Positions 1-64,000 of a DNA stretch of 64,000 bases are shown in pieces. Each line of letters opens with the position of its first letter. Positions within the stretch are counted from its first letter, which is position 1. This DNA comes from Candidatus Omnitrophota bacterium (GTDB taxonomy: Bacteria > Omnitrophota > Gorgyraeia > Gygaellales > Profunditerraquicolaceae). The translations under genes were made by a program, and so were the position numbers. Under the pieces are notes generated by a model. It did no database searches and was not told the DNA's origin. It saw nothing but the letters and a program-made list of their open reading frames with translations. The stretch covers positions 421,346 through 485,345 of the forward strand of contig JAQUQW010000002.1 of the NCBI GenBank assembly GCA_028716245.1, in the 5' to 3' direction.

Positions 1-8
1 GGCTGGAT

Positions 9-1262
9 ATGTTTACCATAATCAGGGCGCAGGATTTGCATATGTGGGGCCTGACGCGGGCGGTGGTTTTAACCGTCTCGTTTATTTTTTTATTTGAGTT
101 TGGGCGCCGTCTTTTCTGCTTGAGTTTTAACAAGAGATTTTTCAGCAAATGGATTACGCTGGCTATCTCTGTACTTGTTTTTATATTTCTCTTCGCCTTA
201 GGAGAACATACCATCTGGCCCCGCTATTTTTTATGCTTTCCCGGAGGGGTATTAACGGCTTTAGGTTTCATGGCGTACTATCGAAAGAATGAAGCTGAGT
301 TAGAGCCGTTTAAGGCCCGGAAGTATTTCCTTATAGCCGCCTCTTCGATAGGTATTTATGGTATCTTGGGCGGACTCATTGTTCCAAAAGCGGATTTTTT
401 TCCTGCTTCGGCCATAAACAACGCCTCTTTCTTAAGCCTCTTTGGTATTCCGGTACAGTCCTTCCGTGCTCTTTGTGCCATTGTTTTGGCGTGGGCCTGC
501 TGGTATATTCTCGGGATTTTTAACCGGGAGATCATCCATAAGCTCAAGGCCGATCTGGAAGAGCTCACCATGGCAAAAGAAAAACTGGTCCGTTCCGAAA
601 GCCTCGCCGCTTTAGGCAGGTTTTCCGGCATAATGGGGCATGAATTTAAAAATGAATTATGCGCTATGAAGAACACGGTTTATTTCCTTCAGATGAAATT
701 ACAAAATGGGGATGAAAACGTAAAAAAACATCTCAAGATGTTAGATGAAGAGATCGCCGACACCGAAAGATTAATCGATAATATCGCAAGTTTTGCCAGG
801 AATAAGGCTCCGGAGTTTGAACCTATCGACCTGGAAGATTTTTTATCCAGAAGCATTAAGAAACTTAAAATACCTGATACGATCGAGGTTGTCACTAAGA
901 TAGAAAAGGGGCTGGGTCCGGTGCGGGCAGACAGGATACAACTTTGGAGCGTCTTCAACAATATAATTTTAAATTCCCTGCAGGCGATGGCTAAGAAAGG
1001 CAGGTTGACAGTGGAGGCAAGCAGTTCAGGCGGCTATGTGGACATTATCTTTGAAGATACCGGTTCCGGAATAAAAGAAGAGGATATGAAAACGATCTTT
1101 GTCCCCTTCTCTTCCACCAAAGCCGGGGGCATGGGGTTAGGGCTGGTAATTTCTAAAATTATTATCGAGGCACATCATGGTACTATCGAAATCGCCAGTA
1201 AAACCGGCAAAGGGACTGCTGTTATGATAAGGCTGCCGATAGGAGAAAGTAAAAATGTATAA
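9..1262 (+). CDS. Membrane-bound sensor histidine kinase
   Basis: N-terminal hydrophobic segments are followed by a HisKA H-box 'MGHEFKNEL' and HATPase motifs 'EDTGSGI' (G1) and 'GLGLVISKIIIEAHHGTIEI' (G2). The ORF starts 8 nt from the window edge, so the true N-terminus may lie upstream. Confidence 0.8.
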   Translation: MFTIIRAQDLHMWGLTRAVVLTVSFIFLFEFGRRLFCLSFNKRFFSKWITLAISVLVFIFLFALGEHTIWPRYFLCFPGGVLTALGFMAYYRKNEAELEPFKARKYFLIAASSIGIYGILGGLIVPKADFFPASAINNASFLSLFGIPVQSFRALCAIVLAWACWYILGIFNREIIHKLKADLEELTMAKEKLVRSESLAALGRFSGIMGHEFKNELCAMKNTVYFLQMKLQNGDENVKKHLKMLDEEIADTERLIDNIASFARNKAPEFEPIDLEDFLSRSIKKLKIPDTIEVVTKIEKGLGPVRADRIQLWSVFNNIILNSLQAMAKKGRLTVEASSSGGYVDIIFEDTGSGIKEEDMKTIFVPFSSTKAGGMGLGLVISKIIIEAHHGTIEIASKTGKGTAVMIRLPIGESKNV

Positions 1263-2838
1263 AGACATCCGGATATTGATTATCGATGATGACCCTAATA
1301 TATGCGAATCTTTGAAAGATATATTAAGCGAAGAGGGCTATGAGATAGCCACGGCGGGAAATATCGCCCCCGCAAAAGAGGACCTGGCGAAAGAATTTTA
1401 TAACGTCGTTTTGCTTGATCTTAAGTTTCCCAACGGTTCGGGATTGGATTTGTTGAAAGAGTTAAAGGCATCCAACAGCGATACTGCCGTCATAGTGTTT
1501 ACCGGGTATGCTTCTGCGGAGAACGCTATCGCCGCTTTGAACGAAGGGGCGTTTAGCTATATGCAGAAGCCTCTTAATATAGATGAGTTGAAGATAACCA
1601 TCAAAAAAGCGATCCAGGGGCAGGAGCTTATGTTAAGCAATAAAGACCTGTTGAACAGACTCAAAGAGCTTAGCGTTAAAGATCCTCTTACCGGACTTTA
1701 CAATTACCGGTACCTGGAGGAAAGGCTGTCGTCGGAATTTAAAAGGGCGCATAGATATGTGCTGCCGCTTTCGGTAATAATGATCGATATAGATTATTTT
1801 AAATCCATAAATGACATATATGGGCATCAATACGGAGACCTGATCCTGAAGGAGTTCGGGCAATGTTTAAGGGATGCTTCCAGGACCAACGATATAGTTG
1901 TCCGTTACGGCGGCGAGGAGTTTCTTGCTCTTTTACCCGATACCAATAAAACGGGCGCCGTTATTTTCGGCAACAGGCTGCTGGAAAAATTAGTCGGACA
2001 TGTATTTGATCCCCAGGGCCAGAAAATAAAATTAAAGATAAGCATGGGGCTGGTCAGTTTCCCGGAGGACGGCGTGGATACGGAGATGGCCCTTACGGAT
2101 TTGGCAGATAAGACGCTGCGCACGGCAAAAGAGGCCGGCGGCAACAGGTTAGCGACATTGGCGGAGATGACCGAAAAGCAGGCAAATAACGGCGCAAACA
2201 AAGGTGAAAAAGAGAGCGTAGAACAGATGAAGGAGAAGCTGCTTAAGATGGAAGGCAGGGTCAACCAGACTTTACTGGAATCCATTTACGCTTTTGCCAA
2301 GACCATCGAAGCCAAAGATTATTACACCAGTGAGCACGGTGAAAATATGGTTTCTATAGCCGTTGAGATCGGTAAAAAGCTCAACATTTCCGAGAAGGAA
2401 CTGGAAAACCTCAAACACGCGGCGATATTGCATGATTTAGGCAAGATCGGCATTCCCGATAAAATCCTGCACAAAAAAGGGAAACTCAATGAAAATGAAC
2501 TAAAGAAAATAAGGGCCCATCCTCAGATTGGGGCCGAGATTATCAGGAGCGTGCATTTTTTGAGCGCAGTGGTCCCAATAGTCCTTCATCACCATGAGAG
2601 GTTTGACGGCCTGGGATACTCCAGCGGCCTTAAGGGCAAAGATATACTCCTGGGAGCAAGGATTATCGCGGTGGCTGATGTTTATCAGGCGCTGGTTTCG
2701 GACCGGCCGTATCGCAAGGCTTATAGCAAAAGAGAAGCGCTAAAGATTATTCAGGAAGGCGCCGGCACGCAATTTGATCCGGAGATAGTTAAGATATTCC
2801 TGGAAATATCAAAATCTAAAAGCAGAGGGCCTAAGTAA
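1255..2838 (+). CDS. Response regulator with REC + GGDEF (diguanylate cyclase) + HD-GYP domains
   Basis: Receiver 'ILIIDDD...VLLDLKFP'. The GGDEF domain has an intact 'RYGGEEF' active site and an RxxD I-site ('RTND') five residues upstream. The C-terminal HD-GYP-type domain has 'HDLGKIGIP' and 'HHERFDGLGYSSG'. The start overlaps the kinase stop. Confidence 0.85.
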   Translation: MYKDIRILIIDDDPNICESLKDILSEEGYEIATAGNIAPAKEDLAKEFYNVVLLDLKFPNGSGLDLLKELKASNSDTAVIVFTGYASAENAIAALNEGAFSYMQKPLNIDELKITIKKAIQGQELMLSNKDLLNRLKELSVKDPLTGLYNYRYLEERLSSEFKRAHRYVLPLSVIMIDIDYFKSINDIYGHQYGDLILKEFGQCLRDASRTNDIVVRYGGEEFLALLPDTNKTGAVIFGNRLLEKLVGHVFDPQGQKIKLKISMGLVSFPEDGVDTEMALTDLADKTLRTAKEAGGNRLATLAEMTEKQANNGANKGEKESVEQMKEKLLKMEGRVNQTLLESIYAFAKTIEAKDYYTSEHGENMVSIAVEIGKKLNISEKELENLKHAAILHDLGKIGIPDKILHKKGKLNENELKKIRAHPQIGAEIIRSVHFLSAVVPIVLHHHERFDGLGYSSGLKGKDILLGARIIAVADVYQALVSDRPYRKAYSKREALKIIQEGAGTQFDPEIVKIFLEISKSKSRGPK

Positions 2839-2840
2839 TC

Positions 2841-3197
2841 ATGCAAAAAGAGATCGCTATAGTCATTGCTGATGATAACCAGAGTATTCGCGAAACCCTC
2901 AAGGACATCTTGAGCGAAAAGGGGTATTTTGTCGAAACAGTCAATAACGGTTACGAGTTGTATGATTATTTAAAGAAGAAATCACCGGAGATTGTAATCC
3001 TGGACCTAATGATGCCCGAGAAGGACGGAACTGAAACTATTTTTAGCATTAAGACCGTTTCTCCCAAGTCCAAGATTATAATTTATACCGGATTTCAAAG
3101 ATATGAAAATTCGATCTACGCCCAGGCCGCGGACAGGTTTCTGTTAAAAGGTAATACCCTGGAAGATTTATTAAAGGCCATCGAGGAATTGTTATAA
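2841..3197 (+). CDS. Single-domain response regulator (CheY-like receiver)
   Basis: 'IAIVIADDNQSIRETLKDIL...VILDLMMPEKDG' receiver signature with no output domain. Confidence 0.8.
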   Translation: MQKEIAIVIADDNQSIRETLKDILSEKGYFVETVNNGYELYDYLKKKSPEIVILDLMMPEKDGTETIFSIKTVSPKSKIIIYTGFQRYENSIYAQAADRFLLKGNTLEDLLKAIEELL

Positions 3198-3237
3198 TTT
3201 CTCCGCCTGCGGGGTGGGTATTTTTTTTTTAAACAAC

Positions 3238-3266
3238 TTGACAAGGGTAGGGGGGTATGGTATTAT
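3238..3266 (+). promoter_or_regulatory. Sigma70-like promoter (TTGACA-N17-TATTAT) with G-tract operator-like sequence in the spacer
   Basis: 'ttgaca' 3238-3243 and 'tattat' 3261-3266, followed by RBS 'aaaggag' and the csoR ATG at 3291. The spacer is 'agggtaggggggtatgg'. A weak hairpin plus T10 run at 3201-3230 terminates the upstream regulator genes. Confidence 0.5.
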
Positions 3267-3290
3267 TGATTTGGAAAGGAGACACAGAAG

Positions 3291-3575
3291 ATGGAACAGT
3301 CAACTACCCATGAAGGACAATTGGAATTTTTGAAAAAAATCGAAGGGCAGGTCCGCGGCATACAAAAGATGATTGAAGAAAAACGCTACTGTGTGGATAT
3401 AATTACCCAGATTCATTCCATTGTCGGGGCGCTGCACAGAGTAGAAGATGAGATATTTAAGAAACATATTGACGGCTGTGTGGTGAGCGCCTTAAAGGGA
3501 AAATCAGAAAGCGAAAAGCAAAAGAAAATCAATGAAATCGTAAAACTTATTTCCAGGTTCAGGAAGGCGGCTTAG
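3291..3575 (+). CDS. csoR: CsoR-family copper-sensing transcriptional repressor
   Basis: 'LKKIEGQVRGIQKMIEEKRYCVDIITQI' is the DUF156/CsoR core. The Cu(I) ligand triad has exact CsoR spacing: C ('RYC'), then H 25 residues later ('KKH'), then C four residues after that ('HIDGC'). Confidence 0.85.
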   Translation: MEQSTTHEGQLEFLKKIEGQVRGIQKMIEEKRYCVDIITQIHSIVGALHRVEDEIFKKHIDGCVVSALKGKSESEKQKKINEIVKLISRFRKAA

Positions 3576-3579
3576 GCGT

Positions 3580-4860
3580 ATGCTTAAAAAGACTTTGGCC
3601 CTAATTTTGGTTGGCGTATGCGTATTCAATAGCGGCTTTGCTTATCCCTTGGACCGGCTGTCCTTGGATCCTTTAATCGAAGAAGCCAGAAAAAATAATC
3701 CGGATATTTTAGCCGCCAAGAAACGCTGGGAAGCTTCCAACGCCCGCATACCGCTGTCAAAGTCTTTGGATGACCCGGTATTAAGTTTTACTTTCGAAAA
3801 AACACGCGGCAGCCCTTTTCAATTAAGCAAAACAATGCCTGAAGACAGGATGCTCTCTCTCTCTCAATTTTTGCCCCTCTTTGGCAAATTGTCCCTGAAA
3901 GGGAAAATTTCCGTGGTTGAATCCCGGATGTTTGCCGCTGAATATAAAAATAAGGAATTGGAAGTAATCAATCAAATCAAAAATGCTTATTACGATTTAT
4001 TTATGGACTATAAGGAGATTGGATTGAATCAGGAAAGCCTGGTATTGTTAGAAGGCCTGATCAAAGTTGCCGAAGCAAAATATGCGGTTGGCGGTATGCC
4101 TCAGGAGGAAATTTATAAGCTGCATTCGGAGGCAGCCAGCCTTAAAAACAAAATCAAAAACCTGCAAGAGGGCAAGCTTGCCAAACAAACAATCCTGAAT
4201 ACCTTATTAAACAGGGATCCGCAAGGGCCATTAGGAATTCCGGAATTAAGCCAGGATGTTTCCTTTGCTAAAGACATCCGCGCCTTGTATCAAGCTGTTT
4301 TGCTTAACCAGCCGGAATTGCTTATTTTCGCATCAGCTATAGAAAGAAATAAATACGCCAAGTCTCTGGCAAAACGAAGCTTCTTTCCGGATTTATTGGC
4401 CCAAATTACGGAGCGGGGTTTTACTACGGGAACCATCGGCCCCTGGGATTTAATGTTGGCATTTACAGTGCCGTTATGGTTCTGGACAAAACAACGTTAT
4501 CAAGTAAAAGAAGCGATCGCTAATTTAGAAGAAGCAGAGGAGGCATATAAGGCAATGCAGAATAAGGCGTTTGCCGAAGTTAAGGATTTAGCCGCAAAAA
4601 TAGAGATCGCCAAAAATAAAATAAAACTCTATAAAACCGACCTTATACCGATATTAGAGAATTCTTTTGAAGTGTCTTTGGCTTCGTTTCGTTCCGGAAG
4701 AAGTGATTTTATGGCGCTTATCGATACCCAAAGAATGCTTATCGAGACCAAAATGGACTATTATAAAGCGCTGGTTGAATACAATATGGCTTTGGCCGAC
4801 CTGGAACGCTCCGTAGGCTTGAGTTTTACCGAAAAATCCGAGGTGAAAAATGAGAAATAA
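3580..4860 (+). CDS. cusC: Outer-membrane efflux protein (TolC/CusC/CzcC family)
   Basis: Signal peptide and two OEP repeats, with the typical 'LNQPELL...AKYAVG' helical pattern. It sits immediately upstream of the adaptor and RND genes. Its stop overlaps the next gene's start. Confidence 0.8.
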   Translation: MLKKTLALILVGVCVFNSGFAYPLDRLSLDPLIEEARKNNPDILAAKKRWEASNARIPLSKSLDDPVLSFTFEKTRGSPFQLSKTMPEDRMLSLSQFLPLFGKLSLKGKISVVESRMFAAEYKNKELEVINQIKNAYYDLFMDYKEIGLNQESLVLLEGLIKVAEAKYAVGGMPQEEIYKLHSEAASLKNKIKNLQEGKLAKQTILNTLLNRDPQGPLGIPELSQDVSFAKDIRALYQAVLLNQPELLIFASAIERNKYAKSLAKRSFFPDLLAQITERGFTTGTIGPWDLMLAFTVPLWFWTKQRYQVKEAIANLEEAEEAYKAMQNKAFAEVKDLAAKIEIAKNKIKLYKTDLIPILENSFEVSLASFRSGRSDFMALIDTQRMLIETKMDYYKALVEYNMALADLERSVGLSFTEKSEVKNEK

Positions 4861-6049
4861 AAATGTTTTAGTCATCGCTTTGTTTTCGCTTATTGCCGTA
4901 TTGTTAGTGGTGATTACATTGTTTTTTGTTAGGCATTACCGTATTTTAGGAAAGCAATCCGTAACCGGATCGGTAAGCGCGGAAAAAGATATATATTATT
5001 GCCCGATGCATCCTGCTTATACTTCTGGGAGGCCGGGAGATTGCCCTATCTGTGGAATGAAATTAGTCAAAAAAGAAAAATCCGAAAATCAAAACCATAG
5101 TGCCGCGTCAAAAAAAGAACGCAAGTTGCTTTATTACCGCAATCCCATGAATCCAGAAGTTACTTCGCCTGTACCCATGAAAGATTCAATGGGTATGGAT
5201 TATGTTCCGGTATATGAGGAAGAAGCTTCCGGAAACTCTGGGATTTACATGAGCCCGGAGAAACAGCAGCTTATCGGGGTAACCAAAGAGAAGATCCAAA
5301 AAAGAGAGCTTACCCAGCAAATTCTTACAGTAGGCAAGGTAGCTTATGATCCGGCTCTGTATATAGCGCAAGAGGAATTTCTGCAGGCATTAAAAACGCA
5401 AGGCGAATTGTCAGGTTCTTCTATTGCAGCCCAGGGTAAATCCTTGTTAGAAGCAGCAAAACGAAAACTCTTATTATTGGGGATGGACAAGGTACAGATT
5501 GAAGAGTTAGCTAAACAAAATAAGCCTCAAGGCAACCTTTATTTACCGACAACAGAAAATACAGTCTGGGTGTATATAACCATCTACGAGTATGAAGCAG
5601 GTTTTATTAAAATGGGATTACCGGTTGAGATAGAAGCGATTGCTTTCCCGGGAGAAATATTTAACGGAAAAATTTCCGCGATAACACCGGTGTTGGATTC
5701 AATGACCCGCTCTATACAGGTAAGGGCGGAAGTGGATAATTCTGACAATAAACTTAAGCCCGAAATGTTCGTTAATGTTAAGATTAATGTGGACCTCGGA
5801 GAAGTCCTTGCCGTTCCTGAAACCGCTGTTCTGGATACGGGCGCAAGAAAGATTGTTTACCTTGCCAAAGACGCGGATATGCTGGAGCAGCGCGACGTCA
5901 CCTTGGGCCAGAAAGCTCAAGGCTATTATACGGTACTTAAAGGATTAGTTGAAGGGGACCAGGTAGTTACCAGTGGAAATTTCCTGGTGGATTCTGAGAG
6001 TAAATTAAAAGGCGCCACCCAGGGCGCCACTCATAAACACGGGGAATAA
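4850..6049 (+). CDS. cusB: Heavy-metal efflux RND periplasmic adaptor (CusB/CzcB-like) with N-terminal metal-binding motif
   Basis: Single TM/signal region, then the 'YYCPMHPAYTSGRPGDCPICGMKLV' heavy-metal-binding module typical of CusB-type adaptors, then a membrane-fusion beta-barrel/lipoyl region. Confidence 0.85.
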   Translation: MRNKNVLVIALFSLIAVLLVVITLFFVRHYRILGKQSVTGSVSAEKDIYYCPMHPAYTSGRPGDCPICGMKLVKKEKSENQNHSAASKKERKLLYYRNPMNPEVTSPVPMKDSMGMDYVPVYEEEASGNSGIYMSPEKQQLIGVTKEKIQKRELTQQILTVGKVAYDPALYIAQEEFLQALKTQGELSGSSIAAQGKSLLEAAKRKLLLLGMDKVQIEELAKQNKPQGNLYLPTTENTVWVYITIYEYEAGFIKMGLPVEIEAIAFPGEIFNGKISAITPVLDSMTRSIQVRAEVDNSDNKLKPEMFVNVKINVDLGEVLAVPETAVLDTGARKIVYLAKDADMLEQRDVTLGQKAQGYYTVLKGLVEGDQVVTSGNFLVDSESKLKGATQGATHKHGE

Positions 6050-6061
6050 TGAGAAAATAAG

Positions 6062-9000
6062 ATGATTGAAAAGATAATTGAATTTTCGGCAAAAAATAAA
6101 TATATCATTATCATTTTGGCTATTGTGGCGATGGTGGTGGCGGTTTATTGCATTAAGAATATACCGTTGGACGCGATTCCGGATCTTTCCGACACTCAAG
6201 TCATAATTTATTCCCGTTGGGACCGTTCTCCCGATATCATCGAGGATCAGGTAACCTATCCTATAGTGACCGCAATGCTCGGAGCGCCTAAAGTCAAAGC
6301 CATCCGCGGCTTTTCTGATTTCGGGTTTTCTTACGTGTACATTATTTTTAAAGATGGGACGGATATATATTGGGCGCGCAGCCGTGTGCTTGAATATTTA
6401 AGTAAAATTATACCGAAATTACCGGAAGGCGTGCGCACGGAAATTGGGCCGGACGCAACCGGTGTAGGCTGGGTGTATCAATACGCCCTGGTCGATAAGA
6501 GCGGAAAAAATAACCTGGCGCAGCTGCGCACTTTCCAGGACTGGTATTTGCGTTATTGGCTGCAGAGTGTTCCGGGTGTGGCGGAAGTGGCTTCGCTAGG
6601 CGGATTTCAGAAACAGTATCAGGTCAATATTAATCCGAATGCCTTGTTGGCGTATAAGATTCCTTTGGTGAAAGTTTTGGACGCCATTCGAGACGGTAAT
6701 AATGACATAGGCGGCCGTTTAGTGGAATTTTCCGGGACCGAATATATGGTCAGGGGCAGAGGCTATGCTAAATCCGTAAAAGACATTGAAAATGTTGTTT
6801 TAGGAAATGATCTGTCCGGCACCCCGATTTTAGTTAAGAATGTGGCTCAGGTAGTAATGGGCCCGGAAATACGCCGGGGGGTCGCGGATCTGGATGGGCA
6901 AGGCGATACGGTCGGCGGTATCGTGATAATGCGTTACGGTGAGAACGCGCTCAATGTTATTAATAATGTTAAAGAAAAGATCGAAGAGATTAAACCTTCC
7001 TTACCCAAGGGTGTCCAGATCATTACTACCTATGACCGTTCGGAGCTGATAAAACGTTCCATTGAAACATTAAAGCATCAGTTAATTGAGGAAATGATCA
7101 TCGTCAGTTTTGTTATCCTTCTTTTCTTATGGCATTTCCCTTCGGCAATTATCCCGATTGTCACCATTCCGATAGCGGTACTTTTGTCGTTCATTCCGCT
7201 GTTTGGATTGAAATTAACTTCAAACATTATGTCTCTTTCGGGCATAGCGATTTCTATAGGCGTGCTTGTTGATGGAGCGATTGTTGAAGTGGAAAACGCT
7301 TATAAAAAATTGCAGTTATGGGAAGCAGGGGGCCGTAAAGGCGATTATCATATAGTGAGGCTCAACGCGTTAAAGGAAGTCGGGCCTTCCGTATTTTTCT
7401 CACTTTTGGTTATTGCGGTCGCGTTTTTACCGGTATTTACGCTGGTTGATCAGGAGGGAAGGTTATTTAAACCCCTGGCGTTTAGCAAAAATTTTGCCAT
7501 GGCCATTGCCGCCATATTAGCGATAACACTCGATCCGGCGATGCGGATGTTGTTTACCAGAATGGATTATAAACATTTCCGGCCCAGATGGTTCTCCAAC
7601 ATATTCAATACGATTACAGTAGGCAGGTATTATCCTGAAGAAAAACATCCGGTAAGCAAAATTTTATTTAGATTTTATGAGCCTGTATGTAATTTCGTGC
7701 TTAAACACCGTAAAACCACATTAATCGCTGCGGCTATATTGATTCTTGCGACCATACCCGTTTATTTGCAATTAGGTTCGGAATTTATGCCTCCGCTTAA
7801 TGAGGGGACAATCCTTTATATGCCGACTACTTTACCGGGTATCTCAGTGACTGAAACGCAAAGGCTCCTTCAGACGATGGATAAAATTATAAAAACTGTT
7901 CCTGAAGTTGAGCGGGTGTTTGGAAAGGCCGGCCGCGCCGAAACCTCGACTGATCCGGCGCCATTTTCAATGATGGAAACCACCATTGTGTTAAAACCGG
8001 AAAGCCAGTGGCGTAAGGTACACCGTTGGTATTCCTGGATGCCCGCAGGTTTACAGGGGCCATTGCGGCCGATTTGGCGCGATAGGATTACCTGGGAAGA
8101 TATAATCAATGAGTTAGATAAAAAAATGCAATTTCCCGGGGTCAGTAATGCCTGGACGATGCCGATTAAGGCCAGAATTGATATGTTATCTACGGGAGTG
8201 CGCACGCCCATAGGAATCAAGGTTTATGGGGCGGATTTAAAAGAGATAGAGAAGATCGGCACGCATTTGGAAATGATTATGAAGGGGGTTAAAGGCACAC
8301 GCAGTATTTACGCCGAGCGGGTTACCGGCGGATATTTCGTGGATTTTGACATTAAGCGCGATCAGATCGCCCGCTACGGCTTGAGTATAAAAGAAGTGGA
8401 GATGGTGATCATGTCGGCTATCGGCGGTGAACCGGTTACTACCACCGTAGAAGGCAGAGAAAGGTATACGGTGAATGTGCGCTATGCCCGGGAACTTCGG
8501 GATGACTTGCCGAAACTGCGCAGGGTATTGGTATCCACAATGTCCGGGGCGCAGATTCCGTTGGAAGAGTTAGCCGATATCCATCTGGCATTAGGGCCGG
8601 CAATGATCAGGGATGAAAACGGGATGCTCTCCGGTTACGTGTATGTGGATATCGCCGGGCGGGATGTTGGCAGTTATGTAACTGAGGCAAAAAAGATAGT
8701 GCAAAAAGAACTGCAAATACCTACGGGGTATTCGATTGTCTGGAGCGGGCAGTACGAAAATATGCTCAGAGTCAGGGAAAGATTAAAGCTGGTAATACCC
8801 ATTACTATATTCATAATCTTTGTCTTGCTTTATATGAACACAAAATCGCCGGTAAAAGCGGGCATTGTTATGTTAGCCGTTCCGTTTTCATTGATCGGAG
8901 CGGTATGGTTTCTCTATATTCTAAAATACAATATTTCCATTGCCGTCTGGGTCGGGATGATCGCCTTGATGGGTTTAGACGCGGAAACCGGGGTGTTTAT

Positions 9001-9352
9001 GCTGTTGTTCTTGGATCTTTCTTACTACGATATGGTCAGGCAGGGAAGAATGAAAACTTTTGAAGATTTAAAAGAGGCAATTATCCATGGCGCGGTAAAG
9101 CGTATCCGGCCGAAGATGATGACCGTGATGGCGATGTTCATGGGTTTAATTCCGATAATGTATTCTATGGGTACCGGCAGCGATATGATGAAACGCATTG
9201 CCGCGCCGATGATCGGAGGGGTATTTACAAGTTTTATTCTTGAATTATTAGTCTACCCTCCGATTTATTTGATTTGGAAATGGCGCTTTGAAATGAAATA
9301 TGGCACGGTAGACGTAAGTAAATTACCGATACCGGAATTACGCAGACATTAG
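6062..9352 (+). CDS. cusA: Heavy-metal efflux RND transporter (HME family, CusA/CzcA-like)
   Basis: 1096 aa with a 12-TM AcrB/CzcA architecture and two large periplasmic loops. Gene order is OMF-MFP-RND. The start of the protein resembles CzcA/CusA N-termini. Confidence 0.9.
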   Translation: MIEKIIEFSAKNKYIIIILAIVAMVVAVYCIKNIPLDAIPDLSDTQVIIYSRWDRSPDIIEDQVTYPIVTAMLGAPKVKAIRGFSDFGFSYVYIIFKDGTDIYWARSRVLEYLSKIIPKLPEGVRTEIGPDATGVGWVYQYALVDKSGKNNLAQLRTFQDWYLRYWLQSVPGVAEVASLGGFQKQYQVNINPNALLAYKIPLVKVLDAIRDGNNDIGGRLVEFSGTEYMVRGRGYAKSVKDIENVVLGNDLSGTPILVKNVAQVVMGPEIRRGVADLDGQGDTVGGIVIMRYGENALNVINNVKEKIEEIKPSLPKGVQIITTYDRSELIKRSIETLKHQLIEEMIIVSFVILLFLWHFPSAIIPIVTIPIAVLLSFIPLFGLKLTSNIMSLSGIAISIGVLVDGAIVEVENAYKKLQLWEAGGRKGDYHIVRLNALKEVGPSVFFSLLVIAVAFLPVFTLVDQEGRLFKPLAFSKNFAMAIAAILAITLDPAMRMLFTRMDYKHFRPRWFSNIFNTITVGRYYPEEKHPVSKILFRFYEPVCNFVLKHRKTTLIAAAILILATIPVYLQLGSEFMPPLNEGTILYMPTTLPGISVTETQRLLQTMDKIIKTVPEVERVFGKAGRAETSTDPAPFSMMETTIVLKPESQWRKVHRWYSWMPAGLQGPLRPIWRDRITWEDIINELDKKMQFPGVSNAWTMPIKARIDMLSTGVRTPIGIKVYGADLKEIEKIGTHLEMIMKGVKGTRSIYAERVTGGYFVDFDIKRDQIARYGLSIKEVEMVIMSAIGGEPVTTTVEGRERYTVNVRYARELRDDLPKLRRVLVSTMSGAQIPLEELADIHLALGPAMIRDENGMLSGYVYVDIAGRDVGSYVTEAKKIVQKELQIPTGYSIVWSGQYENMLRVRERLKLVIPITIFIIFVLLYMNTKSPVKAGIVMLAVPFSLIGAVWFLYILKYNISIAVWVGMIALMGLDAETGVFMLLFLDLSYYDMVRQGRMKTFEDLKEAIIHGAVKRIRPKMMTVMAMFMGLIPIMYSMGTGSDMMKRIAAPMIGGVFTSFILELLVYPPIYLIWKWRFEMKYGTVDVSKLPIPELRRH

Positions 9353-9371
9353 AAAAAGGGGAGCAGGCTAA

Positions 9372-10718
9372 ATGATAATGGTGCACACGCAAAATGGCAT
9401 GCATGCGATGAATTTTGTATGCTTCCTTACCTTCTTGACCTTTATTTTCATATTCGGCCTGATAATTTGGGAAAAAATCCCCCGAATGTACCTGGCGCTA
9501 TGCGGGGCAGTCCTGGTTGTTGCTTTGGGCGTTTTTGATGTCAAGGAAGCCATAAACACGGTAAGTTGGGAAACGATCGGTTTTTTGCTGGGGATGTTCC
9601 TGCTTGTAGAGATACTTGTTGAAGCGGGTTTTTTCCGTTGGGTAGCATTGGTTCTGGCCGGAAAGCTCAATTACCAGCCGATTAAAATACTCATATTTTT
9701 TCCTCTATTGTCCTTTGGATTATCCGCGTTTATTAATTCCATAACCGTCATGGTTTTTTTGACGGTAGTTACTTTTGAGTTGAGCAGATTGCTTAAATTC
9801 GATCCTGTGCCGGTAGTAATAAGCGAGGTAGTGTTGGCCAATATCGGCGGGGCGGCTACCCTGGTCGGAGATCCTCCGAATGTCATCTTAGGGACAGTGC
9901 TCGGTTTTAATTTCAATGATTTTCTCGTTCACAACGGGCCCATAGCTGTACTTTCTGCCCTGGTTGCCATAGGCGTGAGTTTTTTGATGAATAAAAAAGC
10001 ATTTTCACAGTTGCACCCCGAGGCAGATTTAGAGGGAATAAAAAATATCCAGCCGCGTTCCCAGATAAAAGATAAGTTTCTGCTTAAAATCGGCTTGATC
10101 GGAATGGCCGTGGCATTGATTTTTCTTATCGGCAGGCCCTTATTTGAAAAATTCGGTATTCCGATGTATGTTTCGACTTCTTCGCTGCTTCCGGCATTCC
10201 TCATTCTTACCTTTGGCGGAAAAAGGATTTATAAACACCATTTTATGCGCCGGATTGATGCTGAAACCATTATGTTTTTTATTGGTTTGTTTATCATTAT
10301 CGGCGCTTTAGAGAAAAGATTCATTATCCAGATGGCGGCAAACTTTCTTGGCGAAATATTTAAAACTCCCCTGGGTTTTATAAGTTCGACCTTTTGGGGT
10401 TCAGCGATAATTTCGGCGTTTGTGGATAATGTGCCTTTGGCCATGGCCATGACTTATATAATAAAACAGAGCGTGGCTGCAAAAATAATCCCGGGGGCCG
10501 GTATTATGGTTTGGGCAACCAGCCTGGGTGTGGATTTAGGAGGCAATCTTACCCCCATAGGCGCCTCGGCAAATGTGGTGGCGTATTCTTCTTTAGAAAA
10601 AAATGAGATTAAAGTCGGCTGGGGGAGGTGGTTAAAATTAGCGCTTCCGCAGGGTTTGGCGGCGCTTGCCGTAAGTTATCTAGGTATTTTACTTAAATTA
10701 CACTTAAAGTTTTTTTAA
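9372..10718 (+). CDS. Ion-transporter superfamily permease (ArsB/NhaD/CitMHS-like)
   Basis: About 12 TM segments, an internal repeat structure, and motifs 'GDPPNVILG' and 'GGNLTPIGASANVV' typical of ArsB/NhaD-fold permeases. Substrate unknown. Confidence 0.55.
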   Translation: MIMVHTQNGMHAMNFVCFLTFLTFIFIFGLIIWEKIPRMYLALCGAVLVVALGVFDVKEAINTVSWETIGFLLGMFLLVEILVEAGFFRWVALVLAGKLNYQPIKILIFFPLLSFGLSAFINSITVMVFLTVVTFELSRLLKFDPVPVVISEVVLANIGGAATLVGDPPNVILGTVLGFNFNDFLVHNGPIAVLSALVAIGVSFLMNKKAFSQLHPEADLEGIKNIQPRSQIKDKFLLKIGLIGMAVALIFLIGRPLFEKFGIPMYVSTSSLLPAFLILTFGGKRIYKHHFMRRIDAETIMFFIGLFIIIGALEKRFIIQMAANFLGEIFKTPLGFISSTFWGSAIISAFVDNVPLAMAMTYIIKQSVAAKIIPGAGIMVWATSLGVDLGGNLTPIGASANVVAYSSLEKNEIKVGWGRWLKLALPQGLAALAVSYLGILLKLHLKFF

Positions 10719-10758
10719 TGGCGGTATAGGTATTAACAAAAGTGAAAGGAGAGCTAAA

Positions 10759-11151
10759 ATGGTTAAGGCAATATTTTTGTTTTTGATTATGGGGACGTTT
10801 GTTTTTGGAATGAGTAGATTATCTTTGGCGATGAACTGTGGAGAGCATAGCGAACATATGCAGGTTGCTCAGACAAGTAGCAGCGAGCATAATCATGAAA
10901 CGATGGCCAAGCAGGAGGTTTCAGCTCAAGACCTGCCTCAGGAGGCTGTCAATGTGGGTAATAAAATTTGCCCGGTTTCCGGAGAAAAGGTTAGCCAGGG
11001 AGGAATGCAATCAGCAACCTATGAATATAAAGGGAAAATTTATAATTTCTGTTGTGCCGCCTGTATCGAGGATTTCAAAAAAGATCCGCAGAAATACATC
11101 AAAAAAGTAGAGCAGGAATTACAGGGAATGCATCAAGGCCATCAGCATTGA
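10759..11151 (+). CDS. Secreted YHS-domain metal-binding protein with His-rich segments
   Basis: Signal peptide. The YHS-type motif 'NKICPVSGEKV...YEYKGKIYNFCCAACIEDFKKDPQKY' is present, flanked by His-rich stretches 'SEHNHETM' and 'MHQGHQH'. Confidence 0.7.
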   Translation: MVKAIFLFLIMGTFVFGMSRLSLAMNCGEHSEHMQVAQTSSSEHNHETMAKQEVSAQDLPQEAVNVGNKICPVSGEKVSQGGMQSATYEYKGKIYNFCCAACIEDFKKDPQKYIKKVEQELQGMHQGHQH

Positions 11152-11180
11152 AAATTTAAATCATAAGAAGGGAGTTTTAG

Positions 11181-11894
11181 ATGCAGATTTATCCTAGAAG
11201 ATATTTGGTTATTTTTTTATTTTTTTGTTTAACATTTTTTTCGCATATAGGATTGGCCCAGAGCGCCACCGATTTAAAGGCGGAAATTTATCCTAAACTC
11301 AGGGATAAGCGCTGCCCGACGATGACCCTTGCTCAATGCGATTGTCCTGATGCCAGGGAAATGAAGGCCTATATCGATGCGCTTATAGAGACAGGCATAA
11401 GTAAGGATGAAATTTTTTACAGAGTGGCAAAAAAATTTACTCTGAATACGATACTGGATGAACAGATCAGGCAGGTTGTAGAGAAAAGGCTGGTTAAGGA
11501 GACTGGTGAAAAACGGCCGCAGATAGTTTTAGAGGACTCTTCTTTTAATTTCGGTAAAGTAAGCAAAAAGCAGGGAAAACTTACTAAAAATATCAAGTTG
11601 TTTAACCGGGGCAATTCGGATCTGGCTATTGAAAATATAAAAGTTTCCTGCAGCTGCGTAACCGCCGCATTAACCGTGGGCAAAGATAAAAGCCCTTATT
11701 TCGGCAGCCAGGGAGCGCCAGCCGGCTGGCAGATGGTTATTGGCGCGGATAAAGGCGGCGAATTAGAGGTCATCCTTGATTTAGCCCATCCGTCAATAAG
11801 TAACGGAAAGGTAATCCGGGATGTCTTTATCAGCAGCAACGACCCTCTTTATCCCGAAAGTACGCTGAGAATCGAAGCAGAACTAAGCGACTAA
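11181..11894 (+). CDS. Secreted DUF1573-domain protein with N-terminal Cys-rich helical module
   Basis: Signal peptide. The C-terminal 'FNFGKVSKKQGKLTKNIKLFNRGNSDLAIENIKVSCSCV' matches the DUF1573 Ig-like domain with its CxC. The N-terminus 'LRDKRCPTMTLAQCDCPDAREMKAYIDALIETGISKDEI' is reminiscent of CcmH/NrfF-type modules. Confidence 0.6.
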   Translation: MQIYPRRYLVIFLFFCLTFFSHIGLAQSATDLKAEIYPKLRDKRCPTMTLAQCDCPDAREMKAYIDALIETGISKDEIFYRVAKKFTLNTILDEQIRQVVEKRLVKETGEKRPQIVLEDSSFNFGKVSKKQGKLTKNIKLFNRGNSDLAIENIKVSCSCVTAALTVGKDKSPYFGSQGAPAGWQMVIGADKGGELEVILDLAHPSISNGKVIRDVFISSNDPLYPESTLRIEAELSD

Positions 11895-11912
11895 GATCTT
11901 ATCAAAATAAAA

Positions 11913-14138
11913 ATGGAAAAAATTACTCTTAATATTACCGGTATGCACTGTGCCTCGTGCGCAAGTAATATCGAAGCTGCCTTAAAAAGGTTTCCCGGGG
12001 TTTTTAGCGCCCGGGTTAATTTTGCTACAGAGAAGGCCTATATTGAATTCGAACCTCGAAAATTAAAGCTAGCGGATTTAATCAGAACGGTTGAAAAATC
12101 GGGATATAAGGCCTCTTTACCCGGACTATCCCCGGATAGAGAAAAAGAAATAAGGGAGAGGGAAGTAAGGAGCCTAAAAATAAAATTTATACTTTCGATA
12201 ACCTTATCCAGCATATTGATGTATATTGCCATGGGGCCATGTATAGGATTAGGTATCCATAAAACTATCATGGATAATATGGCCCTTATTCAATTCTTAT
12301 TGGCAAGCGGGGTCTTAATCTGCGGGTATCAGTTTTTTGCGCGCGGGATCTTTTCGCTGGTAAGGATTCATCGGGCGAATATGGATACACTGGTAGCTTT
12401 AGGCGTAGGCAGCGCCTATCTGTATAGTTTATTTGTCAGTATTAACATCTGGCTGGGCAATAAATCCTTTGGGATGAGAAATCTTTATTATGAGGTGGCT
12501 GCATTCCTGCTTACCTTTGTTCTATTGGGCAAGTATTTAGAGGCGATTACCAAGAGGAAAACTTCGCAAAGCATCAAGCGCTTATGGAATTTACGCCCCA
12601 AGACTGCGATAGTGATGCGTCAGGGGCAAGAAGTGGAAATTCCCGTTGAAGAATTGCTGGTTGGAGATACGGTGGTAGTGAAGCCCGGGCAGAGGATCCC
12701 GGTTGACGGCAAGATTACCGAAGGGTATTCCAGTATTGATGAATCGATGATCACCGGAGAGAGTATCCCCCTAGAGAAGACACTAAATGACAAGGTTATC
12801 GGCGGCTCGATAAACAAATACGGGACTTTTAAGTTCAAAGCCACAAAGGTAGGCAAAGACACTGCCTTGGCCCAGATCATAAAATTAGTTGAAGAGGCTC
12901 AAGGGTCAAAAGCCCCCATACAGGAATTAGCGGATAAGGTTGCCGCCATTTTTGTGCCTATGGTATTAATCATCGCTTTTGCTTCCTTCTTTATTTGGAT
13001 TTTCTTAGGTAAAGGTTTTATTTTCGGTTTAACTACTTTTATCGCGGTGTTAATTATTGCCTGTCCCTGTTCTCTGGGTCTGGCTACTCCCACCGCGGTT
13101 ATGGTGGGAACCGGAAAAGCGGCAGAAAATGGAATAATTATCAAGAACGCGGCCTCTTTACAGATAGCTGCAGAAATCGACAAAATTATTTTTGATAAAA
13201 CCGGAACCCTTACTGAGGGTAAGCCTAAGCTTACAGATATCGTAAGTTATATCGGGAATAAAGATGAGGTGTTAATGCTTGCCGCGTCCTTGGAGAAACC
13301 ATCCGGCCATGTCCTTTCCGATGCTATCGTTGGCGCTGCCAAAGAAAAAGGCATCTCTTTAACGCAGCTGCAGCAGTTTGAAACCATATCCGGCGAAGGG
13401 GTGGTGGGTAAAATTGAAGAGGGCCAAACGATCCTGGCGGGTAACCGCCGGCTTATGCAAGAGAGGGCAATTGATATAAAAATCGCAGCAGGGGATTTAG
13501 ATAGATTAGAGAAGCAGGGAAAGACCATAACCTTGGTTGCCAAAAATGATAGGCTTATCGGCTTAGTGGCAGTAAGGGACACTTTAAAGGAGTTTTCTAA
13601 AACCTTAATTGATAAACTGAAGAGAATGGGTAAGGATGTGATTATGATCACTGGCGACAATAAACGGACTGCCGTGGCAATTGCCAAAGAGATAGGTATT
13701 GAAAAGGTTCTAGCGGAAGTTTTGCCAAAAGACAAATTAGATGAAATTAAGAAATTACAGAACGAGGGTTTTAAAGTTGCTTTTGTGGGAGACGGAATCA
13801 ATGATGCCCCGGCCTTATCTCAAGCTAATTTGGGTATAGCTATCGGAAGCGGTACAGATGTAGCCATTGAATCAGGAGATATTATTTTAATTAAAGACGA
13901 CCTGCGTGATGTAGCAATGGCTATAGATCTATCGGGCTATGCAATGAGAAAGATAAGGCAGAATCTTTTCTGGGCATTCTTTTATAATATAATCGGGATC
14001 CCTATTGCCGCAGGAATACTCTATCCATTTAACGGCCTGCTGCTTAATCCGATGGTGGCCGGGGCGGCGATGGCCTTTAGTTCGGTGTCTGTGGTGTCGA
14101 ATTCCTTATTGATGAATAAATATAAGCCAAAAATGTAG
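11913..14138 (+). CDS. copA: Copper-translocating P1B-type ATPase
   Basis: N-terminal HMA 'GMHCASCASNIE', TM6 'CPC' ('IACPCSLGLATP'), phosphorylation site 'DKTGTLT' and hinge 'GDGINDAP'. Confidence 0.95.
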   Translation: MEKITLNITGMHCASCASNIEAALKRFPGVFSARVNFATEKAYIEFEPRKLKLADLIRTVEKSGYKASLPGLSPDREKEIREREVRSLKIKFILSITLSSILMYIAMGPCIGLGIHKTIMDNMALIQFLLASGVLICGYQFFARGIFSLVRIHRANMDTLVALGVGSAYLYSLFVSINIWLGNKSFGMRNLYYEVAAFLLTFVLLGKYLEAITKRKTSQSIKRLWNLRPKTAIVMRQGQEVEIPVEELLVGDTVVVKPGQRIPVDGKITEGYSSIDESMITGESIPLEKTLNDKVIGGSINKYGTFKFKATKVGKDTALAQIIKLVEEAQGSKAPIQELADKVAAIFVPMVLIIAFASFFIWIFLGKGFIFGLTTFIAVLIIACPCSLGLATPTAVMVGTGKAAENGIIIKNAASLQIAAEIDKIIFDKTGTLTEGKPKLTDIVSYIGNKDEVLMLAASLEKPSGHVLSDAIVGAAKEKGISLTQLQQFETISGEGVVGKIEEGQTILAGNRRLMQERAIDIKIAAGDLDRLEKQGKTITLVAKNDRLIGLVAVRDTLKEFSKTLIDKLKRMGKDVIMITGDNKRTAVAIAKEIGIEKVLAEVLPKDKLDEIKKLQNEGFKVAFVGDGINDAPALSQANLGIAIGSGTDVAIESGDIILIKDDLRDVAMAIDLSGYAMRKIRQNLFWAFFYNIIGIPIAAGILYPFNGLLLNPMVAGAAMAFSSVSVVSNSLLMNKYKPKM

Positions 14139-14159
14139 CGGCCGGCTTATATTTTTTTG

Positions 14160-14187
14160 TTGACAATATATGCAAATTGTATATAAT
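14160..14187 (+). promoter_or_regulatory. Near-consensus sigma70 promoter (TTGACA-N16-TATAAT) in AT-rich leader with short direct repeats
   Basis: 'ttgaca' 14160-14165 and 'tataat' 14182-14187. 'attgtat' is repeated twice. RBS 'aggaag' precedes the ATG at 14237. A short hairpin 'gccggc' plus T-run follows the copA stop. Confidence 0.5.
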
Positions 14188-14236
14188 AATATCTAATTAC
14201 ATATAATTGTATTCAGAAAGTATATAGGAAGCATAT

Positions 14237-15784
14237 ATGAAGATACTGAACAAGAATACGATCAAACTGCTCAAGCTTTTTTATAAGCACCCCGAAAGCC
14301 AGTTTTACATTCAGCAGATCGGCCGGCTCTTGGGGAAGAAGCCCGGGGTATTCCAAAGGACTTTGAACAATCTCTATAAGGACGGTTTGCTTTTAAGCGA
14401 ATATAAGGCCAATGCAAGATTTTTCAGGATTAACAAAAATTATTATATCTATAATGAGCTAAAGAGCATCATCGATAAATCGGTTAAAATATTTTTGATT
14501 ATATTCTTATTCTCTGTCCCGTTTTTATATGCCGCAGAAAATCCGCTTACCTTAAGCCAGGTAATAGAGATCGCCTACAAAAACAACAAGGATATCCGGA
14601 TACAAGAGCAGGAGATCGCCGCCGCCGGAGCCGGTATACTGGGAGCTTCCAGTAATTTCCTGCCGCATCTGGATATTGATGCCGCCTATACGCGCAATGG
14701 AGCGGTTGCCGTTTCTACGGCCCAGGGTAAGAAAGATCCCGGGATATTTACCGGATATAAGAACGATAATTCTTTGGGAGCAAGTTTAAGCCAGATAATT
14801 TATAACGGCGGTTTTAATACCGCTAATCTTAACCAGGCAAAAGTCGCTTTGAATGTCCAGAAAGAAACCCTGCGGGCTAAAAAACTGGATATCGAATTTG
14901 AGGCAAAGCGGCTTTATTACGGTTTGCTGCTGGCTTATGAAACAGAGAGGATTGCTCAGGAGTTGGTAGATAATGCCAAGGATCACTATACGGATGTTAA
15001 AAATAGATATGGGCAGGGGACATCTTCGAAATTTGACCTGCTGCAGTCGGATGTCCAGGCATCTTTGCTTATCCCGGAACTGGTAAAAGCCCGGAATGCG
15101 GTGGATTTGATTAAAGCGGAGCTGAAAAAACTTTTAGCTTTTAAACAACAAGAGGAACTAGAGGTGGCGGATAAACAGCTGCATTATTCTTTACTTAAAA
15201 TCCAGGAGGATGATTTCTTAAAACAGGCTTATCTGAACAAGCCGGAAATGATTTTAAAGTCCCTGGGCATAGATATCAGCCGGTGGTCGATACAAATAGC
15301 AAAATCCGGATGGCTGCCGCAGGTAAACGCCAGTTTAGGCTATGATTATCGTTCAAATGATATAGGAAATATGTTTAATCGCCGGCATAATAATTGGAAT
15401 ACCGGAATTTCCTTATCCATGCCGCTATTTGACGGTTTTTCCACAAAAGCAAAAGTAGATGCTGCCCGGGCCCGCTATAGCCAGGCGCTCCTGACTAAAG
15501 AAAACCTGGTGGATCAGATTGCCGTTAGTGTCCGGCAGGCCTGCCTGGATTTAAAGCAGGCCGAAGCAATCATTAATTCGCAAAAGGATAATGTGGGAAA
15601 AGCAAGAGAGGCCTTAAGAATTGCCAATGTCAGTTATGATAACGGAGAGGCAAAGAACCTTGATGTGCTCGATGCGCAGGTCTCATTGGGCCAGGTGGAA
15701 ACAAATCTTTCACAGGGAATTTACGATTATCTTATGGCAAAAGCAGAACTTGACAGGGTCTTGGGTTTAAGTTTTATTCAGTAA
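14237..15784 (+). CDS. TolC-family outer-membrane efflux protein with an unusual ~80-aa N-terminal winged-helix-like extension
   Basis: Residues ~85-515 are a typical OEP/TolC with two repeats, after a signal-like 'VKIFLIIFLFSVPFLYAAE'. The first 80 aa 'LLKLFYKHPESQFYIQQIGRLLGKKPGVFQRTLNNLYKDGLL' look like a wHTH DNA-binding domain. The ATG at 14237 has a good RBS and no in-frame stop separates the two parts. Confidence 0.75.
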   Translation: MKILNKNTIKLLKLFYKHPESQFYIQQIGRLLGKKPGVFQRTLNNLYKDGLLLSEYKANARFFRINKNYYIYNELKSIIDKSVKIFLIIFLFSVPFLYAAENPLTLSQVIEIAYKNNKDIRIQEQEIAAAGAGILGASSNFLPHLDIDAAYTRNGAVAVSTAQGKKDPGIFTGYKNDNSLGASLSQIIYNGGFNTANLNQAKVALNVQKETLRAKKLDIEFEAKRLYYGLLLAYETERIAQELVDNAKDHYTDVKNRYGQGTSSKFDLLQSDVQASLLIPELVKARNAVDLIKAELKKLLAFKQQEELEVADKQLHYSLLKIQEDDFLKQAYLNKPEMILKSLGIDISRWSIQIAKSGWLPQVNASLGYDYRSNDIGNMFNRRHNNWNTGISLSMPLFDGFSTKAKVDAARARYSQALLTKENLVDQIAVSVRQACLDLKQAEAIINSQKDNVGKAREALRIANVSYDNGEAKNLDVLDAQVSLGQVETNLSQGIYDYLMAKAELDRVLGLSFIQ

Positions 15785-15838
15785 CACCCCGCGCTTATAA
15801 GGAATTGCGCGGGTGTGCCCTTGTGGGCAAAGGAGGCA
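15785..15838 (+). promoter_or_regulatory. Conserved double-hairpin leader motif (copy A) immediately upstream of the RBS
   Basis: 'CACCCCGCGC-ttataaggaatt-GCGCGGGTG' forms hairpin 1 and 'TGCCC-ttgt-GGGCA' forms hairpin 2, followed by 'AAGGAGG'. Related copies are at 22805 and 60605. Confidence 0.4.
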
Positions 15839-15842
15839 GGTA

Positions 15843-16676
15843 ATGAAAATAAAAATTAAACCGGCAGTATTTGTTTTAATTCTTATTCTTGCCGCGGGAA
15901 GTATCGTTGCCTATTTTTGGCAGGTGCGTCATTACAGCCGCGGAAGAATTAAAGTTTCAGGCAATATCGAAGGGGATGATGTCCGGCTTTCCTTTCGCGT
16001 ACAGGGCCAGATTCTGGATCTGCTTAGCGATGAAGGCCAAGTAGTTAAAATAGGCCAGCCGGTAGCCAGGTTAAATACTGATGAGCTGACTAAAATCCGC
16101 GATAATGCCGAAGGCGCGCTGAAAGCGGCGCAATACCAGTATTCGCTGGACAAGCTTGATTATGAACGGGCTGAAAATTTATATAAGGCCGGAGCAATAT
16201 CGATGCAACAAAGGGATGCCGCCAAGACTTTGGCCTCCGCGGATAAAGCGAATATGCAGGCGCTGCGCGCTTCTTTTGAATTAGCTGAAACCAGATTAGG
16301 TTTTGCGGAATTGGTTTCTCCGCTTAATGGTTTTGTGCTGGTCAAAAGCGCTTTAACCGGCGAGGTGGTGCAAATTGGGGCTCCGGTATTTACCGTAATT
16401 GATTTAAACAGCCTCTGGGTTACCGCTTATATCAATGAGACGGATTTAGGCAAAGTAAAACTTAATCAGGAAGCCGAAGTTGTTGCCGATACCTATCCCG
16501 GGAAAAAATACAAAGGAAGAGTTTCTTTTATTTCAAATGAGGCGGAGTTCACGCCGAAAACCATTCAGACCACGGAAGAAAGGGTAAAACTTGTTTATAG
16601 AATAAAAGTTGACGTGGATAATTCAAGCTTGGAGCTTAAACCCGGGATGCCGGCAGACGCCTATATAATCGAATAA
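15843..16676 (+). CDS. HlyD-family periplasmic adaptor (membrane fusion protein) of an ABC-2 exporter
   Basis: N-terminal TM, coiled-coil and 'biotinyl/lipoyl' hairpin 'GQVVKIGQPVARLNT'. RBS 'aaaggagg' precedes the ATG at 15843. The track ORF starting at 15813 is probably an over-extension. Confidence 0.8.
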   Translation: MKIKIKPAVFVLILILAAGSIVAYFWQVRHYSRGRIKVSGNIEGDDVRLSFRVQGQILDLLSDEGQVVKIGQPVARLNTDELTKIRDNAEGALKAAQYQYSLDKLDYERAENLYKAGAISMQQRDAAKTLASADKANMQALRASFELAETRLGFAELVSPLNGFVLVKSALTGEVVQIGAPVFTVIDLNSLWVTAYINETDLGKVKLNQEAEVVADTYPGKKYKGRVSFISNEAEFTPKTIQTTEERVKLVYRIKVDVDNSSLELKPGMPADAYIIE

Positions 16677-16677
16677 A

Positions 16678-17409
16678 ATGATTACCATAAAAGCAAGCGC
16701 TCTTACCAGGAAATTCGGTGACAATACCGCGGTGAACAGCCTGAACCTTGAAATTGAGGAGGGTGAGATCTTCGGGCTGGTCGGGCCGGACGGGGCCGGA
16801 AAGACAACGACTATGCGGCTTTTAACCGGCATACTTGATCCGACTTCCGGGGAAGGCTGGGTTTATAATAAGCACATAGTCAAGGAATCCGAGGCGCTGA
16901 AAGAAAACATTGCTTATATGTCTCAGCGTTTCGGGCTGTATGAGGAATTGACTGTCCTGGAGAACATTAATTTTTATGCCGATGTGTTTTGCATTCCGAA
17001 GAAGGAAAGAGAAGCGGTAATTGAAAGGCTGCTTGGTTTTTCCGGGCTTACTCCGTTTAAACAGAGGCTTGCCGGGAAATTATCCGGCGGCATGAAGCAG
17101 AAACTGGGGCTTTCCTGCGCCTTGATCCATACCCCGAAAGTTTTATTCCTGGATGAGCCGACCAACGGGGTTGACCCGGTTTCCCGCCGGGATTTCTGGA
17201 AAATACTTTATGATTTGCTGAAAGAAAAGGTAACTATTCTTTATTCCACCTCTTACCTTGATGAGGCTGAACGCTGCCGCAGGGTCGGTTTGATCAATAA
17301 AGGCCGCCTGCTTAAATGCGATACCCCGGATAATATTAAAAAAGAATGTAATGTTGCGACACTGGAGCAGGCTTTTATCAAGATCATTAATGATTATGAA
17401 TCCCGGTAA
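16678..17409 (+). CDS. ABC transporter ATP-binding protein (ABC-2 type)
   Basis: Walker A 'GPDGAGKTT', signature 'LSGGMKQKL' and Walker B 'LFLDEPT'. Confidence 0.85.
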   Translation: MITIKASALTRKFGDNTAVNSLNLEIEEGEIFGLVGPDGAGKTTTMRLLTGILDPTSGEGWVYNKHIVKESEALKENIAYMSQRFGLYEELTVLENINFYADVFCIPKKEREAVIERLLGFSGLTPFKQRLAGKLSGGMKQKLGLSCALIHTPKVLFLDEPTNGVDPVSRRDFWKILYDLLKEKVTILYSTSYLDEAERCRRVGLINKGRLLKCDTPDNIKKECNVATLEQAFIKIINDYESR

Positions 17410-18361
17410 CGATAGTAATAATATCGCGGTAAAGGTGGAGGACCTTGAAAAAAAGTTCGGCAGCTTTACCGCCGTCAACCAAATTAACTTTGAGGTCAAG
17501 CAGGGGGAGATCTTCGGCTTTCTTGGCCCAAACGGGGCGGGAAAATCCACGACCATCAGGATGCTCTGTGGTATTTATTCGCCGACATCCGGAAGAGGCA
17601 CGGTAGGCGGTTATGATATAGTCAAAGAGCAGGATAAGATCAAGGAGCATATCGGTTACATGTCACAGAAATTTTCCCTTTACGATGACCTGACTGTCGA
17701 GGAGAATATCGATTTTTACAGCCGTATTTACAATATCCCCGCGGCAGAGAGGGAAAAACGCAAAGAGGAGACGATAAGGTTAGCCGGCATCGAAGGGTTC
17801 CGCAAGAACCTCACCAGCACCCTTTCCGGGGGATGGAAGCAGCGCCTGGCGCTGGGGTGCGCGATCATCCACCAGCCGAAAATTATTTTTCTGGATGAGC
17901 CGACTTCCGGGGTGGATCCGATAACCCGCAATAATTTCTGGAATATTATCAAGGGGATGGCCAAAGAAGGGAAGACAGTTTTTGTGACTACCCACTATAT
18001 GGAGGAGGCAGAAAACTGCAACCGCCTGGTGATGATTTATCATGGGACGATGATTGCCATGGGCAGCCCCGAAGAAATGAAAATCAGGATTATGAAAAAT
18101 GATATTCTTGAGGTGATCATGCCGCAGGCGGAAAACTGGCTGGAAAAAATTTCGCAACTGGAGTCGGTCAAGGAAAGCGCGCTTTTTGGGGTCAACATCC
18201 ACGCGGTAGTTACCCAGGCGCAAAAAGCAGCCCAGGAGATAACCAGCCTTCTTGAGCAGGGAAAAGTCAGCGGATATTCCGTAAAAAAGATCAAGGCCTC
18301 CCTTGAAGATGTTTTTGTTTCTTTGATCGAGAATTATGACGCGCAGCATAAAGAAAAATGA
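17396..18361 (+). CDS. ABC transporter ATP-binding protein (second ATPase, ABC-2 type)
   Basis: Walker A 'GPNGAGKST', signature 'LSGGWKQRL' and Walker B 'IFLDEPT'. The likely start is M at 17390 or 17396, overlapping the previous stop. Confidence 0.85.
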   Translation: MNPGNDSNNIAVKVEDLEKKFGSFTAVNQINFEVKQGEIFGFLGPNGAGKSTTIRMLCGIYSPTSGRGTVGGYDIVKEQDKIKEHIGYMSQKFSLYDDLTVEENIDFYSRIYNIPAAEREKRKEETIRLAGIEGFRKNLTSTLSGGWKQRLALGCAIIHQPKIIFLDEPTSGVDPITRNNFWNIIKGMAKEGKTVFVTTHYMEEAENCNRLVMIYHGTMIAMGSPEEMKIRIMKNDILEVIMPQAENWLEKISQLESVKESALFGVNIHAVVTQAQKAAQEITSLLEQGKVSGYSVKKIKASLEDVFVSLIENYDAQHKEK

Positions 18362-19491
18362 ATTTAAAAAGGATCGGCGCCATAGCAAATAAGGAATTTA
18401 TCCAGATTAAACGCGACCCCCGTTCCCTGGGGCTGGCCCTGGTAATACCGGTAGTGCTTTTATTAATTTTTGGGTACGGGCTTTCATTGGATATCGATAA
18501 GGTGCCTACCGTCATTTGGAACCAGGATGCCTCTTCCCAGCTTACGCGTAATTTCCTGCTCAATTTCAAATACTCGAAATATTTTAAAATAATCAGGTAT
18601 ACCGATAATTACCGGGATATCGAACACCTGATTGATAACGGCCAGGCAATGATGGCCCTGGTTATCCCCAAAGATTTTTCGCATTATATCGAGTCGGGAA
18701 AAGCTGCGCCGCTACAACTATTGGTGGACGGCAGCGATTCCAATACCGCAACTGTCGCCATGGGCTATGTGCGGGCTGTGGTTGCCAAATATAACCTGGA
18801 TTTACTCGTTGAGACGTTCCGTCAGCAGGGTTTAGTTCCCCGGAAATCAGCCGAGCTGCGTCCGAGAGTATGGTTTAATATGGGTTTAAATAGCCGCTGG
18901 TTTATCGTGCCGGGAGTAATCGCGATGATTATTATGATTATTGCCGCGTTGCTTACCTCAATCTGTATAGCCCGCGAATGGGAAAGAGGCACAATGGAGC
19001 AATTGGTTTCTACTCCCGTAAAACCCCGGGAGCTGATCATCGGAAAATTCCTGCCTTATTTTATCATTGGTTTCTTTGATCTTTTTATAGCGGTAGTTAT
19101 GGCCAGGTTCCTTTTTGGCGTCCCTTTTCAGGGAAGTTATTTTACACTCATTGTTTTAAGCGCGCTCTTTTTAACCGGCGCCTTATCCCAGGGTATTTTG
19201 ATTTCTACCGTTGGCCGGACGCAATTATTAGCCAGCCAGCTGGCAATGCTTTCTACCTTTATACCGACGATGCTTTTATCCGGTTTTATCTATCCGATCT
19301 TCAATATGCCGCCGCTGGTCCAAGCGATTACCTATCTTATCCCCGCCCGTTATTACATCGTCATCTTGCGGGGATTATTCTTAAAAGGTAACGGGATGGA
19401 GGTAATGTGGAATGAGGCTCTTTTTTTGGCGTTATTTGCTTTTTTGATGTTTGGGTTGGCGATAAATAAATTCAAGAAGAAGGTGGCCTGA
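18358..19491 (+). CDS. ABC-2 family transporter permease
   Basis: N-terminal TM, large periplasmic loop, then a 5-TM ABC-2 membrane domain. The gene is translationally coupled to the ATPase. Confidence 0.8.
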   Translation: MNLKRIGAIANKEFIQIKRDPRSLGLALVIPVVLLLIFGYGLSLDIDKVPTVIWNQDASSQLTRNFLLNFKYSKYFKIIRYTDNYRDIEHLIDNGQAMMALVIPKDFSHYIESGKAAPLQLLVDGSDSNTATVAMGYVRAVVAKYNLDLLVETFRQQGLVPRKSAELRPRVWFNMGLNSRWFIVPGVIAMIIMIIAALLTSICIAREWERGTMEQLVSTPVKPRELIIGKFLPYFIIGFFDLFIAVVMARFLFGVPFQGSYFTLIVLSALFLTGALSQGILISTVGRTQLLASQLAMLSTFIPTMLLSGFIYPIFNMPPLVQAITYLIPARYYIVILRGLFLKGNGMEVMWNEALFLALFAFLMFGLAINKFKKKVA

Positions 19492-19494
19492 TTT

Positions 19495-20622
19495 ATGTTT
19501 GAGCGGATCAAAGCTGTTTTGATCAAAGAATTTAAGCAGGTCCTGCGCGACCCAAGGATGAAGACGGTTATTTTTATCTCTCCGCTTATTCAGATAATCA
19601 TCTTTGGCTATGCCGCCAATAAAGATATCAATTATATCCCCACCGCTATTTACGATCAGGATAATACCAAGGAGAGCCGTAACCTCCTGCATAAATTTAC
19701 TTACTCCGGGTACTTTGTCCCTAAATATTACATCGATGACCAAAGCCAACAGGATGGGCTAATCGATAAGGGGCTGGTAAATGCGGTTATCTGCATTGAC
19801 CGGGGTTTTAGCCGTAATCTTAATGCCGATAAACCGGCCAATATCCAATTAATCCTGGACGGATCGGATTCAAATACAGCGATGATCATTATGGGTTATG
19901 CCAATACGATTGTCAGTAAATATCAGTATGACCTGTTCAAGGATGAAGCTGCGGCAAAAGGGTTAACCGCGCAGTGGCCCGGTGTTGACCTTAGGGAGCG
20001 GGCCTGGTTTAACGATAATCTTATATCGAGAAATTATTACCTGCCGGGAGTCATCGCCTCGATCGTGACGATAATGTCGCTTTTACTGACGGCCATGGCT
20101 ATCGTCAGAGAAAAAGAGATCGGCACCATGGAGCAGTTGATCGTCAGTCCCTTAAAGCCCATTGAGCTTATTTTAGGAAAGCTCCTGCCTTTTGGCGTAA
20201 TCGCGCTTATGCAATTTACGTTTATTGCTTCCCTGGGCGTATTCTGGTTCCATATACCGTTTAGAGGAAGCCTGCTTTTATTGACGCTGGCTACAATAAT
20301 ATACTTATTTACTAGTTTGGGGGCAGGCCTGTTTATTTCAACCATAGCCTCAACCCAGCAGGAGGCAATGATGTCGGTTTTCCTGTTTTATATGCCGACA
20401 ATACTGTTGTCCGGGTTTGCTTATCCCATCGCGAATATGCCGGAGGTTATCCGCTGGTTTACCTTGCTCAACCCGATGCGTTATTTTTTAGTGGTTATCA
20501 GGGGGATATTCTTAAAAGGCACAGGGATAGAGGTGCTTTTGGACCAGCTTATCCCGCTGGTTATCTTTGGGCTGGTCGTCATTACCTTAAGTACCTTGAG
20601 GTTCAGGAAAAAACTTACTTGA
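19495..20622 (+). CDS. ABC-2 family transporter permease (paralogue)
   Basis: Paralogue of the previous permease with the same topology ('[14 protein letters not shown]'). Together the cluster has a YbhFSR-like 2 ATPase + 2 permease arrangement. Confidence 0.8.
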
Positions 20623-20644
20623 TTTTCTTAATGGAGGACAATTT

Positions 20645-21604
20645 ATGCTGCAGCTGATCGTCGATTGGTTGATGTATTCTGTTTTTAAGCTGGACGCTAA
20701 TTCCAGGATAAATGCGGCTATTAATTTTTTTATTTATGATTCCGTAAAGATAATTTTACTTTTATTCGTGATGATTTCCGCAATAGGATTTTTACGGAGT
20801 TTTTTATCGCAGCAAAAAATCAAAGCCTGGATTACGGGGACTAAAGGATGGGGCAATTTCTTTGCCTCCTTATTCGGCGCGATAACGCCATTTTGCTCCT
20901 GCTCTTCGATCCCGCTGTTTATGAGCTTTTTGGCCGCCGGAATTCCCCTGGGCGTAACTTTTTCTTTCCTGGTCACCTCGCCGCTTATTAATGAGTACCT
21001 GGTTGTATTGATGATCGGCTTTTTCGGTTGGAAGATCACATTGGCGTATGTGATCAGCGGGATGACTATCGGGATTGTCACCGGGATAATTTTAGGCAAA
21101 ATGGAATTGGAAAAGTACCTTGAGAAAGATATTTTTACCGCCAGTCTCGGAGATACCTGTGAAATCAAGACCAAAGGGATAAAACAGAGGATCATCTTTG
21201 GAATGAATGAGGCGGTATGCGTTATAAATAAAATATGGGCTTGGGTCCTTGCAGGCGTGGGCCTGGGCGCGCTTATCCACAATTATGTCCCTCAATCAGC
21301 GGTCCAGGTGATCGTAAATAAAACAGGATTTTTTTCCGTGCCTTTAGCGACTGTTATTGGCGTGCCGATGTATGGCAGTTGCGCGGCCATTGTCCCTATC
21401 GCGGTTGTTTTGTTCCAGAAGGGTTTCCCCTTAGGCACTGCTTTAGCGTTTATGATGGCAGTAGCCGCCTTAAGTTTGCCTGAGGCAATCATGCTTAGAA
21501 GAGCAATGAAGCCAAAACTGATCTTTATCTTTTTTGGCATAACAACGTTAGGCATCATATTTACAGGTTATTTATTTAATTTATTGCAAAAGATATTGAG
21601 CTAA
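20645..21604 (+). CDS. ArsP/DUF318-family permease (putative organoarsenical/metalloid or thiol-reactive compound efflux permease)
   Basis: About 8 TM segments, with '[13 protein letters not shown]' matching the TPFCSCS cysteine motif of the ArsP permease family. Confidence 0.6.
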
Positions 21605-21699
21605 GAGTTCTTTATAAATTGCTAAAAAACTTATTATTTATGGTAAAATATAACAAATGGAAGTAAAGATTAAGCTAAGGATAGAAAGGAGGGATAAAG

Positions 21700-22095
21700 A
21701 TGGCGGACTTTAAGGATTTGCTGCAAACCGCGGACTGGAAAACCGAAAAACATGTTCCGGTAATTGAGATGCCTGATGCCGTAAAAAAGGGCGAGTTCTT
21801 CAGGATTACCGTGACGGTTGGTAAAGAAATTACCCATCCGAATAAGGCCGAGCACCACATCCGCTGGATAGCGGTGTATTTTTTACCCGAAGGAGAAAAA
21901 TTCCCTTACCAAATCGCCAAGGCTGAATTTAGCGCCCACGGAGAATCTGCCAAAGGCCCGGATACAAGCACGGTATATACGCATCCGGAAGTAGGATTAA
22001 ATTTTAAGACCGAAAAGCCCGGAACAGTTTATGCCTCCAGTTATTGTAATATACACGGATTATGGCAGAGCGCTAAAGACATGCAAATTAAGTAG
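21700..22095 (+). CDS. Superoxide reductase (neelaredoxin / 1Fe-SOR, desulfoferrodoxin ferrous-iron domain)
   Basis: 'EKHVPVIE' and the 'CNIHGLW' iron-ligand motif, plus 'HHIRWI'. About 130 aa. Confidence 0.85.
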   Translation: MADFKDLLQTADWKTEKHVPVIEMPDAVKKGEFFRITVTVGKEITHPNKAEHHIRWIAVYFLPEGEKFPYQIAKAEFSAHGESAKGPDTSTVYTHPEVGLNFKTEKPGTVYASSYCNIHGLWQSAKDMQIK

Positions 22096-22185
22096 TCATC
22101 CTTAAATGATGGGGGTGGTTATATCATACGCATCATTTCTCATAGTGATGAATCATTTAAAGACCGTCAAGAAGCAGGGGAACTT

Positions 22186-22818
22186 TTGGCTAATGAATTA
22201 AAATATCTGTCCGGAAAAGACGTTGTCGTATTAGGTATCCCGCGGGGAGGTATTATTATAGCCGCCGAAGTTGCCCGCCTGCTGCAGGCTAAATTAGATA
22301 TCGTGCTTTCCCGTAAGATAGGGGCTCCGGGCAATCCTGAACTGGCGATCGGCTCGGTTGGTGAAAATGGAAAACTTTTTCTTAATGATGGCCTGGTTTC
22401 CCGGGTAGGCGCGGATAAGAATTATATCGAATCAGAAAAAATACGGCAGTTAGCCGAGATTAAAAATCGGATCAAAAAGTGCCGGCAGATTAAGCCCAAA
22501 GTTTCTTTAGAAGGGCAAACAGTTATTGTTATTGATGATGGGATAGCAACCGGCGCGACAATGCAAGCAGCGCTTTTAGCTGCCGGCCGCCAAAAGGCGA
22601 AAAAAGTTATTGCCGCGGTTCCGGTGGCTGCTAAAGAATCCATTGTTTTGTTGGCTAATTATGCCGATGAACTGATAGTGTTAAGAGTGCCGGAGTTTTT
22701 GGGATCAATTGGGCAGTTCTACGAAAATTTTGGTCAAACTTCCGAAGGAGAAGTTTTAAGCGCGTTGAGAGAAGCGGCAGAAAAAGAAAAACAATTAGGT
22801 AAGACACCCCGCGCTTAG
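22186..22818 (+). CDS. Phosphoribosyltransferase-family protein (type I PRTase fold)
   Basis: PRPP-binding loop 'VIVIDDGIATGATMQAA'. About 210 aa. Confidence 0.7.
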   Translation: MANELKYLSGKDVVVLGIPRGGIIIAAEVARLLQAKLDIVLSRKIGAPGNPELAIGSVGENGKLFLNDGLVSRVGADKNYIESEKIRQLAEIKNRIKKCRQIKPKVSLEGQTVIVIDDGIATGATMQAALLAAGRQKAKKVIAAVPVAAKESIVLLANYADELIVLRVPEFLGSIGQFYENFGQTSEGEVLSALREAAEKEKQLGKTPRA

Positions 22819-22857
22819 CGGAATTGCGCGGGTGTTGTCTTCGTAGACAAGGAGGCC
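22805..22857 (+). promoter_or_regulatory. Conserved double-hairpin leader motif (copy B)
   Basis: 'CACCCCGCGC-ttagcggaatt-GCGCGGGTG' overlaps the PRTase stop, and 'TTGTCT-tcgt-AGACAA' is followed by 'AAGGAGG'. Hairpin 2 carries compensatory changes relative to copies A and C. Confidence 0.4.
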
Positions 22858-22860
22858 AAG

Positions 22861-22971
22861 ATGTGTAAAACCTGCGGTTGTTCACCCTGCAAGTGCGGAA
22901 AGAAAATAGTAAAAGGGGTATGCGAGGGCTGCGGTAAAAAAAGCGATGAATGCAGTTGTCTTAAGAAATAG
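22861..22971 (+). CDS. Small cysteine-rich peptide (36 aa, metallothionein-like)
   Basis: My own translation gives MCKTCGCSPCKCGKKIVKGVCEGCGKKSDECSCLKK, with 11 Cys in 36 aa. RBS 'aaggagg' lies 7 nt upstream. The ORF is absent from the track because of its size. Confidence 0.5.
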   Translation: MCKTCGCSPCKCGKKIVKGVCEGCGKKSDECSCLKK

Positions 22972-23046
22972 CTTTACGGGTTTAAAGGGTTTCTAATTTT
23001 TCAACGATGAAGTACTAAGTGTATCGCTTAGTAAAAGGAGGAAGGC

Positions 23047-23388
23047 ATGAAGCGGAAATTGTGGATTGCGGTTTTTAGCTTATGTTTTGCGGGTGCTTTA
23101 ATATTGACAGCCAATGCCGAACAGCTAACAGCAACCGGCAAAGGAGAGGGGCAAGGTGAGGGTGCTCAATTGAGGCAAGAAATTCAATCATTACATCTAC
23201 AAGCCGAACAGATACGCGCGCAGCTTCAACAGCTCCAAGCTCAGGCGAAGCCGTTAAGGGAACAATTGCGTTCTCTACGTGAAAAAATAAAAGCTGATCG
23301 TGAAAAGATTGAACATTTACGCCAAGAGCATAAAGAGCATCGCCAGGAAATGAAACAAGAGCATAAGGGGCAGCAGCAACAAATATAA
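23047..23388 (+). CDS. Secreted coiled-coil protein with His-rich C-terminus (Spy/CpxP/ZraP-like periplasmic stress protein?)
   Basis: Signal peptide, Q/L-rich heptads and 'HLRQEHKEHRQEMKQEHKG'. The family assignment is tentative. Confidence 0.4.
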   Translation: MKRKLWIAVFSLCFAGALILTANAEQLTATGKGEGQGEGAQLRQEIQSLHLQAEQIRAQLQQLQAQAKPLREQLRSLREKIKADREKIEHLRQEHKEHRQEMKQEHKGQQQQI

Positions 23389-23413
23389 AATTCCCGCCCG
23401 AGGCAAATTTTAT

Positions 23414-23446
23414 AGTACAGGAAAGTATAAAACACTTTCCTGTACT
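23414..23446 (+). terminator. Stem-loop terminator candidate
   Basis: 'agtacaggaaagt-ataaaac-actttcctgtact' is a perfect 13-bp stem. There is no strong U-tract. Confidence 0.45.
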
Positions 23447-23543
23447 ACTGCGAAAATCGCTTAAAGTTATCCCCGCAGGCGATTTTCTTGAATTTTCTTA
23501 AAATATCCCTTGCAAAATATTAAAAAAGCCGTATATTTTAATT

Positions 23544-24197
23544 ATGAACGTAAATTCATTAATTGAAGATAAATTCATTATGGAAAAACAGCACCAATCC
23601 TTAAACCGCAGGGATAGGGACAGGTTGTTACGGCAGGCAGATATCTTGAGGGCGGCAGAGCATGTTTTTGCCTTAAAGGGATATCATGAAGCAACCATGC
23701 AGGATATTGCCAAAGAGGCCGAGTATGGCACCGGCACGGTTTATTTATATTTTAAGGATAAGGACGCGCTTTATTTTTCTTTATTTGAGCAGAAGTTTAA
23801 AGATTTGTTACTTATGCTAAAAGAAGAAACGGCTAAGGCTAGCGATGCCAAGAGCAAACTTGAAATTTTTGTGTTGGAAAAACTTTCTTTTTTTGAAAGA
23901 AACCAGGATTTCTTCCGCATCTTTATTTCAGAGAGCAGCAAGTTCCAGGCAATGAAAGCCAGCAAGTATTCCAAATCTTCGGTGATCACCCAGCATCGGG
24001 AGCTGGTTAATGAATTAATCAAAACCGGCCAAGGCCAGAGAATAATCAGGAGCGATTTTCATTTTACCCAGATTGCCGATATTTTCACTTCGATGTTTAT
24101 GGCCGTAGTTTTTGATTGGTTCCGGGACGGGTCAAAAAACGTGAAACAGATGTCGGCTTTTATTTTGGATATGTTTTTTAACGGGGCCGGAAAATAA
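23544..24197 (+). CDS. TetR/AcrR-family transcriptional regulator
   Basis: HTH '[29 protein letters not shown]'. The upstream region has an inverted repeat 'ttaaaatat...atattttaa' that overlaps a putative promoter. Confidence 0.8.
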
Positions 24198-25541
24198 ATG
24201 CAGTGTAAACTCACTAAAATCTTCCTATTTATTTTTATAGCTTGTTTCTGCCGGGCTGCCTGTGCCGGAGAAGGGGGCAGGCTGATTACTATTTCCCAGG
24301 GAATCCGGATGGTGCTTAAGGATAGTCGCTTGATAAAAATAGCGCTGCCGGATAATGAGATGGCTTATCAGGATTCCTTGATTGCCCGTTCGGCGCTCCT
24401 GCCGCAGCTAAACGCAAACCTGATCCAGACATTTAATCAATATCAACCGGCAATGAAATTCAACTCTAGCAGCGTGAAGACTGCGGATAAAGACGCCTTG
24501 GCTTACGGTTTTGATGTTTATCAGACCCTTTTTGATTTCGGCAAAAGTCTTGCCAACTGGCGGGCTTCGAATAAATTGTTCAAAGCCCAAAAAGCGCATA
24601 CCCAGAGCGTAATCAGGGTGGCGACGCTGGAATTTATCATCGCCTATTTTAATTTATTGGAAGCCGACCGGATGATCGCGGTCTTCCAAAAAGAAGCCGA
24701 CAGCCTGACCGCCTATCTTGGCGATATCGAGCATCTTTATGAGCAGGGGGTTGTGGTCAAAAACGATCTGTTGCCGGCTAAAGTCAGGTTGGCGGACATA
24801 AAACAGAAGCTGATTGCTGCAGTCAATGACCGGGAGATTGCCGCCTCTAGATTGAACAACATTCTTGGTTTACCGTTGAGAGAAAAAATTATGGTTCAGG
24901 ATATCAAAATGCAGCCTCCCAAGTTTCCGGAAATGCAGGATGCCTGGAATATGGCGCAGGTGCAAAGGCCGGAAGTTGCTTTCTACAGCGACCAGATAAA
25001 TTCTTCATTTTTTAGCCAAAGGGCAAAAGCAGTTGAGAATTTTCCCGCGCTTTTTGTTGATTTGGGATACGCGCATACCCAGAATCAATTCTTAACCCAT
25101 GAAGACAATGCTTCGATCCAACTGGGGGCCAAGATGAATCTTTATGACGGAGGCGCAACTCAAGCCGGGTTACGTAAGGAAAGATCCCTGCAGACCAAGC
25201 TTAATGAGCAGAAGAGCAAAATTATTGAAGACATCAAGTTTGAGATCGAGGACAGTTACTTCAGTTTAAAGAATGCCTGTGAAAAAGTAGCTGTGGCAAC
25301 CGAAGCGCTTGTCCAGGCGGAGGAGAACGTGCGTTTTTATCGGGTCAAATATCAAGCCGGAAGCGCGACTCCGACAGAGGTGCTTGATGCTATAACCATG
25401 CAGACAAAAGCCCAGACTAATTATTACAGCGATGATTACGAATTAAAACGCAGTTACGCCAAACTTATGTATTCTATAGGGATTGATCTGGGATTAATTT
25501 ATGAAAGAATGGAGAGTGAGAAAAATGGGGCCACAAAATAA
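24198..25541 (+). CDS. TolC-family outer-membrane efflux protein
   Basis: Signal peptide and OEP repeats. The gene abuts the TetR stop. Confidence 0.8.
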   Translation: MQCKLTKIFLFIFIACFCRAACAGEGGRLITISQGIRMVLKDSRLIKIALPDNEMAYQDSLIARSALLPQLNANLIQTFNQYQPAMKFNSSSVKTADKDALAYGFDVYQTLFDFGKSLANWRASNKLFKAQKAHTQSVIRVATLEFIIAYFNLLEADRMIAVFQKEADSLTAYLGDIEHLYEQGVVVKNDLLPAKVRLADIKQKLIAAVNDREIAASRLNNILGLPLREKIMVQDIKMQPPKFPEMQDAWNMAQVQRPEVAFYSDQINSSFFSQRAKAVENFPALFVDLGYAHTQNQFLTHEDNASIQLGAKMNLYDGGATQAGLRKERSLQTKLNEQKSKIIEDIKFEIEDSYFSLKNACEKVAVATEALVQAEENVRFYRVKYQAGSATPTEVLDAITMQTKAQTNYYSDDYELKRSYAKLMYSIGIDLGLIYERMESEKNGATK

Positions 25542-26406
25542 TAAAAAACAAAAATTAATTTATTTATTGGTTGTGCCGTTGGTTTTGGGGCTGATTTTAT
25601 TAACCTTATTCTTGATTAATAGTTTTAACCGGATTACTACCGATGACGCTTATACGGAAGGAAGAATCCACAGTATTGCCTCTAAAATCAGCGGAACGGT
25701 AATGAAGGTGTCTGTTGAAGATAACCAGAGCGTTAAAGAGGGCAGTTTACTTGTTGAGATCGATCCGGCGGATTACCAGTTGAAGGTAAATGAGGCGCAG
25801 GCAACACTTCATTTACGCCAAGCTTCATTTGAACAGGCCGGGCGCGACATAAGGCGAGCGCAGGTTCTCTGTAAACAAGAGGTCCTTCCAAAAGAGAAAT
25901 ATGAGAATATTTTGACCGCTTATAATTTGGCAAAAGCCCAGGAGCAGGTAGCCCAGGCGCAGCTTAAAATCGCCTTGCGTAATTTGGAGTATACAAAAAT
26001 ATATGCTCCTGCTGACGGCTATATAACCAAGAAAGCAGTTGAAACAGGAAACCAGATACAGCCTGGCCAGCCGCTGATGGCGGTTATTTCCCTTGATGAT
26101 CTATGGGTAATTGCTAATTATAAGGAAACGCAGTTAAAGAATGTAAGAAGCGGCCAAAGAGCAGAGATAAAGGTGGATACTTATCCGGGTAAGATTTTTA
26201 GCGGTAAAGTCGATAGTATTATGGCCGGAACCGGCGCGGCGTTTTCGCTGTTCCCTCCTGAGAATGCCTTGGGCAATTACGTGAAGGTTGTCCAGAGAGT
26301 ACCGGTAAAGATCATTTTTGACAAAAATACCGATAGCAGCCATATATTACGGATTGGGATGTCCTGCGTTCCGACGATTATAACCAAAGATGATCAAAGC
26401 AAATAA
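25501..26406 (+). CDS. emrA: EmrA/HlyD-family membrane fusion protein
   Basis: N-terminal TM, coiled-coil and HlyD_3-type barrel. The real start is probably M at ~25525. It is followed by a DHA2 MFS pump. Confidence 0.8.
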   Translation: MKEWRVRKMGPQNNKKQKLIYLLVVPLVLGLILLTLFLINSFNRITTDDAYTEGRIHSIASKISGTVMKVSVEDNQSVKEGSLLVEIDPADYQLKVNEAQATLHLRQASFEQAGRDIRRAQVLCKQEVLPKEKYENILTAYNLAKAQEQVAQAQLKIALRNLEYTKIYAPADGYITKKAVETGNQIQPGQPLMAVISLDDLWVIANYKETQLKNVRSGQRAEIKVDTYPGKIFSGKVDSIMAGTGAAFSLFPPENALGNYVKVVQRVPVKIIFDKNTDSSHILRIGMSCVPTIITKDDQSK

Positions 26407-27925
26407 ATGGATTATTGCTTTAGCGGTTGTGCTTCCCACGCTGCTGGAAGTTATTGATATTTCGGTGGTGAATGTTTCGCTTGACCATATCCGCGGCAGC
26501 TTATCCGCCGGAATTGACGAGGCCACTTGGACAATTACCGCTTATCTGGTCTCCAACGCCATAATTATTCCTTTAACCGGTTGGCTAAGCCGGGTTTTTG
26601 GCAGGAAGCGCTATCTTATATTTTCGATGATGTTATTTACCGCCAGTTCTTTTATGTGCGGAAGCGCCACAACCCTGTCTGCCTTGGTTTTTTTTAGGGT
26701 TATTCAGGGATTAGGAGGAGGCGCTTTACAGCCGCTCTCCCAGGCAATATTGTTTGAAGCATTCCCGCCGGCTGAATATGGCATGGCTATGGCTTTGTTT
26801 GGTATTGGTGTGATGGTCGGGCCGATTGTCGGCCCGGTTCTAGGCGGTTGGATCACCGATAATTGGTCCTGGCACTGGATTTTTTATATTAACATTCCTA
26901 TCGGTATTATTTCAGTAATCATTATTATGTTATTCATCCGGGATCCTGATTATTTAAAGAGAGTAAAAGAAAAGATTGATTATTGGGGCCTGGCTTTGAT
27001 TGTTATTGGTATCGGTTGTTTACAGGTCATATTGGATAAAGGCCAGCGGGAGGATTGGTTTTCATCCGCCTTTATCATCAGGTTATCGATTATATCCGTT
27101 GTTGCTTTAATTTTATTTATTATTGTTGAGCAGAAAGTGCGCGAGCCGGTATTGAATTTAAGGCAATTTAAGGACCTTTCTTTTACCAGCGCCAATATTA
27201 TTCAGTGTGTTTCCTTTTTTGTGCTCTTTGCAACTATTTTATTATTGCCGATGTTTCTGCAGCAGTTGATGGGTTATAACGCGTTTCTTTCGGGCTTAGC
27301 GCTTGCTCCCGGAGGCATCGCTACGCTTTTTTCTATGCCTTTGGCAGCTAGATTGATTATCAAGTTCAATCCCAAGGCAGTTTTAGTTTCAGGGCTTTTT
27401 ATCACCGCGTATTCTGTTTTTATTATGTCCGGTTTCAACTTCTACATTGATTTTGATACTATAGGTTTATCCAGGATTATTATGGGGATTGGGCTGGGGT
27501 TGATTTTTGTTCCGTTGACAAGTATGGCCTTTAGCACCATAAATAAAGAGCACATGGGTAATGCCACCAGTATTTTTAACTTGTTGCGGAATATCTCAGG
27601 GAGTTTTGGAGTAGCGGTTATGACTACGCTTATTGCCAGAAGGATGCAATTCCACCAGTTTAGGCTTACCGAACAGCTTAATCCTCTGGATTATCATTAC
27701 CAGATCGGTATGCATCAGGCTAAAGCTGTTTTAGGAGCAACCGGAGCAGCCGTAAATAATTCAGCTGCCCAGGGGATTATTTATCGGCAGTTAATCCGGC
27801 AGGCAAATCTTTTTTCTTTTAATGACGCATTTTATGTTTCAACGATCATACTGCTCTGTGTTATTCCGGTTGTTTTATTGCTAAAAGGGGCTAAAAATAC
27901 TAAAGTAGTTTTGGGGGCGCATTAA
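26390..27925 (+). CDS. emrB: MFS DHA2-family (EmrB/QacA-like, 14-TMS) drug efflux transporter
   Basis: 14 predicted TMs with MFS motif A-like 'GWLSRVFGRKR'. Confidence 0.85.
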   Translation: MIKANKWIIALAVVLPTLLEVIDISVVNVSLDHIRGSLSAGIDEATWTITAYLVSNAIIIPLTGWLSRVFGRKRYLIFSMMLFTASSFMCGSATTLSALVFFRVIQGLGGGALQPLSQAILFEAFPPAEYGMAMALFGIGVMVGPIVGPVLGGWITDNWSWHWIFYINIPIGIISVIIIMLFIRDPDYLKRVKEKIDYWGLALIVIGIGCLQVILDKGQREDWFSSAFIIRLSIISVVALILFIIVEQKVREPVLNLRQFKDLSFTSANIIQCVSFFVLFATILLLPMFLQQLMGYNAFLSGLALAPGGIATLFSMPLAARLIIKFNPKAVLVSGLFITAYSVFIMSGFNFYIDFDTIGLSRIIMGIGLGLIFVPLTSMAFSTINKEHMGNATSIFNLLRNISGSFGVAVMTTLIARRMQFHQFRLTEQLNPLDYHYQIGMHQAKAVLGATGAAVNNSAAQGIIYRQLIRQANLFSFNDAFYVSTIILLCVIPVVLLLKGAKNTKVVLGAH

Positions 27926-27926
27926 T

Positions 27927-29201
27927 ATGTGTAGATGTTTTAAGCTATTCTTAATTTTATTTTTATTTTGTTTGGTTTCTTCCGGCAGAGCAGAAGCAGA
28001 AGAGGTGCTTACTTGGGGTGATTGTATCAAGGAGGCAGCCAAGAACCACCCGGATTTAATCGCCGCCCAGGAAAGCGTCAAACAATCCCGGGCTTCTAAG
28101 CAGCAAACCGCCAGCGGTTTATTTCCTCAAATAACCGCGGATGCCAGCGGAGCTACCGCTAAAACCGCAGGCAGTTTAGGCAGCAAAACTGCCGATACGT
28201 ATAGTTATGGAGTAACCGGAACACAGCTTATCTTCGACGGGCTTAAGACAATTAATAATGTGAGAGCGGCTTCAGAAACTATATCCGCGGCAAAGCAGGG
28301 ATTTAAATTTACTTCCACTACGGTCAGATTCAGGCTGCGTTCGGCATTCATCGATCTCCTGAAAGCCCAAGAGATGCTGCGGATTACCGAAGAGATTTAT
28401 AATATCAGGAGGGATAATTTAGAGTTGATTACTTTGCGTTACGGGTCCGGGCTTGAACATAAAGGCGCTTTATTAACCGCGGAGGCGGATTTAGCGCAGG
28501 CAAAATACGGGATCTCCCAAACCAAAAGAGAGGTTGAGGTTGCCCAGAGGGAAATGGTCAAAGAGATGGGCAGGAAGCAACCGACAGCAATGTATGCTCA
28601 GGGGGATTTCCGGGTAAAAGACAGCGCTTTAGAAAAACCTGATTTTCCGGCTTTAGCAAAAAATAATCCTTCTTTACAGCAGCTTATCGCCCAAAAACGT
28701 TCAGCCGAATTTAGTTTAAAATCCGCTTACGCTAATTTTTTCCCGCAGCTTACCGGCAGCGCCGGCGCCAATAGGACCGGGGCCCATTGGACTCCCACAG
28801 GAGACCAGTACAATTTAGGGCTTGCTCTATCTCTGCCTTTATTTGAAGGCGGATTAAGAATCGCCCAGGTATCCCAAGCCAGCGCTTTAGTCAAGCAACT
28901 GCAGGAAAATGAAAGAAGCACTCTAGACGGTGTTATTTTGACATTACAGCAAACCTGGGCAACTTTACAGGATACGCTGGAGAATGTTAATGTGCAGTAT
29001 AAAGTATTAATTGCCGCGCAAGAGCGTTCCAAAATTGCCCAGGCGCAATATTCAATCGGATTAGTTAGCTTTGATAACTGGACGATCATTGAGGATAACC
29101 TGGTAAAAGCCAAAAGTAATTATTTAGATGCCCAGGCGGCCGCGCTATTAGCCGAAGCAAAATGGATTCAGGCGAAAGGAGAAACTTTAGAATATGACTA
29201 A
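27927..29201 (+). CDS. TolC-family outer-membrane efflux protein
   Basis: Signal peptide 'LFLILFLFCLVSSGRAEA' and two OEP repeats. Confidence 0.8.
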   Translation: MCRCFKLFLILFLFCLVSSGRAEAEEVLTWGDCIKEAAKNHPDLIAAQESVKQSRASKQQTASGLFPQITADASGATAKTAGSLGSKTADTYSYGVTGTQLIFDGLKTINNVRAASETISAAKQGFKFTSTTVRFRLRSAFIDLLKAQEMLRITEEIYNIRRDNLELITLRYGSGLEHKGALLTAEADLAQAKYGISQTKREVEVAQREMVKEMGRKQPTAMYAQGDFRVKDSALEKPDFPALAKNNPSLQQLIAQKRSAEFSLKSAYANFFPQLTGSAGANRTGAHWTPTGDQYNLGLALSLPLFEGGLRIAQVSQASALVKQLQENERSTLDGVILTLQQTWATLQDTLENVNVQYKVLIAAQERSKIAQAQYSIGLVSFDNWTIIEDNLVKAKSNYLDAQAAALLAEAKWIQAKGETLEYD

Positions 29202-30165
29202 AAAATTAAAAATAGGTTTAATCGCCGCAGGAGTTTTAATCGCTATCGTCTTTATGGTGATGAAGTTTAAGCCCAAGGCGGATACGGATAATATTGTTAA
29301 AGAGATAAACCCCGCTCACGGTTCAATCCAAGCGATTATATCGACCACCGGAACAGTTTTGCCCAAAAACCGGCTGGAGATTAAACCTCCGGTTGGCGGC
29401 CGGATAGAAAGTATTCTGGTCAAGGAGGGCCAGAAGGTTAAGGCAGGAGAAATAGTTGCCTGGATGAGCTCAACTGAAAGGGCGGCCCTGCTTGATGCTG
29501 CCCGCGGCCAAGGGGAAGAAAAATTAAAATATTGGCAGGAGGCTTATAAGCCGATAGCCTTGCTGGCTCCTATTGACGCGGAGGTTATTGTGGCTACGAC
29601 TCAACCCGGGCAAACCGTGACTACCGCTGATGCGGTGGTTGTTTTATCGGACAAGCTTATCGCCCGGGCCCAGGTCGATGAAACAGATATCGGAAAAGTA
29701 AAGCTTGGACAGAGGGCCGTAATCATCCTCGATGCCTATCCGGATACTAAGATTAAGGCTGCGGTTGAACATATATATTATGAATCACAAACCGTAAACA
29801 ATGTAACTATATATCCGGTTGATCTTCTTCCCGAGGAGGTTCCGGATTTCTTCCGCTCCGGGATGAATGCGACCATAAATTTTGTAGAGAAAAGCAAAGA
29901 AGATGCCTTGCTTATCCCGGCGGGGGCCGTGTATAATGATAAAGAGAAAAGGTTTGTTTTGATCAAAAAAGAAGGCCAGGCTGAACCGGTTATTCAAACA
30001 GTTAAATTGGGTATAACCGATGATAAAAATGCCGAGGTTATTTCCGGGGTTACCGAGCAAGACACCTTAATATTGAAAAACAAGAAATTTGTCCTTCCAA
30101 AAAGCGATATGGGAAGCAGCCCGTTTATACCGTTTGGCCGGAAAAAAGAAGCGCCTGAAAAATAA
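29194..30165 (+). CDS. macA: MacA-like periplasmic adaptor (HlyD_D23 family)
   Basis: N-terminal TM and membrane-fusion domains. It precedes the MacB-type ABC gene. Confidence 0.8.
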   Translation: MTKKLKIGLIAAGVLIAIVFMVMKFKPKADTDNIVKEINPAHGSIQAIISTTGTVLPKNRLEIKPPVGGRIESILVKEGQKVKAGEIVAWMSSTERAALLDAARGQGEEKLKYWQEAYKPIALLAPIDAEVIVATTQPGQTVTTADAVVVLSDKLIARAQVDETDIGKVKLGQRAVIILDAYPDTKIKAAVEHIYYESQTVNNVTIYPVDLLPEEVPDFFRSGMNATINFVEKSKEDALLIPAGAVYNDKEKRFVLIKKEGQAEPVIQTVKLGITDDKNAEVISGVTEQDTLILKNKKFVLPKSDMGSSPFIPFGRKKEAPEK

Positions 30166-30172
30166 TTTTAAA

Positions 30173-32146
30173 ATGATCGAAATAAAAAATATATTTAAAA
30201 CCTATCAAATGGGGCAAACCGAGGTTAAGGCTTTAAATGACGTATCCTTAAAAATCTCTTCGGGAGAGCTTGTCGCCATTATGGGGGCTTCCGGATCCGG
30301 CAAATCCACGCTTATGCATATTTTAGGTTTGCTTGACCGTCCGGATTCGGGTTCTTATTATTTGGGCGGCAAGGAGATTACCAGGCTTTCCGATGAAGAA
30401 TTGGCCGCTTTACGCAACAGGACCATCGGTTTTGTTTTTCAGCAGTTTCATTTATTACCGCGCATGACCGCTCTTGAAAATGCGGAGCTGCCTTTAATTT
30501 ATGCCGGTAAAAGGCATCTAAAAGATAAGGCCAAACAGGAGCTTGAGGAGGTAGGTTTAAAAGACAGGATGCTCCACCGGCCCAATGAAATGTCCGGAGG
30601 CCAGCAGCAGAGGGTAGCCATTGCGCGTTCCTTGGTTAATGAACCTTTAATTATACTCGCGGATGAACCTACGGGTAACCTGGACTCAAAAAGCAAGACC
30701 GAGATAGTTACCATACTGCAAAGGCTTAACCAAAAAGGGAAAACCGTGGTTATAGTTACGCATGAACCGGAGATCGCCTCTTTCTGCCGCAGGGTTATCC
30801 AGATGCGCGACGGAGTGATTATTTCCGATAAGCGTACTCAGGAAGAAACAAAAGTAACCGAAGTAGTTTCTATAGAAAACAGCCTGGTAAACAACGTTCT
30901 TTCAAAACCCCGGAAAATTTCCGGAGAAACTAAATTTCTCGATTATCTGCGTCAGGCGGTATCGGCTATGTTTTCCCATAAGATGCGTTCAGTCCTGTCT
31001 ATTCTGGGCATATTAATCGGAGTGGCCGCGGTTATTGCTATGTTGGCATTGGGCCAGGGGGCTAAGGAGTCCATTGAGAAACAACTGGCATCTTTAGGGT
31101 CTAATCTCCTGGTAGTCAGGCCTGGTTCTTCAAGGCTGCACGGAGTAGCAATGCAGACAGGTACGGTTACGCGTTTTACCCTGGCAGACGTAGCTGCCAT
31201 TGGTAAGCTAACTGACGTGGTTAAGAGCGCCAGCCCCTCGGTAAGAGGAAGAGGCCAGATGGTCTATGGAAATAATAACTGGAATACGCAGGTTGAAGGG
31301 GTGGGGGTTGAATATGAGTCTATCCGCGCGGCATCTCCGCCGGTAGGAAGATTTTTTAGTGAGACGGAATTAAAGATGCGGGATAAAGTTGTTTTACTGG
31401 GCACAACCGTAGTGAAAGAATTATTTGGAGAAACCGATCCTATCGGCCAGACAATAAAGATAAACCTGCTTAATTTTAAAGTGATCGGTATTCTGCCGGT
31501 TAAAGGAGCCAATGCTTTTCAAGATCAGGATGATATGGCGATTATTCCAATTACCACGGCTATGTTCCGGGTTTTTGGCAAGGAATATGTTGATACTATT
31601 TATGTGGAAGCAAAAACTCCGGATACCATTGACGCGGCCCAAACCGCGGTATCCGATTTAATCATAAAACAGCACCGGATTAATCCTAAGGACGCGGATG
31701 ATTCATTCCAGATCCGTAACACAGCAGATATCAAGAATACGCTTGAGACCACCACTAAAACGATGTCAATGCTATTAGGGGCGATCGCGGCAATATCGCT
31801 TCTTGTCGGCGGCATTGGGATTATGAATATTATGCTTGTTTCGGTAACTGAAAGAACGCGTGAGATTGGCCTACGCAAGGCAATCGGGGCAACCAATAAA
31901 GATATCATGGTGCAGTTTCTCATTGAAGCAATGCTGATGTCGTTTCTCGGCGGATTATTTGGCGTGGCTTTTGGATGGGGCATCGCTACATTGATTACAA
32001 TTTTTGCCGGATGGAGCGTAAAGGTTTCATTGTTCTCTGTGCTTCTTTCAACCATATTTTCTTTAGTCATCGGGATAATCTTCGGCCTCTGGCCTGCGAA
32101 AAAAGCAGCTTCCCTTGACCCTATCGAAGCATTAAGATACGAGTAA
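30173..32146 (+). CDS. macB: MacB-type ABC transporter (fused ATPase + FtsX-like permease)
   Basis: Walker A 'GASGSGKSTL', signature 'MSGGQQQRVAIARSL' and Walker B 'LADEPTGNLD', followed by a 4-TM FtsX/MacB periplasmic-domain permease. The track start at 30089 is an over-extension. The ATG at 30173 follows the macA stop. Confidence 0.85.
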   Translation: MIEIKNIFKTYQMGQTEVKALNDVSLKISSGELVAIMGASGSGKSTLMHILGLLDRPDSGSYYLGGKEITRLSDEELAALRNRTIGFVFQQFHLLPRMTALENAELPLIYAGKRHLKDKAKQELEEVGLKDRMLHRPNEMSGGQQQRVAIARSLVNEPLIILADEPTGNLDSKSKTEIVTILQRLNQKGKTVVIVTHEPEIASFCRRVIQMRDGVIISDKRTQEETKVTEVVSIENSLVNNVLSKPRKISGETKFLDYLRQAVSAMFSHKMRSVLSILGILIGVAAVIAMLALGQGAKESIEKQLASLGSNLLVVRPGSSRLHGVAMQTGTVTRFTLADVAAIGKLTDVVKSASPSVRGRGQMVYGNNNWNTQVEGVGVEYESIRAASPPVGRFFSETELKMRDKVVLLGTTVVKELFGETDPIGQTIKINLLNFKVIGILPVKGANAFQDQDDMAIIPITTAMFRVFGKEYVDTIYVEAKTPDTIDAAQTAVSDLIIKQHRINPKDADDSFQIRNTADIKNTLETTTKTMSMLLGAIAAISLLVGGIGIMNIMLVSVTERTREIGLRKAIGATNKDIMVQFLIEAMLMSFLGGLFGVAFGWGIATLITIFAGWSVKVSLFSVLLSTIFSLVIGIIFGLWPAKKAASLDPIEALRYE

Positions 32147-32147
32147 A

Positions 32148-32196
32148 ATAGGGACAGCGACCATTTATTTTAAAATAAATGGTCGCTGTCCCTATT
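32148..32196 (+). terminator. Rho-independent terminator
   Basis: A ~22-bp perfect palindrome 'aatagggacagcgaccatttatttt/aaaataaatggtcgctgtccctatt'. Confidence 0.7.
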
Positions 32197-32206
32197 TAAA
32201 ATAACC

Positions 32207-33325
32207 ATGAAGGTATTAACTCAGTTTGAAAGAAAATCGTTTTTATTTCAGGATCCGGAATTTATTATATCCTGCACCGATCCCGCTTTATTTACGGCAG
32301 CTTTTGAAAATATCGAAGAAGCGCTTGGTAAGGGATATTATTTAGCCGGGTTTTTATCTTACGAAGCCGGATATTGTTTTGAAGAAAAATTACGTAAGGA
32401 CAAACAGTATGAATTTCCGCTAATCTATCTGGGCGCGTATAAAAAGCCTGAGCAAAACAAAACTGAATTTCCTAAATTAGCCCCTTCGGATTATCCGGAA
32501 AATTTCTTTTTAAATATCACCCGCCAACAATATTCTTTGGATATAGAAGCGATTCGCGATTATATCGCCAAAGGCGACGTCTACCAGATTACTTACTGCA
32601 TTAAATTATTTTTTAGATTTAATGGTCAAGCGCTCTCCCTTTATAATCAGCTGTTGAAAGAGCAGCCTGTGCCGTATCCGGCCTATATCCAAACCGACAA
32701 CTTCCATATCCTTTCTTTATCCCCGGAGTTGTTTATTAAGAAAAAATCGGCACATTTGGTCACCAAGCCGATGAAAGGCACCTGGTCGCGAGGTAATGGA
32801 ATGCTTTCGGATTTAATCGCGCCGCTGCGCCTTAAGTACGACCGTAAAAACCGGGCGGAAAACGTGATGATTGCCGATCTTTTAAGGAATGACTTGGGGA
32901 GGATGGGGGTCAATATTAAGGCGCCAACTCTTTTTGAGGTAGCCAGGTATAAAACTCTTTGCCAGATGACCTCCACCGTAACTGCCAAGATCGACAAGAA
33001 TCTACCTGTTTATAAACTGCTTTCTTCGATTTTTCCTTCCGGATCAGTTACCGGAGCTCCCAAAATCCGCGCTATGCAGATAATCAATGAGCTGGAAAGA
33101 GAAGAGCGCAAGATCTATACCGGAGCCATCGGCTATATCACTCCTGATAGGGATATGTTTTTTAATATTCCCATCCGCACGCTTTTAATCCAAGGCAATC
33201 AGGGGGAGATGGGTATTGGCGGGGGGATAGTTTGGGACTCCACCCCTGACGGAGAATGGAGCGAAGGCCTGCTTAAAGCCAAATTCCTGACGGATCTTGC
33301 CAAGACGCCTTTTATCCCAGAATAA
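32207..33325 (+). CDS. pabB: Chorismate-binding enzyme (aminodeoxychorismate synthase component I / PabB-like, short form)
   Basis: 'LVTKPMKGT', 'ENVMIADLLRND', 'SGSVTGAPKIRAMQII' and 'IYTGAIGY'. At 372 aa it lacks part of the N-terminal domain of canonical PabB/TrpE. Confidence 0.65.
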   Translation: MKVLTQFERKSFLFQDPEFIISCTDPALFTAAFENIEEALGKGYYLAGFLSYEAGYCFEEKLRKDKQYEFPLIYLGAYKKPEQNKTEFPKLAPSDYPENFFLNITRQQYSLDIEAIRDYIAKGDVYQITYCIKLFFRFNGQALSLYNQLLKEQPVPYPAYIQTDNFHILSLSPELFIKKKSAHLVTKPMKGTWSRGNGMLSDLIAPLRLKYDRKNRAENVMIADLLRNDLGRMGVNIKAPTLFEVARYKTLCQMTSTVTAKIDKNLPVYKLLSSIFPSGSVTGAPKIRAMQIINELEREERKIYTGAIGYITPDRDMFFNIPIRTLLIQGNQGEMGIGGGIVWDSTPDGEWSEGLLKAKFLTDLAKTPFIPE

Positions 33326-33361
33326 GACCCTGTTTCCTAGCCAATCGGGAAACAGGGTCTT
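33324..33361 (+). terminator. Stem-loop terminator
   Basis: 'aagaccctgtttcc-tagccaatc-gggaaacagggtctt'. Confidence 0.6.
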
Positions 33362-33588
33362 ATTCCAAAAATAAATAACTTTTTACTGGACAAATCCCAA
33401 AAATGTGTTAGACTTATCAACGTAGTGAATAAAGGATAAGAGGTTTGTAGACCGCGAGGTTTAGAAAACTAACCTTCGCGGTTTTTTGTTCCCAACGCTT
33501 CTGGCGTTGGGATTCCGCCGAGAAGTTATTGGGTGGCTGCATTCTGCCGTTATTTGCTAAAATTTTAGAGGAGAGGGGGTAGTAAATA

Positions 33589-33789
33589 ATGGCAAAGGGA
33601 AAAGTAAAGTGGTTTTCAGACCAAAAAGGTTTTGGGTTTATCACACCTGAATCCGGTAGCGATGTATTCGTTCATCACAGCGCGATCCAGGGTGAAGGTT
33701 ATAAATCTTTAGCCGAGGGCCAGGATGTTGAGTTTAACATCGAAAAAGGACCTAAGGGCGAACAGGCTACTAATGTAGTCAAGCTCTAA
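33589..33789 (+). CDS. cspA: Cold-shock protein (CspA family)
   Basis: '[18 protein letters not shown]...DVFVHHSAI' contains RNP1 and RNP2. A hairpin plus T-run terminator lies at 33805-33845. Confidence 0.9.
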
Positions 33790-33858
33790 AGCTAAAAAAA
33801 CAAAATAGCCTGGCTTCTATAACTGGAGGCCAGGCTATTTTTTAAAAAAGGAGTCAGA

Positions 33859-34059
33859 ATGAATACGGGAAAAATCAAAAAGCTGGTCCGCGATCGCGGG
33901 TTTGGTTTTATCAGCGATACCGACGGCAGGGAAGTGTTTTTTCACCAGAATAGCTTGGTTGAAGTAAAATTTGACGCTTTAAACGAAGAACAGGTAGTAA
34001 CCTATGATATTGAAAAATCCGATAAAGGCCCGCGCGCGGTCAATGTGCATATCGCCTGA
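33859..34059 (+). CDS. Cold-shock-domain protein (divergent paralogue)
   Basis: 'GKIKKLVRDRGFGFISDTDGREVFFHQNSL'. Confidence 0.8.
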   Translation: MNTGKIKKLVRDRGFGFISDTDGREVFFHQNSLVEVKFDALNEEQVVTYDIEKSDKGPRAVNVHIA

Positions 34060-34102
34060 TTTTTCTTGTTGATTTAGCGTAAAAGATTGTATAATGTAGG
34101 CT

Positions 34103-34489
34103 ATGAAAGTTAAAAGAAACACCAAAAAACTAATTATCGACTGCCTTAAATGCAAGAATCAGGCGGATTGCTGCCGGTTTGGGGCCTGGATTGACTTAGA
34201 TGAGGCCAAGAAAATATTAGCGCTGGGCATAAAAGGCGACTTTTTTCATTTAGAAAAAGACAAATCTTTTCCTTCCGGATATAAAGTCGGCACCAGCTAT
34301 GAAGATGAGCAGTGCGTCTTTTTGGATGCCGATGGCCTATGCCGGATCCATAAGGTTGATTACGCCGTTAAACCGGTAACCTGCAAGGAATTCCCCTACG
34401 AAGGCAAAAAAATCGCCCCAATCGCTAAAGTGTTGTGTGTTGTGCATAAATCTAAAATTAAGAGATCTAAAGCCAACCGGAGAAAATAG
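34103..34489 (+). CDS. YkgJ-family cysteine-cluster protein (putative Zn/Fe-chelating domain, UPF0153)
   Basis: 'CLKCKNQADCCRFG...CVFLDADGLCRIH' follows a CxxCxxxxCC pattern. A 'tataat' lies 7 nt upstream of the ATG, so the transcript is possibly leaderless. Confidence 0.55.
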   Translation: MKVKRNTKKLIIDCLKCKNQADCCRFGAWIDLDEAKKILALGIKGDFFHLEKDKSFPSGYKVGTSYEDEQCVFLDADGLCRIHKVDYAVKPVTCKEFPYEGKKIAPIAKVLCVVHKSKIKRSKANRRK

Positions 34490-34491
34490 AT

Positions 34492-34722
34492 ATGGAGAAT
34501 GAAAATAAGCCAAAGTGGTATTTTAAAAGTTGGTCGCTGGTCATATCTTTTCTTTGTGTCGGCCCGTTTATGCTTCCGCTGGTCTGGATAAATCCTCAAC
34601 TAAATAAAAAAGCCAAAATAATTATCACCGCGGTAATTTTGGTTTTAACGTACCTGTTAGTCATAGTTTCCCTGAAATCATTAAAAACGATAAGCACTTA
34701 TTACCAATTATCTACGCTTTAA
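34492..34722 (+). CDS. Small membrane protein, hypothetical
   Basis: Two hydrophobic helices. I recognise no motif. Confidence 0.3.
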   Translation: MENENKPKWYFKSWSLVISFLCVGPFMLPLVWINPQLNKKAKIIITAVILVLTYLLVIVSLKSLKTISTYYQLSTL

Positions 34723-34739
34723 AGTAGAAAACTGGTTTT

Positions 34740-34937
34740 ATGTCCGAATATATTTGTCCGCATTGCAAAAATCCAATCTTTGATGACGATGCCCTATTGT
34801 GCCTTTATTGCGGGGAAAGTCTCGGACGCGGTAAAGGTTTTATCAGCAGCCTGAAATACTCTAAACCAAAAGTAATCGCGATAACCGTAACAATCCTGAT
34901 TTTATTGAGTTTTATCATATTAATCATGCGTTCATAA
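34740..34937 (+). CDS. Small zinc-ribbon + TM protein, hypothetical
   Basis: 'CPHCKN...CLYCGE' zinc ribbon, then a C-terminal TM helix. Confidence 0.35.
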   Translation: MSEYICPHCKNPIFDDDALLCLYCGESLGRGKGFISSLKYSKPKVIAITVTILILLSFIILIMRS

Positions 34938-34962
34938 CTCCATTTTCATTCAAGGAAAAAAT

Positions 34963-35400
34963 ATGAAATATACTAAAGGAACGATCGGCAGGGTTTTTCT
35001 GGTAAAATTTGAAAATGATGATGTTTTAATCGATAACTTAAGCCAACTGGCTAAAAAGGAAGGGATTAAAGCGGCAACCCTGATTTTTATCGGCGCGCTT
35101 AAGCAGGGGGATATAGTTACCGGACCCAAGAAACCGGTGATTCCGCCACAGCCCAATAAACTCACCTTTAAAGATGGTTGGGAGGTAATGGGGATTGGCA
35201 CAATTTTTACCAATTCCAAAGGCCCGCAATTACACATTCACGCCAGTATGGGCAAGAAGAATAAAGTTTTGACCGGATGCGTGCGCGGCAAATCCAAGGT
35301 ATTTCTGGTTATCGAAGCGATAATCATCGAGTTAAAAGGGGTAAAGGCCGGCAAAGATATCGATCCTAAAACCGGGCTTAATCTTTTAAAAATTATTTGA
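34963..35400 (+). CDS. PPC/DUF296-like protein, hypothetical
   Basis: About 145 aa, with 'GRVFLVKFENDDVL...AATLIFIGAL' resembling bacterial PPC (DUF296) domains. RBS 'aaggaaaaaatatg'. Confidence 0.4.
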   Translation: MKYTKGTIGRVFLVKFENDDVLIDNLSQLAKKEGIKAATLIFIGALKQGDIVTGPKKPVIPPQPNKLTFKDGWEVMGIGTIFTNSKGPQLHIHASMGKKNKVLTGCVRGKSKVFLVIEAIIIELKGVKAGKDIDPKTGLNLLKII

Positions 35401-35459
35401 TTTGAAACTTGGTTTAAATATTTTCCCCGGTATGTTATAATATCCCAAAAGGAGCGGCT

Positions 35460-35780
35460 ATGGATTTTGGCGCGGTTAGAAAAGGTATGAAGTTGTTTAG
35501 TTTTGAGACGCGTACTGATTGCGATAATCTTTTCGAAGGGGTGATTCTCCAGCAGGAACTGGAGAAGCTTAATTTGCAATTGAAAAGTTTGCTTGGGGAG
35601 CCGGTTTATCCGTCGAAAAACAGGCTGGCGCACAAAGTGCGCACAACAGTGGATGGCTTTGGCGGGATTATGCCCGGCCAGATGCTCTATTATAAAGATT
35701 CGGGAAAAGACAGTATTTTCGCGATGCTCTGGCCCTGGAAAGACGGCCAGCACACTACCGTAAAGATTATTCAGCAATAA
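35460..35780 (+). CDS. Hypothetical protein
   Basis: RBS 'aaaaggagcggctatg'. I recognise no motif. The larger overlapping minus-strand ORF is rejected. Confidence 0.4.
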   Translation: MDFGAVRKGMKLFSFETRTDCDNLFEGVILQQELEKLNLQLKSLLGEPVYPSKNRLAHKVRTTVDGFGGIMPGQMLYYKDSGKDSIFAMLWPWKDGQHTTVKIIQQ

Positions 35781-35796
35781 TCAGATAGGAGATTCG

Positions 35797-37194
35797 ATGG
35801 GTTTAAAATTTGATTTTAACAATCTGTTCGATTTTAGCGTGCAAGAGCACGGGGTAAGCCAGCAGGATATTAATGAAATTTTACCTGAAGCGCAGAAGGC
35901 AGACGCGTACCTAAGAAAGATCATTGCTGATCCTGCCGCAAGGGTCAAATTGAGTTTGGAATGGGTAAAATTACCCGAACAGGATAAAGAGAATATTACT
36001 AAAATCAAGAGTCTTGCCCGTCAGATTTCCAGGAAATATGAAAATGTACTTTTCTTAGGAATCGGCGGTTCATACCTGGGTTTAAAAGCGGCGCAAGACG
36101 CGCTGTGTGTTCCTTATTATAACGAATTTAAATCTTTGCGCAAAAAATTACCGCGGATTTATTTAGAAGGCAATAACCTGGATCCGGATACTTTAACCGC
36201 GTTATTGAAAAACCTTAATCCCAAAAAAACATTTGTGGTGGTTATTTCCAAGTCCGGCGAGACTACCGAAACCAAAGTAGCTTTTATCTTAGTCGAGGCT
36301 TGGCTTAAAAAAGGAGCAGGGGCAAAATACGGCAGGCAGATTTTGGCAATTACCGATCCTGAGTCAGGGTCTTTACGCAAAAGGGTTGAGGTTGAACAGA
36401 AAAAAGATGCTTTGAGTTTTCAATCCTTGCCGCTTTTAAAAGGTGTTGGCGGCAGGTTTTCGGAGTTTAATATGGGCCTGCTCCATTTGGCAATAGCCGG
36501 TGTGGATATAGCGCCAGTTTTGGCCGGGGCCAAGGAAATGTTTGCCAGATGCAGCCAGGAGGATATTTTAAAAAATCCCGCTTATCTGTACGCTTTGTTG
36601 CACACCATACTTTATCGCAAAAAGGCAAAATCGCTGGCGATTTTAATGCCGTTTTCACAAACTCTTAAATCCACCGCCGATTGGTACGTCCAGCTTTTAG
36701 CGGAAAGCTTAGGCAAGAATAATCAGGGCCGCACGCCGATATCGGCGGCCGGCACCAATGACCTGCATTCCATCCAACAAAATAATGTCGAAGGAGAAAA
36801 TAATAAAGTAGTGACATTTATCCGGGTGGAAAAATTCAAAACCGAGTTAAAAATACCCGCTAAGCATGATTTCTTATCCGGTAAAAGTTTTAGCGAGCTT
36901 ATGCGTTTAGCTCAAGAAGCTACGGAGTGGGCTTTAGTCAGCCGCAGCCGGCCGAATTGCACCATTATTATGCCTGAAGTTAACGCCTATAACTGGGGTG
37001 CTTTATTATTTTTCTTTGAGTTAGCCACCGCCTTTGAAGGGGAGTTGCTTAAGGTAAATGCCTTTGATCAGCCGGGAGTAGAAGGATACAAGAACTATAT
37101 GTACTATAAATTAGGCAAACCCGGAATTCCGCCGTCAGTCGCCGAAGAAATCAAGAATAAGCCTCTAATTAAAAATCCTGAATATATACTTTGA
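35797..37194 (+). CDS. pgi: Glucose-6-phosphate isomerase (short PGI family)
   Basis: 'FLGIGGSYLG' SIS motif and a second SIS domain. About 465 aa. Confidence 0.8.
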   Translation: MGLKFDFNNLFDFSVQEHGVSQQDINEILPEAQKADAYLRKIIADPAARVKLSLEWVKLPEQDKENITKIKSLARQISRKYENVLFLGIGGSYLGLKAAQDALCVPYYNEFKSLRKKLPRIYLEGNNLDPDTLTALLKNLNPKKTFVVVISKSGETTETKVAFILVEAWLKKGAGAKYGRQILAITDPESGSLRKRVEVEQKKDALSFQSLPLLKGVGGRFSEFNMGLLHLAIAGVDIAPVLAGAKEMFARCSQEDILKNPAYLYALLHTILYRKKAKSLAILMPFSQTLKSTADWYVQLLAESLGKNNQGRTPISAAGTNDLHSIQQNNVEGENNKVVTFIRVEKFKTELKIPAKHDFLSGKSFSELMRLAQEATEWALVSRSRPNCTIIMPEVNAYNWGALLFFFELATAFEGELLKVNAFDQPGVEGYKNYMYYKLGKPGIPPSVAEEIKNKPLIKNPEYIL

Positions 37195-37258
37195 AAAAAG
37201 GGACCGTTTCTATTTTTCATTCTCTAAAACTAAGAAAAATAGAAACGGTCCCTTTTTA
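37195..37258 (+). terminator. Rho-independent terminator
   Basis: 'aaaaagggaccgtttctattttt...aaaaatagaaacggtccctttttacc' is a long perfect stem with flanking T runs. Confidence 0.7.
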
Positions 37259-37263
37259 CCCTT

Positions 37264-38229
37264 ATGCTAAAAATTGGAAAATTAAAACTCGAATCTAATT
37301 TAATTCTGGCGCCGATGGCCGGAATTACGGATTTGCCCTATCGTATGCTCTGCCGGAGGTTTGGGGCGGAGTTGGCTTTTGTGGAGATGATTAATTGTCG
37401 TTCGGTTAGCTTTAAAAGCAGGAGAACCAAGCAAATGCTTTTAACTCTGCCCAAGGATAAACCTTTAGGCGTTCAGATATTAGGATGCGAAGAGCAATAT
37501 ATCTTAAAATCTTTGGAGGTTTTAAAAAATTATAAATTTGATATTTTAGATTTTAACGCGGCTTGCCCGGCAAAAAAAGTGGTTCGCCGGGGGGAAGGTT
37601 CAGGATTATTGAGAGAGCCGAAAAAATTTGCCAAATTATTGAAATTAGTGGTCAAAGAGTCATGGCTTCCGGTAAGCGTAAAGATCCGTTTAGGCTGGGA
37701 TAAAGATTCAGTTAATGCCCGCCAGATTGCTCTGCTGGCTCAAGATTGCGGGGTAAATGCTTTGTTTATCCATGGCCGGACCAAAACCCAGGGCTACAGC
37801 GGGCAGGTAGACTATAAGATCATTAGCGAAGTCAGGAAAGCCCTCAATATACCTTTGATTGCCAGCGGAGATGTTTTTTCCGGTTTACTGGCGAAGAAAA
37901 TGCTGGATGAAACCGGATGCGCCGGCCTGGCGATTGCCCGGGGATCTTTGGGCAACCCCTGGATATTTAAAGAGATCAAGGAATATTTAGAGAGCGGCAA
38001 GATTGTCAGCCGGCCCGTGGAAAAGGAAATTGCTAAAGTTATGCTCGAACATTTAGACGCTTGCATCGATTTTTATGGCGAGCGAAACGGGGTGGTCATC
38101 TTCCGGAAGTTTTACACCTGGTATACCAAAGGATTACGCAAAGTGCGCCAGTTAAGAGAAAGGTCTTCGCGGGTTAAAACCAAAGAGGAAGTGGTAAAAA
38201 TTATTAGTGAGGGGTTGGGGCAGAGATAA
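37264..38229 (+). CDS. dus: tRNA-dihydrouridine synthase (DusB-like)
   Basis: 'LAPMAGITDLPYR' and the TIM-barrel FMN motifs 'IHGRT' and 'NGD'-like 'ASGDVFS'. A hairpin plus T-run lies at 38273-38294. Confidence 0.85.
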   Translation: MLKIGKLKLESNLILAPMAGITDLPYRMLCRRFGAELAFVEMINCRSVSFKSRRTKQMLLTLPKDKPLGVQILGCEEQYILKSLEVLKNYKFDILDFNAACPAKKVVRRGEGSGLLREPKKFAKLLKLVVKESWLPVSVKIRLGWDKDSVNARQIALLAQDCGVNALFIHGRTKTQGYSGQVDYKIISEVRKALNIPLIASGDVFSGLLAKKMLDETGCAGLAIARGSLGNPWIFKEIKEYLESGKIVSRPVEKEIAKVMLEHLDACIDFYGERNGVVIFRKFYTWYTKGLRKVRQLRERSSRVKTKEEVVKIISEGLGQR

Positions 38230-38426
38230 TTAATCTGTCACTGTAACCCCCCCTAAAAAAATTAAACCTTCGCTAGAAATGGCGAAGGTTTTTTGCTTAA
38301 ATATTATGTTAGAAATCAATAATTTAAACGTCTATTGCAATTAGATAAGAGTGATATTGTAAGGGGGAAATGTTTTATATTGACAATGTACATACATTAT
38401 GTTAAAATTTAACCGTAAGTGAAAAT

Positions 38427-38699
38427 ATGATACAAATAAGCAATTTCGATTGGGATGAGCAAAATTTAGAGCATATACATAACCACTTTGTTAAGGATTA
38501 TGAAGTCGAAGATGTCTTATTGTTCGATGAGCCAATTTATTATAGAAGAAAGGAAAACAAATATTGCGCCTTTGGCATTAGTAATGGAGGCAGATATCTA
38601 TTCATTGTTTTTGTAGTTAAGGATACAGGGTTGATAAGAGTTATTACGGCAAGAAATATGACCAATACGGAAAAGAATCTTTATAACAAGAGAAGGTAA
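38427..38699 (+). CDS. brnT: BrnT-like toxin (DUF497, RelE/ParE superfamily)
   Basis: 'FDWDEQNLEHIHNH...VEDVLL...RYLFIVFVVKD..IRVITARNMTNTEKNLY' matches the BrnT pattern ('F.WDe.K...H....e..vf....r.l.vv.t.R...RIISAR.a...E...Y'). Confidence 0.65.
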   Translation: MIQISNFDWDEQNLEHIHNHFVKDYEVEDVLLFDEPIYYRRKENKYCAFGISNGGRYLFIVFVVKDTGLIRVITARNMTNTEKNLYNKRR

Positions 38700-38706
38700 A
38701 GAAAAA

Positions 38707-39060
38707 ATGAAAAAAAAGATACCTGAATTTAAGAACGAGAAGGAAGAAGCAAGATTCTGGAGTAAGCATAGCCCGATTGAGTTTTTGGATGAATTTAAAG
38801 AAGAAAAGGCGCCATTTGAATTTACTATGGGATTACTTAAGAAAGCGGCCGAAGAACATAGAGAGAAAAAGAGCGCTTTAACCCTCAGAATGGAGCCCAG
38901 CCAGATTTATCTTACAAAAATCATCGCTAAAATTAAAGGAGATAAGTATCAATCCTTAATGAGGAGATGGATTCGCGAGAGAGTATATAAAGAAATTAAG
39001 GAGCATCCTGAGGTAGAAGATGAAATTCGTAAACAAAAAGCACATCTAGTGAGCAGATAG
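38707..39060 (+). CDS. brnA: BrnA-like antitoxin
   Basis: Starts 8 nt after brnT. The N-terminus 'IPEFKNEKEEARFWSKHSPIEFLDEFKEE' is the characteristic BrnA opening. The C-terminal basic helix is consistent with an RHH-like DNA-binding domain. Confidence 0.55.
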   Translation: MKKKIPEFKNEKEEARFWSKHSPIEFLDEFKEEKAPFEFTMGLLKKAAEEHREKKSALTLRMEPSQIYLTKIIAKIKGDKYQSLMRRWIRERVYKEIKEHPEVEDEIRKQKAHLVSR

Positions 39061-39270
39061 ATTAGGTTTAATTGGCTGCACCCTCAAGATTTTATATCCC
39101 GTAAATAACAGGAATTTTCAATAACCATCCCTTGATTTCCTAACCCTCTGTGATAAAATATATAACAATAGGTTTTGTTGAGATGAATAAAGCGAAAAAA
39201 GGGCTGGATCTAACCATTCAGCCATTTTTATTTCGCGCGCCCGACAGGGCGAATTACTTAAGGAGGTAAA

Positions 39271-40299
39271 GTGGACGCATTGTTAAAAAAAATTATTGAG
39301 GCACCCGGCATTCCGGGGTATGAAACTCAAATCGCCAAAATTATGCATGATGAACTCAAAAAGGTTTGCGACGACGTGCAAATCGATAATTTCGGTAATG
39401 TCATTGCCAAAAAAGGCAAAGGCAAAAAGAAGATTATGCTTGCCGCGCATATGGATGAAATTGGCCTGATGGTCAAGCACATCACTAAGGAGGGGTTTTT
39501 GTATTTTATAAAAGTAGGCGGAATCGATGACCGGATTCTTCCTGCCCAGCGGGTAATCGTCAAGGCTAAAAAAGGCGACTGCCTGGGAATAATCGGCGCC
39601 AAGCCGCCGCACCTGCAGAGAGAAGAGGATAAGAAAAAGCCCCTTAAATATGAAGATATGTTTATCGATATCGGCTGTAAGAGCAAAGAAGAGGCGGAGA
39701 AAAAGGTAGAGGTGGGGGATGTGGTAATTTTTGAGCCTAATTCCGGGGTATTAAACGGCAAGCTATATTACGGCAAGGCCATTGACGACAGGATTGGGTG
39801 TTTCGCGCTGATTAAAATAATGGAGAAATTAAAAACTGAAGCGGAAGTTTACGCGGTTGCCACAACTCAGGAAGAGGTCGGTTTAAAAGGCGCGCGCACT
39901 TCGGCATTTAAGGTTGATCCGGATTATGCTCTAGCCATCGACACTAATGCCGCCGGCGATACTCCTCAGATAACCGAACGCGAATCTTCTTTAAAGCTGG
40001 GCTCAGGGGTGGCCATCACCATTATTGAGGCATCCGGAAGAGGGTTGATCGTCAATGAAAAGATAAAGGACCTGCTCATTGATGTTGCCAAGAAGAATAA
40101 AATTAAATATCAGATCGATGTAATCGAGGGCGGGATGACTGACGGAGCGATTATCCATATGAACAGGGAAGGGGTTCCCACGGGAGTATTAAGCATACCT
40201 ACTCGTTATATTCATTCGCCAACCGGAGTTTTTAATATTGAAGATTTAGACGCTGCCGTGGAGCTGGCGGTAAAGGCGGTGGAGAGTTTGAGTAAATGA
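39271..40299 (+). CDS. M42-family aminopeptidase (FrvX/endoglucanase-like)
   Basis: 'AAHMDEIGLMV', 'AIDDRIGC' and 'HSPTGV' are M42 metal-ligand motifs. GTG start with RBS 'aaggaggtaaagtg'. Confidence 0.85.
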   Translation: MDALLKKIIEAPGIPGYETQIAKIMHDELKKVCDDVQIDNFGNVIAKKGKGKKKIMLAAHMDEIGLMVKHITKEGFLYFIKVGGIDDRILPAQRVIVKAKKGDCLGIIGAKPPHLQREEDKKKPLKYEDMFIDIGCKSKEEAEKKVEVGDVVIFEPNSGVLNGKLYYGKAIDDRIGCFALIKIMEKLKTEAEVYAVATTQEEVGLKGARTSAFKVDPDYALAIDTNAAGDTPQITERESSLKLGSGVAITIIEASGRGLIVNEKIKDLLIDVAKKNKIKYQIDVIEGGMTDGAIIHMNREGVPTGVLSIPTRYIHSPTGVFNIEDLDAAVELAVKAVESLSK

Positions 40300-40503
40300 G
40301 GTAGATTTCATTAATATTCCAGCATAGATTTTGGTTGTAAAAGGAGGGGTAGAGGGGTAAAATATAGCCCTAGTACAAAGGGGCGTTATATGGAGTTTGG
40401 ATATCAAAATCTAAAGGCAACTCTCTAAAAAATAGGGGGCTGCTTTTTTATTGGCCATCTCTAATTTGTGAAAAATAGAAACAGTATCTAATTTTACCAA
40501 CAG

Positions 40504-43038
40504 ATGTTTAATTTATTTAAATTTCAAAATTATCGTTTTTATTGGAAAGTAAGAAGTTTAATTTTATTTCTTAAGTTTAAAATAAATAGTCTATTTTTTA
40601 AAGGTAATCTAAGAATAAAAGAAGTTAAGGAAGAGTTATCAATTACTACTCAGCTAGCATGGCTTTCCTCCAAGACAATTCTTTTCTCTATTTTTATTGT
40701 AATATTTCTTGAATTACTCGAAAAAGTAATATTAAAACTCCTTCCTGTAGATAAAACAATCTTTCTAGCTAAAACACACTCCTTAATTACGGGGAATCCT
40801 TACTCTTTAGAGAATTTTCTTATGACAATTGCTTCGGTATTGGGAGTATTTTTGGGTCTTTACTTCACGGCAGTTAGTATAGTAGCTAGTTCTGTATTTA
40901 CAACTGTACCAAGCGATGTTAGAGAATTGTATTTGAGAGAGAAAATTGGGAATACATATATAAAAATATTAGCCATTCTTTTGGCAGTCTCAATTATAAT
41001 GTTTGGTTACAGAATATTCAATTATTATCCGGGTATATTGCCAATCGTTTTAATGCTCATTTTTAGTTGTATTAGCATATTCGCATTTGTGATGTTAGGA
41101 ATTAGGGCCTTTTCCTTTTTTGACCCTACCATATTGGCAGATACTATCTTTAGTGATTTGTATGCTAATATAAAATTGGCAAGTGTTAACGGGCTAAAAT
41201 GGTCTGATTCTAGCCTCCAATCCCATTATCATAAGCTTGCAGCAAAGAACATAAATACCCTGAATAATTTAGTAGAAATATGTTTGAAAAATCCTAACTT
41301 ATACAAAAAGTCTGTTCCATTGTTATCATGGCGGGTATGTTATTTTTTAAAAGATTATCAAATTCAGAAGGCTTTAATACCCACTGATAGCTATTGGTTT
41401 TCTCGTGTACCAAAATATAAGGATACTTTTCTTGTGGACGGTTCAGTATTGCAAATAGCATTACAAACACAAACTTCTATACAGCCAGAAGTTATAACTG
41501 ATAATTATTGGTTTGAAGATGAGGTATTTAAAATACTTACGAATATGCTCAAGGTTATGTTAGATAGCCATAATATTGCTATTGCAGCAGATATTCTCGA
41601 TGGAATTAATAAATATTTTGAAGAGTTAGGAGAAAAGCTAGAAGGAAAGAAATGCTGCGGAATGCTAAAAAATATAGAGACAGTGATGGAACCTTATTTT
41701 TTAGGTCTTTCTGAAGATAAATGTAAAGGAACGGGTGACATAAATTTTGCATTATTTGATAGATATAATATGCTTCTACTATCTTGTGTTATAGGATTTA
41801 ATAAATTTAGTCGCGAATTCAAACTATCTTCATTTATGCAAAGCGTGGATTCAATTTTATGGGAAGATAAGGGAGCCATATATCGAAGTTCTGTTATGTC
41901 TATTACATTAGAAAGACTAGAATTCCTTCAAAAGCGTCTTGAATTTGAACAAAAGGTGGAAGGAAAGTTTATTAGTCCTGTTTGGTATAGGAGGCAGTTA
42001 GTCGGTATTAAAATTGGTCATGTGATAAATGAGTGTTTTGAATCGGTAGTAGATTCATTACAGAAATTCTATGTTGATAGTTCTAATATTCTATTAGATA
42101 AAAAACTTATTGTTTTAACAACATATAGGACTAGAAGAGGGCTTGAAGCGTTTTCGAAAATACAAGTTCATCTTTCGAGCATTAAAAAACTAATAGAAGG
42201 TTTCGATAAATTTAATATAGAAAAGGAATTGCCTTGGCCAAAGTGGGATTGGGATACTATTGAGAAGAGGATAGACAAGAATAACGATTCCCTTATCCAG
42301 CAAGAGGCCAAATGTCTCCCAATGCTATCTCTCATAAATAAAACAGAAAACGAGCCAGACCTTTTCGGAGAAACATATCATAGAATTTGTCAGGAATGTT
42401 TTGAATCCTTATCAAATAATAAAGATGAAAAATTCTCCATTGTATTTCCTTCTTTATTTATAAGTGCGCTTCAAGCCCACGACTTGCTTAGAGTTTCATA
42501 TAAAGACCGTGATGCCAGAACGCAAATATTAATTTCCTTTCAGCCACTATCAGACCTTATTGAGTTAAGTGGTTATGCCAAAATATATTCTGAATTATTC
42601 TCTTCTCCAAATCTATGGCAGACATGTCAGAAGAGTTGGGATAATTATTTAAGTAATCAGGTGAAAAAAGATGAAACAATAAAATATATCATTACAAGTT
42701 ATCAATATAAACGGGCTCAATTTGGTTTATTTGCGCGTGACATATGGAAAACAAATTGGCAAATGGAGCTTAATAATAAATTACGAGAAAATAATTTGAT
42801 TAACAGTAGATTTAGAGGAGATGATTATTGGAAAGGGCTAGAGGGGAAGCAAATACATAAAAGTCCTTTTATTCGAACTCTATGTAGGGGTAGGTATGAG
42901 CCATTTATTACAGCCTCGGAAATTTTCCTTCTTGTTTATTTTGTAAAACAACATGGAATCAATGATTTTGTTGATAATCGTGATTTTATTAAACATTTAG
43001 AAGAGGAAGAAGCTCTCCACAATGAAGATAAGGCATAA
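40504..43038 (+). CDS. Large membrane-anchored hypothetical protein (4 N-terminal TM helices + ~650-aa soluble domain)
   Basis: Strongly AT-rich coding sequence. Four hydrophobic helices lie in the first ~230 aa. I recognise no family. Confidence 0.6.
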   Translation: MFNLFKFQNYRFYWKVRSLILFLKFKINSLFFKGNLRIKEVKEELSITTQLAWLSSKTILFSIFIVIFLELLEKVILKLLPVDKTIFLAKTHSLITGNPYSLENFLMTIASVLGVFLGLYFTAVSIVASSVFTTVPSDVRELYLREKIGNTYIKILAILLAVSIIMFGYRIFNYYPGILPIVLMLIFSCISIFAFVMLGIRAFSFFDPTILADTIFSDLYANIKLASVNGLKWSDSSLQSHYHKLAAKNINTLNNLVEICLKNPNLYKKSVPLLSWRVCYFLKDYQIQKALIPTDSYWFSRVPKYKDTFLVDGSVLQIALQTQTSIQPEVITDNYWFEDEVFKILTNMLKVMLDSHNIAIAADILDGINKYFEELGEKLEGKKCCGMLKNIETVMEPYFLGLSEDKCKGTGDINFALFDRYNMLLLSCVIGFNKFSREFKLSSFMQSVDSILWEDKGAIYRSSVMSITLERLEFLQKRLEFEQKVEGKFISPVWYRRQLVGIKIGHVINECFESVVDSLQKFYVDSSNILLDKKLIVLTTYRTRRGLEAFSKIQVHLSSIKKLIEGFDKFNIEKELPWPKWDWDTIEKRIDKNNDSLIQQEAKCLPMLSLINKTENEPDLFGETYHRICQECFESLSNNKDEKFSIVFPSLFISALQAHDLLRVSYKDRDARTQILISFQPLSDLIELSGYAKIYSELFSSPNLWQTCQKSWDNYLSNQVKKDETIKYIITSYQYKRAQFGLFARDIWKTNWQMELNNKLRENNLINSRFRGDDYWKGLEGKQIHKSPFIRTLCRGRYEPFITASEIFLLVYFVKQHGINDFVDNRDFIKHLEEEEALHNEDKA

Positions 43039-44017
43039 AGAAATAAGCGAAAACGAGCTAAGTTCTGGTAAATCTATATATTATTCTAATCCAGAGCCTG
43101 GGAAAGAAAGAGATTTGTTTGCTTCTTTTTACGGTCATATGCTGACTGAAGATATTCATTTAGGTATAATGCCTATTGGTGGTAGAACCAAGAACAATCT
43201 TTTTAAGATAACGCTTAAGCCACAGAATGCAGAAGTAGAGAATTTGATAAAGGATAGCTTACCGACGCATTATGGTGAACCTCAGGATTTGAAAGAGGCC
43301 GTTTGCGATTTTATTGATGAAGCTGCTGGATTATTAGGATATGGTGGTGTGGCTTATTATGAAACTGTATATTATTACAAGGTTCCTAGTAAACCAATAC
43401 GATTTGAACTACGACATATCATCAATAATACTATAAAAGATACTTTTGGATTATATTGGCAGTATGTTCCAGGTGCTGCATTAGAGTATGTGGAGGGAGA
43501 CAAAAGATTTATTTGGCTACCTAGAAAGAGCATTATAAAGATAAGATTCCCAGATACGATAGGCGGTTCAAATAATCAACGAAAATTAATCTATAATCTT
43601 GCTTGGTTGAGTAAAAGTAGCGTAATGCCTGAATTCGCAAGAGATGATATGGAAAAAAGAGAGCAACAAACAAGTTATGATTTTACAGTTTATCGTAGAA
43701 ACAAGGATATATTTTTAGCTAGAATTACTCAGCATTTAGGGTGGCCTGCTAGGAGCTTAATGAATGATTGCGCTTCAGAGATTTATGAATTATATAGACA
43801 TTTAAAATTTGAGAAAACAAAAGCGATTATTAGGGAAACTATCTTACATAGTCTCAATAAAGCATTAGTCAATATTGGTAAAGAAATTGGTTTTAACGCA
43901 GCAATCGAAATAAGCGGTATTCCTTCAGTATCAGATTTTGATACCTACATTAAGCAGCTTCTCTCCGGAGAGATGTCATTCAAAAAGGTTGCTGAAGTAA
44001 TGAGATATGATTTTTAG
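43022..44017 (+). CDS. Hypothetical protein (331 aa)
   Basis: Overlaps the previous stop by 17 nt. AT-rich. I recognise no motif. Confidence 0.55.
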   Translation: MKIRHKEISENELSSGKSIYYSNPEPGKERDLFASFYGHMLTEDIHLGIMPIGGRTKNNLFKITLKPQNAEVENLIKDSLPTHYGEPQDLKEAVCDFIDEAAGLLGYGGVAYYETVYYYKVPSKPIRFELRHIINNTIKDTFGLYWQYVPGAALEYVEGDKRFIWLPRKSIIKIRFPDTIGGSNNQRKLIYNLAWLSKSSVMPEFARDDMEKREQQTSYDFTVYRRNKDIFLARITQHLGWPARSLMNDCASEIYELYRHLKFEKTKAIIRETILHSLNKALVNIGKEIGFNAAIEISGIPSVSDFDTYIKQLLSGEMSFKKVAEVMRYDF

Positions 44018-44086
44018 TTTAAACTTTGGGTTGTCTATTCAAGATATAGGTCTGGTTGTTAAAGAGACATAGATAGTACAATATAC

Positions 44087-44947
44087 ATGGAACAGGAACA
44101 AATAAATCAAACCTCCTCACCATTAGAATTAGGGCAATTCAAGCCTAAAGGGTTCTTGGATGGCCTTGTTGATTTTGTTGAATCTCTTGATAAAACATTC
44201 CGAAAAATCATAAATTCCGAGGGTTTTAAATTATTCATAGATTCACTGGCTCAGATTGGAAAGATTCTGGTTGATTATGCCAATAAGACAGCGAAAGCAG
44301 CAGATATTATTTTAATTAATATGGGATGGTGGATTCTGCCAGAATGGACTCCGACAGATATTTTTAATGTAGTTTTACTATATAGAGAAGGGAAAGAGAA
44401 GCAAATTGAAAAACAGATTATGACTTTCTTTGATAACAAAAAACTAAATAAAATGTTAAAAGAGTGGAAGCAAAGTCATTTATTAAAATCAAGAATACAT
44501 ATACTTAAGGATGCAATTTGGGCACACAATCAAGGCAAGTATACATTGTCAGTGCCAGCATTATTACCGCAGTTAGAGGGTATTATGGTTGAAGGGTTAG
44601 AACTTAAAGGAAACGTTCGATACAAGGAGATAAAGGACTCATTTCAGGATAAGCTTAAGGCGTCAGAAGTTGACTTTATTTTCACTATTAAGAGTTCCGG
44701 TTATAGAATTATTGAGCAGTATATTAGTGAAAAGTTTGAGTGGGGTCAGATAACGAGTTCAAAGTTTAGTAGACATGCCATATTGCACGGTCATTATACA
44801 AACTATAACAGAAAAAAGACTTCCCTTAAGTTGATATTGCTTATTGATTATGTGCAAAAGGTATTGAGTAATAACCTTAAGATTCTTCCTTCTCATCCGT
44901 CAACCATACAGTATGAAGACTCATTAGTCTATAATAAGGAGAAATAA
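44087..44947 (+). CDS. Hypothetical protein with HEPN-like Rx4H motif (286 aa)
   Basis: The C-terminal 'SKFSRHAILHGHYTNY' fits Rx4-6H. AT-rich. Confidence 0.5.
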   Translation: MEQEQINQTSSPLELGQFKPKGFLDGLVDFVESLDKTFRKIINSEGFKLFIDSLAQIGKILVDYANKTAKAADIILINMGWWILPEWTPTDIFNVVLLYREGKEKQIEKQIMTFFDNKKLNKMLKEWKQSHLLKSRIHILKDAIWAHNQGKYTLSVPALLPQLEGIMVEGLELKGNVRYKEIKDSFQDKLKASEVDFIFTIKSSGYRIIEQYISEKFEWGQITSSKFSRHAILHGHYTNYNRKKTSLKLILLIDYVQKVLSNNLKILPSHPSTIQYEDSLVYNKEK

Positions 44948-45263
44948 ATGGATTGGTTGAAGAGAATGAAACTGTAATGATTGCAGACATAAATTATTTT
45001 GAAATGGAAATAGTAAAATCAAGAAAAGGAGGAATAAATTAAAAATAAAGCCCTAAAGGTTGCGGGAGTTATTTTCCTCTTAGTGGCAATTATGCATTTA
45101 TTAAGAGTAATCCTGAAGTCTGAAGTAATAATAGCGGGTTTTACTCTGCCAATTTGGTTTAGCATATTGGGTTTATATTTGCGCTATTGCTATCACTATG
45201 GATGTTCAAATCTCTTAAATAGCCCAAAATTATTGCAAAGATACTGTGTCTAACTATAAACAA

Positions 45264-45293
45264 AAAAACCCCGAATGTTACCGGGGTTTTTTG
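45264..45293 (+). terminator. Rho-independent terminator at the end of the AT-rich island
   Basis: 'aaaaaaaccccgaatgttaccggggttttttg'. Confidence 0.5.
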
Positions 45294-45437
45294 TAGGTGA
45301 TAGGCCTAATAGCCTTCGCTATCGTTTCCAGCCTCCTGTTACGTTAACTTCTCTCACCTCTCTAACGTAAGTATGCCACATAAATATCCAAATTTCAAGT
45401 CCCCCTAAAATAAATTTTATAGTATAATAATCCCAGA

Positions 45438-47516
45438 ATGCAAAGCACAGCTATTCAATATCTTAAGGGTATCGGACCAAAGCGCTCAATGAGCTTTGAG
45501 GCCAGGGGTGTCAAGACCATTGAAGACCTGTTGTATTATTTTCCGCGCCGCTACGAAGACCGCACCAATTTTGCCAGCATCTCCGTCCTTAAAGAGGGGC
45601 AGGTTTATACCATTAAAGCCCAGGTTTTAGCCGGAGGCCAGCGTAACTCTTGGCGCAGGCGCAGCTTTAGCATTACCGAGGCAGCCCTGGAGGATGGTAC
45701 CGGTAAAATTTCCTGTGTTTGGTTTAACCAGCCGTATCTTAAGGAATATCTTAAAGTCGGCGTATCCCTGATTCTTTACGGGAAAGTTGAGCGATATAAC
45801 GGTCGGCTGCAGATGAGTAATCCGGAGTTTGAGATTCTGGACAGCCAGGATGAAGACTCTTTAAATATCGGCAGGATCGTGCCGGTTTATACTTTGCCAA
45901 AAGGCTTTAGTCAGCGGAGTATGCGCTCGCTAATCAAGAATACCCTGGACGGATATTTACCCAAAATTAATGACCCGCTGACCTATGACCTGCGCACCCG
46001 CAATAACCTGTTGAATTTGGCGCAGAGCCTGTTAAATATCCATTTTCCGCAGGATTTGGATTTACAAAAACAGGCGCACCGGCGTTTAAGTTTTGAGGAG
46101 TTTTTTATTTTTCAACTGCCGCTGGTTTTAAGAAAGCTTAGCCGTAAAGAAAAAAAAGGAATCCAGCATTCGGTCGAAGGCAAGTTAGTCGATGATTTTA
46201 TTTCCAAGTTATCTTTTAAATTAACCGCAGCCCAAGAAAAGGTTTTGACGGAGATAAAAAAGGATATGGCCGCTCCTGTAGCCATGCAGCGGCTTTTGCA
46301 AGGGGATGTTGGATCAGGAAAAACCGTAGTGGCGACTTTAGCTTGTTTAGTTGCCATTCAGGGCGGATATCAGGCGGCATTTATGGCCCCGACTGAAATC
46401 CTTGCCCGGCAGCATTATGAAAAAATATCCGCTCAGCTGGTCGGGTTAGCTTTTGCCGGCCGTAAATTACGCGTAGGTTTATTGGTCGGACAGGATAAAG
46501 AAAAGGAAAATACATATCTTGATCTAGAAGAGGGCAAAATCGATCTGATTATCGGCACGCACGCCCTGCTTCAGGAAGAGTTAAGTTTTAAGAATTTGGG
46601 CTTTATTGTCATCGATGAACAGCACAAATTTGGCGTTGGGCAAAGGGCGCTTCTGCCAAAGAAAGGCAATAATCCGGATGTCTTGATTATGACCGCCACC
46701 CCGATTCCCCGCACTCTGGCAATCACTCTTTACGGAGACCTGGATATTTCGGTAATTAATGAGCTGCCCGCCGGCCGTCTTCCGATCAAGACCCTGCTTT
46801 TTAATCAAGAGAACTGTAAAAAAGCATACGCCATTGCTAAAGAAGAACTTAATTACCGGCGCCAGGCCTATATTATTTATCCGGTAATCGAGGAGTCTTA
46901 CGCTTTAGACATTGCCGGAGCTAAAAAAATGTTCACTGAGCTTAAAACAGGGGAGTTTAAGGATTTTAGGCTGGGCTTAATCCATGGCCAGTTAAAAACT
47001 AAAACGCAGGAAGCGGCAATGCTTAAATTTAAAAACCGCGAGTTGGATCTTTTGGTTTCCACTTCGATTCTGGAAGTAGGTATTGACATTCCCAATGCTA
47101 CCTGTATGATTATTGCTTTTGCTGAGCGTTTTGGCCTAAGCCAGCTGCATCAGTTACGCGGCAGGATCGGCAGGAGCAATCTGCAGTCTTTTTGTATTCT
47201 GATCTCGGATGGCCAAACCGAGGAGGCCAAGGCGCGCCTGGCAGCGATGGTGGCTTCAACTGATGGTTTCCGGATCTCAGAGGAGGATTTAAAGATTAGG
47301 GGGCCAGGTGAATTTTTCGGCAACCGCCAGCACGGTTTAGCCGAGCTAAAAATTGCCAATCCCTTAACTCAAATGCAGCTACTCAAGGCTGCCAGAGAAG
47401 AAGCCATTGCCTTGATTAAGCAAGATAGCCGGCTGGAAGACCGCGCGCATCAATTATTAAAAGAAAAACTTTTACAGAGGTTTCCGGAGTATAAAACGAT
47501 AATGTTGGTGGGTTAA
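45438..47516 (+). CDS. recG: ATP-dependent DNA helicase RecG
   Basis: Wedge domain and helicase motifs 'GDVGSGKT', 'DEQHKFGV', 'MTATPIPRT' and 'QLHQLRGRIGR'. Confidence 0.9.
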   Translation: MQSTAIQYLKGIGPKRSMSFEARGVKTIEDLLYYFPRRYEDRTNFASISVLKEGQVYTIKAQVLAGGQRNSWRRRSFSITEAALEDGTGKISCVWFNQPYLKEYLKVGVSLILYGKVERYNGRLQMSNPEFEILDSQDEDSLNIGRIVPVYTLPKGFSQRSMRSLIKNTLDGYLPKINDPLTYDLRTRNNLLNLAQSLLNIHFPQDLDLQKQAHRRLSFEEFFIFQLPLVLRKLSRKEKKGIQHSVEGKLVDDFISKLSFKLTAAQEKVLTEIKKDMAAPVAMQRLLQGDVGSGKTVVATLACLVAIQGGYQAAFMAPTEILARQHYEKISAQLVGLAFAGRKLRVGLLVGQDKEKENTYLDLEEGKIDLIIGTHALLQEELSFKNLGFIVIDEQHKFGVGQRALLPKKGNNPDVLIMTATPIPRTLAITLYGDLDISVINELPAGRLPIKTLLFNQENCKKAYAIAKEELNYRRQAYIIYPVIEESYALDIAGAKKMFTELKTGEFKDFRLGLIHGQLKTKTQEAAMLKFKNRELDLLVSTSILEVGIDIPNATCMIIAFAERFGLSQLHQLRGRIGRSNLQSFCILISDGQTEEAKARLAAMVASTDGFRISEEDLKIRGPGEFFGNRQHGLAELKIANPLTQMQLLKAAREEAIALIKQDSRLEDRAHQLLKEKLLQRFPEYKTIMLVG

Positions 47517-47517
47517 G

Positions 47518-48060
47518 ATGAGAATAACTACGGGAAAATACCGCAACCGTAAAATATATATGCCTAAGGGTATCCGGCCGACCCAGGATAAAGTGCGCAA
47601 GGCGGTTTTTGATATACTGGGGGATATCAGCGGATTAACATTTTTAGAGATTTTTGCCGGTTCAGGGGCAGTTGGGCTTGAGGCGCTCTCCCGGGGCGTC
47701 CGTGAGCTGACCATAGTTGAGAGTAACCGGGATTCCATCCTCGCCATTAAGAAGAATATTGAGCTGCTGAAAGCCCCGGACTGTAATCTCTACCATTTGG
47801 AAGCGGATAAAGCGATTAAGCTGCTGTCCTTGGATAAAAAGAGCTTCGATATCATATTTATTGACCCGCCTTACCACAAGGATATGGCAAAAAAAATCTT
47901 GCAAACCCTGGAGGCTTATGATATATTATCGCCTCATGGCCTGATAGTTATACAGCATTTTAAGGCGGAATTGTTGCCAAAAGAGAGCCTGAATTTCAGC
48001 TTAATCAAAGAAGCCAAGTATGGAGATACCTGGCTTTCAATTTTCAGGAAGAAAGAGTAA
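47518..48060 (+). CDS. rsmD: 16S rRNA (guanine966-N2)-methyltransferase RsmD
   Basis: 'RPTQDKVRKAVFDIL', 'LEIFAGSGAVGLEALSRG' and 'IFIDPPY'. Confidence 0.8.
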   Translation: MRITTGKYRNRKIYMPKGIRPTQDKVRKAVFDILGDISGLTFLEIFAGSGAVGLEALSRGVRELTIVESNRDSILAIKKNIELLKAPDCNLYHLEADKAIKLLSLDKKSFDIIFIDPPYHKDMAKKILQTLEAYDILSPHGLIVIQHFKAELLPKESLNFSLIKEAKYGDTWLSIFRKKE

Positions 48061-48061
48061 A

Positions 48062-48553
48062 ATGTGCCAGACCGCGATTTATCCAGGGACATTCGATCCG
48101 GTAACTAACGGCCATATTGATTTAATTTGCCGGGCGCATGAAATTTTCCATGATGTCATTGTGGCGGTGGCGCATAATCCACACAAGAAGCCGATTTTTA
48201 GCGTTGCCGAAAGAGTTTCGATGCTTAAAAAAGCTACTGAAGGCATGGACGGAGTAACGGTTACGCATTTTGACGGTTTGGTGGTGGATTTCGCGCATAA
48301 AATGAAGGCAAAAGTGCTGGTGCGCGGGGTACGCATGCTTTCCGATTTTGAATACGAGTTTCAGATGGCTTTGACTAACCGCAAACTTTCCAGCGATATT
48401 GAAACAATTTTTCTTATGCCGCATGAATCCTACAGTTATTTATCGGCTAAACTGATTAAAGAAGCGGCTATTTTAGGGGCGGATCTGTCAAGTTTTGTCC
48501 CGGATTTTGTCGGTTCGGCTTTGCGGAAAAAATACGCGCTACGCAAAAAATAG
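48062..48553 (+). CDS. coaD: Phosphopantetheine adenylyltransferase
   Basis: 'AIYPGTFDPVTNGHIDL' and 'HNPHKKP'. The start is at M48062. The track ORF extends upstream into rsmD. Confidence 0.9.
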   Translation: MCQTAIYPGTFDPVTNGHIDLICRAHEIFHDVIVAVAHNPHKKPIFSVAERVSMLKKATEGMDGVTVTHFDGLVVDFAHKMKAKVLVRGVRMLSDFEYEFQMALTNRKLSSDIETIFLMPHESYSYLSAKLIKEAAILGADLSSFVPDFVGSALRKKYALRKK

Positions 48554-48966
48554 TGAAAATAATTGTTAATCAGGTTCCCGCAGAGGGCCTGTATTTAGAA
48601 GAAGAGATTAATCCGGCGGAACTGGACCTGGAAACAGATTTAATCAAGCCCCGTTCTGATTTGAAAATAAAGGCGCAGGTTTACCGGATTACCAATGCCT
48701 TGACCGTAGAGTTAAATATCCGGGCGTTTCTTTACGCGGATTGTTCTCGCTGCCTTGAAGAATTTGGATGGGAATTTAATAAAGATGTGCAGTTGAGTTT
48801 CCCTTTAGACACTGATACCACTTTTATTGATTTAAATCCCAGTATAAGAGAAGAGGTAATTTTAGATTACCCCATAAAGCCTTTATGTAAAATAACTTGC
48901 AAAGGACTTTGTGTAAAATGCGGTAAAAACAAAAACGAAGGAGGATGCAACTGTGCCATTACCTAA
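48553..48966 (+). CDS. yceD: YceD/DUF177 family protein (23S rRNA accumulation protein)
   Basis: Conserved position directly upstream of rpmF. C-terminal CxxC...CxxC. Confidence 0.7.
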   Translation: MKIIVNQVPAEGLYLEEEINPAELDLETDLIKPRSDLKIKAQVYRITNALTVELNIRAFLYADCSRCLEEFGWEFNKDVQLSFPLDTDTTFIDLNPSIREEVILDYPIKPLCKITCKGLCVKCGKNKNEGGCNCAIT

Positions 48967-49156
48967 ACGAAAGCATTCAGCAGCGCGCGGCCGCAAACGC
49001 CGTACGCATTGGAAGGTCAAATCAACCAGTTTAATTTCCTGTCCGCAATGCAAACAGCTTAAGCTGGCGCACCGGGCTTGTCTGGCCTGCGGCTATTATG
49101 ACGGCCGCCAAGTGATGGAAATTAAGGTCAAAGAGAAGAAGAAAAAGTCCCGTTAA
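48953..49156 (+). CDS. rpmF: 50S ribosomal protein L32
   Basis: 'PKRKHSAARGRKRRTHWK' and 'CPQCKQLKLAHRACLACGYY'. Confidence 0.85.
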   Translation: MPLPKRKHSAARGRKRRTHWKVKSTSLISCPQCKQLKLAHRACLACGYYDGRQVMEIKVKEKKKKSR

Positions 49157-49232
49157 TTATTAAGATGAGCACCTTAAAGTTTTTATCCAGCGAAATCCCC
49201 CGAAGCTTGGCGAAGGGAGAGGAAAGCCTCTG

Positions 49233-50216
49233 ATGAAAATAGTCGTTGATGCTATGGGCGGAGATTTTGCCCCCGGCGTAGTTATTGATGGCAGTTTGGC
49301 CGCGGTGAAAGAGTATGATGTGGAGGTCATTTTGGTTGGAGACCAGCCAAAAATTGAGGCTCTTTTGAAGAAAGCTAGATATACCGGCAACAGGATTAGC
49401 GTGCAGCATGCCACGGAAGTAATTGAGATGAGCGAGTCCGCGGCAACCAGCGTGCGGCGTAAGCGGAATTCCTCGATTGTCCTGGGCTTAAATTTGGTCA
49501 AAGAAGGCAAGGCGGATGCTTTCTTTAGCGCGGGCAATACCGGAGCGGTTGTCTGCGCCGCTACTTTAGAATTAAGGTTATTGCCGGGAATCGAGCGGCC
49601 GGGGATCGGCATTGTTACACCCACTTTAAAAGGGGTGTCTTTGATCATTGATGTCGGCGCCAATATCGATCCTAAGCCCACGCAATTATTGCAATATGGG
49701 ATTATGGCCGATGCTTATTGCAAAAATATTTTAAATAAACCTAATCCTAGCGTGGCGTTGTTGAATATCGGAGAAGAAGAGAAAAAGGGCACGGAGTTTA
49801 TCCGCGAGGCTTATGGGCTCTTGGAAACGAGCAAATTAAATTTTATCGGCAATGTCGAGGGTAAAGACCTTTTTAAAGGTAAATGCGATATTATCGTCTG
49901 CGATGGTTTTGTGGGCAATGTGGCTTTGAAGGTTTCCGAAAGCGCCGCCGAAGCTATGCAGACATTTTTAAAGCGTCATCTGCTCAGTAATATTTGGGGC
50001 AAGATCGGGTTGATTTTTATGATGCCCAGCCTCAAGCGTTTTAAGAAAGAGCTGGATTACGCCGAATACGGCGGAGCGTTATTGCTGGGGGTAAATGGCG
50101 TAGTGATTATCGGCCATGGCCGTTCGAATATGAGGGCGATTAAGAACGCGATCCGGGTCGCCAAGGAAGAGGTTGAACGCCAGGTTAATACTAAGATTAT
50201 GGAAGCGCTAAAATAG
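49233..50216 (+). CDS. plsX: Phosphate acyltransferase PlsX
   Basis: 'KIVVDAMGGD', 'LVGD' and 'CDGFVGNV'. Confidence 0.9.
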   Translation: MKIVVDAMGGDFAPGVVIDGSLAAVKEYDVEVILVGDQPKIEALLKKARYTGNRISVQHATEVIEMSESAATSVRRKRNSSIVLGLNLVKEGKADAFFSAGNTGAVVCAATLELRLLPGIERPGIGIVTPTLKGVSLIIDVGANIDPKPTQLLQYGIMADAYCKNILNKPNPSVALLNIGEEEKKGTEFIREAYGLLETSKLNFIGNVEGKDLFKGKCDIIVCDGFVGNVALKVSESAAEAMQTFLKRHLLSNIWGKIGLIFMMPSLKRFKKELDYAEYGGALLLGVNGVVIIGHGRSNMRAIKNAIRVAKEEVERQVNTKIMEALK

Positions 50217-50228
50217 GAAGGTAAAGAT

Positions 50229-51206
50229 TTGAAAAAAGTAGGGATTATCGGGGTAGGCGAATACCTGCCGGAAAGAATTCTCACCAACGCCGACCTTGAA
50301 AAAATGGTCGATACATCCGATGAGTGGATTACCACGCGCACCGGAATAAAAGAAAGGCATCTGGTTGCCGAAGGCCAGGCTACTTCGGATTTAGCTTTTA
50401 ACGCGGCTCACCGGGCGTTGGAAAATGCCAAACTCAAGGCCGAAGATTTAGATTTGATCGTCGTGGCCACAATTACCGGCGATATGCCTTTTCCTTCGGT
50501 GGCCGCGCTTGTTCAGGAAAAGCTTGGTGCAAAAAACGCGGCCTGCTTTGATATCTCCGCTGCCTGCGCCGGTTTCTTATATGGGATTTCCGTAGCTGAA
50601 AAATTCATTGCTTGTTCCGTTTATAAAAACGCGTTAGTAATTGGCGCCGAAGCCTTATCTACGATTACCGACTGGCAGGACCGTAATACCTGCGTATTGT
50701 TCGGCGATGGGGCAGGGGCGGCAGTATTATCGGAAGTAAAAAAAGGCGGGATTATTTCGACATATTTAGGCTGCGACGGATCAAAGGCCGGCATATTGAA
50801 TCTGCCTGCCGGCGGCTCGCGCAATCCGGCAACTAGCGAAACCGTAAGGAACCGCCAGCATTTCCTGAAGATGCAGGGAAATGAATTATTCAAGATCGCG
50901 GTTAACACGATGACCCGGGCCGCCGAGATTGTTTTAAAACAAGCGGGGATGACTTTCGCGGATGTGGATTTAATCATTCCGCACCAGGCCAACGCGCGCA
51001 TCATTATGGCGGTAGCCAAAAAATTGGGTATTCCTGAAGACAGGGTCTATCTTAATATCGAAAGATGCGGTAATATGTCCAGCGCTTCCACAGTTACCGC
51101 GCTTTGTGAAGCAGTGCAGGAAGGAAAAGTTAAGAAGGGTGATATCATCCTCTTAGACGCGTTCGGAGCGGGTTTGGTTTGGGGCGCCTGCATTATTGAA
51201 TGGTAG
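50229..51206 (+). CDS. fabH: 3-oxoacyl-ACP synthase III
   Basis: TTG start. Active-site C in 'ACAGF', and H/N in 'IPHQAN'. Confidence 0.9.
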   Translation: MKKVGIIGVGEYLPERILTNADLEKMVDTSDEWITTRTGIKERHLVAEGQATSDLAFNAAHRALENAKLKAEDLDLIVVATITGDMPFPSVAALVQEKLGAKNAACFDISAACAGFLYGISVAEKFIACSVYKNALVIGAEALSTITDWQDRNTCVLFGDGAGAAVLSEVKKGGIISTYLGCDGSKAGILNLPAGGSRNPATSETVRNRQHFLKMQGNELFKIAVNTMTRAAEIVLKQAGMTFADVDLIIPHQANARIIMAVAKKLGIPEDRVYLNIERCGNMSSASTVTALCEAVQEGKVKKGDIILLDAFGAGLVWGACIIEW

Positions 51207-52105
51207 GCTATCTTTTTGCCGGCCAGGGCAGCCAATACGCGGGGATGGGAAAAGATTTATACGAAGCATTTCCCGAAAGCAAAGCGATTTTTGAGCGGGC
51301 AGATAAGGCGTTAGGATTTTCTATATCCAAGGTTTGTTTTGCCGGCCAGCCGGAGACTTTAAAGCAGACTATTTTTTCTCAACCAGCCATACTTACGGTA
51401 AGTATGGCCGCGTATGAAGCGTTTAAAGCCAGAGTAAAAACAAAACCATCTTTTATGGCCGGTTTAAGCTTAGGTGAATATTCCGCTTTAATTGCCGGGG
51501 GAGTTTTTACTTTTGAGGATGGATTAAAGTTAGTGCGTAGAAGAGCGGAGATAATGGAAGAAGCTACGTTCAAACATCCCGGTAAAATGGCAGCGGTTTT
51601 GGAATTGCCTTTTGATAAAGTGAAAGATATTTGTTTAAAAAGCGGAGCTGAGGTTGCCAATATTAATGCTCCCGGGCAGATTGTTATTTCCGGAAAAAAA
51701 GACGCGGTGGATAAGGCCAAAGATTTATGTGTTGAGGCCGGGGCAAAAAGAGTAATTGAATTAGAGGTCAGTGGAGGCTTCCACTCTTCGTTGATGTTTG
51801 AAGCTTCAGGAGAATTAAAAAAAAGATTAGATTTAACGCCCATATCCCCGCCCACCATACCCGTAATTAGTAATTATACCGCTTCTGCGCAGTACCAGGT
51901 TACGCAGATAAAAGAAAATTTAGTTTACCAGATCTATAAATCCGTAAGATGGGAAGAATCAATGAAGTATATCTTATCGCAAGGGATAACTAATTTCATT
52001 GAGTTTGGGCCGGGTAAGGTATTAAAAGGATTAATGCGCCGTATTGATAGCAATGCGCAAGTTGTGAATATAGAGAAGAAAGAAGATATTCTAGCGTTGC
52101 AGTAA
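51200..52105 (+). CDS. fabD: Malonyl-CoA:ACP transacylase
   Basis: 'FAGQGSQYAGMG' and the active-site 'GLSLGEYSAL'. Confidence 0.9.
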   Translation: MVGYLFAGQGSQYAGMGKDLYEAFPESKAIFERADKALGFSISKVCFAGQPETLKQTIFSQPAILTVSMAAYEAFKARVKTKPSFMAGLSLGEYSALIAGGVFTFEDGLKLVRRRAEIMEEATFKHPGKMAAVLELPFDKVKDICLKSGAEVANINAPGQIVISGKKDAVDKAKDLCVEAGAKRVIELEVSGGFHSSLMFEASGELKKRLDLTPISPPTIPVISNYTASAQYQVTQIKENLVYQIYKSVRWEESMKYILSQGITNFIEFGPGKVLKGLMRRIDSNAQVVNIEKKEDILALQ

Positions 52106-52233
52106 GTAGGGGTATTTATGAGTGCGCGGGTGACTGCCAAGACGAAGCCCTTGCCGCGCGCAACGAAAGTGAGCACGGCGAGGTGGATTGGCAGGCAGGA
52201 CCCCGTCATAGAGAAATCATCATGGGAGGTCTT

Positions 52234-52977
52234 ATGCGTCTAAAAGATAAGGTAGCTTTAGTAACTGGTGGAGCCAGGGGCATTGGCCGGGCGATTGCCC
52301 TGGCTTTTGCCAAAGAAGGCGCCGGTATTGTGGTAGCGGATGTTAACCTGGAAGTAGCCCAGAAAACCGCCCTGGAAATCGAAGGTTTAGGCGTTAAAGC
52401 GCTGGCTTTGGAGATGGATGTAACCAACTATGATAAGGTCGAAGAAGGCATAAACAAAATTCTTGACAAAATGGGAAAGGTTGATATATTAGTTAACAAC
52501 GCCGGAATTACTAAGGATAATCTTTTGCTTAGAATGTCCCCGGCGGATTGGGATGCGGTAATCAATGTTAATTTAAAAGGCACATTTAACTGTATTAAAG
52601 CCGTATCCCGGCCGATGATTAAACAAAGAAGCGGCCGGATTATCAGCATTGCTTCGATTATCGGTTTGATGGGTAACCCGGGTCAGGCAAATTATGCCGC
52701 TTCCAAAGCCGGGATCATCGCTCTTACCAAGACAGTAGCTAAGGAGTTAGCCAGCCGTAATATTAACGCTAACGCGGTAGCTCCGGGGTTTATTCAGACG
52801 GAGATGACGGCTAAGCTTCCTGAGGATTTAAAAAAGAAAATGCTGGAGGCAATTCCTTTAGCGAAATTAGGCACACCGGAAGATGTAGCAAATGTCTGCT
52901 TATTTTTGGCTTCTGATGAGTCAAGTTATATAACCGGGCAGACAATTACCATTGATGGCGGGATGGTCATGGCGTAA
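52234..52977 (+). CDS. fabG: 3-oxoacyl-ACP reductase
   Basis: '[15 protein letters not shown]', 'NNAG' and 'YAASKAG'. The start M52234 follows RBS 'gggagg'. Confidence 0.9.
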
Positions 52978-53015
52978 AGCATATGACGTGTCTCTCTACA
53001 CAAGGAGGAAAAAGA

Positions 53016-53252
53016 ATGGCATCACAAGAGAAAGTAAAATCAATCATAGCGGAACAGTTAGGCGTAAAACCGGAGGAAGTAACTCCTGAAGCATCATTTG
53101 TTGATGATTTGGGCGCGGATTCCCTGGATACCGTGGAGTTAGTTATGGCTTTAGAAGAGGAATTTGGTATTGAGATTCCTGATGAGGACGCGGAAAAGAT
53201 CACCACTGTTGGCGATGCCATCAAGTATATTGATGAGAAAAGCGCCAAATAA
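53016..53252 (+). CDS. acpP: Acyl carrier protein
   Basis: '[21 protein letters not shown]'. The start at 53016 follows 'aaggagg'. The hairpin 'taccccgc...gcggggta' at 53281-53308 may attenuate read-through into fabF. Confidence 0.9.
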
Positions 53253-53323
53253 TATATCCAATTAACAGCAAATAAATAATTTACCCCGCATTTTTTAATC
53301 CAGCGGGGTAAATTTATATTAGT

Positions 53324-54571
53324 ATGCATACAAAAAAAAGAGTGGTAATAACAGGTTTAGGGGTAATTAGCCCCGTAGGTAATGACATTTCCAGCTTTTG
53401 GGGATCTTTGAAAGCCGGCAAAAGCGGAATAGGGCCGATTACCAGCTTTGATGCCAAGGATTTTGATTCCCGGATTGCGGCGGAAGTAAAGAATTTTGAC
53501 CCCACCCAGTATGGAATTTCCCTTAAAGATATTAAAAGGACGGCAAGATTCGTGCAATTTGCCGTAGCCTCGGCCAAGCAGGCGGTTGAGTCTTCGGGCC
53601 TTGAATTAGATAAAGAAGACAGGAATCGTATCGGCGTAATTATTGGTTCCGGCATCGGCAGTTTGCATACAATTGAGGAAGAGCATAAAGTTTTTCTTAG
53701 TAAGGGCCCCTCCAGATTATCCCCATTCCTTATCCCGATGCTTATCGTTAACGAAGCAAGCGGTCTGGTGGCGATTATCCACGGATTAAAGGGGCCAAAT
53801 TCCTGCGTGGCTACTGCTTGCGCTTCAGGTTCTCATGCCATAGGAGAAGCCTACCGCACTATTCTTTATGGTGATGCCGACGCAATGATTACCGGAGGCA
53901 CGGAGAGTTGTATTGTGCCTACCGCGTTAGGCGGTTTTTGCGCTTTAAAAGCCCTTTCGACCAGGAATAATGAACCGGAGAAAGCCAGCCGTCCTTTTGA
54001 ACGGGATCGTGATGGTTTTGTTATGGCCGAAGGAAGCGGTTTAGTAGTCTTAGAAAGTTTAGAGCACGCTCAAAAGAGAAATGCCAATATAATCGCCGAG
54101 ATTGTCGGTTTTGGCATGACTTGCGATGCTTATCATATAACCGCTCCTGATCCCGGCGGAGAGGGTGCTGCTTCAGCGATGATTGTCGCGCTCAAAGACG
54201 CGCAGATGAATCCCAGCCAGATAGATTATATTAACGCGCACGGCACTTCCACTAAGCTCAACGATAAAATTGAAACTCTATCCATGAAAAAAGCATTTGG
54301 CCAGCACAGCAAGAAGGTAATGGTCTCTTCGACTAAGTCGATGACCGGCCATCTTTTGGGCGCCGCCGGTGGAGTAGAGTTTGTGGCTTGTTGCCTGGCA
54401 ATCAAAGACGGAGTTGTTCCCCCTACCATCAATTATGAGCATCCTGATCCGGAATGCGACTTGGATTACGTGCCCAATACCGCGCGTAAAGTAAAAGTAA
54501 CAGCCTGCATGTCCAATTCTTTAGGGTTTGGCGGACATAACGCCTCTCTGATTGTCAAAAAGTTTAAATAA
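53324..54571 (+). CDS. fabF: 3-oxoacyl-ACP synthase II
   Basis: Active-site 'ACASG', 'NAHGTST' and 'GHLLGAAG'. Confidence 0.9.
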   Translation: MHTKKRVVITGLGVISPVGNDISSFWGSLKAGKSGIGPITSFDAKDFDSRIAAEVKNFDPTQYGISLKDIKRTARFVQFAVASAKQAVESSGLELDKEDRNRIGVIIGSGIGSLHTIEEEHKVFLSKGPSRLSPFLIPMLIVNEASGLVAIIHGLKGPNSCVATACASGSHAIGEAYRTILYGDADAMITGGTESCIVPTALGGFCALKALSTRNNEPEKASRPFERDRDGFVMAEGSGLVVLESLEHAQKRNANIIAEIVGFGMTCDAYHITAPDPGGEGAASAMIVALKDAQMNPSQIDYINAHGTSTKLNDKIETLSMKKAFGQHSKKVMVSSTKSMTGHLLGAAGGVEFVACCLAIKDGVVPPTINYEHPDPECDLDYVPNTARKVKVTACMSNSLGFGGHNASLIVKKFK

Positions 54572-54587
54572 GCACCTATTTAAAAAA

Positions 54588-55847
54588 ATGGGCTATACGA
54601 TTGCGGAAAAAATATTATTGAAGCATTGCGCTCAAAAGTCGATTGCGCCGGGAGAGTTTATCGAAGCCAGCGTTGATGTTGCTTTGGCCAACGATATTAC
54701 CGCTCCTCTTGCCATCGCTGAATTTAAAAAATCCGGTTTTAAGCAGGTATTTAATAAAAATAAAGTTGTTTTAGTTCCGGACCATTTTGCCCCGGCCAAA
54801 GATTTAAAAAGCGCCAATCAATGCAAAATTTTAGCTAATTTTGCTAAAGAGCAGGGGATTAAGAATTATTTTGAAATCGGGAATATGGGGATTGAGCATG
54901 CCCTTTTGCCGGAAAAAGGAATTGTCTTACCCGGAGATCTGGTAGTCGGTGCGGACTCGCATACCTGCACTTACGGGGCTTTGGGCGCCTATGCCACCGG
55001 GATGGGTTCAACGGATTTAGCCCGGGCCTATATCGACGGCAAATGCTGGCTAAAGGTTCCGGCAACGCATAAGTTTATATATAAAGGTAAGTTGAATAAG
55101 TGGGTGGGCGGCAAAGATTTGATTCTTTATACCATCGGCCAGATCGGTGTTGATGGGGCTTTGTATAAGGTAATGGAATTTTGCGGCCCGGTGATTGAAA
55201 AATTGGGGATGGATGACCGTTTTTCAATGTCTAATATGGCGATTGAAGCCGGGGCAAGGGCGGGAATAATCGCCCCGGACGCGGCTACTAAAAAATTCGT
55301 AGCCGGCTTTAAACGCAAATCTAAATTTTACCATTCAGATCCTGACGCGGTCTATGAAAAAACATATGAATGGGATGTTACTAAATTAGAACCAATGGTT
55401 GCCTGCCCGCATTTACCGAGCAATGTTAAGCCGGCAGGCGAACTAAAAAATGTTAAAGTTGACCAGGTAGTTATTGGTTCATGCACTAACGGCCGGATTT
55501 CGGATTTACGGATCGCGGCATCTTTAATTAAAGGTAAAAAAGCAGCCAAGGGAGTGAAATTAATCGTTTTTCCGGCAACGCAAAAAATTTACCTGCAAGC
55601 GGTAAAAGAAGGGCTGGCTGAGATCTTTGTTAAGGCCGGGGGAGTTTTTTCAACCCCGACTTGCGGCCCATGCCTGGGCGGACATATGGGTATTTTAACC
55701 GACGGCGAGGTAGCCATTGCTACCACCAACCGGAACTTTTTAGGCAGGATGGGCAGCCCTAAATCTTTTGTGTATCTGTCTAATCCGGCAGTGGCCGCGG
55801 CATCGGCAGTAACCGGTAAAATTACGCATCCGGGAGCGTTAAAATGA
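54588..55847 (+). CDS. leuC: 3-isopropylmalate dehydratase large subunit (short, archaeal-type LeuC/HacA-like)
   Basis: Aconitase-family motifs 'VGADSHT' and 'GSCTNGR'. About 420 aa. Confidence 0.8.
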   Translation: MGYTIAEKILLKHCAQKSIAPGEFIEASVDVALANDITAPLAIAEFKKSGFKQVFNKNKVVLVPDHFAPAKDLKSANQCKILANFAKEQGIKNYFEIGNMGIEHALLPEKGIVLPGDLVVGADSHTCTYGALGAYATGMGSTDLARAYIDGKCWLKVPATHKFIYKGKLNKWVGGKDLILYTIGQIGVDGALYKVMEFCGPVIEKLGMDDRFSMSNMAIEAGARAGIIAPDAATKKFVAGFKRKSKFYHSDPDAVYEKTYEWDVTKLEPMVACPHLPSNVKPAGELKNVKVDQVVIGSCTNGRISDLRIAASLIKGKKAAKGVKLIVFPATQKIYLQAVKEGLAEIFVKAGGVFSTPTCGPCLGGHMGILTDGEVAIATTNRNFLGRMGSPKSFVYLSNPAVAAASAVTGKITHPGALK

Positions 55848-56338
55848 TTATTAAAGGCAAAGTCCATAAATTTAACGATGATATAAATACCGATGATATC
55901 ATCGCGGCCAAATATCTGGTTTCTACTGACGCGCAAGAATTAGGCAGGCACTGTATGGAAACCATCAGCCCGGATTTTTCGCAAAAGGTCAGCCCCGGGG
56001 ATATAATCGTTGCCGGGGATAATTTTGGCTGTGGTTCAAGCCGGGAGCACGCGCCTTTGGCGATTAAAGGGTGCGGGATCGCCGCGGTGATTGCTAAAAG
56101 TTTCGCGGCCATATTTTTTCGAAACGCCATAAACATCGGTTTGCCTTTCTTAGAATCAGCGGATGTGGATAAAATTAATAACGGAGATATTATTGAAATC
56201 GACCTGGATTCCGGCGTAATTAAAAATATAACACAGGATAAAAATTATAAAACGCAGGCCTTTCCGAAGTTCTTACAGCAGATTGTTGAGAGCGGCGGCC
56301 TGATTAATTATATTAAAAAGAAGGTGTCCAATGTATAA
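55844..56338 (+). CDS. leuD: 3-isopropylmalate dehydratase small subunit
   Basis: 'GDNFGCGSSREHA'. Overlaps the leuC stop. Confidence 0.8.
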   Translation: MIIKGKVHKFNDDINTDDIIAAKYLVSTDAQELGRHCMETISPDFSQKVSPGDIIVAGDNFGCGSSREHAPLAIKGCGIAAVIAKSFAAIFFRNAINIGLPFLESADVDKINNGDIIEIDLDSGVIKNITQDKNYKTQAFPKFLQQIVESGGLINYIKKKVSNV

Positions 56339-57380
56339 AATTGCGGTAATCCCCGGTGACGGAACCGGCCCGGAGGTAGTTAACGAGGGCTTGAAAGTTT
56401 TACAGGCAGCTTCCAAGAAGTTTAATTTTCAGTATGAAACAAAGTCTTTTGATTTCAGCGGACAGAGGTATTTAAAAACCGGAAAATTGGTTGATGATAA
56501 CGATATCGCCGAATTAAAAAAATATAATGTAATTTATCTTGGCGCGGTGGGGGACCCGAATGTAAAACCCGGAATTATTGAGACAGGGGTGCTGCTTAAA
56601 TTAAGGTTTGCTTTGGATCAATATATCAACCTGCGCCCGGTCAAGCTTTATAATTCCAATTTTTGCCCGCTTAAGGATAAAAAACCGGAGGACATCGATT
56701 TTGTGGTCGTGCGCGAGAACTCCGAAGGCTTATATAAAGGTATGGGGGAGTTTAAAGACAAGGGGACGGCTGATGAAGTGGCTATCCAGATTTCCTATAA
56801 TACCCGTAAAGGGGTGGAGCGCTGTATCCGTTACGCTTTTGAGTACACGCGTAAGCGCAATAAAAGGAAGAAGCTGACCCTTTGCGGTAAAACCAATGTT
56901 TTGACCTATGCCTGGGACCTTTGGCAGCGCACATTTAATGAAGTAGCCAAAGAATACCCCGATGTAACCACGGATTACGCCCACGTTGACGCCACGACAA
57001 TGTGGTTTGTAAAAAATCCCGAATGGTTCGATGTCATTGTTACGGACAATATGTTTGGCGATATTATCACGGATTTAGGCGCGATGATCCAGGGTGGTAT
57101 GGGAATAGCTGCCGGGGGAAATATTAATCCGCAGGGAGTTTCGATGTTTGAGCCTATCGGCGGAAGCGCGCCAAAATATACCGGTAAAAACGTGATTAAC
57201 CCTTTGGCCGCGATTTGCGCGGTAGGGATGATGCTTGAGAGTTTAGGAGAAACTGAAGCTGGGAAGGCAATCGAGAACGCGGTTATTGAACTAGTAAGTA
57301 AGAAACTGAAATCACTTGCTGCCGGTAAAATGGGTTATTCGACAACAGAAATAGGCGATCTCGTAGTTAAGAATCTATAA
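56331..57380 (+). CDS. leuB: 3-isopropylmalate dehydrogenase (or related isocitrate/homoisocitrate-type decarboxylating dehydrogenase)
   Basis: 'IAVIPGDGTGPEV' and 'DNMFGDIITDLGA'. Confidence 0.8.
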   Translation: MYKIAVIPGDGTGPEVVNEGLKVLQAASKKFNFQYETKSFDFSGQRYLKTGKLVDDNDIAELKKYNVIYLGAVGDPNVKPGIIETGVLLKLRFALDQYINLRPVKLYNSNFCPLKDKKPEDIDFVVVRENSEGLYKGMGEFKDKGTADEVAIQISYNTRKGVERCIRYAFEYTRKRNKRKKLTLCGKTNVLTYAWDLWQRTFNEVAKEYPDVTTDYAHVDATTMWFVKNPEWFDVIVTDNMFGDIITDLGAMIQGGMGIAAGGNINPQGVSMFEPIGGSAPKYTGKNVINPLAAICAVGMMLESLGETEAGKAIENAVIELVSKKLKSLAAGKMGYSTTEIGDLVVKNL

Positions 57381-57386
57381 TTTCTA

Positions 57387-57540
57387 GCGGGTGGCGAGAC
57401 TTGATTCGAGCGGCATCTTAAAATTCGAGCGGGCACGGTTGCCCGCAATAAATGTTTCGGCAGAGCGAGAATTTTACCGAAGCGCAGCGAGCCACGCTGG
57501 GGCGAGCAAGCGGTGCGGCGAGAACAAGTCTCGGCAGGAT
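57387..57540 (-). repeat. ~155-nt GC-rich intergenic repeat element, copy 1 (inverted relative to copy 2)
   Basis: The reverse complement ('...tcctgccgagacttgttctcgccgcaccgcttgctcgccccagcgtggc...ttattgcgggcaaccgtgcccgctcgaatttt...gtctcgccacccgc') aligns block-for-block with 60360-60519. Confidence 0.7.
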
Positions 57541-57570
57541 CCTCTAAGTAATAAAGAAAGGTTATAAAAG

Positions 57571-58596
57571 ATGAAGAAATATAATGTGGCGGTAATCGGG
57601 GCGGGAGTTGTGGGGATTGAGATGTTGCGGGTTTTAAAGCAGCGGAATTTTCCCGTGAATACCTTAAAAGTTTTTGCCCGTTCAGCCCGCGATATAAATA
57701 TCGATGGGCAGGTTTATTCAGTTGAGCCGATTACTCCGGACGGTTTTAACGGAATCGATATCGCATTATTTGCCGGTACCGAAGGTGAGAAGGGGGCTGC
57801 GGTTAGTTACGCGCCTGAGGCGGTAAAGCGAGGCGCTGTGGTTATTGATAACGGCGCGGATTTTCGCATGGATCCCAAGGTGCCTTTAGTTGTTCCGGAA
57901 GTTAATCCCAATGATGTTAAAAAACATAAAGGAATTATCGCCAATCCTAATTGTTCGACCATCCAGATGGTGGTAGCTTTGAATCCTATCCATAAGAAGG
58001 TAGGAATCAAGAAAATTATCGTTACCACTCTGCAGGCTTCCAGCGGGGCAGGGAAAGGAGCGGTTGAGCAATTAAAAGAAGAATCAAGCTTAATTGCCCA
58101 GGGTGGATTTGAAAATATTCAAGTCAGCGTTTTAAACAAAGCTATGCCGCAACAGTTGGCTTACAATTGTTTTCCGCATATCGGCAGTTTTGTTGAGGGT
58201 GATTATACAAATGAAGAGTGGAAGCTGGTCAAGGAAACACACAAAATTATGCACGCGCCAAAGATTAAAATTTCGGCAACTACCGTGCGTGTTCCGGTCA
58301 GGACCGGGCATTCCGAATCTGTTTATATTGAAACTACTAAGCCCTTAACTGCCGAAGGAGCCAGGAAAATTTTAGCCAAGGCTCCGGGCGTTGTGCTGAT
58401 GGATGATCCTAAGAATAATTTATATCCCATGCCTAAGGATGTCGAGGGTAAGGATGAAACTTTTGTCGGCCGCATCCGCCAGGATGCCTTTAATAAAAAG
58501 GGATTGTGGCTGTGGGTAGTGGCGGATAATTTGCGTAAAGGCGCTGCCACAAATGCCGTGCAAATCGCTGAATGCCTAATTTCAAGCTCCAAATAG
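57571..58596 (+). CDS. asd: Aspartate-semialdehyde dehydrogenase
   Basis: 'VAVIGAGVVG' and the active-site 'NPNCSTIQ'. Confidence 0.85.
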   Translation: MKKYNVAVIGAGVVGIEMLRVLKQRNFPVNTLKVFARSARDINIDGQVYSVEPITPDGFNGIDIALFAGTEGEKGAAVSYAPEAVKRGAVVIDNGADFRMDPKVPLVVPEVNPNDVKKHKGIIANPNCSTIQMVVALNPIHKKVGIKKIIVTTLQASSGAGKGAVEQLKEESSLIAQGGFENIQVSVLNKAMPQQLAYNCFPHIGSFVEGDYTNEEWKLVKETHKIMHAPKIKISATTVRVPVRTGHSESVYIETTKPLTAEGARKILAKAPGVVLMDDPKNNLYPMPKDVEGKDETFVGRIRQDAFNKKGLWLWVVADNLRKGAATNAVQIAECLISSSK

Positions 58597-59327
58597 AGTA
58601 TGACGGCACGCATTATTACGGTTGGCAGGTGCAGAATGGTAAAAAGGTAAGTTACCGGGCAAACAAAACCATCCAGCATGTTTTAGAGCAGGTCCTTAAG
58701 AAAATCCTCCAGGAAGAGATTAAGCTCACCGTTGCCGGACGCACGGATTCAGGAGTGCACGCTCTTTCCCAGGTTGCTAATTTTAAAAGTTATTCAAAAA
58801 TGCCTCTGGCAAGATTGCGCTGGGCGATAAATTGCCTTCTGCCTGAAGATATAAAGGTAACGCGGATTCAAAAGGTGGGTTTAGATTTTAACAGCCGGTT
58901 TTGCGCCAAATCTAAGATTTATCGTTATACGATTTTAAATCGAAAATATTCTTCGCCTCTGTCGGCAGGCAGGGTATATTTTTTTCATCATCCTCTGGAT
59001 GCAAGATTAATGTGCAGTGAGGCCAAATTTCTTCTTGGCCGGCATAATTTTAAAGCTTTTCAGGCTGCTGAAGACAGGCAGAGGAATCCTGTGCGTACCA
59101 TTAAGCGTATCAGGATCATCAAGGATAAAGATTTTTTGTATTTTGACATTGAAGCAGACAGTTTTTTGTATAATATGGTCAGAAATATCGCCGGAACCTT
59201 GCTAGAGATTGGCAGGGGAAGGTTTCCAAAAGGGAGTATGCGTAAGATCCTTAAATCAGGCGACCGTTCGCTTGCCGGGCCGACTTTGCCGGCAAAAGGA
59301 TTATGCTTAGTTAAGGTAAAATATTAA
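58572..59327 (+). CDS. truA: tRNA pseudouridine(38-40) synthase TruA
   Basis: 'IEYDGTHYYGWQVQ' and 'AGRTDSGVHA' (catalytic Asp). Confidence 0.85.
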   Translation: MPNFKLQIEYDGTHYYGWQVQNGKKVSYRANKTIQHVLEQVLKKILQEEIKLTVAGRTDSGVHALSQVANFKSYSKMPLARLRWAINCLLPEDIKVTRIQKVGLDFNSRFCAKSKIYRYTILNRKYSSPLSAGRVYFFHHPLDARLMCSEAKFLLGRHNFKAFQAAEDRQRNPVRTIKRIRIIKDKDFLYFDIEADSFLYNMVRNIAGTLLEIGRGRFPKGSMRKILKSGDRSLAGPTLPAKGLCLVKVKY

Positions 59328-59437
59328 TAAACAGAGTCGAAACAGTTTCGAATCTAATCGGGAAATAGGGTACATATAAGTTAAAAAGCAAAAATTTTAT
59401 TTGACTTAATTTATAATTCTGTTATAATTATTTTTCT

Positions 59438-59875
59438 ATGAAAAAGACATATACAGCTAAGCCGGAAGACATTAAAATGAAGTGGTATATCGCTGATGCC
59501 AAAGGCCAGACCTTGGGAAGGCTGGCAGCCAGGATTGCCACTATCTTAAGAGGCAAGCATAAGCCGATTTTTACTCCGCATCTGGATACTGGTGACGGGG
59601 TAATCGTGATTAATGCCAGCCAGATTAAGGTTACCGGGCGTAAACTCAAGCAAAAGGTTTATCGCCGATATTCCGGGTATCCGGGAGGCTTACGCGAAAT
59701 AAAATTAGAGGTGCTTTTAGCTAAAAAGCCGGCGACAGTTATGCATTTAGCCGTGCAGAGGATGCTGCCTTCAGGCCCGTTAGGAAGGGATTTAATTAAA
59801 AAGTTAAGGGTTTTTGCCGATGATAAACATGATTTAACCGGTATAAAACCGATTGTTTTGGAGGCCAAGAAATAA
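59438..59875 (+). CDS. rplM: 50S ribosomal protein L13
   Basis: 'KWYIADAKGQTLGRLA' and 'GDGVIVINA'. Confidence 0.95.
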   Translation: MKKTYTAKPEDIKMKWYIADAKGQTLGRLAARIATILRGKHKPIFTPHLDTGDGVIVINASQIKVTGRKLKQKVYRRYSGYPGGLREIKLEVLLAKKPATVMHLAVQRMLPSGPLGRDLIKKLRVFADDKHDLTGIKPIVLEAKK

Positions 59876-60270
59876 TGAGTGAGTCAACTAAATATATAGC
59901 ATTGGGTAGGCGTAAGGAATCAACTGCCAGGGTGCGTATGGAACCGGGCAGCGGCTTGATTACTATCAATGGCCGTCCTTTTGAGAAATATTTCCTGCGT
60001 GAAACAGACCGGATTATTGTTTTACAGCCTTTGGCGCTTACGGAAAGCGCAGGTAAGTTTAATATCGCTGCCAGGCTCGCTGGTGGTGGATTAACCGGCC
60101 AGGCCGGCGCTCTGCGCCTGGGTATTGCCCGCGCGCTTTTAAACGCGGATGAAAATTTTAAGGCGATATTCCGTAAGAATGGGTATTTAACGCGTGATCC
60201 GCGAATGAAGGAGCGTAAGAAATACGGCCAGAAGGGCGCGCGCAAACGCTTCCAGTGGACAAAGAGGTAA
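59875..60270 (+). CDS. rpsI: 30S ribosomal protein S9
   Basis: 'GRRKESTARV' and 'GGGLTGQAGALRLGIARAL'. Terminator 'aaaaagtcccgctgatgaagcgggattttttg' at 60301-60332. Confidence 0.95.
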   Translation: MSESTKYIALGRRKESTARVRMEPGSGLITINGRPFEKYFLRETDRIIVLQPLALTESAGKFNIAARLAGGGLTGQAGALRLGIARALLNADENFKAIFRKNGYLTRDPRMKERKKYGQKGARKRFQWTKR

Positions 60271-60359
60271 GCGATAAATAAATTTAAAATATAAGTTTGT
60301 AAAAAGTCCCGCTGATGAAGCGGGATTTTTTGTTTGTACAGCATTAAGCTCTACGCGGG

Positions 60360-60519
60360 TCCTGTCAGGCCTTGTCTCTCGCAGCACCGCTCGATTTTCC
60401 CCAGCGTGGAAAATCTTCGCTTCGGCAAAAATTCTCGCTCTGCCGGGAGATTTATTGCGGGCAACCCTGCCCGCTCGAATTTTTGAGATGCTCACTCGAG
60501 TCCAAGGCTTGCCACCCGC
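60360..60519 (+). repeat. ~160-nt GC-rich intergenic repeat element, copy 2
   Basis: 'tcctgtcaggccttgtctctcgcagcaccgctcgattttccccagcgtgga...ttattgcgggcaaccctgcccgctcgaattttt...gccacccgc' pairs with the reverse complement of 57387-57540. It contains an internal hairpin 'gcgggcaaccctgcccgc'. Confidence 0.7.
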
Positions 60520-60604
60520 GTTAAGATTTGAGCCGCTGAATTTTATGTCCCGTCGAGAAAAATCCTTGACGGAAGATTGATTTTATTCTAAGATGTTTAA
60601 ATTA

Positions 60605-60639
60605 GGGAATTGCGCGGGTGTGCCCTTGCGGGCAAGGAG
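60605..60639 (+). promoter_or_regulatory. Conserved leader motif (copy C, hairpin-2 half) upstream of argC
   Basis: 'GGAATTGCGCGGGTGTGCCCTTGCGGGCAAGGAG' matches copies A and B from the loop of hairpin 1 onwards. The 5' arm 'CACCCCGCGC' is absent. Confidence 0.4.
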
Positions 60640-60645
60640 AGTCCA

Positions 60646-61680
60646 ATGATTATCAATGTTGGAATAATCGGAGCCACCGGTCATACTGGAGAGGTTCTTA
60701 TTGAACTTTTGCTTAGCCATCCCAATGTTAAGATTACCCGCCTTTACAATAGCGGAAAAAGTAGCCAAGGGGCTTGCGTTATTTCCGATATTTTTCCAAA
60801 ATTTAAGAAGAGACTGGACCTGGTTTGCACAAAACCGGATTGGGCCCAAATTAAAAAAGATTGTGACCTGATTTTTTTGGCCCTGCCGCATACCATATCG
60901 ATGAAATTCGCGCCTAAACTTTTGAGTTTAGGCAAGAGGGTCATTGACTTAAGTGCCGACTATAGGATTAAAAATCAGGCGCTTTATGAAAAATTTTATA
61001 AGATAAGCCATCTGGATAAGGCCAATTTAAAACAAGCAGTTTACGGGTTGCCGGAATTAAATAGAGCAAAGATTAAAACCGCAAAACTCTTGGCCAATCC
61101 CGGATGTTATCCGACTTCGGCGATTCTTGCGCTTGCCCCATTGCTGGCGGTAAATTTAGTGGATACGGATTCGATTATTATCGACGCTAAATCCGGAGTA
61201 AGCGGGGCGGGGAAAAAACTGGAAAAGGAATATTTATTTTCTGAGATACAGGGAGATTTTCGGGCTTACAAAGTTAACGTGCATCAACATTCGCCGGAAA
61301 TAAACCAGAGTCTCTCTAAGCTATCCGGAAAAAAGATTGAGGTGGTATTTGTGCCGCATCTTTTACCCATTGAAAGGGGCATACTTTCGACGATTTATCT
61401 TAAGAAGTCTCCGGGAGCAAAACTTAAAGTAAACAGCGTAGTAGAATTATATAAAAAATTCTATAAGAATGAGCCGTTTATCCGGATCAAACCGGATGGT
61501 GTTTTTCCCCGGATCAAGGATGTGGTTAAGACTAATTTTTGCGACATTGGGGTCAAGGATTTTGGTAAAACAATTATTGTCATTTGCGCCATCGATAATT
61601 TATTAAAAGGAGCATCAGCTCAAGCAGTACAGAATATGAATATTATGTATAAGCTGCCTGAGACAGCGGGATTATTATGA
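60646..61680 (+). CDS. argC: N-acetyl-gamma-glutamyl-phosphate reductase
   Basis: 'VGIIGATGHTG' and the active-site 'ANPGCYPTS'. The start at 60646 follows 'aaggaga'. Confidence 0.9.
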   Translation: MIINVGIIGATGHTGEVLIELLLSHPNVKITRLYNSGKSSQGACVISDIFPKFKKRLDLVCTKPDWAQIKKDCDLIFLALPHTISMKFAPKLLSLGKRVIDLSADYRIKNQALYEKFYKISHLDKANLKQAVYGLPELNRAKIKTAKLLANPGCYPTSAILALAPLLAVNLVDTDSIIIDAKSGVSGAGKKLEKEYLFSEIQGDFRAYKVNVHQHSPEINQSLSKLSGKKIEVVFVPHLLPIERGILSTIYLKKSPGAKLKVNSVVELYKKFYKNEPFIRIKPDGVFPRIKDVVKTNFCDIGVKDFGKTIIVICAIDNLLKGASAQAVQNMNIMYKLPETAGLL

Positions 61681-62813
61681 AGAAGGTTTTAAAAGCAATT
61701 TTACCTGCGGGATTTAAGGCAAACGGCATAGCTTGCGGATTAAAGAAGTCCGGTAAGTTGGATTTGGCGTTGCTTTATTCCGAGTATCCGGCCATAGCCA
61801 GCGCGAAATTCACCACCAACAGTATTATTGCCGCGCCGCTGGTAGTGTCTAAAATGCACTTAAAATCTGCCAAGAGATTTCAGGCTGTTTTGATTAATAG
61901 CGGCAATGCCAATTGTTTTACCGGCAAAGCCGGGATTAAAGATGCCCAAGTTTCTGCCGGATATGTGGCCGATAGATTAAAAATCGCCAAGAGCAGCGTT
62001 TTAGTTAATTCTACGGGGATTATCGGAAAGAAACTGGATATTGAAAAAATTAAGCGAGGTATTCAGGAATTAGCCAGCGGGTTATCTACTTCCGGTATTC
62101 ATAAGGCAAAAAAAGCGATTATGACCACGGATACCTTTGCTAAAGAAATCAGCTTAAGTATAAGGATTGCCGGCAAGCCGGTGCATATTTGCGGCATCGC
62201 CAAAGGCGCAGGGATGATTGCTCCGGATATGGCAACGATGCTTTGTTTTGTTATGACCGATGCCTCGATCACCAAAGAGGCTTTAGATAAAACACTGGCA
62301 GTTGCCGTAGATAAAACTTTTAACTGTATTTCCGTAGATGGTTGCATGAGCACAAATGATACGGTATTAGTTTTAGCTAACGCTAAGTCGGGAAATAAAA
62401 CTATTTCCTCTGGAAAAGATCTGCGGAATTTTTCCAAAGCTTTGGAGTTTATTTGCCTGGAGCTGGCTAAGATGATAGTTTTGGATGCTGAGGGGGCTAC
62501 TAAATTTATCCAGATTGAAGTTTGCCGGGCAAAGGATTGGCATGAAGCAAAAAAAGTAGCTTTAAATATCGCCAACTCAGCGCTTTTTAAGACCGCTGTT
62601 TTTGGAGAGAATCGAAACTTTGGCAGGGTGGCCGCCGCGGTTGGCGCGAGTGGTTTTGATATTAAAGAGAGCCAGTTAAAAATAAAGCTCGGTTCATTAA
62701 AGGCAAAACAGGTTAAACTGTGGGTGAGTTTATCCCGGGGTAAAGCCAAGTGCGCGGTTTTTACTTCCGATCTTACTCCGGAATATATAAAGATCAACGC
62801 CACTTACAACTAG
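61677..62813 (+). CDS. argJ: Bifunctional glutamate N-acetyltransferase / amino-acid acetyltransferase
   Basis: Autoproteolytic 'ATML' site in 'PDMATMLCFVMTDA'. Confidence 0.9.
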   Translation: MKKVLKAILPAGFKANGIACGLKKSGKLDLALLYSEYPAIASAKFTTNSIIAAPLVVSKMHLKSAKRFQAVLINSGNANCFTGKAGIKDAQVSAGYVADRLKIAKSSVLVNSTGIIGKKLDIEKIKRGIQELASGLSTSGIHKAKKAIMTTDTFAKEISLSIRIAGKPVHICGIAKGAGMIAPDMATMLCFVMTDASITKEALDKTLAVAVDKTFNCISVDGCMSTNDTVLVLANAKSGNKTISSGKDLRNFSKALEFICLELAKMIVLDAEGATKFIQIEVCRAKDWHEAKKVALNIANSALFKTAVFGENRNFGRVAAAVGASGFDIKESQLKIKLGSLKAKQVKLWVSLSRGKAKCAVFTSDLTPEYIKINATYN

Positions 62814-62824
62814 GGAGAGAGCCA

Positions 62825-63679
62825 ATGAAAGACGCGATCAGGAAAGCAGATGTTTTAATTGAAGCATTGCCTTATATAAAGAAGTTTCATAAAAAGGTAA
62901 TTGTGATTAAATACGGCGGAAGCATCTTGGGGGATGAAAAAATCCGCAGCGGTGTTTTAGAGGACATCGTCTTTTTGAATTTTATGGGATTACGGCCGAT
63001 CGTTGTACATGGGGGCGGCCCGAATATCAGTGAGCGTATGCGCGCCTCTGGTAAGAAGACGGAGTTTGTGGAAGGAATGCGGGTTACCGATGAAGAGACC
63101 TTAAAATTGGTGGAAGAAGAATTATTGGTGTTGAATGAATTGATCGTTAAAGAACTGGATGTATTGGGAGCAAAGGCTTTTAGCTTAAACGGTAAGGATG
63201 ACGATCTGATTCAGGTTGAGAAGAAAAAGACTGAAGTTGACATTGGCTTGGTGGGCCAGATTAAGGGTATTAATACGCAGTTATTGAATAAGGAACTGGG
63301 AAAAGATAAAGTAGCGGTAATCCTGCCTATGGGGATAGGAAAAGATGGGAAGGCTTATAATGTAAATGCCGATGAAGTAGCGGCCAGTATTGCCGCAAAT
63401 ATCCAGGCGGAGAAGCTGGTCTTGTTGACCAATGTCAAAGGGATTCTGCGTCATGCTGATGATCCGTATTCCTTTATTTCTACTTTGACAGTTGCTGAAG
63501 TAAGCGGATTGATTGAAAATAAGATTATTCAACAGGGGATGATCCCCAAGGTTATGGCTTGCGTGGAAGCGTTAAACGGCGGAGTAAAGAAAACACATAT
63601 TATTGATGCGCGCACTCCCCATGGCCTGCTCCTTGAGATTTTTACTGATCATGGTATCGGGACAGAAATTATAAAATGA
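62825..63679 (+). CDS. argB: Acetylglutamate kinase
   Basis: 'VIKYGGS' and 'VHGGGP'. The start at 62825 follows 'gggagagagccaatg'. The track ORF start at 62750 is an over-extension. Confidence 0.9.
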   Translation: MKDAIRKADVLIEALPYIKKFHKKVIVIKYGGSILGDEKIRSGVLEDIVFLNFMGLRPIVVHGGGPNISERMRASGKKTEFVEGMRVTDEETLKLVEEELLVLNELIVKELDVLGAKAFSLNGKDDDLIQVEKKKTEVDIGLVGQIKGINTQLLNKELGKDKVAVILPMGIGKDGKAYNVNADEVAASIAANIQAEKLVLLTNVKGILRHADDPYSFISTLTVAEVSGLIENKIIQQGMIPKVMACVEALNGGVKKTHIIDARTPHGLLLEIFTDHGIGTEIIK

Positions 63680-64000
63680 AACTAGAAGAGATTTTTCAGG
63701 TTTACCAAGAAAACATAATGCCCACCTATAGCAAGGTGCCGCTGGTATTTGTTAAAGGCAAGGGTTCGCGGCTTTGGGATATTAATGGAAGGGCCTATCT
63801 GGATTTTTTCCCGGGTTGGGGTGTGGGCAATCTGGGGCATTGTCATCCTAAAGTAATGCAGGGTGTGCGGGATCAAATCAGTAAACTAATCTTTGTGCCG
63901 AATAATTATTATCATCCTTTTCAGGCAAAGTTGGCCAAAGAGTTGATTTACTTAAGTTTTCCGGGTAAGGTCTTTTTTGCCAACTCCGGAGCAGAAGCCA
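63676..64000 (+). CDS. argD: Acetylornithine aminotransferase (5' partial, runs off window end)
   Basis: 'YSKVPLVFVKGKGSRLWD..GRAYLDF..GWGVGNLGHCHP' is a class-III aminotransferase N-terminus. It overlaps the argB stop. Confidence 0.8.
   Translation, partial: MKLEEIFQVYQENIMPTYSKVPLVFVKGKGSRLWDINGRAYLDFFPGWGVGNLGHCHPKVMQGVRDQISKLIFVPNNYYHPFQAKLAKELIYLSFPGKVFFANSGAEA

Follow-up and report, generated by a model that had tools for sequence, protein, structure and literature searches.

The window, which is the whole stretch of DNA that was analysed, comprises 64,000 nucleotides of a Candidatus Omnitrophota bacterium genome (contig JAQUQW010000002.1). It encodes AcrB, ArsB-like, YHS and HMA-ATPase proteins, further efflux systems, an ArsP permease and a superoxide reductase (SOR). 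The SOR gene is followed by a phosphoribosyltransferase (PRTase) family gene and by a small cysteine-rich gene, arranged as follows; the YHS protein and the HMA P-type ATPase are encoded farther upstream.

20645 to 21604, forward strand: ArsP_1-family permease (PF03773, E = 2.5e-64), on the same strand as the SOR gene and upstream of it
21700 to 22095, forward strand: superoxide reductase, 1Fe-SOR of the neelaredoxin type (PF01880, E = 6e-35)
22123 to 22818, forward strand: PRTase-family gene (PF00156, E = 2e-18), directly upstream of the small gene and in the same reading frame
22792 to 22848, forward strand: copy B of a 57-nt repeat element, inserted between the PRTase 3' end and the Shine-Dalgarno (SD) sequence of the small gene
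22849 to 22855, forward strand: SD sequence aAGGAGG, 5 nt (ccaag, 22856-22860) before the ATG
22861 to 22971, forward strand: small gene of 36 codons plus TAG, recognised by conservation in close loci and by family homologues
23047 to 23388, forward strand: gene for a 113-aa protein with a signal-peptide-like start followed by a Q/K/E-rich coiled coil, with its own SD

The small gene is read from an ATG at 22861 to a TAG at 22969-22971, and its translation (MCKTCGCSPCKCGKKIVKGVCEGCGKKSDECSCLKK) matches exactly the 36-residue peptide of the original prediction. The product has a mass of 3.8 kDa and a predicted pI of about 9; it contains nine lysines, nine cysteines (positions 2, 5, 7, 10, 12, 21, 24, 31 and 33) and neither histidine nor aromatic residues. 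Eleven cysteines had been claimed; the count is nine. They make up 9 of the 36 residues and form the motifs C-x2-C-x-C-x2-C-x-C, C-x2-C and C-x-C, which bear out the C-x-C/C-x-x-C character described earlier. The proposed aaggagg ribosome-binding site is present, with a spacing of 5 nt rather than the 7 nt first given. An exact-sequence lookup of the peptide found no record of it as a called gene; the proposal that the gene has its own ribosome-binding site and was missed by ORF tracks due to its short length is supported.

Comparison with close relatives indicates that 22861-22971 is a genuine gene, translated independently from its own ribosome-binding site. It is intact in six closely related Omnitrophota loci (L001, L002, L003, L006, L007 and L008), and all nine cysteines are invariant across them. 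Pairwise dN/dS among the close loci is 0.02-0.12 in 20 of 21 pairs, variable sites are distributed 6/4/18 over the three codon positions, and the remaining two forward frames are interrupted by stop codons. Absence of a conserved reading frame in relatives had been set beforehand as a finding that would speak against a gene; the frame is kept, with strong synonymous bias. The distance from AGGAGG to ATG is identical in all six relatives regardless of the upstream sequence, so that AGGAGG, 5 nt and ATG are retained across three upstream configurations (in-frame fusion, overlapping stop and repeat insertion). Two sister loci, L004 and L005, lack the peptide and have a terminator hairpin where it would be.

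Homologues extend far beyond this clade. An HMMER search of 1.84 billion representative proteins returned ten matches, all of 36-50 aa and with the same cysteine pattern; in this index-free search the window peptide matches independent family members at E = 2e-8 to 5e-4. A set of 5.8 billion proteins yielded 162 clusters; among the best 120 of these, every source name is 'hypothetical protein' and there are no Pfam domains. Confirmed loci number 260 among GTDB species genomes and 226 in metagenomes, while a search of viral contigs found no homologues. A word-indexed search with the peptide padded to 42 aa gave no match; the family was reached only by index-free HMMER search and through PRTase homologues. 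Hosts include Omnitrophota, Planctomycetota, Bathyarchaeota, Methanoperedens, Clostridia and CPR/DPANN lineages, and the carriers listed belong mainly to uncultured, typically anaerobic lineages of Bacteria and Archaea. A literature search by sequence strings and topical terms found no description of the family. These matches indicate that the peptide is a member of a widespread family of anaerobes, bacterial and archaeal, which is named in no database.

About 193 distinct sequences were gathered. They share the signature M-C-x2-C-G-C-x-P-C-x(1-2)-C-G-x2-I-x3-C-x2-C-x6-C-x-C, carried by stand-alone ORFs roughly 33-50 codons long. The window peptide agrees with it at every position and belongs to subtype I (C-K-C-G); in subtype II, the first knuckle is C-x2-C-G. 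From archaea to bacteria, the nine cysteines and G6, P9, G13, I16, V20 and G23 are invariant or nearly so. The peptide is encoded by a stand-alone ORF in all 85 family loci examined, mostly with only a few open codons upstream of the methionine; in most of these loci the signature motif opens the reading frame, and 61 of them have an SD-like motif no more than 12 nt from the ATG. Outside the conserved positions the family is variable. Core net charges spread between -7 and +7, and the C-terminal tails include polybasic as well as poly-Asp/Glu sequences; since charge and tails vary in this way, the thiolate/metal core appears to be the conserved feature, with no other conserved surface. Most members are basic (total charge most commonly +6, median about +4). 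F, Y, W or H occurs in 53 of 193 cores, for example in the common K-P-Y-D of subtype I; the window peptide has none of these residues.

The PRTase gene has its first canonical start at TTG 22186. The N-terminus of its homologues, which are 85-93% identical, implies that translation begins at a non-canonical ATC or ATA codon near 22123, preceded by the SD GGGGGTGG at 22111-22118. A frameshift in the PRTase 5' region was rejected, as the alignment contains no indel; a canonical start is simply missing at the homologous position. In two relatives (P0001 and P0012, from independent assemblies) the PRTase and the peptide are fused in frame through an A7/A8 run; here the 57-nt repeat separates them. 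The peptide is a separate ORF in four of six relatives, by way of an A8 run or the repeat.

The limits of the copy B insert were set by comparison with L001, L002, L003 and L007, in which it is absent. The insert supplies the PRTase stop codon (TAG, 22816-22818). It has two hairpins, in which 22803-22814 pairs with 22826-22836 and TTGTCT (22835-22840) with AGACAA (22845-22850); an alternative pairing, GUCUUC/GGAGGC, is predicted to sequester the SD. The earlier suggestion that the leader carries copy B of a conserved hairpin motif is confirmed: GGAATTGCGCGGGTG with its hairpin occurs three times in the window, against 0.11 expected by chance. The other two copies are:

15786 to 15837, forward strand: copy A, between the stop of a TolC-like gene and the SD/ATG (15843) of an HlyD-family gene
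60603 to 60642, forward strand: copy C, of which just the right half is present, immediately ahead of the ATG (60637) of an argC-like gene

Rfam gave no match to the window or the leader region. A separate 56-nt inverted repeat, at 57420 and 60428, was rejected as an insertion sequence; it flanks asd-like, truA-like, rplM-like and rpsI-like genes. At this locus, an A7/A8 run and a mobile hairpin-plus-SD repeat switch a gene pair between fused, overlapping and separated states.

The peptide could be no gene of its own but the cysteine-rich C-terminal tail of the PRTase, cut off by the repeat insertion and now a decaying remnant. The peptide is in the PRTase frame, 14 codons past its TAG, the stop codon that parts the two belongs to the inserted repeat, and contiguous fusions exist in P0001 and P0012. 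This origin is very improbable and is largely refuted by the stand-alone state of the family, by the SD and ATG, which are kept even within the fused versions, and by purifying selection that is equally strong where the peptide stands separate from the PRTase. The separate ORFs in four of six relatives also argue against it, as do more distant PRTase homologues, which have no cysteine tail. PRTase linkage outside the close clade was looked for and not found.

In this genome, the peptide gene appears to end a stress operon comprising ArsP permease, SOR and PRTase, with which it would be co-transcribed. SOR is located two genes upstream in all seven peptide-carrying close loci, and the close relatives add zf_CopZ and Cu-type ATPases. 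The original prediction placed the gene in a metal/oxidative-stress neighbourhood; the ArsP_1 permease and the superoxide reductase are both confirmed, and this context holds for the present lineage. The gene for the 113-aa protein begins 75 nt past the peptide stop. The protein shows weak, below-threshold resemblance to Metal_resist/ZraP (PF13801, E = 0.013; ZraP NF008584, E = 0.008), and homologues are present in L006, L007 and L008 and absent from L001-L003.

A small, cysteine-rich ORF located upstream of another gene with a 75-nt gap could also be a RiPP precursor of the SCIFF/ranthipeptide type, a regulatory cysteine-rich leader peptide (uORF) or a chance ORF. These readings are barely credible. 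NCBIfam, with its SCIFF model, gives no match to the peptide, and no radical-SAM or other maturase was found nearby, among recurrent neighbour clusters or among the top neighbour Pfam families. A conserved leader function is excluded by the gene that follows, which varies from lineage to lineage and in 33 of 76 loci is encoded on the opposite strand. A chance ORF is excluded by amino-acid conservation across phyla and by dN/dS of about 0.1 or lower in 20 of 21 pairs. Within the reach of sequence analysis, conservation and context refute all three.

The original prediction described the peptide as typical of bacterial metallothioneins. This stands with regard to low mass, high cysteine content and C-x-C/C-x-x-C motifs, features of the operational definition that the peptide shows. 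Another part of that definition, the lack of aromatic residues and histidine, is seen in the window peptide, but such residues are present in 53 of the 193 family cores. As regards membership of a known family the description does not stand, since neither Pfam nor NCBIfam gives a significant match. Pfam has no match to the peptide at E <= 1, and across 90 family members there are only sub-threshold matches to metallothionein and zinc-ribbon families. The best metallothionein match is Metallothio_Euk (PF12749), with a lowest E-value of 0.02; the window peptide scores about 9 bits where the cut-off is 22 bits; sub-threshold PF12749 matches occur in 29 of the 90 members. The bacterial metallothionein family PF02069 is absent from the families matched by any of the 90 at E <= 10. 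Sequence comparison does not support membership of a known metallothionein family, and the family differs from typical metallothioneins in its invariant cysteine spacing and in the conserved G6, P9, G13, I16, V20 and G23. As a description of function, metallothionein-like is plausible.

Three metallothioneins are instructive for comparison. SmtA/BmtA (PF02069) of cyanobacteria and pseudomonads are proteins of about 55 aa in which 9 Cys and 2 His hold a Zn4 cluster in a zinc-finger-like fold. Like them, the peptide is small and probably cytoplasmic, has nine cysteines in C-x-C/C-x-x-C motifs on a predicted zinc-finger-like scaffold, and has a genomic context that involves metal stress. Unlike them, it is 20 residues shorter, has nine cysteines and no histidine in place of the Cys9His2 ligand set, has a different cysteine spacing and no detectable sequence similarity, and comes from a family hosted mostly by uncultured, typically anaerobic lineages. 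The beta-domain of mammalian metallothionein has 9 Cys in about 30 residues and binds M(II)3Cys9 or Cu(I)6. The window peptide resembles it in having nine cysteines (about 25% Cys), many lysines and no aromatics or histidine; in contrast to this domain and to Metallothio_Euk, the non-cysteine residues of the family are conserved and a beta-hairpin is confidently predicted. MymT is a Cu(I)-binding metallothionein of Mycobacterium tuberculosis, encoded by a small ORF of 53 aa that had no annotation at the time of its discovery. Our peptide is likewise an overlooked small cysteine-rich bacterial ORF near copper-handling genes (HMA ATPase and YHS, with CopZ in relatives). Whereas MymT is confined to mycobacteria, the nine-cysteine family spans many phyla and both prokaryotic domains; we know of no motif shared by the two.

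AlphaFold2 models reach a pLDDT of 84.1 (window peptide) and 87.4 (a member of subtype II), and each consists of a helical turn, a beta-hairpin and a second helical turn. The strands, at 16-17 and 20-21, lie between the cysteine knuckles, where pLDDT is about 90. The knuckle pattern is C10-x-C12-G and C21-x2-C24-G, and two cysteine knuckles at the ends of a beta-hairpin are the defining feature of zinc ribbons and rubredoxin knuckle pairs; the confidently predicted fold thus resembles this arrangement. Sub-threshold profile and Foldseek resemblances all lead to zinc ribbons or rubredoxin-type knuckles, namely those of eL37, bL32, Nop10, the zinc finger of Nup153 and rubrerythrin, in its rubredoxin domain. 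A PDB sequence/profile search gave no significant match (best E = 0.016-0.6), the best Zn_Ribbon_1 match among the 90 members (0.073) is not significant, and Foldseek gave no significant match (E >= 4.9), the peptide being too short for Foldseek statistics. The family probably binds metals.

Zinc-ribbon modules (bL32, eL37, Nop10, RanBP2-type fingers, Zn_Ribbon_1) provide the best resemblances in sequence and fold, none of them significant: in these too, two cysteine knuckles (CxxCG) flank a two-stranded beta-hairpin, as predicted for the peptide. The peptide might accordingly be a structural zinc-ribbon microprotein that binds a macromolecular partner, such as the PRTase, the ribosome, RNA polymerase or a nucleic acid, and in which zinc does no more than stabilise the fold. 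The fold-like conservation of Gly, Pro, Ile and Val, the confident models, the weak similarity to zinc ribbons seen in ribosomal proteins and in Nop10, the basic character of most members and the occurrence of the family in reduced CPR and DPANN genomes are consistent with such a role, and the C-terminal fusion to PRTase in P0001 and P0012 is a Rosetta-stone hint of physical association. We nevertheless regard this role as unlikely. The PRTase adjoins the peptide only in a genus-level clade. Non-cysteine surface residues and net charge cover everything between strongly basic and strongly acidic, and some members end in poly-D/E tails; this variability argues against a conserved nucleic-acid or protein interface. 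The first knuckle of the window subtype is C-x-C, unlike that of simple zinc ribbons. Nine invariant cysteines also exceed the need of a single structural C4 site. In the models, the five cysteines outside the two knuckles come from both termini, and these additional invariant cysteines imply a predicted second metal site that simple ribbons do not have.

Oxygen-defence genes recur near family members, though neighbours are not conserved overall. No family-wide gene partner emerged when neighbours were clustered and 150 flanking genes were assigned to Pfam families (144 families, with no metal transporters among the top families); synteny is lineage-specific only. In L021, the peptide gene lies between rubrerythrin (Rbr) and desulfoferrodoxin (Dfx) genes, with gaps of 23 and 17 nt. 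Dfx, SOR or Rbr is encoded within 5 kb in seven further loci (L014, L016, L043, L054, L109, L152 and L157), an Fe/Mn superoxide dismutase (SOD) directly downstream in L044 and L067, and thioredoxin-like and rubredoxin-like neighbours in L009. A recognisable oxygen-defence gene is present in only 16 of 149 non-close loci. By a rough Poisson estimate that assumes two genes per 3 Mb, the association is significant for SOR/Dfx (P ~0.008) and not for Rbr or SOD.

This context raises a further alternative, in which the peptide is an electron carrier similar to a mini-rubredoxin or desulforedoxin, with Fe(Cys)4 bound by the two central knuckles or a small Fe-S cluster held by the nine cysteines, passing electrons to SOR/desulfoferrodoxin and rubrerythrin. 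In the classical Desulfovibrio rbo-rub operon, rubredoxin occupies a position like that of the peptide in L021. Dfx, SOR or Rbr genes recur near members in several phyla, and the fixed position of SOR in the close loci also fits an electron carrier. The CxxCG knuckles of subtype II are of the rubredoxin type, and the non-significant Foldseek matches include rubredoxin as well as the rubredoxin domain found in rubrerythrin. Desulforedoxin likewise is a 36-residue Fe(Cys)4 protein, so that knuckle chemistry, size, hosts from typically anaerobic lineages and occasional operon partners are all shared. This alternative is nonetheless rather doubtful. Rubredoxin, with C-x2-C-G and C-P-x-C-G on either side of a long spacer and an aromatic core, and desulforedoxin, with C-x2-C and C-C, have four cysteines, not nine; knuckle spacing in the peptide is 8 residues compared with about 28, the peptide has no aromatic core, the first knuckle of subtype I is C-x-C, and neither the peptide nor the 90 members match rubredoxin (PF00301) or desulforedoxin (PF06397; Desulfoferrod_N) in Pfam. 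A single Fe site would leave five invariant cysteines unexplained, surface charge varies among members although a docking surface is usually retained in electron carriers, and most loci have no oxygen-defence neighbour.

The reading that we favour, with a moderate degree of confidence, is that the peptide is a small thiolate/metal centre that acts in metal/oxygen-stress defence and is metallothionein-like by function, not by ancestry. It would be a cytoplasmic microprotein that works through a compact metal centre of cysteine thiolates. C10 and C12 (C-K-C-G) with C21 and C24 (C-E-G-C-G), which flank the short hairpin from I16 to V20, would form a putative tetrathiolate site of the zinc-ribbon or rubredoxin kind; the N-terminal C2-x2-C5-x-C7 and the C-terminal C31-x-C33 would close a second putative site. 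The metal load may be two ions, or possibly three in an M3S9 cluster, and the metal could be Zn, Fe or Cu or form part of an Fe-S cluster. The peptide would be expressed from the 3' end of the stress operon, with the ArsP permease, SOR, PRTase and the presumably secreted coiled-coil protein, downstream of a copper-type P-ATPase and efflux systems, and most probably would defend against metal and oxygen stress, either as a small thiolate/metal buffer or as a metal centre with redox activity. Several observations run counter to this reading: fixed spacing and conservation of Gly, Pro, Ile and Val fit a structural zinc module better than a metallothionein that sequesters metals, immediate neighbours are heterogeneous across the family and seldom include oxygen-defence genes, and the peptide is dispensable in the sister loci L004 and L005.

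Small proteins are systematically under-annotated, and homologues of this peptide carry the source name 'hypothetical protein' among the clusters listed. Only a small number of metallothioneins are known from bacteria, and to our knowledge there is no description of one from any lineage with the nine-cysteine family. A single ORF here leads to a defined family with a sharp signature, a wide distribution, a confident fold prediction and a testable link to metal and oxygen stress, and the 36-residue nine-thiolate domain is within reach of peptide synthesis. More speculatively, the family may represent an ancient minimal metal-thiolate class of anaerobes (Bacteria, Archaea and CPR/DPANN), a 'mini-metallothionein/mini-rubredoxin' that acts in oxygen defence with SOR, desulfoferrodoxin and rubrerythrin; we consider this possible but rather improbable. 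Its nine-cysteine centre would be an M3S9 cluster, a two-site cluster or an Fe/Fe-S centre, with a task as redox buffer, metal buffer or electron donor. If so, the oxidative-stress system of anaerobes would gain a new component, one that has escaped notice owing to its length of only about 36 residues.

The peptide ORF and its ribosome-binding site were placed as follows in the window:

22861-22971, + strand, peptide ORF, with ATG at 22861 and TAG at 22969-22971
22850-22855, + strand, AGGAGG of the Shine-Dalgarno (SD) sequence, followed by the 5-nt spacer ccaag before the ATG

The ORF lies exactly where the original prediction put it. The ribosome-binding site is also present as AGGAGG, with a spacer of 5 nt rather than the 7 nt first reported. 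The translation is MCKTCGCSPCKCGKKIVKGVCEGCGKKSDECSCLKK; it contains nine cysteines (positions 2, 5, 7, 10, 12, 21, 24, 31 and 33), not the eleven first claimed, along with nine lysines and no arginine, aromatic residue or histidine. The peptide has a mass of 3.8 kDa and a predicted pI of ~9. Its exact sequence is absent, as a called gene, from the public gene-position index.

The nearest homologues of the phosphoribosyltransferase-family (PRTase) gene directly upstream are found in Omnitrophota (85-93% identity) and were used to reach eight related loci, L001 to L008. Six of these (L001, L002, L003, L006, L007 and L008) contain the same 36-codon frame at 86-97% identity, with all nine cysteines unchanged. 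Pairwise dN/dS is 0.02-0.12 except in the near-identical pair L001/L003, where the value of 0.44 rests on three substitutions. The 28 variable sites are distributed 6/4/18 over codon positions 1/2/3, and stops interrupt both other forward frames. Frame conservation with synonymous bias, originally proposed as a check on the peptide, is thus evident; the ORF is almost certainly a real gene.

In the window, the peptide is in the PRTase frame and begins 14 codons past the PRTase TAG. The sequence just ahead of the SD differs between loci:

L001 ~8645-8669 and L002 ~5627-5651, A7 run just 5' of the peptide SD
L003 ~8498-8523 and L007 ~1745-1770, A8 run just 5' of the peptide SD
Window ~22781-22791, equivalent of the A run, interrupted by a repeat

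Where an A7 run precedes AAGGAGG (L001, L002), the PRTase and a Cys-rich tail form a single ORF (fusion proteins P0001 and P0012). The A8 run in L003 and L007 shifts the PRTase frame, which ends ...KKGGQDV with a TAA overlapping peptide codons 2-3. The A-rich stretch is separated from the SD in the window, L006 and L008 by a 57-nt repeat (22792-22848 in the window), which supplies the PRTase stop. All three configurations keep AGGAGG, the 5-nt spacer and the ATG. Taken with the evidence from the family, they show the peptide to be an independent gene, fused now and then; on the same grounds, the reading of the peptide as a severed PRTase domain was rejected. The A7 and A8 states are each backed by two independent assemblies; toggling of the PRTase between them could be due to assembly error, transcriptional slippage or polymorphism among strains.

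Sister loci L004 and L005 contain no peptide and have a terminator-like hairpin at the same place after the PRTase. The hairpin (L004 ~8545-8620) is a close variant of a perfect 24-nt palindromic terminator-like hairpin, AAAAAGGGACCGTTTCTATTTTTC plus its complement, found at 37195-37257 and 40469-40494 of the window. L003 and L004 belong to the same MAG (GCA_041643255.1), which contains two paralogous Cu-ATPase...SOR-PRTase-TetR blocks (SOR, superoxide reductase), one with the Cys peptide and the other with the hairpin in its position; the pair of blocks is either a genuine duplication or the product of a mixed-strain bin.

The immediate neighbours of the peptide in the window are:

Directly upstream, PRTase-family gene (PF00156, E = 2e-18)
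Before the PRTase, 1Fe superoxide reductase (PF01880)
Before the PRTase, ArsP_1 permease (PF03773)
23047-23388, 113-aa protein with the look of a signal peptide, then a Q/K/E-rich coiled coil

Genes for AcrB, an ArsB/CitMHS-type transporter, a YHS-domain protein and an HMA P-type ATPase, as well as TolC, HlyD and ABC-2 efflux genes, occur farther upstream in the same orientation, and the metal/oxidative-stress neighbourhood originally described holds for the window genome. SOR-PRTase-peptide order is found in 7/7 loci of the window's own clade, and Cu-type ATPase, YHS and zf_CopZ genes adjoin in close relatives. The SOR-to-peptide interval contains no convincing promoter or terminator, which is consistent, at sequence level, with co-transcription. 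The 113-aa protein has weak sub-threshold similarity to ZraP (NF008584, E = 0.008) and Metal_resist (PF13801, E = 0.013); in L006, L007 and L008 a homologue comes after the peptide, and there are none in L001-L003.

In the 5' region of the PRTase (22096-22190), no ATG, GTG or TTG stands at the point where its homologues begin. ATC (22123) and ATA come after a conserved SD-like GGGGGTGG (22111-22118), and this ATC has a TAG immediately before it in L003 and L006; this points to a non-canonical PRTase start codon (ATC, ATA or ATT). The true PRTase gene is probably 22123-22818, not 22186-22818.

The repeat ahead of the peptide has further copies:

15786-15837, copy A, before the HlyD gene
22792-22848, copy B, before the peptide
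60603-60642, copy C, before an argC-like gene
L006 ~4030-4075, ~8513-8582 and ~8745-8802; L007 ~2590-2650; L008 ~1695-1764, copies outside the window

The original prediction of a leader hairpin motif at the peptide is borne out, copy B being one of three matches in the window against 0.11 expected by chance. The five copies elsewhere (three in L006, one each in L007 and L008) are all directly ahead of a start codon. The repeat always lies immediately 5' of an SD or start codon, and the genes behind it are unrelated (HlyD, ABC-2 permease, Cys peptide, coiled-coil protein, argC-like); the element is not a peptide-specific leader. The first part of the repeat is a GC-rich hairpin, CACCCCGCGC ... 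GCGCGGGTG; the second is a small hairpin in two mutually compensatory versions, TGCCC-YYGY-GGGCA and TTGTCT-YCGT-AGAYAA. Rfam gave no match to the element. It is regarded as a REP-like intergenic hairpin and, by analogy with REP function, possibly acts as an mRNA stabiliser or decoupler. Copy B folds at -24.2 kcal/mol (z = -2.0, RNAfold), and GUCUUC is paired with GGAGGC of the SD in its minimum-free-energy structure, so that the modelled fold, if it forms, could damp translation of the peptide or make it conditional. SD sequestration is not a feature of copy A.

A 56-nt inverted repeat pair (57420-57475 and 60428-60483, 93% complementary) flanks ~3 kb of housekeeping-like genes in the window (asd-like, truA-like, rplM-like and rpsI-like, from translations judged by eye). 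The pair is probably one more intergenic hairpin repeat and not a mobile element.

The peptide belongs to a widespread family. Searching 1.84 billion representative proteins with index-free HMMER gave ten matches (E 2e-8 to 5e-4), all of 36-50 aa and with one common pattern. In one genome per GTDB species, a combined pattern and tblastn scan gave 272 matches and confirmed 260 of them; 226 further loci were confirmed in metagenomes, and no member was found in the viral contigs scanned. A profile search of a 5.8-billion-protein set gave 162 clusters; among the best 120 of these, each source name given is 'hypothetical protein', with no Pfam domain in any. Bacterial carriers include Omnitrophota (one of them Candidatus Velamenicoccus archaeovorus LiM, a complete genome), Nitrospirota, Thermodesulfobacteriota, Clostridia, Aerophobetes, Dehalococcoidales, Paceibacterota and many Planctomycetota (Pirellulales, Phycisphaerae, Sedimentisphaerales, Brocadiia/Kuenenia); archaeal hosts include Bathyarchaeota, Methanoperedens and Micrarchaeota. 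In most of the 85 family loci examined the motif starts at the Met of a short stand-alone ORF, and 61 of the 85 have an SD-like motif within 12 nt of the ATG.

The signature over 193 distinct sequences is M-C-x2-C-G-C-x-P-C-x(1,2)-C-G-x2-I-x3-C-x2-C-x6-C-x-C. The first knuckle is C-K-C-G in subtype I (n=63, including the window peptide) and C-x-x-C-G in subtype II (n=130). The nine cysteines, G6, P9, G13, I16, V20 and G23 are invariant or nearly so in these sequences, and other positions swap freely among Lys, Glu and Asp. Net charge ranges from -7 to +7 in the core and from -40 to +9 in total; C-terminal tails, mostly short poly-Lys, range from KKK to 40-50 residues of poly-Asp/Glu (P0178, P0204, P0241). 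Since only the thiolate core and scaffold residues are conserved, the simplest view is that the conserved function would reside in the metal/thiolate centre and not in a docking surface. A serious alternative is a zinc ribbon with a purely structural role that binds a partner, and the PRTase fusion hints at such a partner. Across ~78 clustered loci, with up to four genes per side, no partner is conserved family-wide and synteny is only lineage-specific; 150 immediate neighbours are spread over 144 Pfam families, and ~40% of flanking genes are encoded on the other strand.

The peptide matched nothing in Pfam or NCBIfam. When 90 members were scanned one by one, only sub-threshold matches were obtained: Metallothio_Euk in 29 (best E = 0.02), otherwise assorted zinc fingers and zinc ribbons. 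The family profile gave no significant match among all PDB sequences (best E = 0.016-0.6); these alignments, to zinc ribbons of eL37, bL32 and Nop10 and a 68-aa 'conserved protein', all span C10...C24. AlphaFold2 models from 90-sequence alignments (pLDDT 84.1 and 87.4 for the window peptide and a subtype II member, respectively) are alike: residues 2-5 form a helical turn, a beta-hairpin lies between the central knuckles, and another helical turn comes ahead of the C-terminal C-x-C. Foldseek gave no significant match; several of the non-significant subtype II matches, the top one among them, are to RanBP2-type zinc fingers, RNA-polymerase zinc ribbons, rubrerythrin's rubredoxin domain and rubredoxin itself.

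Cys-mediated metal binding is likely. C10, C12, C21 and C24 would form a zinc-ribbon or rubredoxin-like tetrathiolate site, and N-terminal C2, C5 and C7 would close a second site with C31 and C33. With two such sites, we infer that the peptide would hold two metals or a three-metal M3S9 cluster, the arrangement of the metallothionein beta-domain.

In its workings the peptide is a putative Cys-rich metal-binding mini-protein. It shares its nine-Cys count with SmtA and the metallothionein beta-domain, its knuckle geometry with zinc ribbons and rubredoxins, and its size and the ecology of its hosts with desulforedoxin; in membership tests it fails for every one of them. The family has no Pfam or NCBIfam name and no solved structure, and a literature search found no paper on it. 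It is classed as a new family inside the broad class of small thiolate-metal proteins. The original metallothionein-like label is favoured as a description of function; membership of a known metallothionein family is not supported, the Metallothio_Euk matches being sub-threshold.

Oxygen-defence genes are found near 16 of 149 non-close loci. In L021 the order is rubrerythrin-peptide-desulfoferrodoxin (gaps of 23 and 17 nt); desulfoferrodoxin (Dfx), SOR and/or rubrerythrin (Rbr) are within 5 kb in L014, L109 and L157, L016 and L152, L043, and L054. An Fe/Mn SOD is directly downstream in L044 and L067, and the L009 neighbours are thioredoxin-like and rubredoxin-like. A rough Poisson estimate (1.16 Mb of flanks, 2 SOR/Dfx genes per 3 Mb assumed) gives P ~0.008 for SOR/Dfx and no significance for Rbr or SOD; the association of the family with oxygen defence is therefore only suggestive. 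A mini-rubredoxin donating electrons to SOR and Rbr is a serious alternative, as the peptide's operon position in L021 is that held by rubredoxin in Desulfovibrio.

In deltaproteobacterial L079 (6130-6801), a dienelactone-hydrolase-family gene lies directly downstream of a family member (16-nt gap). This domain frequently occurs fused to COG1926-type PRTases or beside them, and the neighbour may echo the PRTase link of the window's clade.

The adjacency of copper-ATPase, YHS and zf_CopZ genes in close relatives favours a metal/redox role in stress. The best single reading, with about an even chance or a little less, is a stress-linked metal or redox buffer: the peptide would act as a thiolate/metal buffer or a redox-active metal centre in metal and oxygen stress.

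Follow-up and report, generated by a model that had tools for sequence, protein, structure and literature searches.

Two inverted spacers in an Omnitrophota genome are copies of a dispersed, undescribed element of about 165 nt

The two spacers on either side of asd-truA-rplM-rpsI in the window (the whole 64,000-nt stretch of DNA analyzed here) are independent copies, A and B, of a dispersed, undescribed element of about 165 nt from Candidatus Omnitrophota. In the model built from the aligned copies, one strand forms a terminal stem of ~30 bp (P0-P1), and two arms branch from the three-way junction at the end of this stem. The reading that we prefer, with a probability of roughly 0.55, is that of a structured RNA module that is dispersed and probably mobile and would act in cis on adjacent transcripts.

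Copies A and B and the wider family

Copy A starts 6 nt after the stop codon of leuB and ends 25 nt before the start codon of asd, on the same strand as both genes. Copy B is antisense to rpsI and argC and lies between the terminator of the former and the promoter of the latter. The copies and their context are as follows.

57386..57545, + strand: copy A (covariance model match, 173.8 bits, E = 1e-47)
60354..60520, - strand: copy B (covariance model match, 150.6 bits, E = 6e-41)
60301..60331, no strand assigned: rpsI intrinsic terminator, an A-tract/hairpin/T-tract (context, outside the element)
60566..60594, + strand: argC promoter-like site, TTGACG-17-TAAGAT (context, outside the element)

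The rpsI terminator, which can be read on both strands, and the 3' end of copy B are ~25 nt apart. This terminator is kept in the related loci L066, L069, and L006, with or without the element, and the argC promoter-like block CGAGAAAAA(T/A)CCTTGACGGAAGAT is likewise kept in L055, L066, and L069.

The first-pass annotation had described the two spacers as GC-rich, non-coding reverse complements of each other, and this description holds. Copy A and the reverse complement of copy B share 84% mean column identity over ~165 nt in a MAFFT alignment. The best gap-free block is 56 nt long with 93% identity (57420-57475 against 60428-60483), the longest exact shared run is 18 nt, and the four strings originally quoted were all found. 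The GC content is 0.59 in A and 0.56 in B, compared with 0.43 in the window, and the open reading frames overlapping the copies are all spurious. A profile made from A and B had two matches only in the 64-kb window (E = 3e-49 and 1e-56), and the next match had E = 3.8. Therefore, the similarity is far above chance and is not limited to short, low-complexity GC runs. A and B are the only full copies in the window.

Other copies do occur in relatives. The covariance model found 81 copies across 62 public contigs, often with two or three per contig, and the named hosts (those of the window, L002, L060, and L064) all belong to Candidatus Omnitrophota. A metagenome scan returned 62 stretches, with 59 true copies; these 59 were retrieved by a pattern in which 22 bases of the core are fixed, and therefore the invariance of the core is overstated for them. 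A search of the whole window against Rfam 15 at the gathering thresholds gave no match. When both spacers were searched at E <= 10, the matches were scattered and weak, with less than half the gathering score, and none spanned the element. We found no description of a ~165-nt element of this kind in the literature, nor any account of non-coding RNA families from Omnitrophota, a large phylum known almost wholly from metagenome-assembled genomes (MAGs). The element occurs in abundance and lends itself to modeling. The covariance model can be used to mask GC-rich spacers of this kind in Omnitrophota MAGs and provides a marker for comparing strains.

Fold and covariation

The family termini, AGCGGGU...ACCCGCU, pair with each other together with the next ~25 nt and form P0-P1. 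Conserved tandem G.A modules (CGAGC/GCGAG) occur in this stem, and three such modules belong to the core. The predicted parts of copy A, all on the + strand, are as follows.

57387..57417, + strand: 5' strand of the terminal stem, pairing with 57512-57544
57387-57391, 57392-57403, 57406-57411, and 57412-57417, + strand: terminal-stem helices P0, P1a, P1b, and P1c, respectively
57419..57476, + strand: arm P2-P3
57419-57430 with 57465-57476, + strand: P2, UAAAAUUC(GA)GC with GC(GA)GAAUUUUA
57431-57439, + strand: conserved bulge, GGGCACGGU
57440-57444 with 57458-57462, + strand: P3, UGCCC with CGGCA, which closes a variable loop
57482..57511, + strand: arm P5-P4
57482-57483 with 57510-57511, + strand: P5, GC with GC
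57487-57493 with 57501-57507, + strand: P4, GCGAGCC with GGCGAGC
57494-57500, + strand: conserved 7-nt loop, ACGCUGG

Covariation was found among the homologues, above both the shuffled and the slid controls. In a structure-blind alignment, 91% of the cells were paired, compared with 32-48% when the partners were slid by 1-3 columns, and 31 of 50 pairs had changed on both sides (15.0 +/- 1.7 in shuffles). In the revised fold, 44 of 53 pairs have changed on both sides and are still paired (24.8 +/- 2.3 in shuffles), with a covariation score of 0.300 versus 0.100. None of 500 shuffles matched the observed value on any of five measures. With 44 covarying pairs, the support for the fold is unusually good.

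The covarying pairs are spread over the stem and both arms. In the terminal-stem helices, 22 of 26 pairs covary across the family. P1b of copy A is UCGAGC/GCGAG with the tandem G.A, and the outermost stem of this copy is somewhat decayed, with UCCUC in place of CCCGC in its 3' strand. All pairs have changed on both sides in P2 (8/8) and P3 (5/5), and all seven pairs of P4 covary; the P4 stem of copy B, GAUUUUCC/GGAAAAUC, is fully compensated relative to that of copy A. In the family, the conserved 9-nt bulge of P2-P3 is GGGCANGGU. The bulge and the ACGCUGG loop may pair with each other as a candidate pseudoknot (alignment columns 74-76 with 152-154). Two copies have changed there from G-C to C-G, and these few changes perhaps stem from a single event. 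The internal hairpin gcgggcaacc(c/g)tgcccgc, pointed out in the first-pass annotation, is possible in nearly every copy, but covariation of its GGGCA/UGCCC pairing is absent; its 3' half covaries instead with a partner farther downstream.

The predicted folding energy is -66.5 kcal/mol (z = -3.95) for copy A and -63.5 kcal/mol for copy B. Across the family, the folded strand is more stable than its complement in 64 of 65 copies (-71.3 versus -60.7 kcal/mol). A conserved U.G wobble is present in 51 of 75 copies. This wobble and the tandem G.A modules indicate that one particular strand is the folded one.

Mobility, conservation, and possible roles

The spacers of the window were compared with those of genomes whose Asd is 89-97% identical. 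The leuB/asd, rpsI/argC, fabD/fabG, argF/argG, and argH/lysA spacers are filled, empty, flipped, or occupied by another element. At leuB/asd, the window has the element (+) and L066 has a short hairpin of the S type (-), whereas L067 has an unrelated palindrome there and the L069 spacer is just 15 nt long. The rpsI/argC spacer contains the element in the - orientation in the window and L006 and in the + orientation in L069 and L055, and it is empty in L066. The S element is a short relative that is also found in the window.

52125..52205, + strand: S element, a hairpin of ~80 nt in the fabD/fabG spacer, with termini shared with the family

Its ends are GCGGGUGAC...CAGGACCC. Over 78 nt, it matches L066 8875-8968 with 100% identity; this L066 copy occupies the leuB/asd spacer in the opposite orientation, and the fabD/fabG spacer is empty in both L066 and L069. 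Truncated family members reduced to the terminal stem alone also occur, as do differing interiors between identical termini. TA is present on both sides of 26 of 60 copies, with 16.6 expected. No direct repeat of at least 3 nt above the permutation background was found as a target-site duplication, and no exact insertion boundaries were obtained between filled and empty spacers, which are too diverged. The +/-1 flanking position is AU in 28 copies, UA in 8, GC in 4, and CG in 2; since U...A, G...C, and C...G also occur, this position acts as a base pair rather than a direct repeat. The element is probably mobile.

Resident copies are well conserved. At a given locus, copies share 95-98% identity, compared with 77-92% in the adjoining coding DNA and 74-84% at third codon positions (three gap-free pairs). 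Judged from these alignments, same-locus copies change much less than neighboring synonymous sites. The copies upstream of tmk are 67-70% identical, with every helix intact.

The copies are always intergenic, in either orientation, 0-30 nt from gene ends and beside unrelated housekeeping genes. The 100 proteins encoded within 2.5 kb of the copies fall into 117 Pfam families, the commonest of which is found in only three of them; no transposase, integrase, or reverse transcriptase is among the 25 commonest families. Between co-directional genes (n = 39), 23 copies are sense and 16 are antisense, i.e. ~40% are antisense. The next start codon is a median of ~20 nt downstream of sense copies, and in antisense copies the median distance between the 3' end and the preceding gene's stop codon is ~10 nt. 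Sense and antisense copies are equally intact.

In the cis-acting module that we prefer, the element would spread as a non-autonomous unit whose common termini are recognized in trans by a putative enzyme, and a resident copy would be retained by selection, with its folded RNA acting in cis when it is co-transcribed with the neighboring genes. A sense copy could provide a stable structured 5' boundary for the next cistron or a double-strand-specific processing site. An antisense copy would give the complementary long hairpin (a GC hairpin and a U-run), which could be a 3'-end barrier or a weak terminator. If the fold does act on adjacent transcripts, it would be a phylum-wide punctuation of operons carried by a mobile module. 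Two of the first-pass suggestions, a structured RNA of an unrecognized family and a MITE-like element, both fit much of the evidence, namely the many copies, their coming and going within the same spacers of relatives, and the strong covariation. The element joins two properties that are usually separate: insertion polymorphism of the MITE type, and a branched, sequence-constrained core with conservation at the locus level, as in a functional RNA. That the ~40% of copies in antisense are equally intact fits poorly with a function of the sense RNA alone.

A purely selfish, non-autonomous mobile element of the MITE or foldback type, whose fold serves its own propagation through a single-stranded DNA or RNA intermediate and is neutral to the host, is the strongest rival, though an unlikely one. 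Presence or absence and flipped orientation in the same spacers of relatives, identical S elements at different loci of two genomes, deletion derivatives that retain only the termini, one set of termini around different interiors, the excess of flanking TA, and the intactness of copies regardless of their orientation to host genes all agree with it. However, the slow change of same-locus copies relative to nearby synonymous sites is unexpected if they are neutral. Copies within a genome have also diverged; the 84% identity of A and B suggests that homogenization by gene conversion is weak. A target-site duplication and a partner transposase were not seen within the limits given above, the +/-1 position being a covarying pair, and the element is GC-rich, whereas most bacterial MITEs are AT-rich (PMC2229807).

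The conserved junction, bulge, and loop exceed the needs of a nuclease target or a stability hairpin. The core may have some further role. It is doubtful, but conceivable, that the junction, the three G.A modules, the invariant GGGCANGGU bulge, and the ACGCUGG loop, which would probably dock on this bulge, make up the active part of a functional RNA of a new class, for example a self-processing "punctuation" ribozyme that would cut polycistronic transcripts beside start codons, or an RNA that would participate in its own mobilization. The element would then be more than a passive hairpin repeat, and a catalytic or a ligand- or protein-binding core would define a new RNA class.

It is improbable that the copies are genes for a discrete, trans-acting structured RNA (a protein-binding RNA of the RNP type or a regulatory sRNA) with its own promoter or excised from a transcript. 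The complex conserved fold, with invariant nucleotides in the junction, bulge, and loop and a possible pseudoknot, the purifying selection on resident copies, the AT-rich 5' flanks with sequences resembling -10 boxes, and the terminator hairpin after copy B and a few others would suit such genes. However, conserved -35 and -10 elements at a fixed distance are absent; positions -25 to -6 are simply rich in AT, and upstream conservation is confined to an AT-rich run belonging to the stem. With the -10-like sequences directly adjoining AGCGGG, transcription would start within P0, yet P0 and the flanking pair covary. Many copies lie 1-10 nt from genes on the opposite strand, with no space for a promoter or terminator, and most run directly into a ribosome-binding site without a terminator. 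The terminator after copy B is that of rpsI itself, present in relatives that lack the element. The promoter at a fixed distance and the dedicated terminator expected of an independent sRNA gene are not features of the family.

A gene-specific cis-regulatory leader (a riboswitch or protein-binding attenuator) for asd, arg, lys, and other amino-acid genes is very improbable. Copy A lies in the 5' region of asd, other copies precede argG, lysA, and argC, and the complex conserved core is aptamer-like. However, tmk, tgt, trxB, crcB, mfd, and many others likewise lie downstream of copies, close relatives lack the element in the asd, argG, lysA, and argC spacers, and the ribosome-binding site is outside the conserved structure, with no alternative pairing to it seen. 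The 117 Pfam families and the 16 of 39 copies in antisense speak against an asd-specific leader or sRNA, and the gene context largely refutes a gene-specific leader.

That A and B bracket a functional unit, either a composite transposon of which they are the ends or an invertible asd-truA-rplM-rpsI segment of 2.8 kb, was proposed in the first-pass annotation and is scarcely credible: apart from the inverted copies 2.8 kb apart, nothing speaks for it, whereas the leuB-asd-truA-rplM-rpsI order and strand are unchanged in four related loci, with or without copies (L066, L067, and L069 included, some with neither copy; argC follows rpsI in L066 and L069 as in the window), the enclosed genes are core housekeeping genes, and A and B match exactly over 18 nt at most. 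Elsewhere, single, tandem, divergent, and convergent layouts occur, with pair spacings of 22 nt to 5 kb. Therefore, the convergent A/B pair is the chance outcome of two independent insertions, and a functional unit around these genes is not supported.

Comparison with known repeats and RNAs

Like the MITEs described previously (PMC2229807), the element is <200 bp, non-coding, present in many copies, and polymorphic for insertion between relatives, and it has terminal inverted repeats, which pair as P0-P1. It is not A+T-rich (56-59% GC versus 43% in the window), and no autonomous partner with a transposase was seen among the 25 commonest Pfam families of the 100 proteins within 2.5 kb of the copies, although a more distant partner may exist. 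The conserved U.G, the tandem G.A mismatches, and the covariation speak for a single folded strand and against a pair of ends bound by protein.

RNase III cleavage of the RNA stem-loop of the Correia/NEMIS repeats of Neisseria has been proposed to regulate adjacent transcripts, and the ERIC repeats of Yersinia are co-transcribed with their neighbors and alter mRNA stability (PMC2229807). The Omnitrophota element shares with Correia/NEMIS and ERIC/IRU a length of <200 bp, multiple non-coding copies that are intergenic in either orientation, termini that form a long stem, and filled and empty sites among relatives; co-transcription with adjacent genes would be a further likeness. In contrast, it is GC-rich although its genome is AT-rich, it shows neither a demonstrable target-site duplication nor sequence similarity to these repeats, and its interior is not a simple hairpin but a covarying three-way junction with an invariant bulge and loop and a possible pseudoknot. 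Its resident copies are also conserved beyond the synonymous rate.

YPAL/RU-2 of Yersinia is 168 bp long and not AT-rich, with stable predicted RNA folds and filled and empty sites that indicate recent mobility (PMC2229807). The Omnitrophota element resembles it in size (~155-170 bp), composition, predicted RNA fold, and filled and empty sites. However, YPAL has target-site duplications of 3-26 bp and internal inverted repeats, neither of which is found here, and pairing in the Omnitrophota element extends, unlike in YPAL, to the very ends and a covarying flanking pair. In the Bacillus cereus group, the bcr repeats are similar in size (~155-170 bp), predicted stable RNA folds, and inferred mobility.

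The intercistronic RNase III signals of phage T7 are repeated, conserved, irregular double-stranded structures that punctuate a polycistronic RNA, a few tens of nucleotides before the next ribosome-binding site. The Omnitrophota element shares the repeated, conserved, irregular stem and the intercistronic position ahead of a ribosome-binding site. The T7 sites are all sense, ~60 nt, unbranched, fixed in one genome, and not polymorphic between relatives, whereas the Omnitrophota copies are branched, polymorphic, and in both orientations. HEARO/omega-RNAs are mobility-associated, with many copies per genome and an elaborate conserved fold; they contain a variable guide, and their neighbors are IscB or TnpB genes. 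The Omnitrophota copies have no IscB or TnpB neighbor and no Rfam match. Integron attC sites were rejected, as the element ends are UUUAGCGGG...CCCGCUAAA and not RYYYAAC...GTTRRRY, and the copies are in conserved housekeeping operons in both orientations and not in cassette arrays of one orientation.

REP/BIME/REPIN repeats, which are associated with RAYT transposases, have been proposed to act in transcription termination and mRNA 3'-end protection (PMC3733652). REPs are simple hairpins of 20-40 bp with a GTAG or CGTC tag, and the Omnitrophota element is 4-8 times longer, branched, and untagged. A REP/REPIN identity was rejected for this 165-nt element; the Y1 transposase is absent from the 25 commonest Pfam families of the neighbors, and no RAYT-like gene was seen among the neighboring proteins. 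Both are GC-rich extragenic palindromes that often occur as inverted pairs, and the 5'-to-5' pairs frequent among the Omnitrophota copies recall REP doublets.

Two copies and a dispersed family

The spacers on the leuB and rpsI sides were confirmed to be mutual reverse complements, as the first-pass annotation had described, with 84% identity over about 165 nt in a global alignment. The longest ungapped block between them is 56 nt long and 93% identical. The high GC content noted for both was likewise borne out (0.59 and 0.56, versus 0.43 for the window). A profile built from the two copies, A and B, matched only twice in the 64-kb window (E = 3e-49 and 1e-56), and their limits were refined as follows.

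Copy A, 57386-57545 (+), leuB/asd spacer
Copy B, 60354-60520 (-), rpsI/argC spacer
S element, 52125-52205 (+), fabD/fabG spacer, a GC-rich hairpin of ~80 nt with termini as in the 165-nt family

The S element was recognised by reading the GC-rich spacers; the termini-based search of the window returned, besides copy B, only chance matches in coding sequence. The window thus holds two full copies and one short relative in 64 kb, and sister loci hold 0-1 full copies per 20 kb. Rfam 15 scans of copies A and B, at the gathering cutoff and at E <= 10, gave nothing relevant. In a generic promoter scan, the argC site was the only promoter-like sequence beside copies A and B. The terminator after copy B belongs to rpsI and the promoter beyond it to argC, and both are also present in relatives without the element.

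Further copies were retrieved from other contigs and loci (handles L001-L069). The first pattern applied to species-representative genomes was too specific, yielding one true match (L002) and one chance match (L001); L002 is a Candidatus Omnitrophota MAG with a full copy between two opposite-strand genes. A scan of metagenome contigs with two conserved blocks returned 62 stretches, 59 of them clearly the same element; 22 core bases of these 59 copies are invariant by construction, being part of the retrieval pattern. The covariance model R1, built from 51 aligned non-redundant copies, matched 81 times in all fetched DNA, about 20 of the matches lying outside the retrieval pattern. A pattern scan of IMG/VR viral contigs gave a single chance match inside a coding region, and our literature search on RNAs or repeats of the phylum and on the core sequence of the element found nothing relevant. 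The family is assigned to its hosts through a handful of named MAGs: a protein search matched the Asd of the window, at full identity, to an NCBI entry of a Candidatus Omnitrophica MAG, and L060 and L064 encode proteins that carry NCBI names as Omnitrophota. The ~165-nt element is an undescribed, dispersed, Omnitrophota-wide family, and it has a conserved strand-specific fold.

Many contigs carry two or three copies within a few kb of one another. They are arranged in tandem (L055, L024 and L037), divergently (L053, L009, L008, L045, L049 and L058, and also L010 and L064, where the gap is only 22-32 nt) or, in the window, convergently. The first-pass proposal that A and B bracket an invertible segment or a composite transposon is unsupported, because neither the order nor the strand of the bracketed genes depends on whether the copies are present, the longest exact run common to A and B is 18 nt, and the geometry of copy pairs elsewhere is arbitrary.

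Fold and covariation

A structure drawn by hand on a structure-blind MAFFT alignment paired 91% of the cells, and both-sided changes occurred in 31 of 50 pairs, versus 15.0 +/- 1.7 in shuffled alignments (0 of 500 shuffles reached the observed value). When the partners were slid by 1-3 columns as a control, only 32-48% of the cells were paired. The fold was refined with the more divergent copies that R1 had found, after which 44 of 53 pairs showed both-sided changes, versus 24.8 +/- 2.3, with a covariation score of 0.300 versus 0.100. The refined fold has the following parts.

Long terminal stem: P0, P1a, P1b and P1c
P2: AAAAUUC/GAAUUUU, covarying to CUUCAUCC/GGAUGAAG, GGCC/GGCC and other forms
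Beyond P2: tandem G.A, then a G-C/C-G step, a conserved 9-nt bulge (GGGCANGGU) and helix P3
P3: UGCCC/GGGCA, covarying to UCAC/GUGA, CCCGC/GCGGG and GUCCC/GGGAC
P5-P4: second arm, its stem freely replaced (GCGAGCC/GGCGAGC in A, GAUUUUCC/GGAAAAUC in B), with a conserved 7-nt loop, ACGCUGG

The model-based alignment is biased to the helices of the model itself, a bias that does not extend to P3 or the candidate pseudoknot. Since P3 was absent from the model behind the alignment, its support is not a fitting artefact. Three bases of the bulge may pair with three of the loop (G-U 64, G-C 3, A-U 2; G-C 68, C-G 2; C-G 70), forming a candidate pseudoknot, for which the sequence variation is thin.

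Nearly all copies have CGAGC/GCGAG modules with tandem G.A in both P1b and P2, and many, including A, also have one in P4. A U.G wobble is conserved in 51 of 75 copies, and the wobble and the G.A pairs are confined to one strand. Of 65 copies, 64 fold more stably on this strand (-71.3 versus -60.7 kcal/mol).

Two local hairpins were rejected. GGGCA-NGGU-UGCCC, which the first-pass annotation had taken as an internal hairpin and which is also the favourite of minimum-free-energy (single-sequence) folding, failed as a conserved helix: it shows zero covariation and is disrupted when its 3' strand changes. A hairpin around GGCAGAGCGAGAAUUUU, likewise seen in single-sequence folds, gave way to the long-range P2 pairing, which covaries. 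In one copy (L035 1031-1214), an extra 18-nt hairpin, CCCUGCCAAAGGCAGGG, replaces the 3' end of the P2 5' strand; therefore, the P2 arm tolerates insertion at that point.

On the antisense strand of copy B (window 60457-60484 (+)), a GC hairpin, GCGGGCAACCCUGCCCGC, is followed by UCGAAUUUUU, and an equivalent is found in all copies. It is terminator-like in a simple scan, and it may matter for copies lying antisense within operons.

Gain, loss and conservation at shared spacers

The order fab genes-leuCD-leuB-asd-truA-rplM-rpsI is common to four related loci. Asd identity to the window is 97% in L066, 95% in L067 and 89% in L069. rpsI is followed by arg genes in L066 and L069 and by other genes in L067, and L068 ends at rpsI. 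The spacers are occupied as follows.

leuB/asd: window, copy A (+); L066, an inverted ~90-nt hairpin with the same termini; L067, an unrelated palindrome; L069, empty (15 nt)
rpsI/argC: window, copy B (-); L066, empty; L067, other genes after rpsI; L069, another GC-rich element and a copy (+); L006, a copy (-); L055, a copy (+)
fabD/fabG: window, S element; L066, empty; L069, empty

The argF/argG and argH/lysA spacers are filled in L055 and L024; those of L066 and L069 are short, and the R1 search finds no copy there. Relatives differ in whether a given spacer carries the element, which has been gained, lost or flipped there. The S element and L066 8875-8968, in the leuB/asd spacer, are 100% identical over 78 nt despite opposite orientations and different loci, and the coding DNA flanking them differs between the window and L066. 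This identity is the clearest sign of recent movement. Two 'mini' copies retain P0-P1 alone. No target-site duplication of 3 nt or more was found beside copies, and the flanks of occupied and empty spacers have diverged so far that they do not define precise insertion boundaries.

Unrelated palindromic inserts (for example, UGCCGUCAUUCUGAGGAGUCCCGCCGUUGGCGGGACGACGAAGAAUCU) occupy the leuB/asd spacer of L067/L068 (9872-9990) and the fabD/fabG spacer of L067 (4350-4480). The short spacers of the conserved fab-leu-asd cluster look like insertion hot spots, taking up small structured elements of several kinds. Downstream of rpsI, L067 13189-21044 carries mostly uncharacterised genes (DUF6338, radical SAM, DUF1016/YhcG and Bro-N) and no arg operon; this block looks like an island inserted into the same spacer as copy B of the window.

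In four contig pairs that have the same gene downstream, conservation is higher in the element than in the adjoining coding DNA. Third-codon-position identities were taken from gap-free pairs only, and values near 0.3 were ignored as frame-shift artefacts.

Identity of the element and of adjoining coding DNA in contig pairs
L051/L054: element 98%, coding DNA 90%, third codon positions 74%
L023/L009: element 98%, coding DNA 91%, third codon positions 81%
L057/L023: element 97%, coding DNA 92%, third codon positions 84%
L004/L005: element 95%, coding DNA 77%, third positions not valid (gapped pair)

Identity falls to 67-70% among the copies that precede tmk, although all helices are retained. 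This pattern is not that of a neutral resident insertion; the element is conserved where it is resident.

Genomic context and possible role

Every copy is intergenic, mostly tight against genes. Of the copies flanked by co-directional genes, 23 lie in sense and 16 in antisense orientation. The median distance from the end of a sense copy to the following start codon is about 20 nt, and the genes downstream include asd, argG, lysA, argC, tmk (three loci), tgt (three loci), trxB, crcB and mfd. For antisense copies, the median distance between the 3' end and the stop codon of the gene before it is about 10 nt. The 100 neighbouring proteins matched 117 Pfam families, each in at most three proteins, and no transposase, integrase or reverse transcriptase is within the 25 most frequent families. 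This gene context and the empty asd spacers of relatives exclude an asd-specific leader. A sigma-70 promoter belonging to the element was also rejected, because -35/-10 positions are not conserved in the upstream flanks of the copies. The AT-rich run beside the element is mirrored at its opposite end (UUUA-GCGGG...CCCGC-UAAA), and the first flanking position covaries like a base pair.

The element may spread as a non-autonomous unit whose common termini are the recognition signal, and it may persist because its folded RNA has a cis effect on transcripts that contain it. A sense copy would provide a structured 5' boundary or a double-strand-specific processing site, and an antisense copy would provide a 3' hairpin. 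Correia/NEMIS and ERIC repeats are precedents for a cis-acting repeat (PMC2229807). A cis-acting role of this kind does not account for the retention of a branched core whose bulge and loop nucleotides are invariant, a gap in which catalysis, or the binding of a ligand or protein, would fit.

A second family of GC-rich structured elements, 210-270 nt long, often lies 5'-to-5' beside a member of the 165-nt family, at a distance of about 20 nt, and also contains UUCGAGC/GCGAG-type modules. Copies are found at L028 79-295, L023 636-895 and L069 12696-12915, with further matches in L006, L017, L018, L021, L027, L035, L038, L051, L054 and others, and none in the window. Some, such as that of L028 (fold -74.5 kcal/mol, z = -5.65), end in AAAUGAA(C/U)CUG...CAGAUUCAUUU.

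A two-hairpin leader of ~60 nt is present at window 15786-15843, 22806-22860 and 60603-60646 (5'-truncated) and at L066 11785-11842. Its layout is ACACCCCGCGC-loop-GCGCGGGUGU, then GCCCUUGUGGGC (covarying to GUCUUCGUAGAC), then AAGGAGG, and it has no Rfam match. The leader stops 6-8 nt upstream of the ATG in three unrelated genes, argC among them, and is missing upstream of argC in L069 and L055. It looks like a small movable cassette with a ribosome-binding site, or an unrecognised leader motif.
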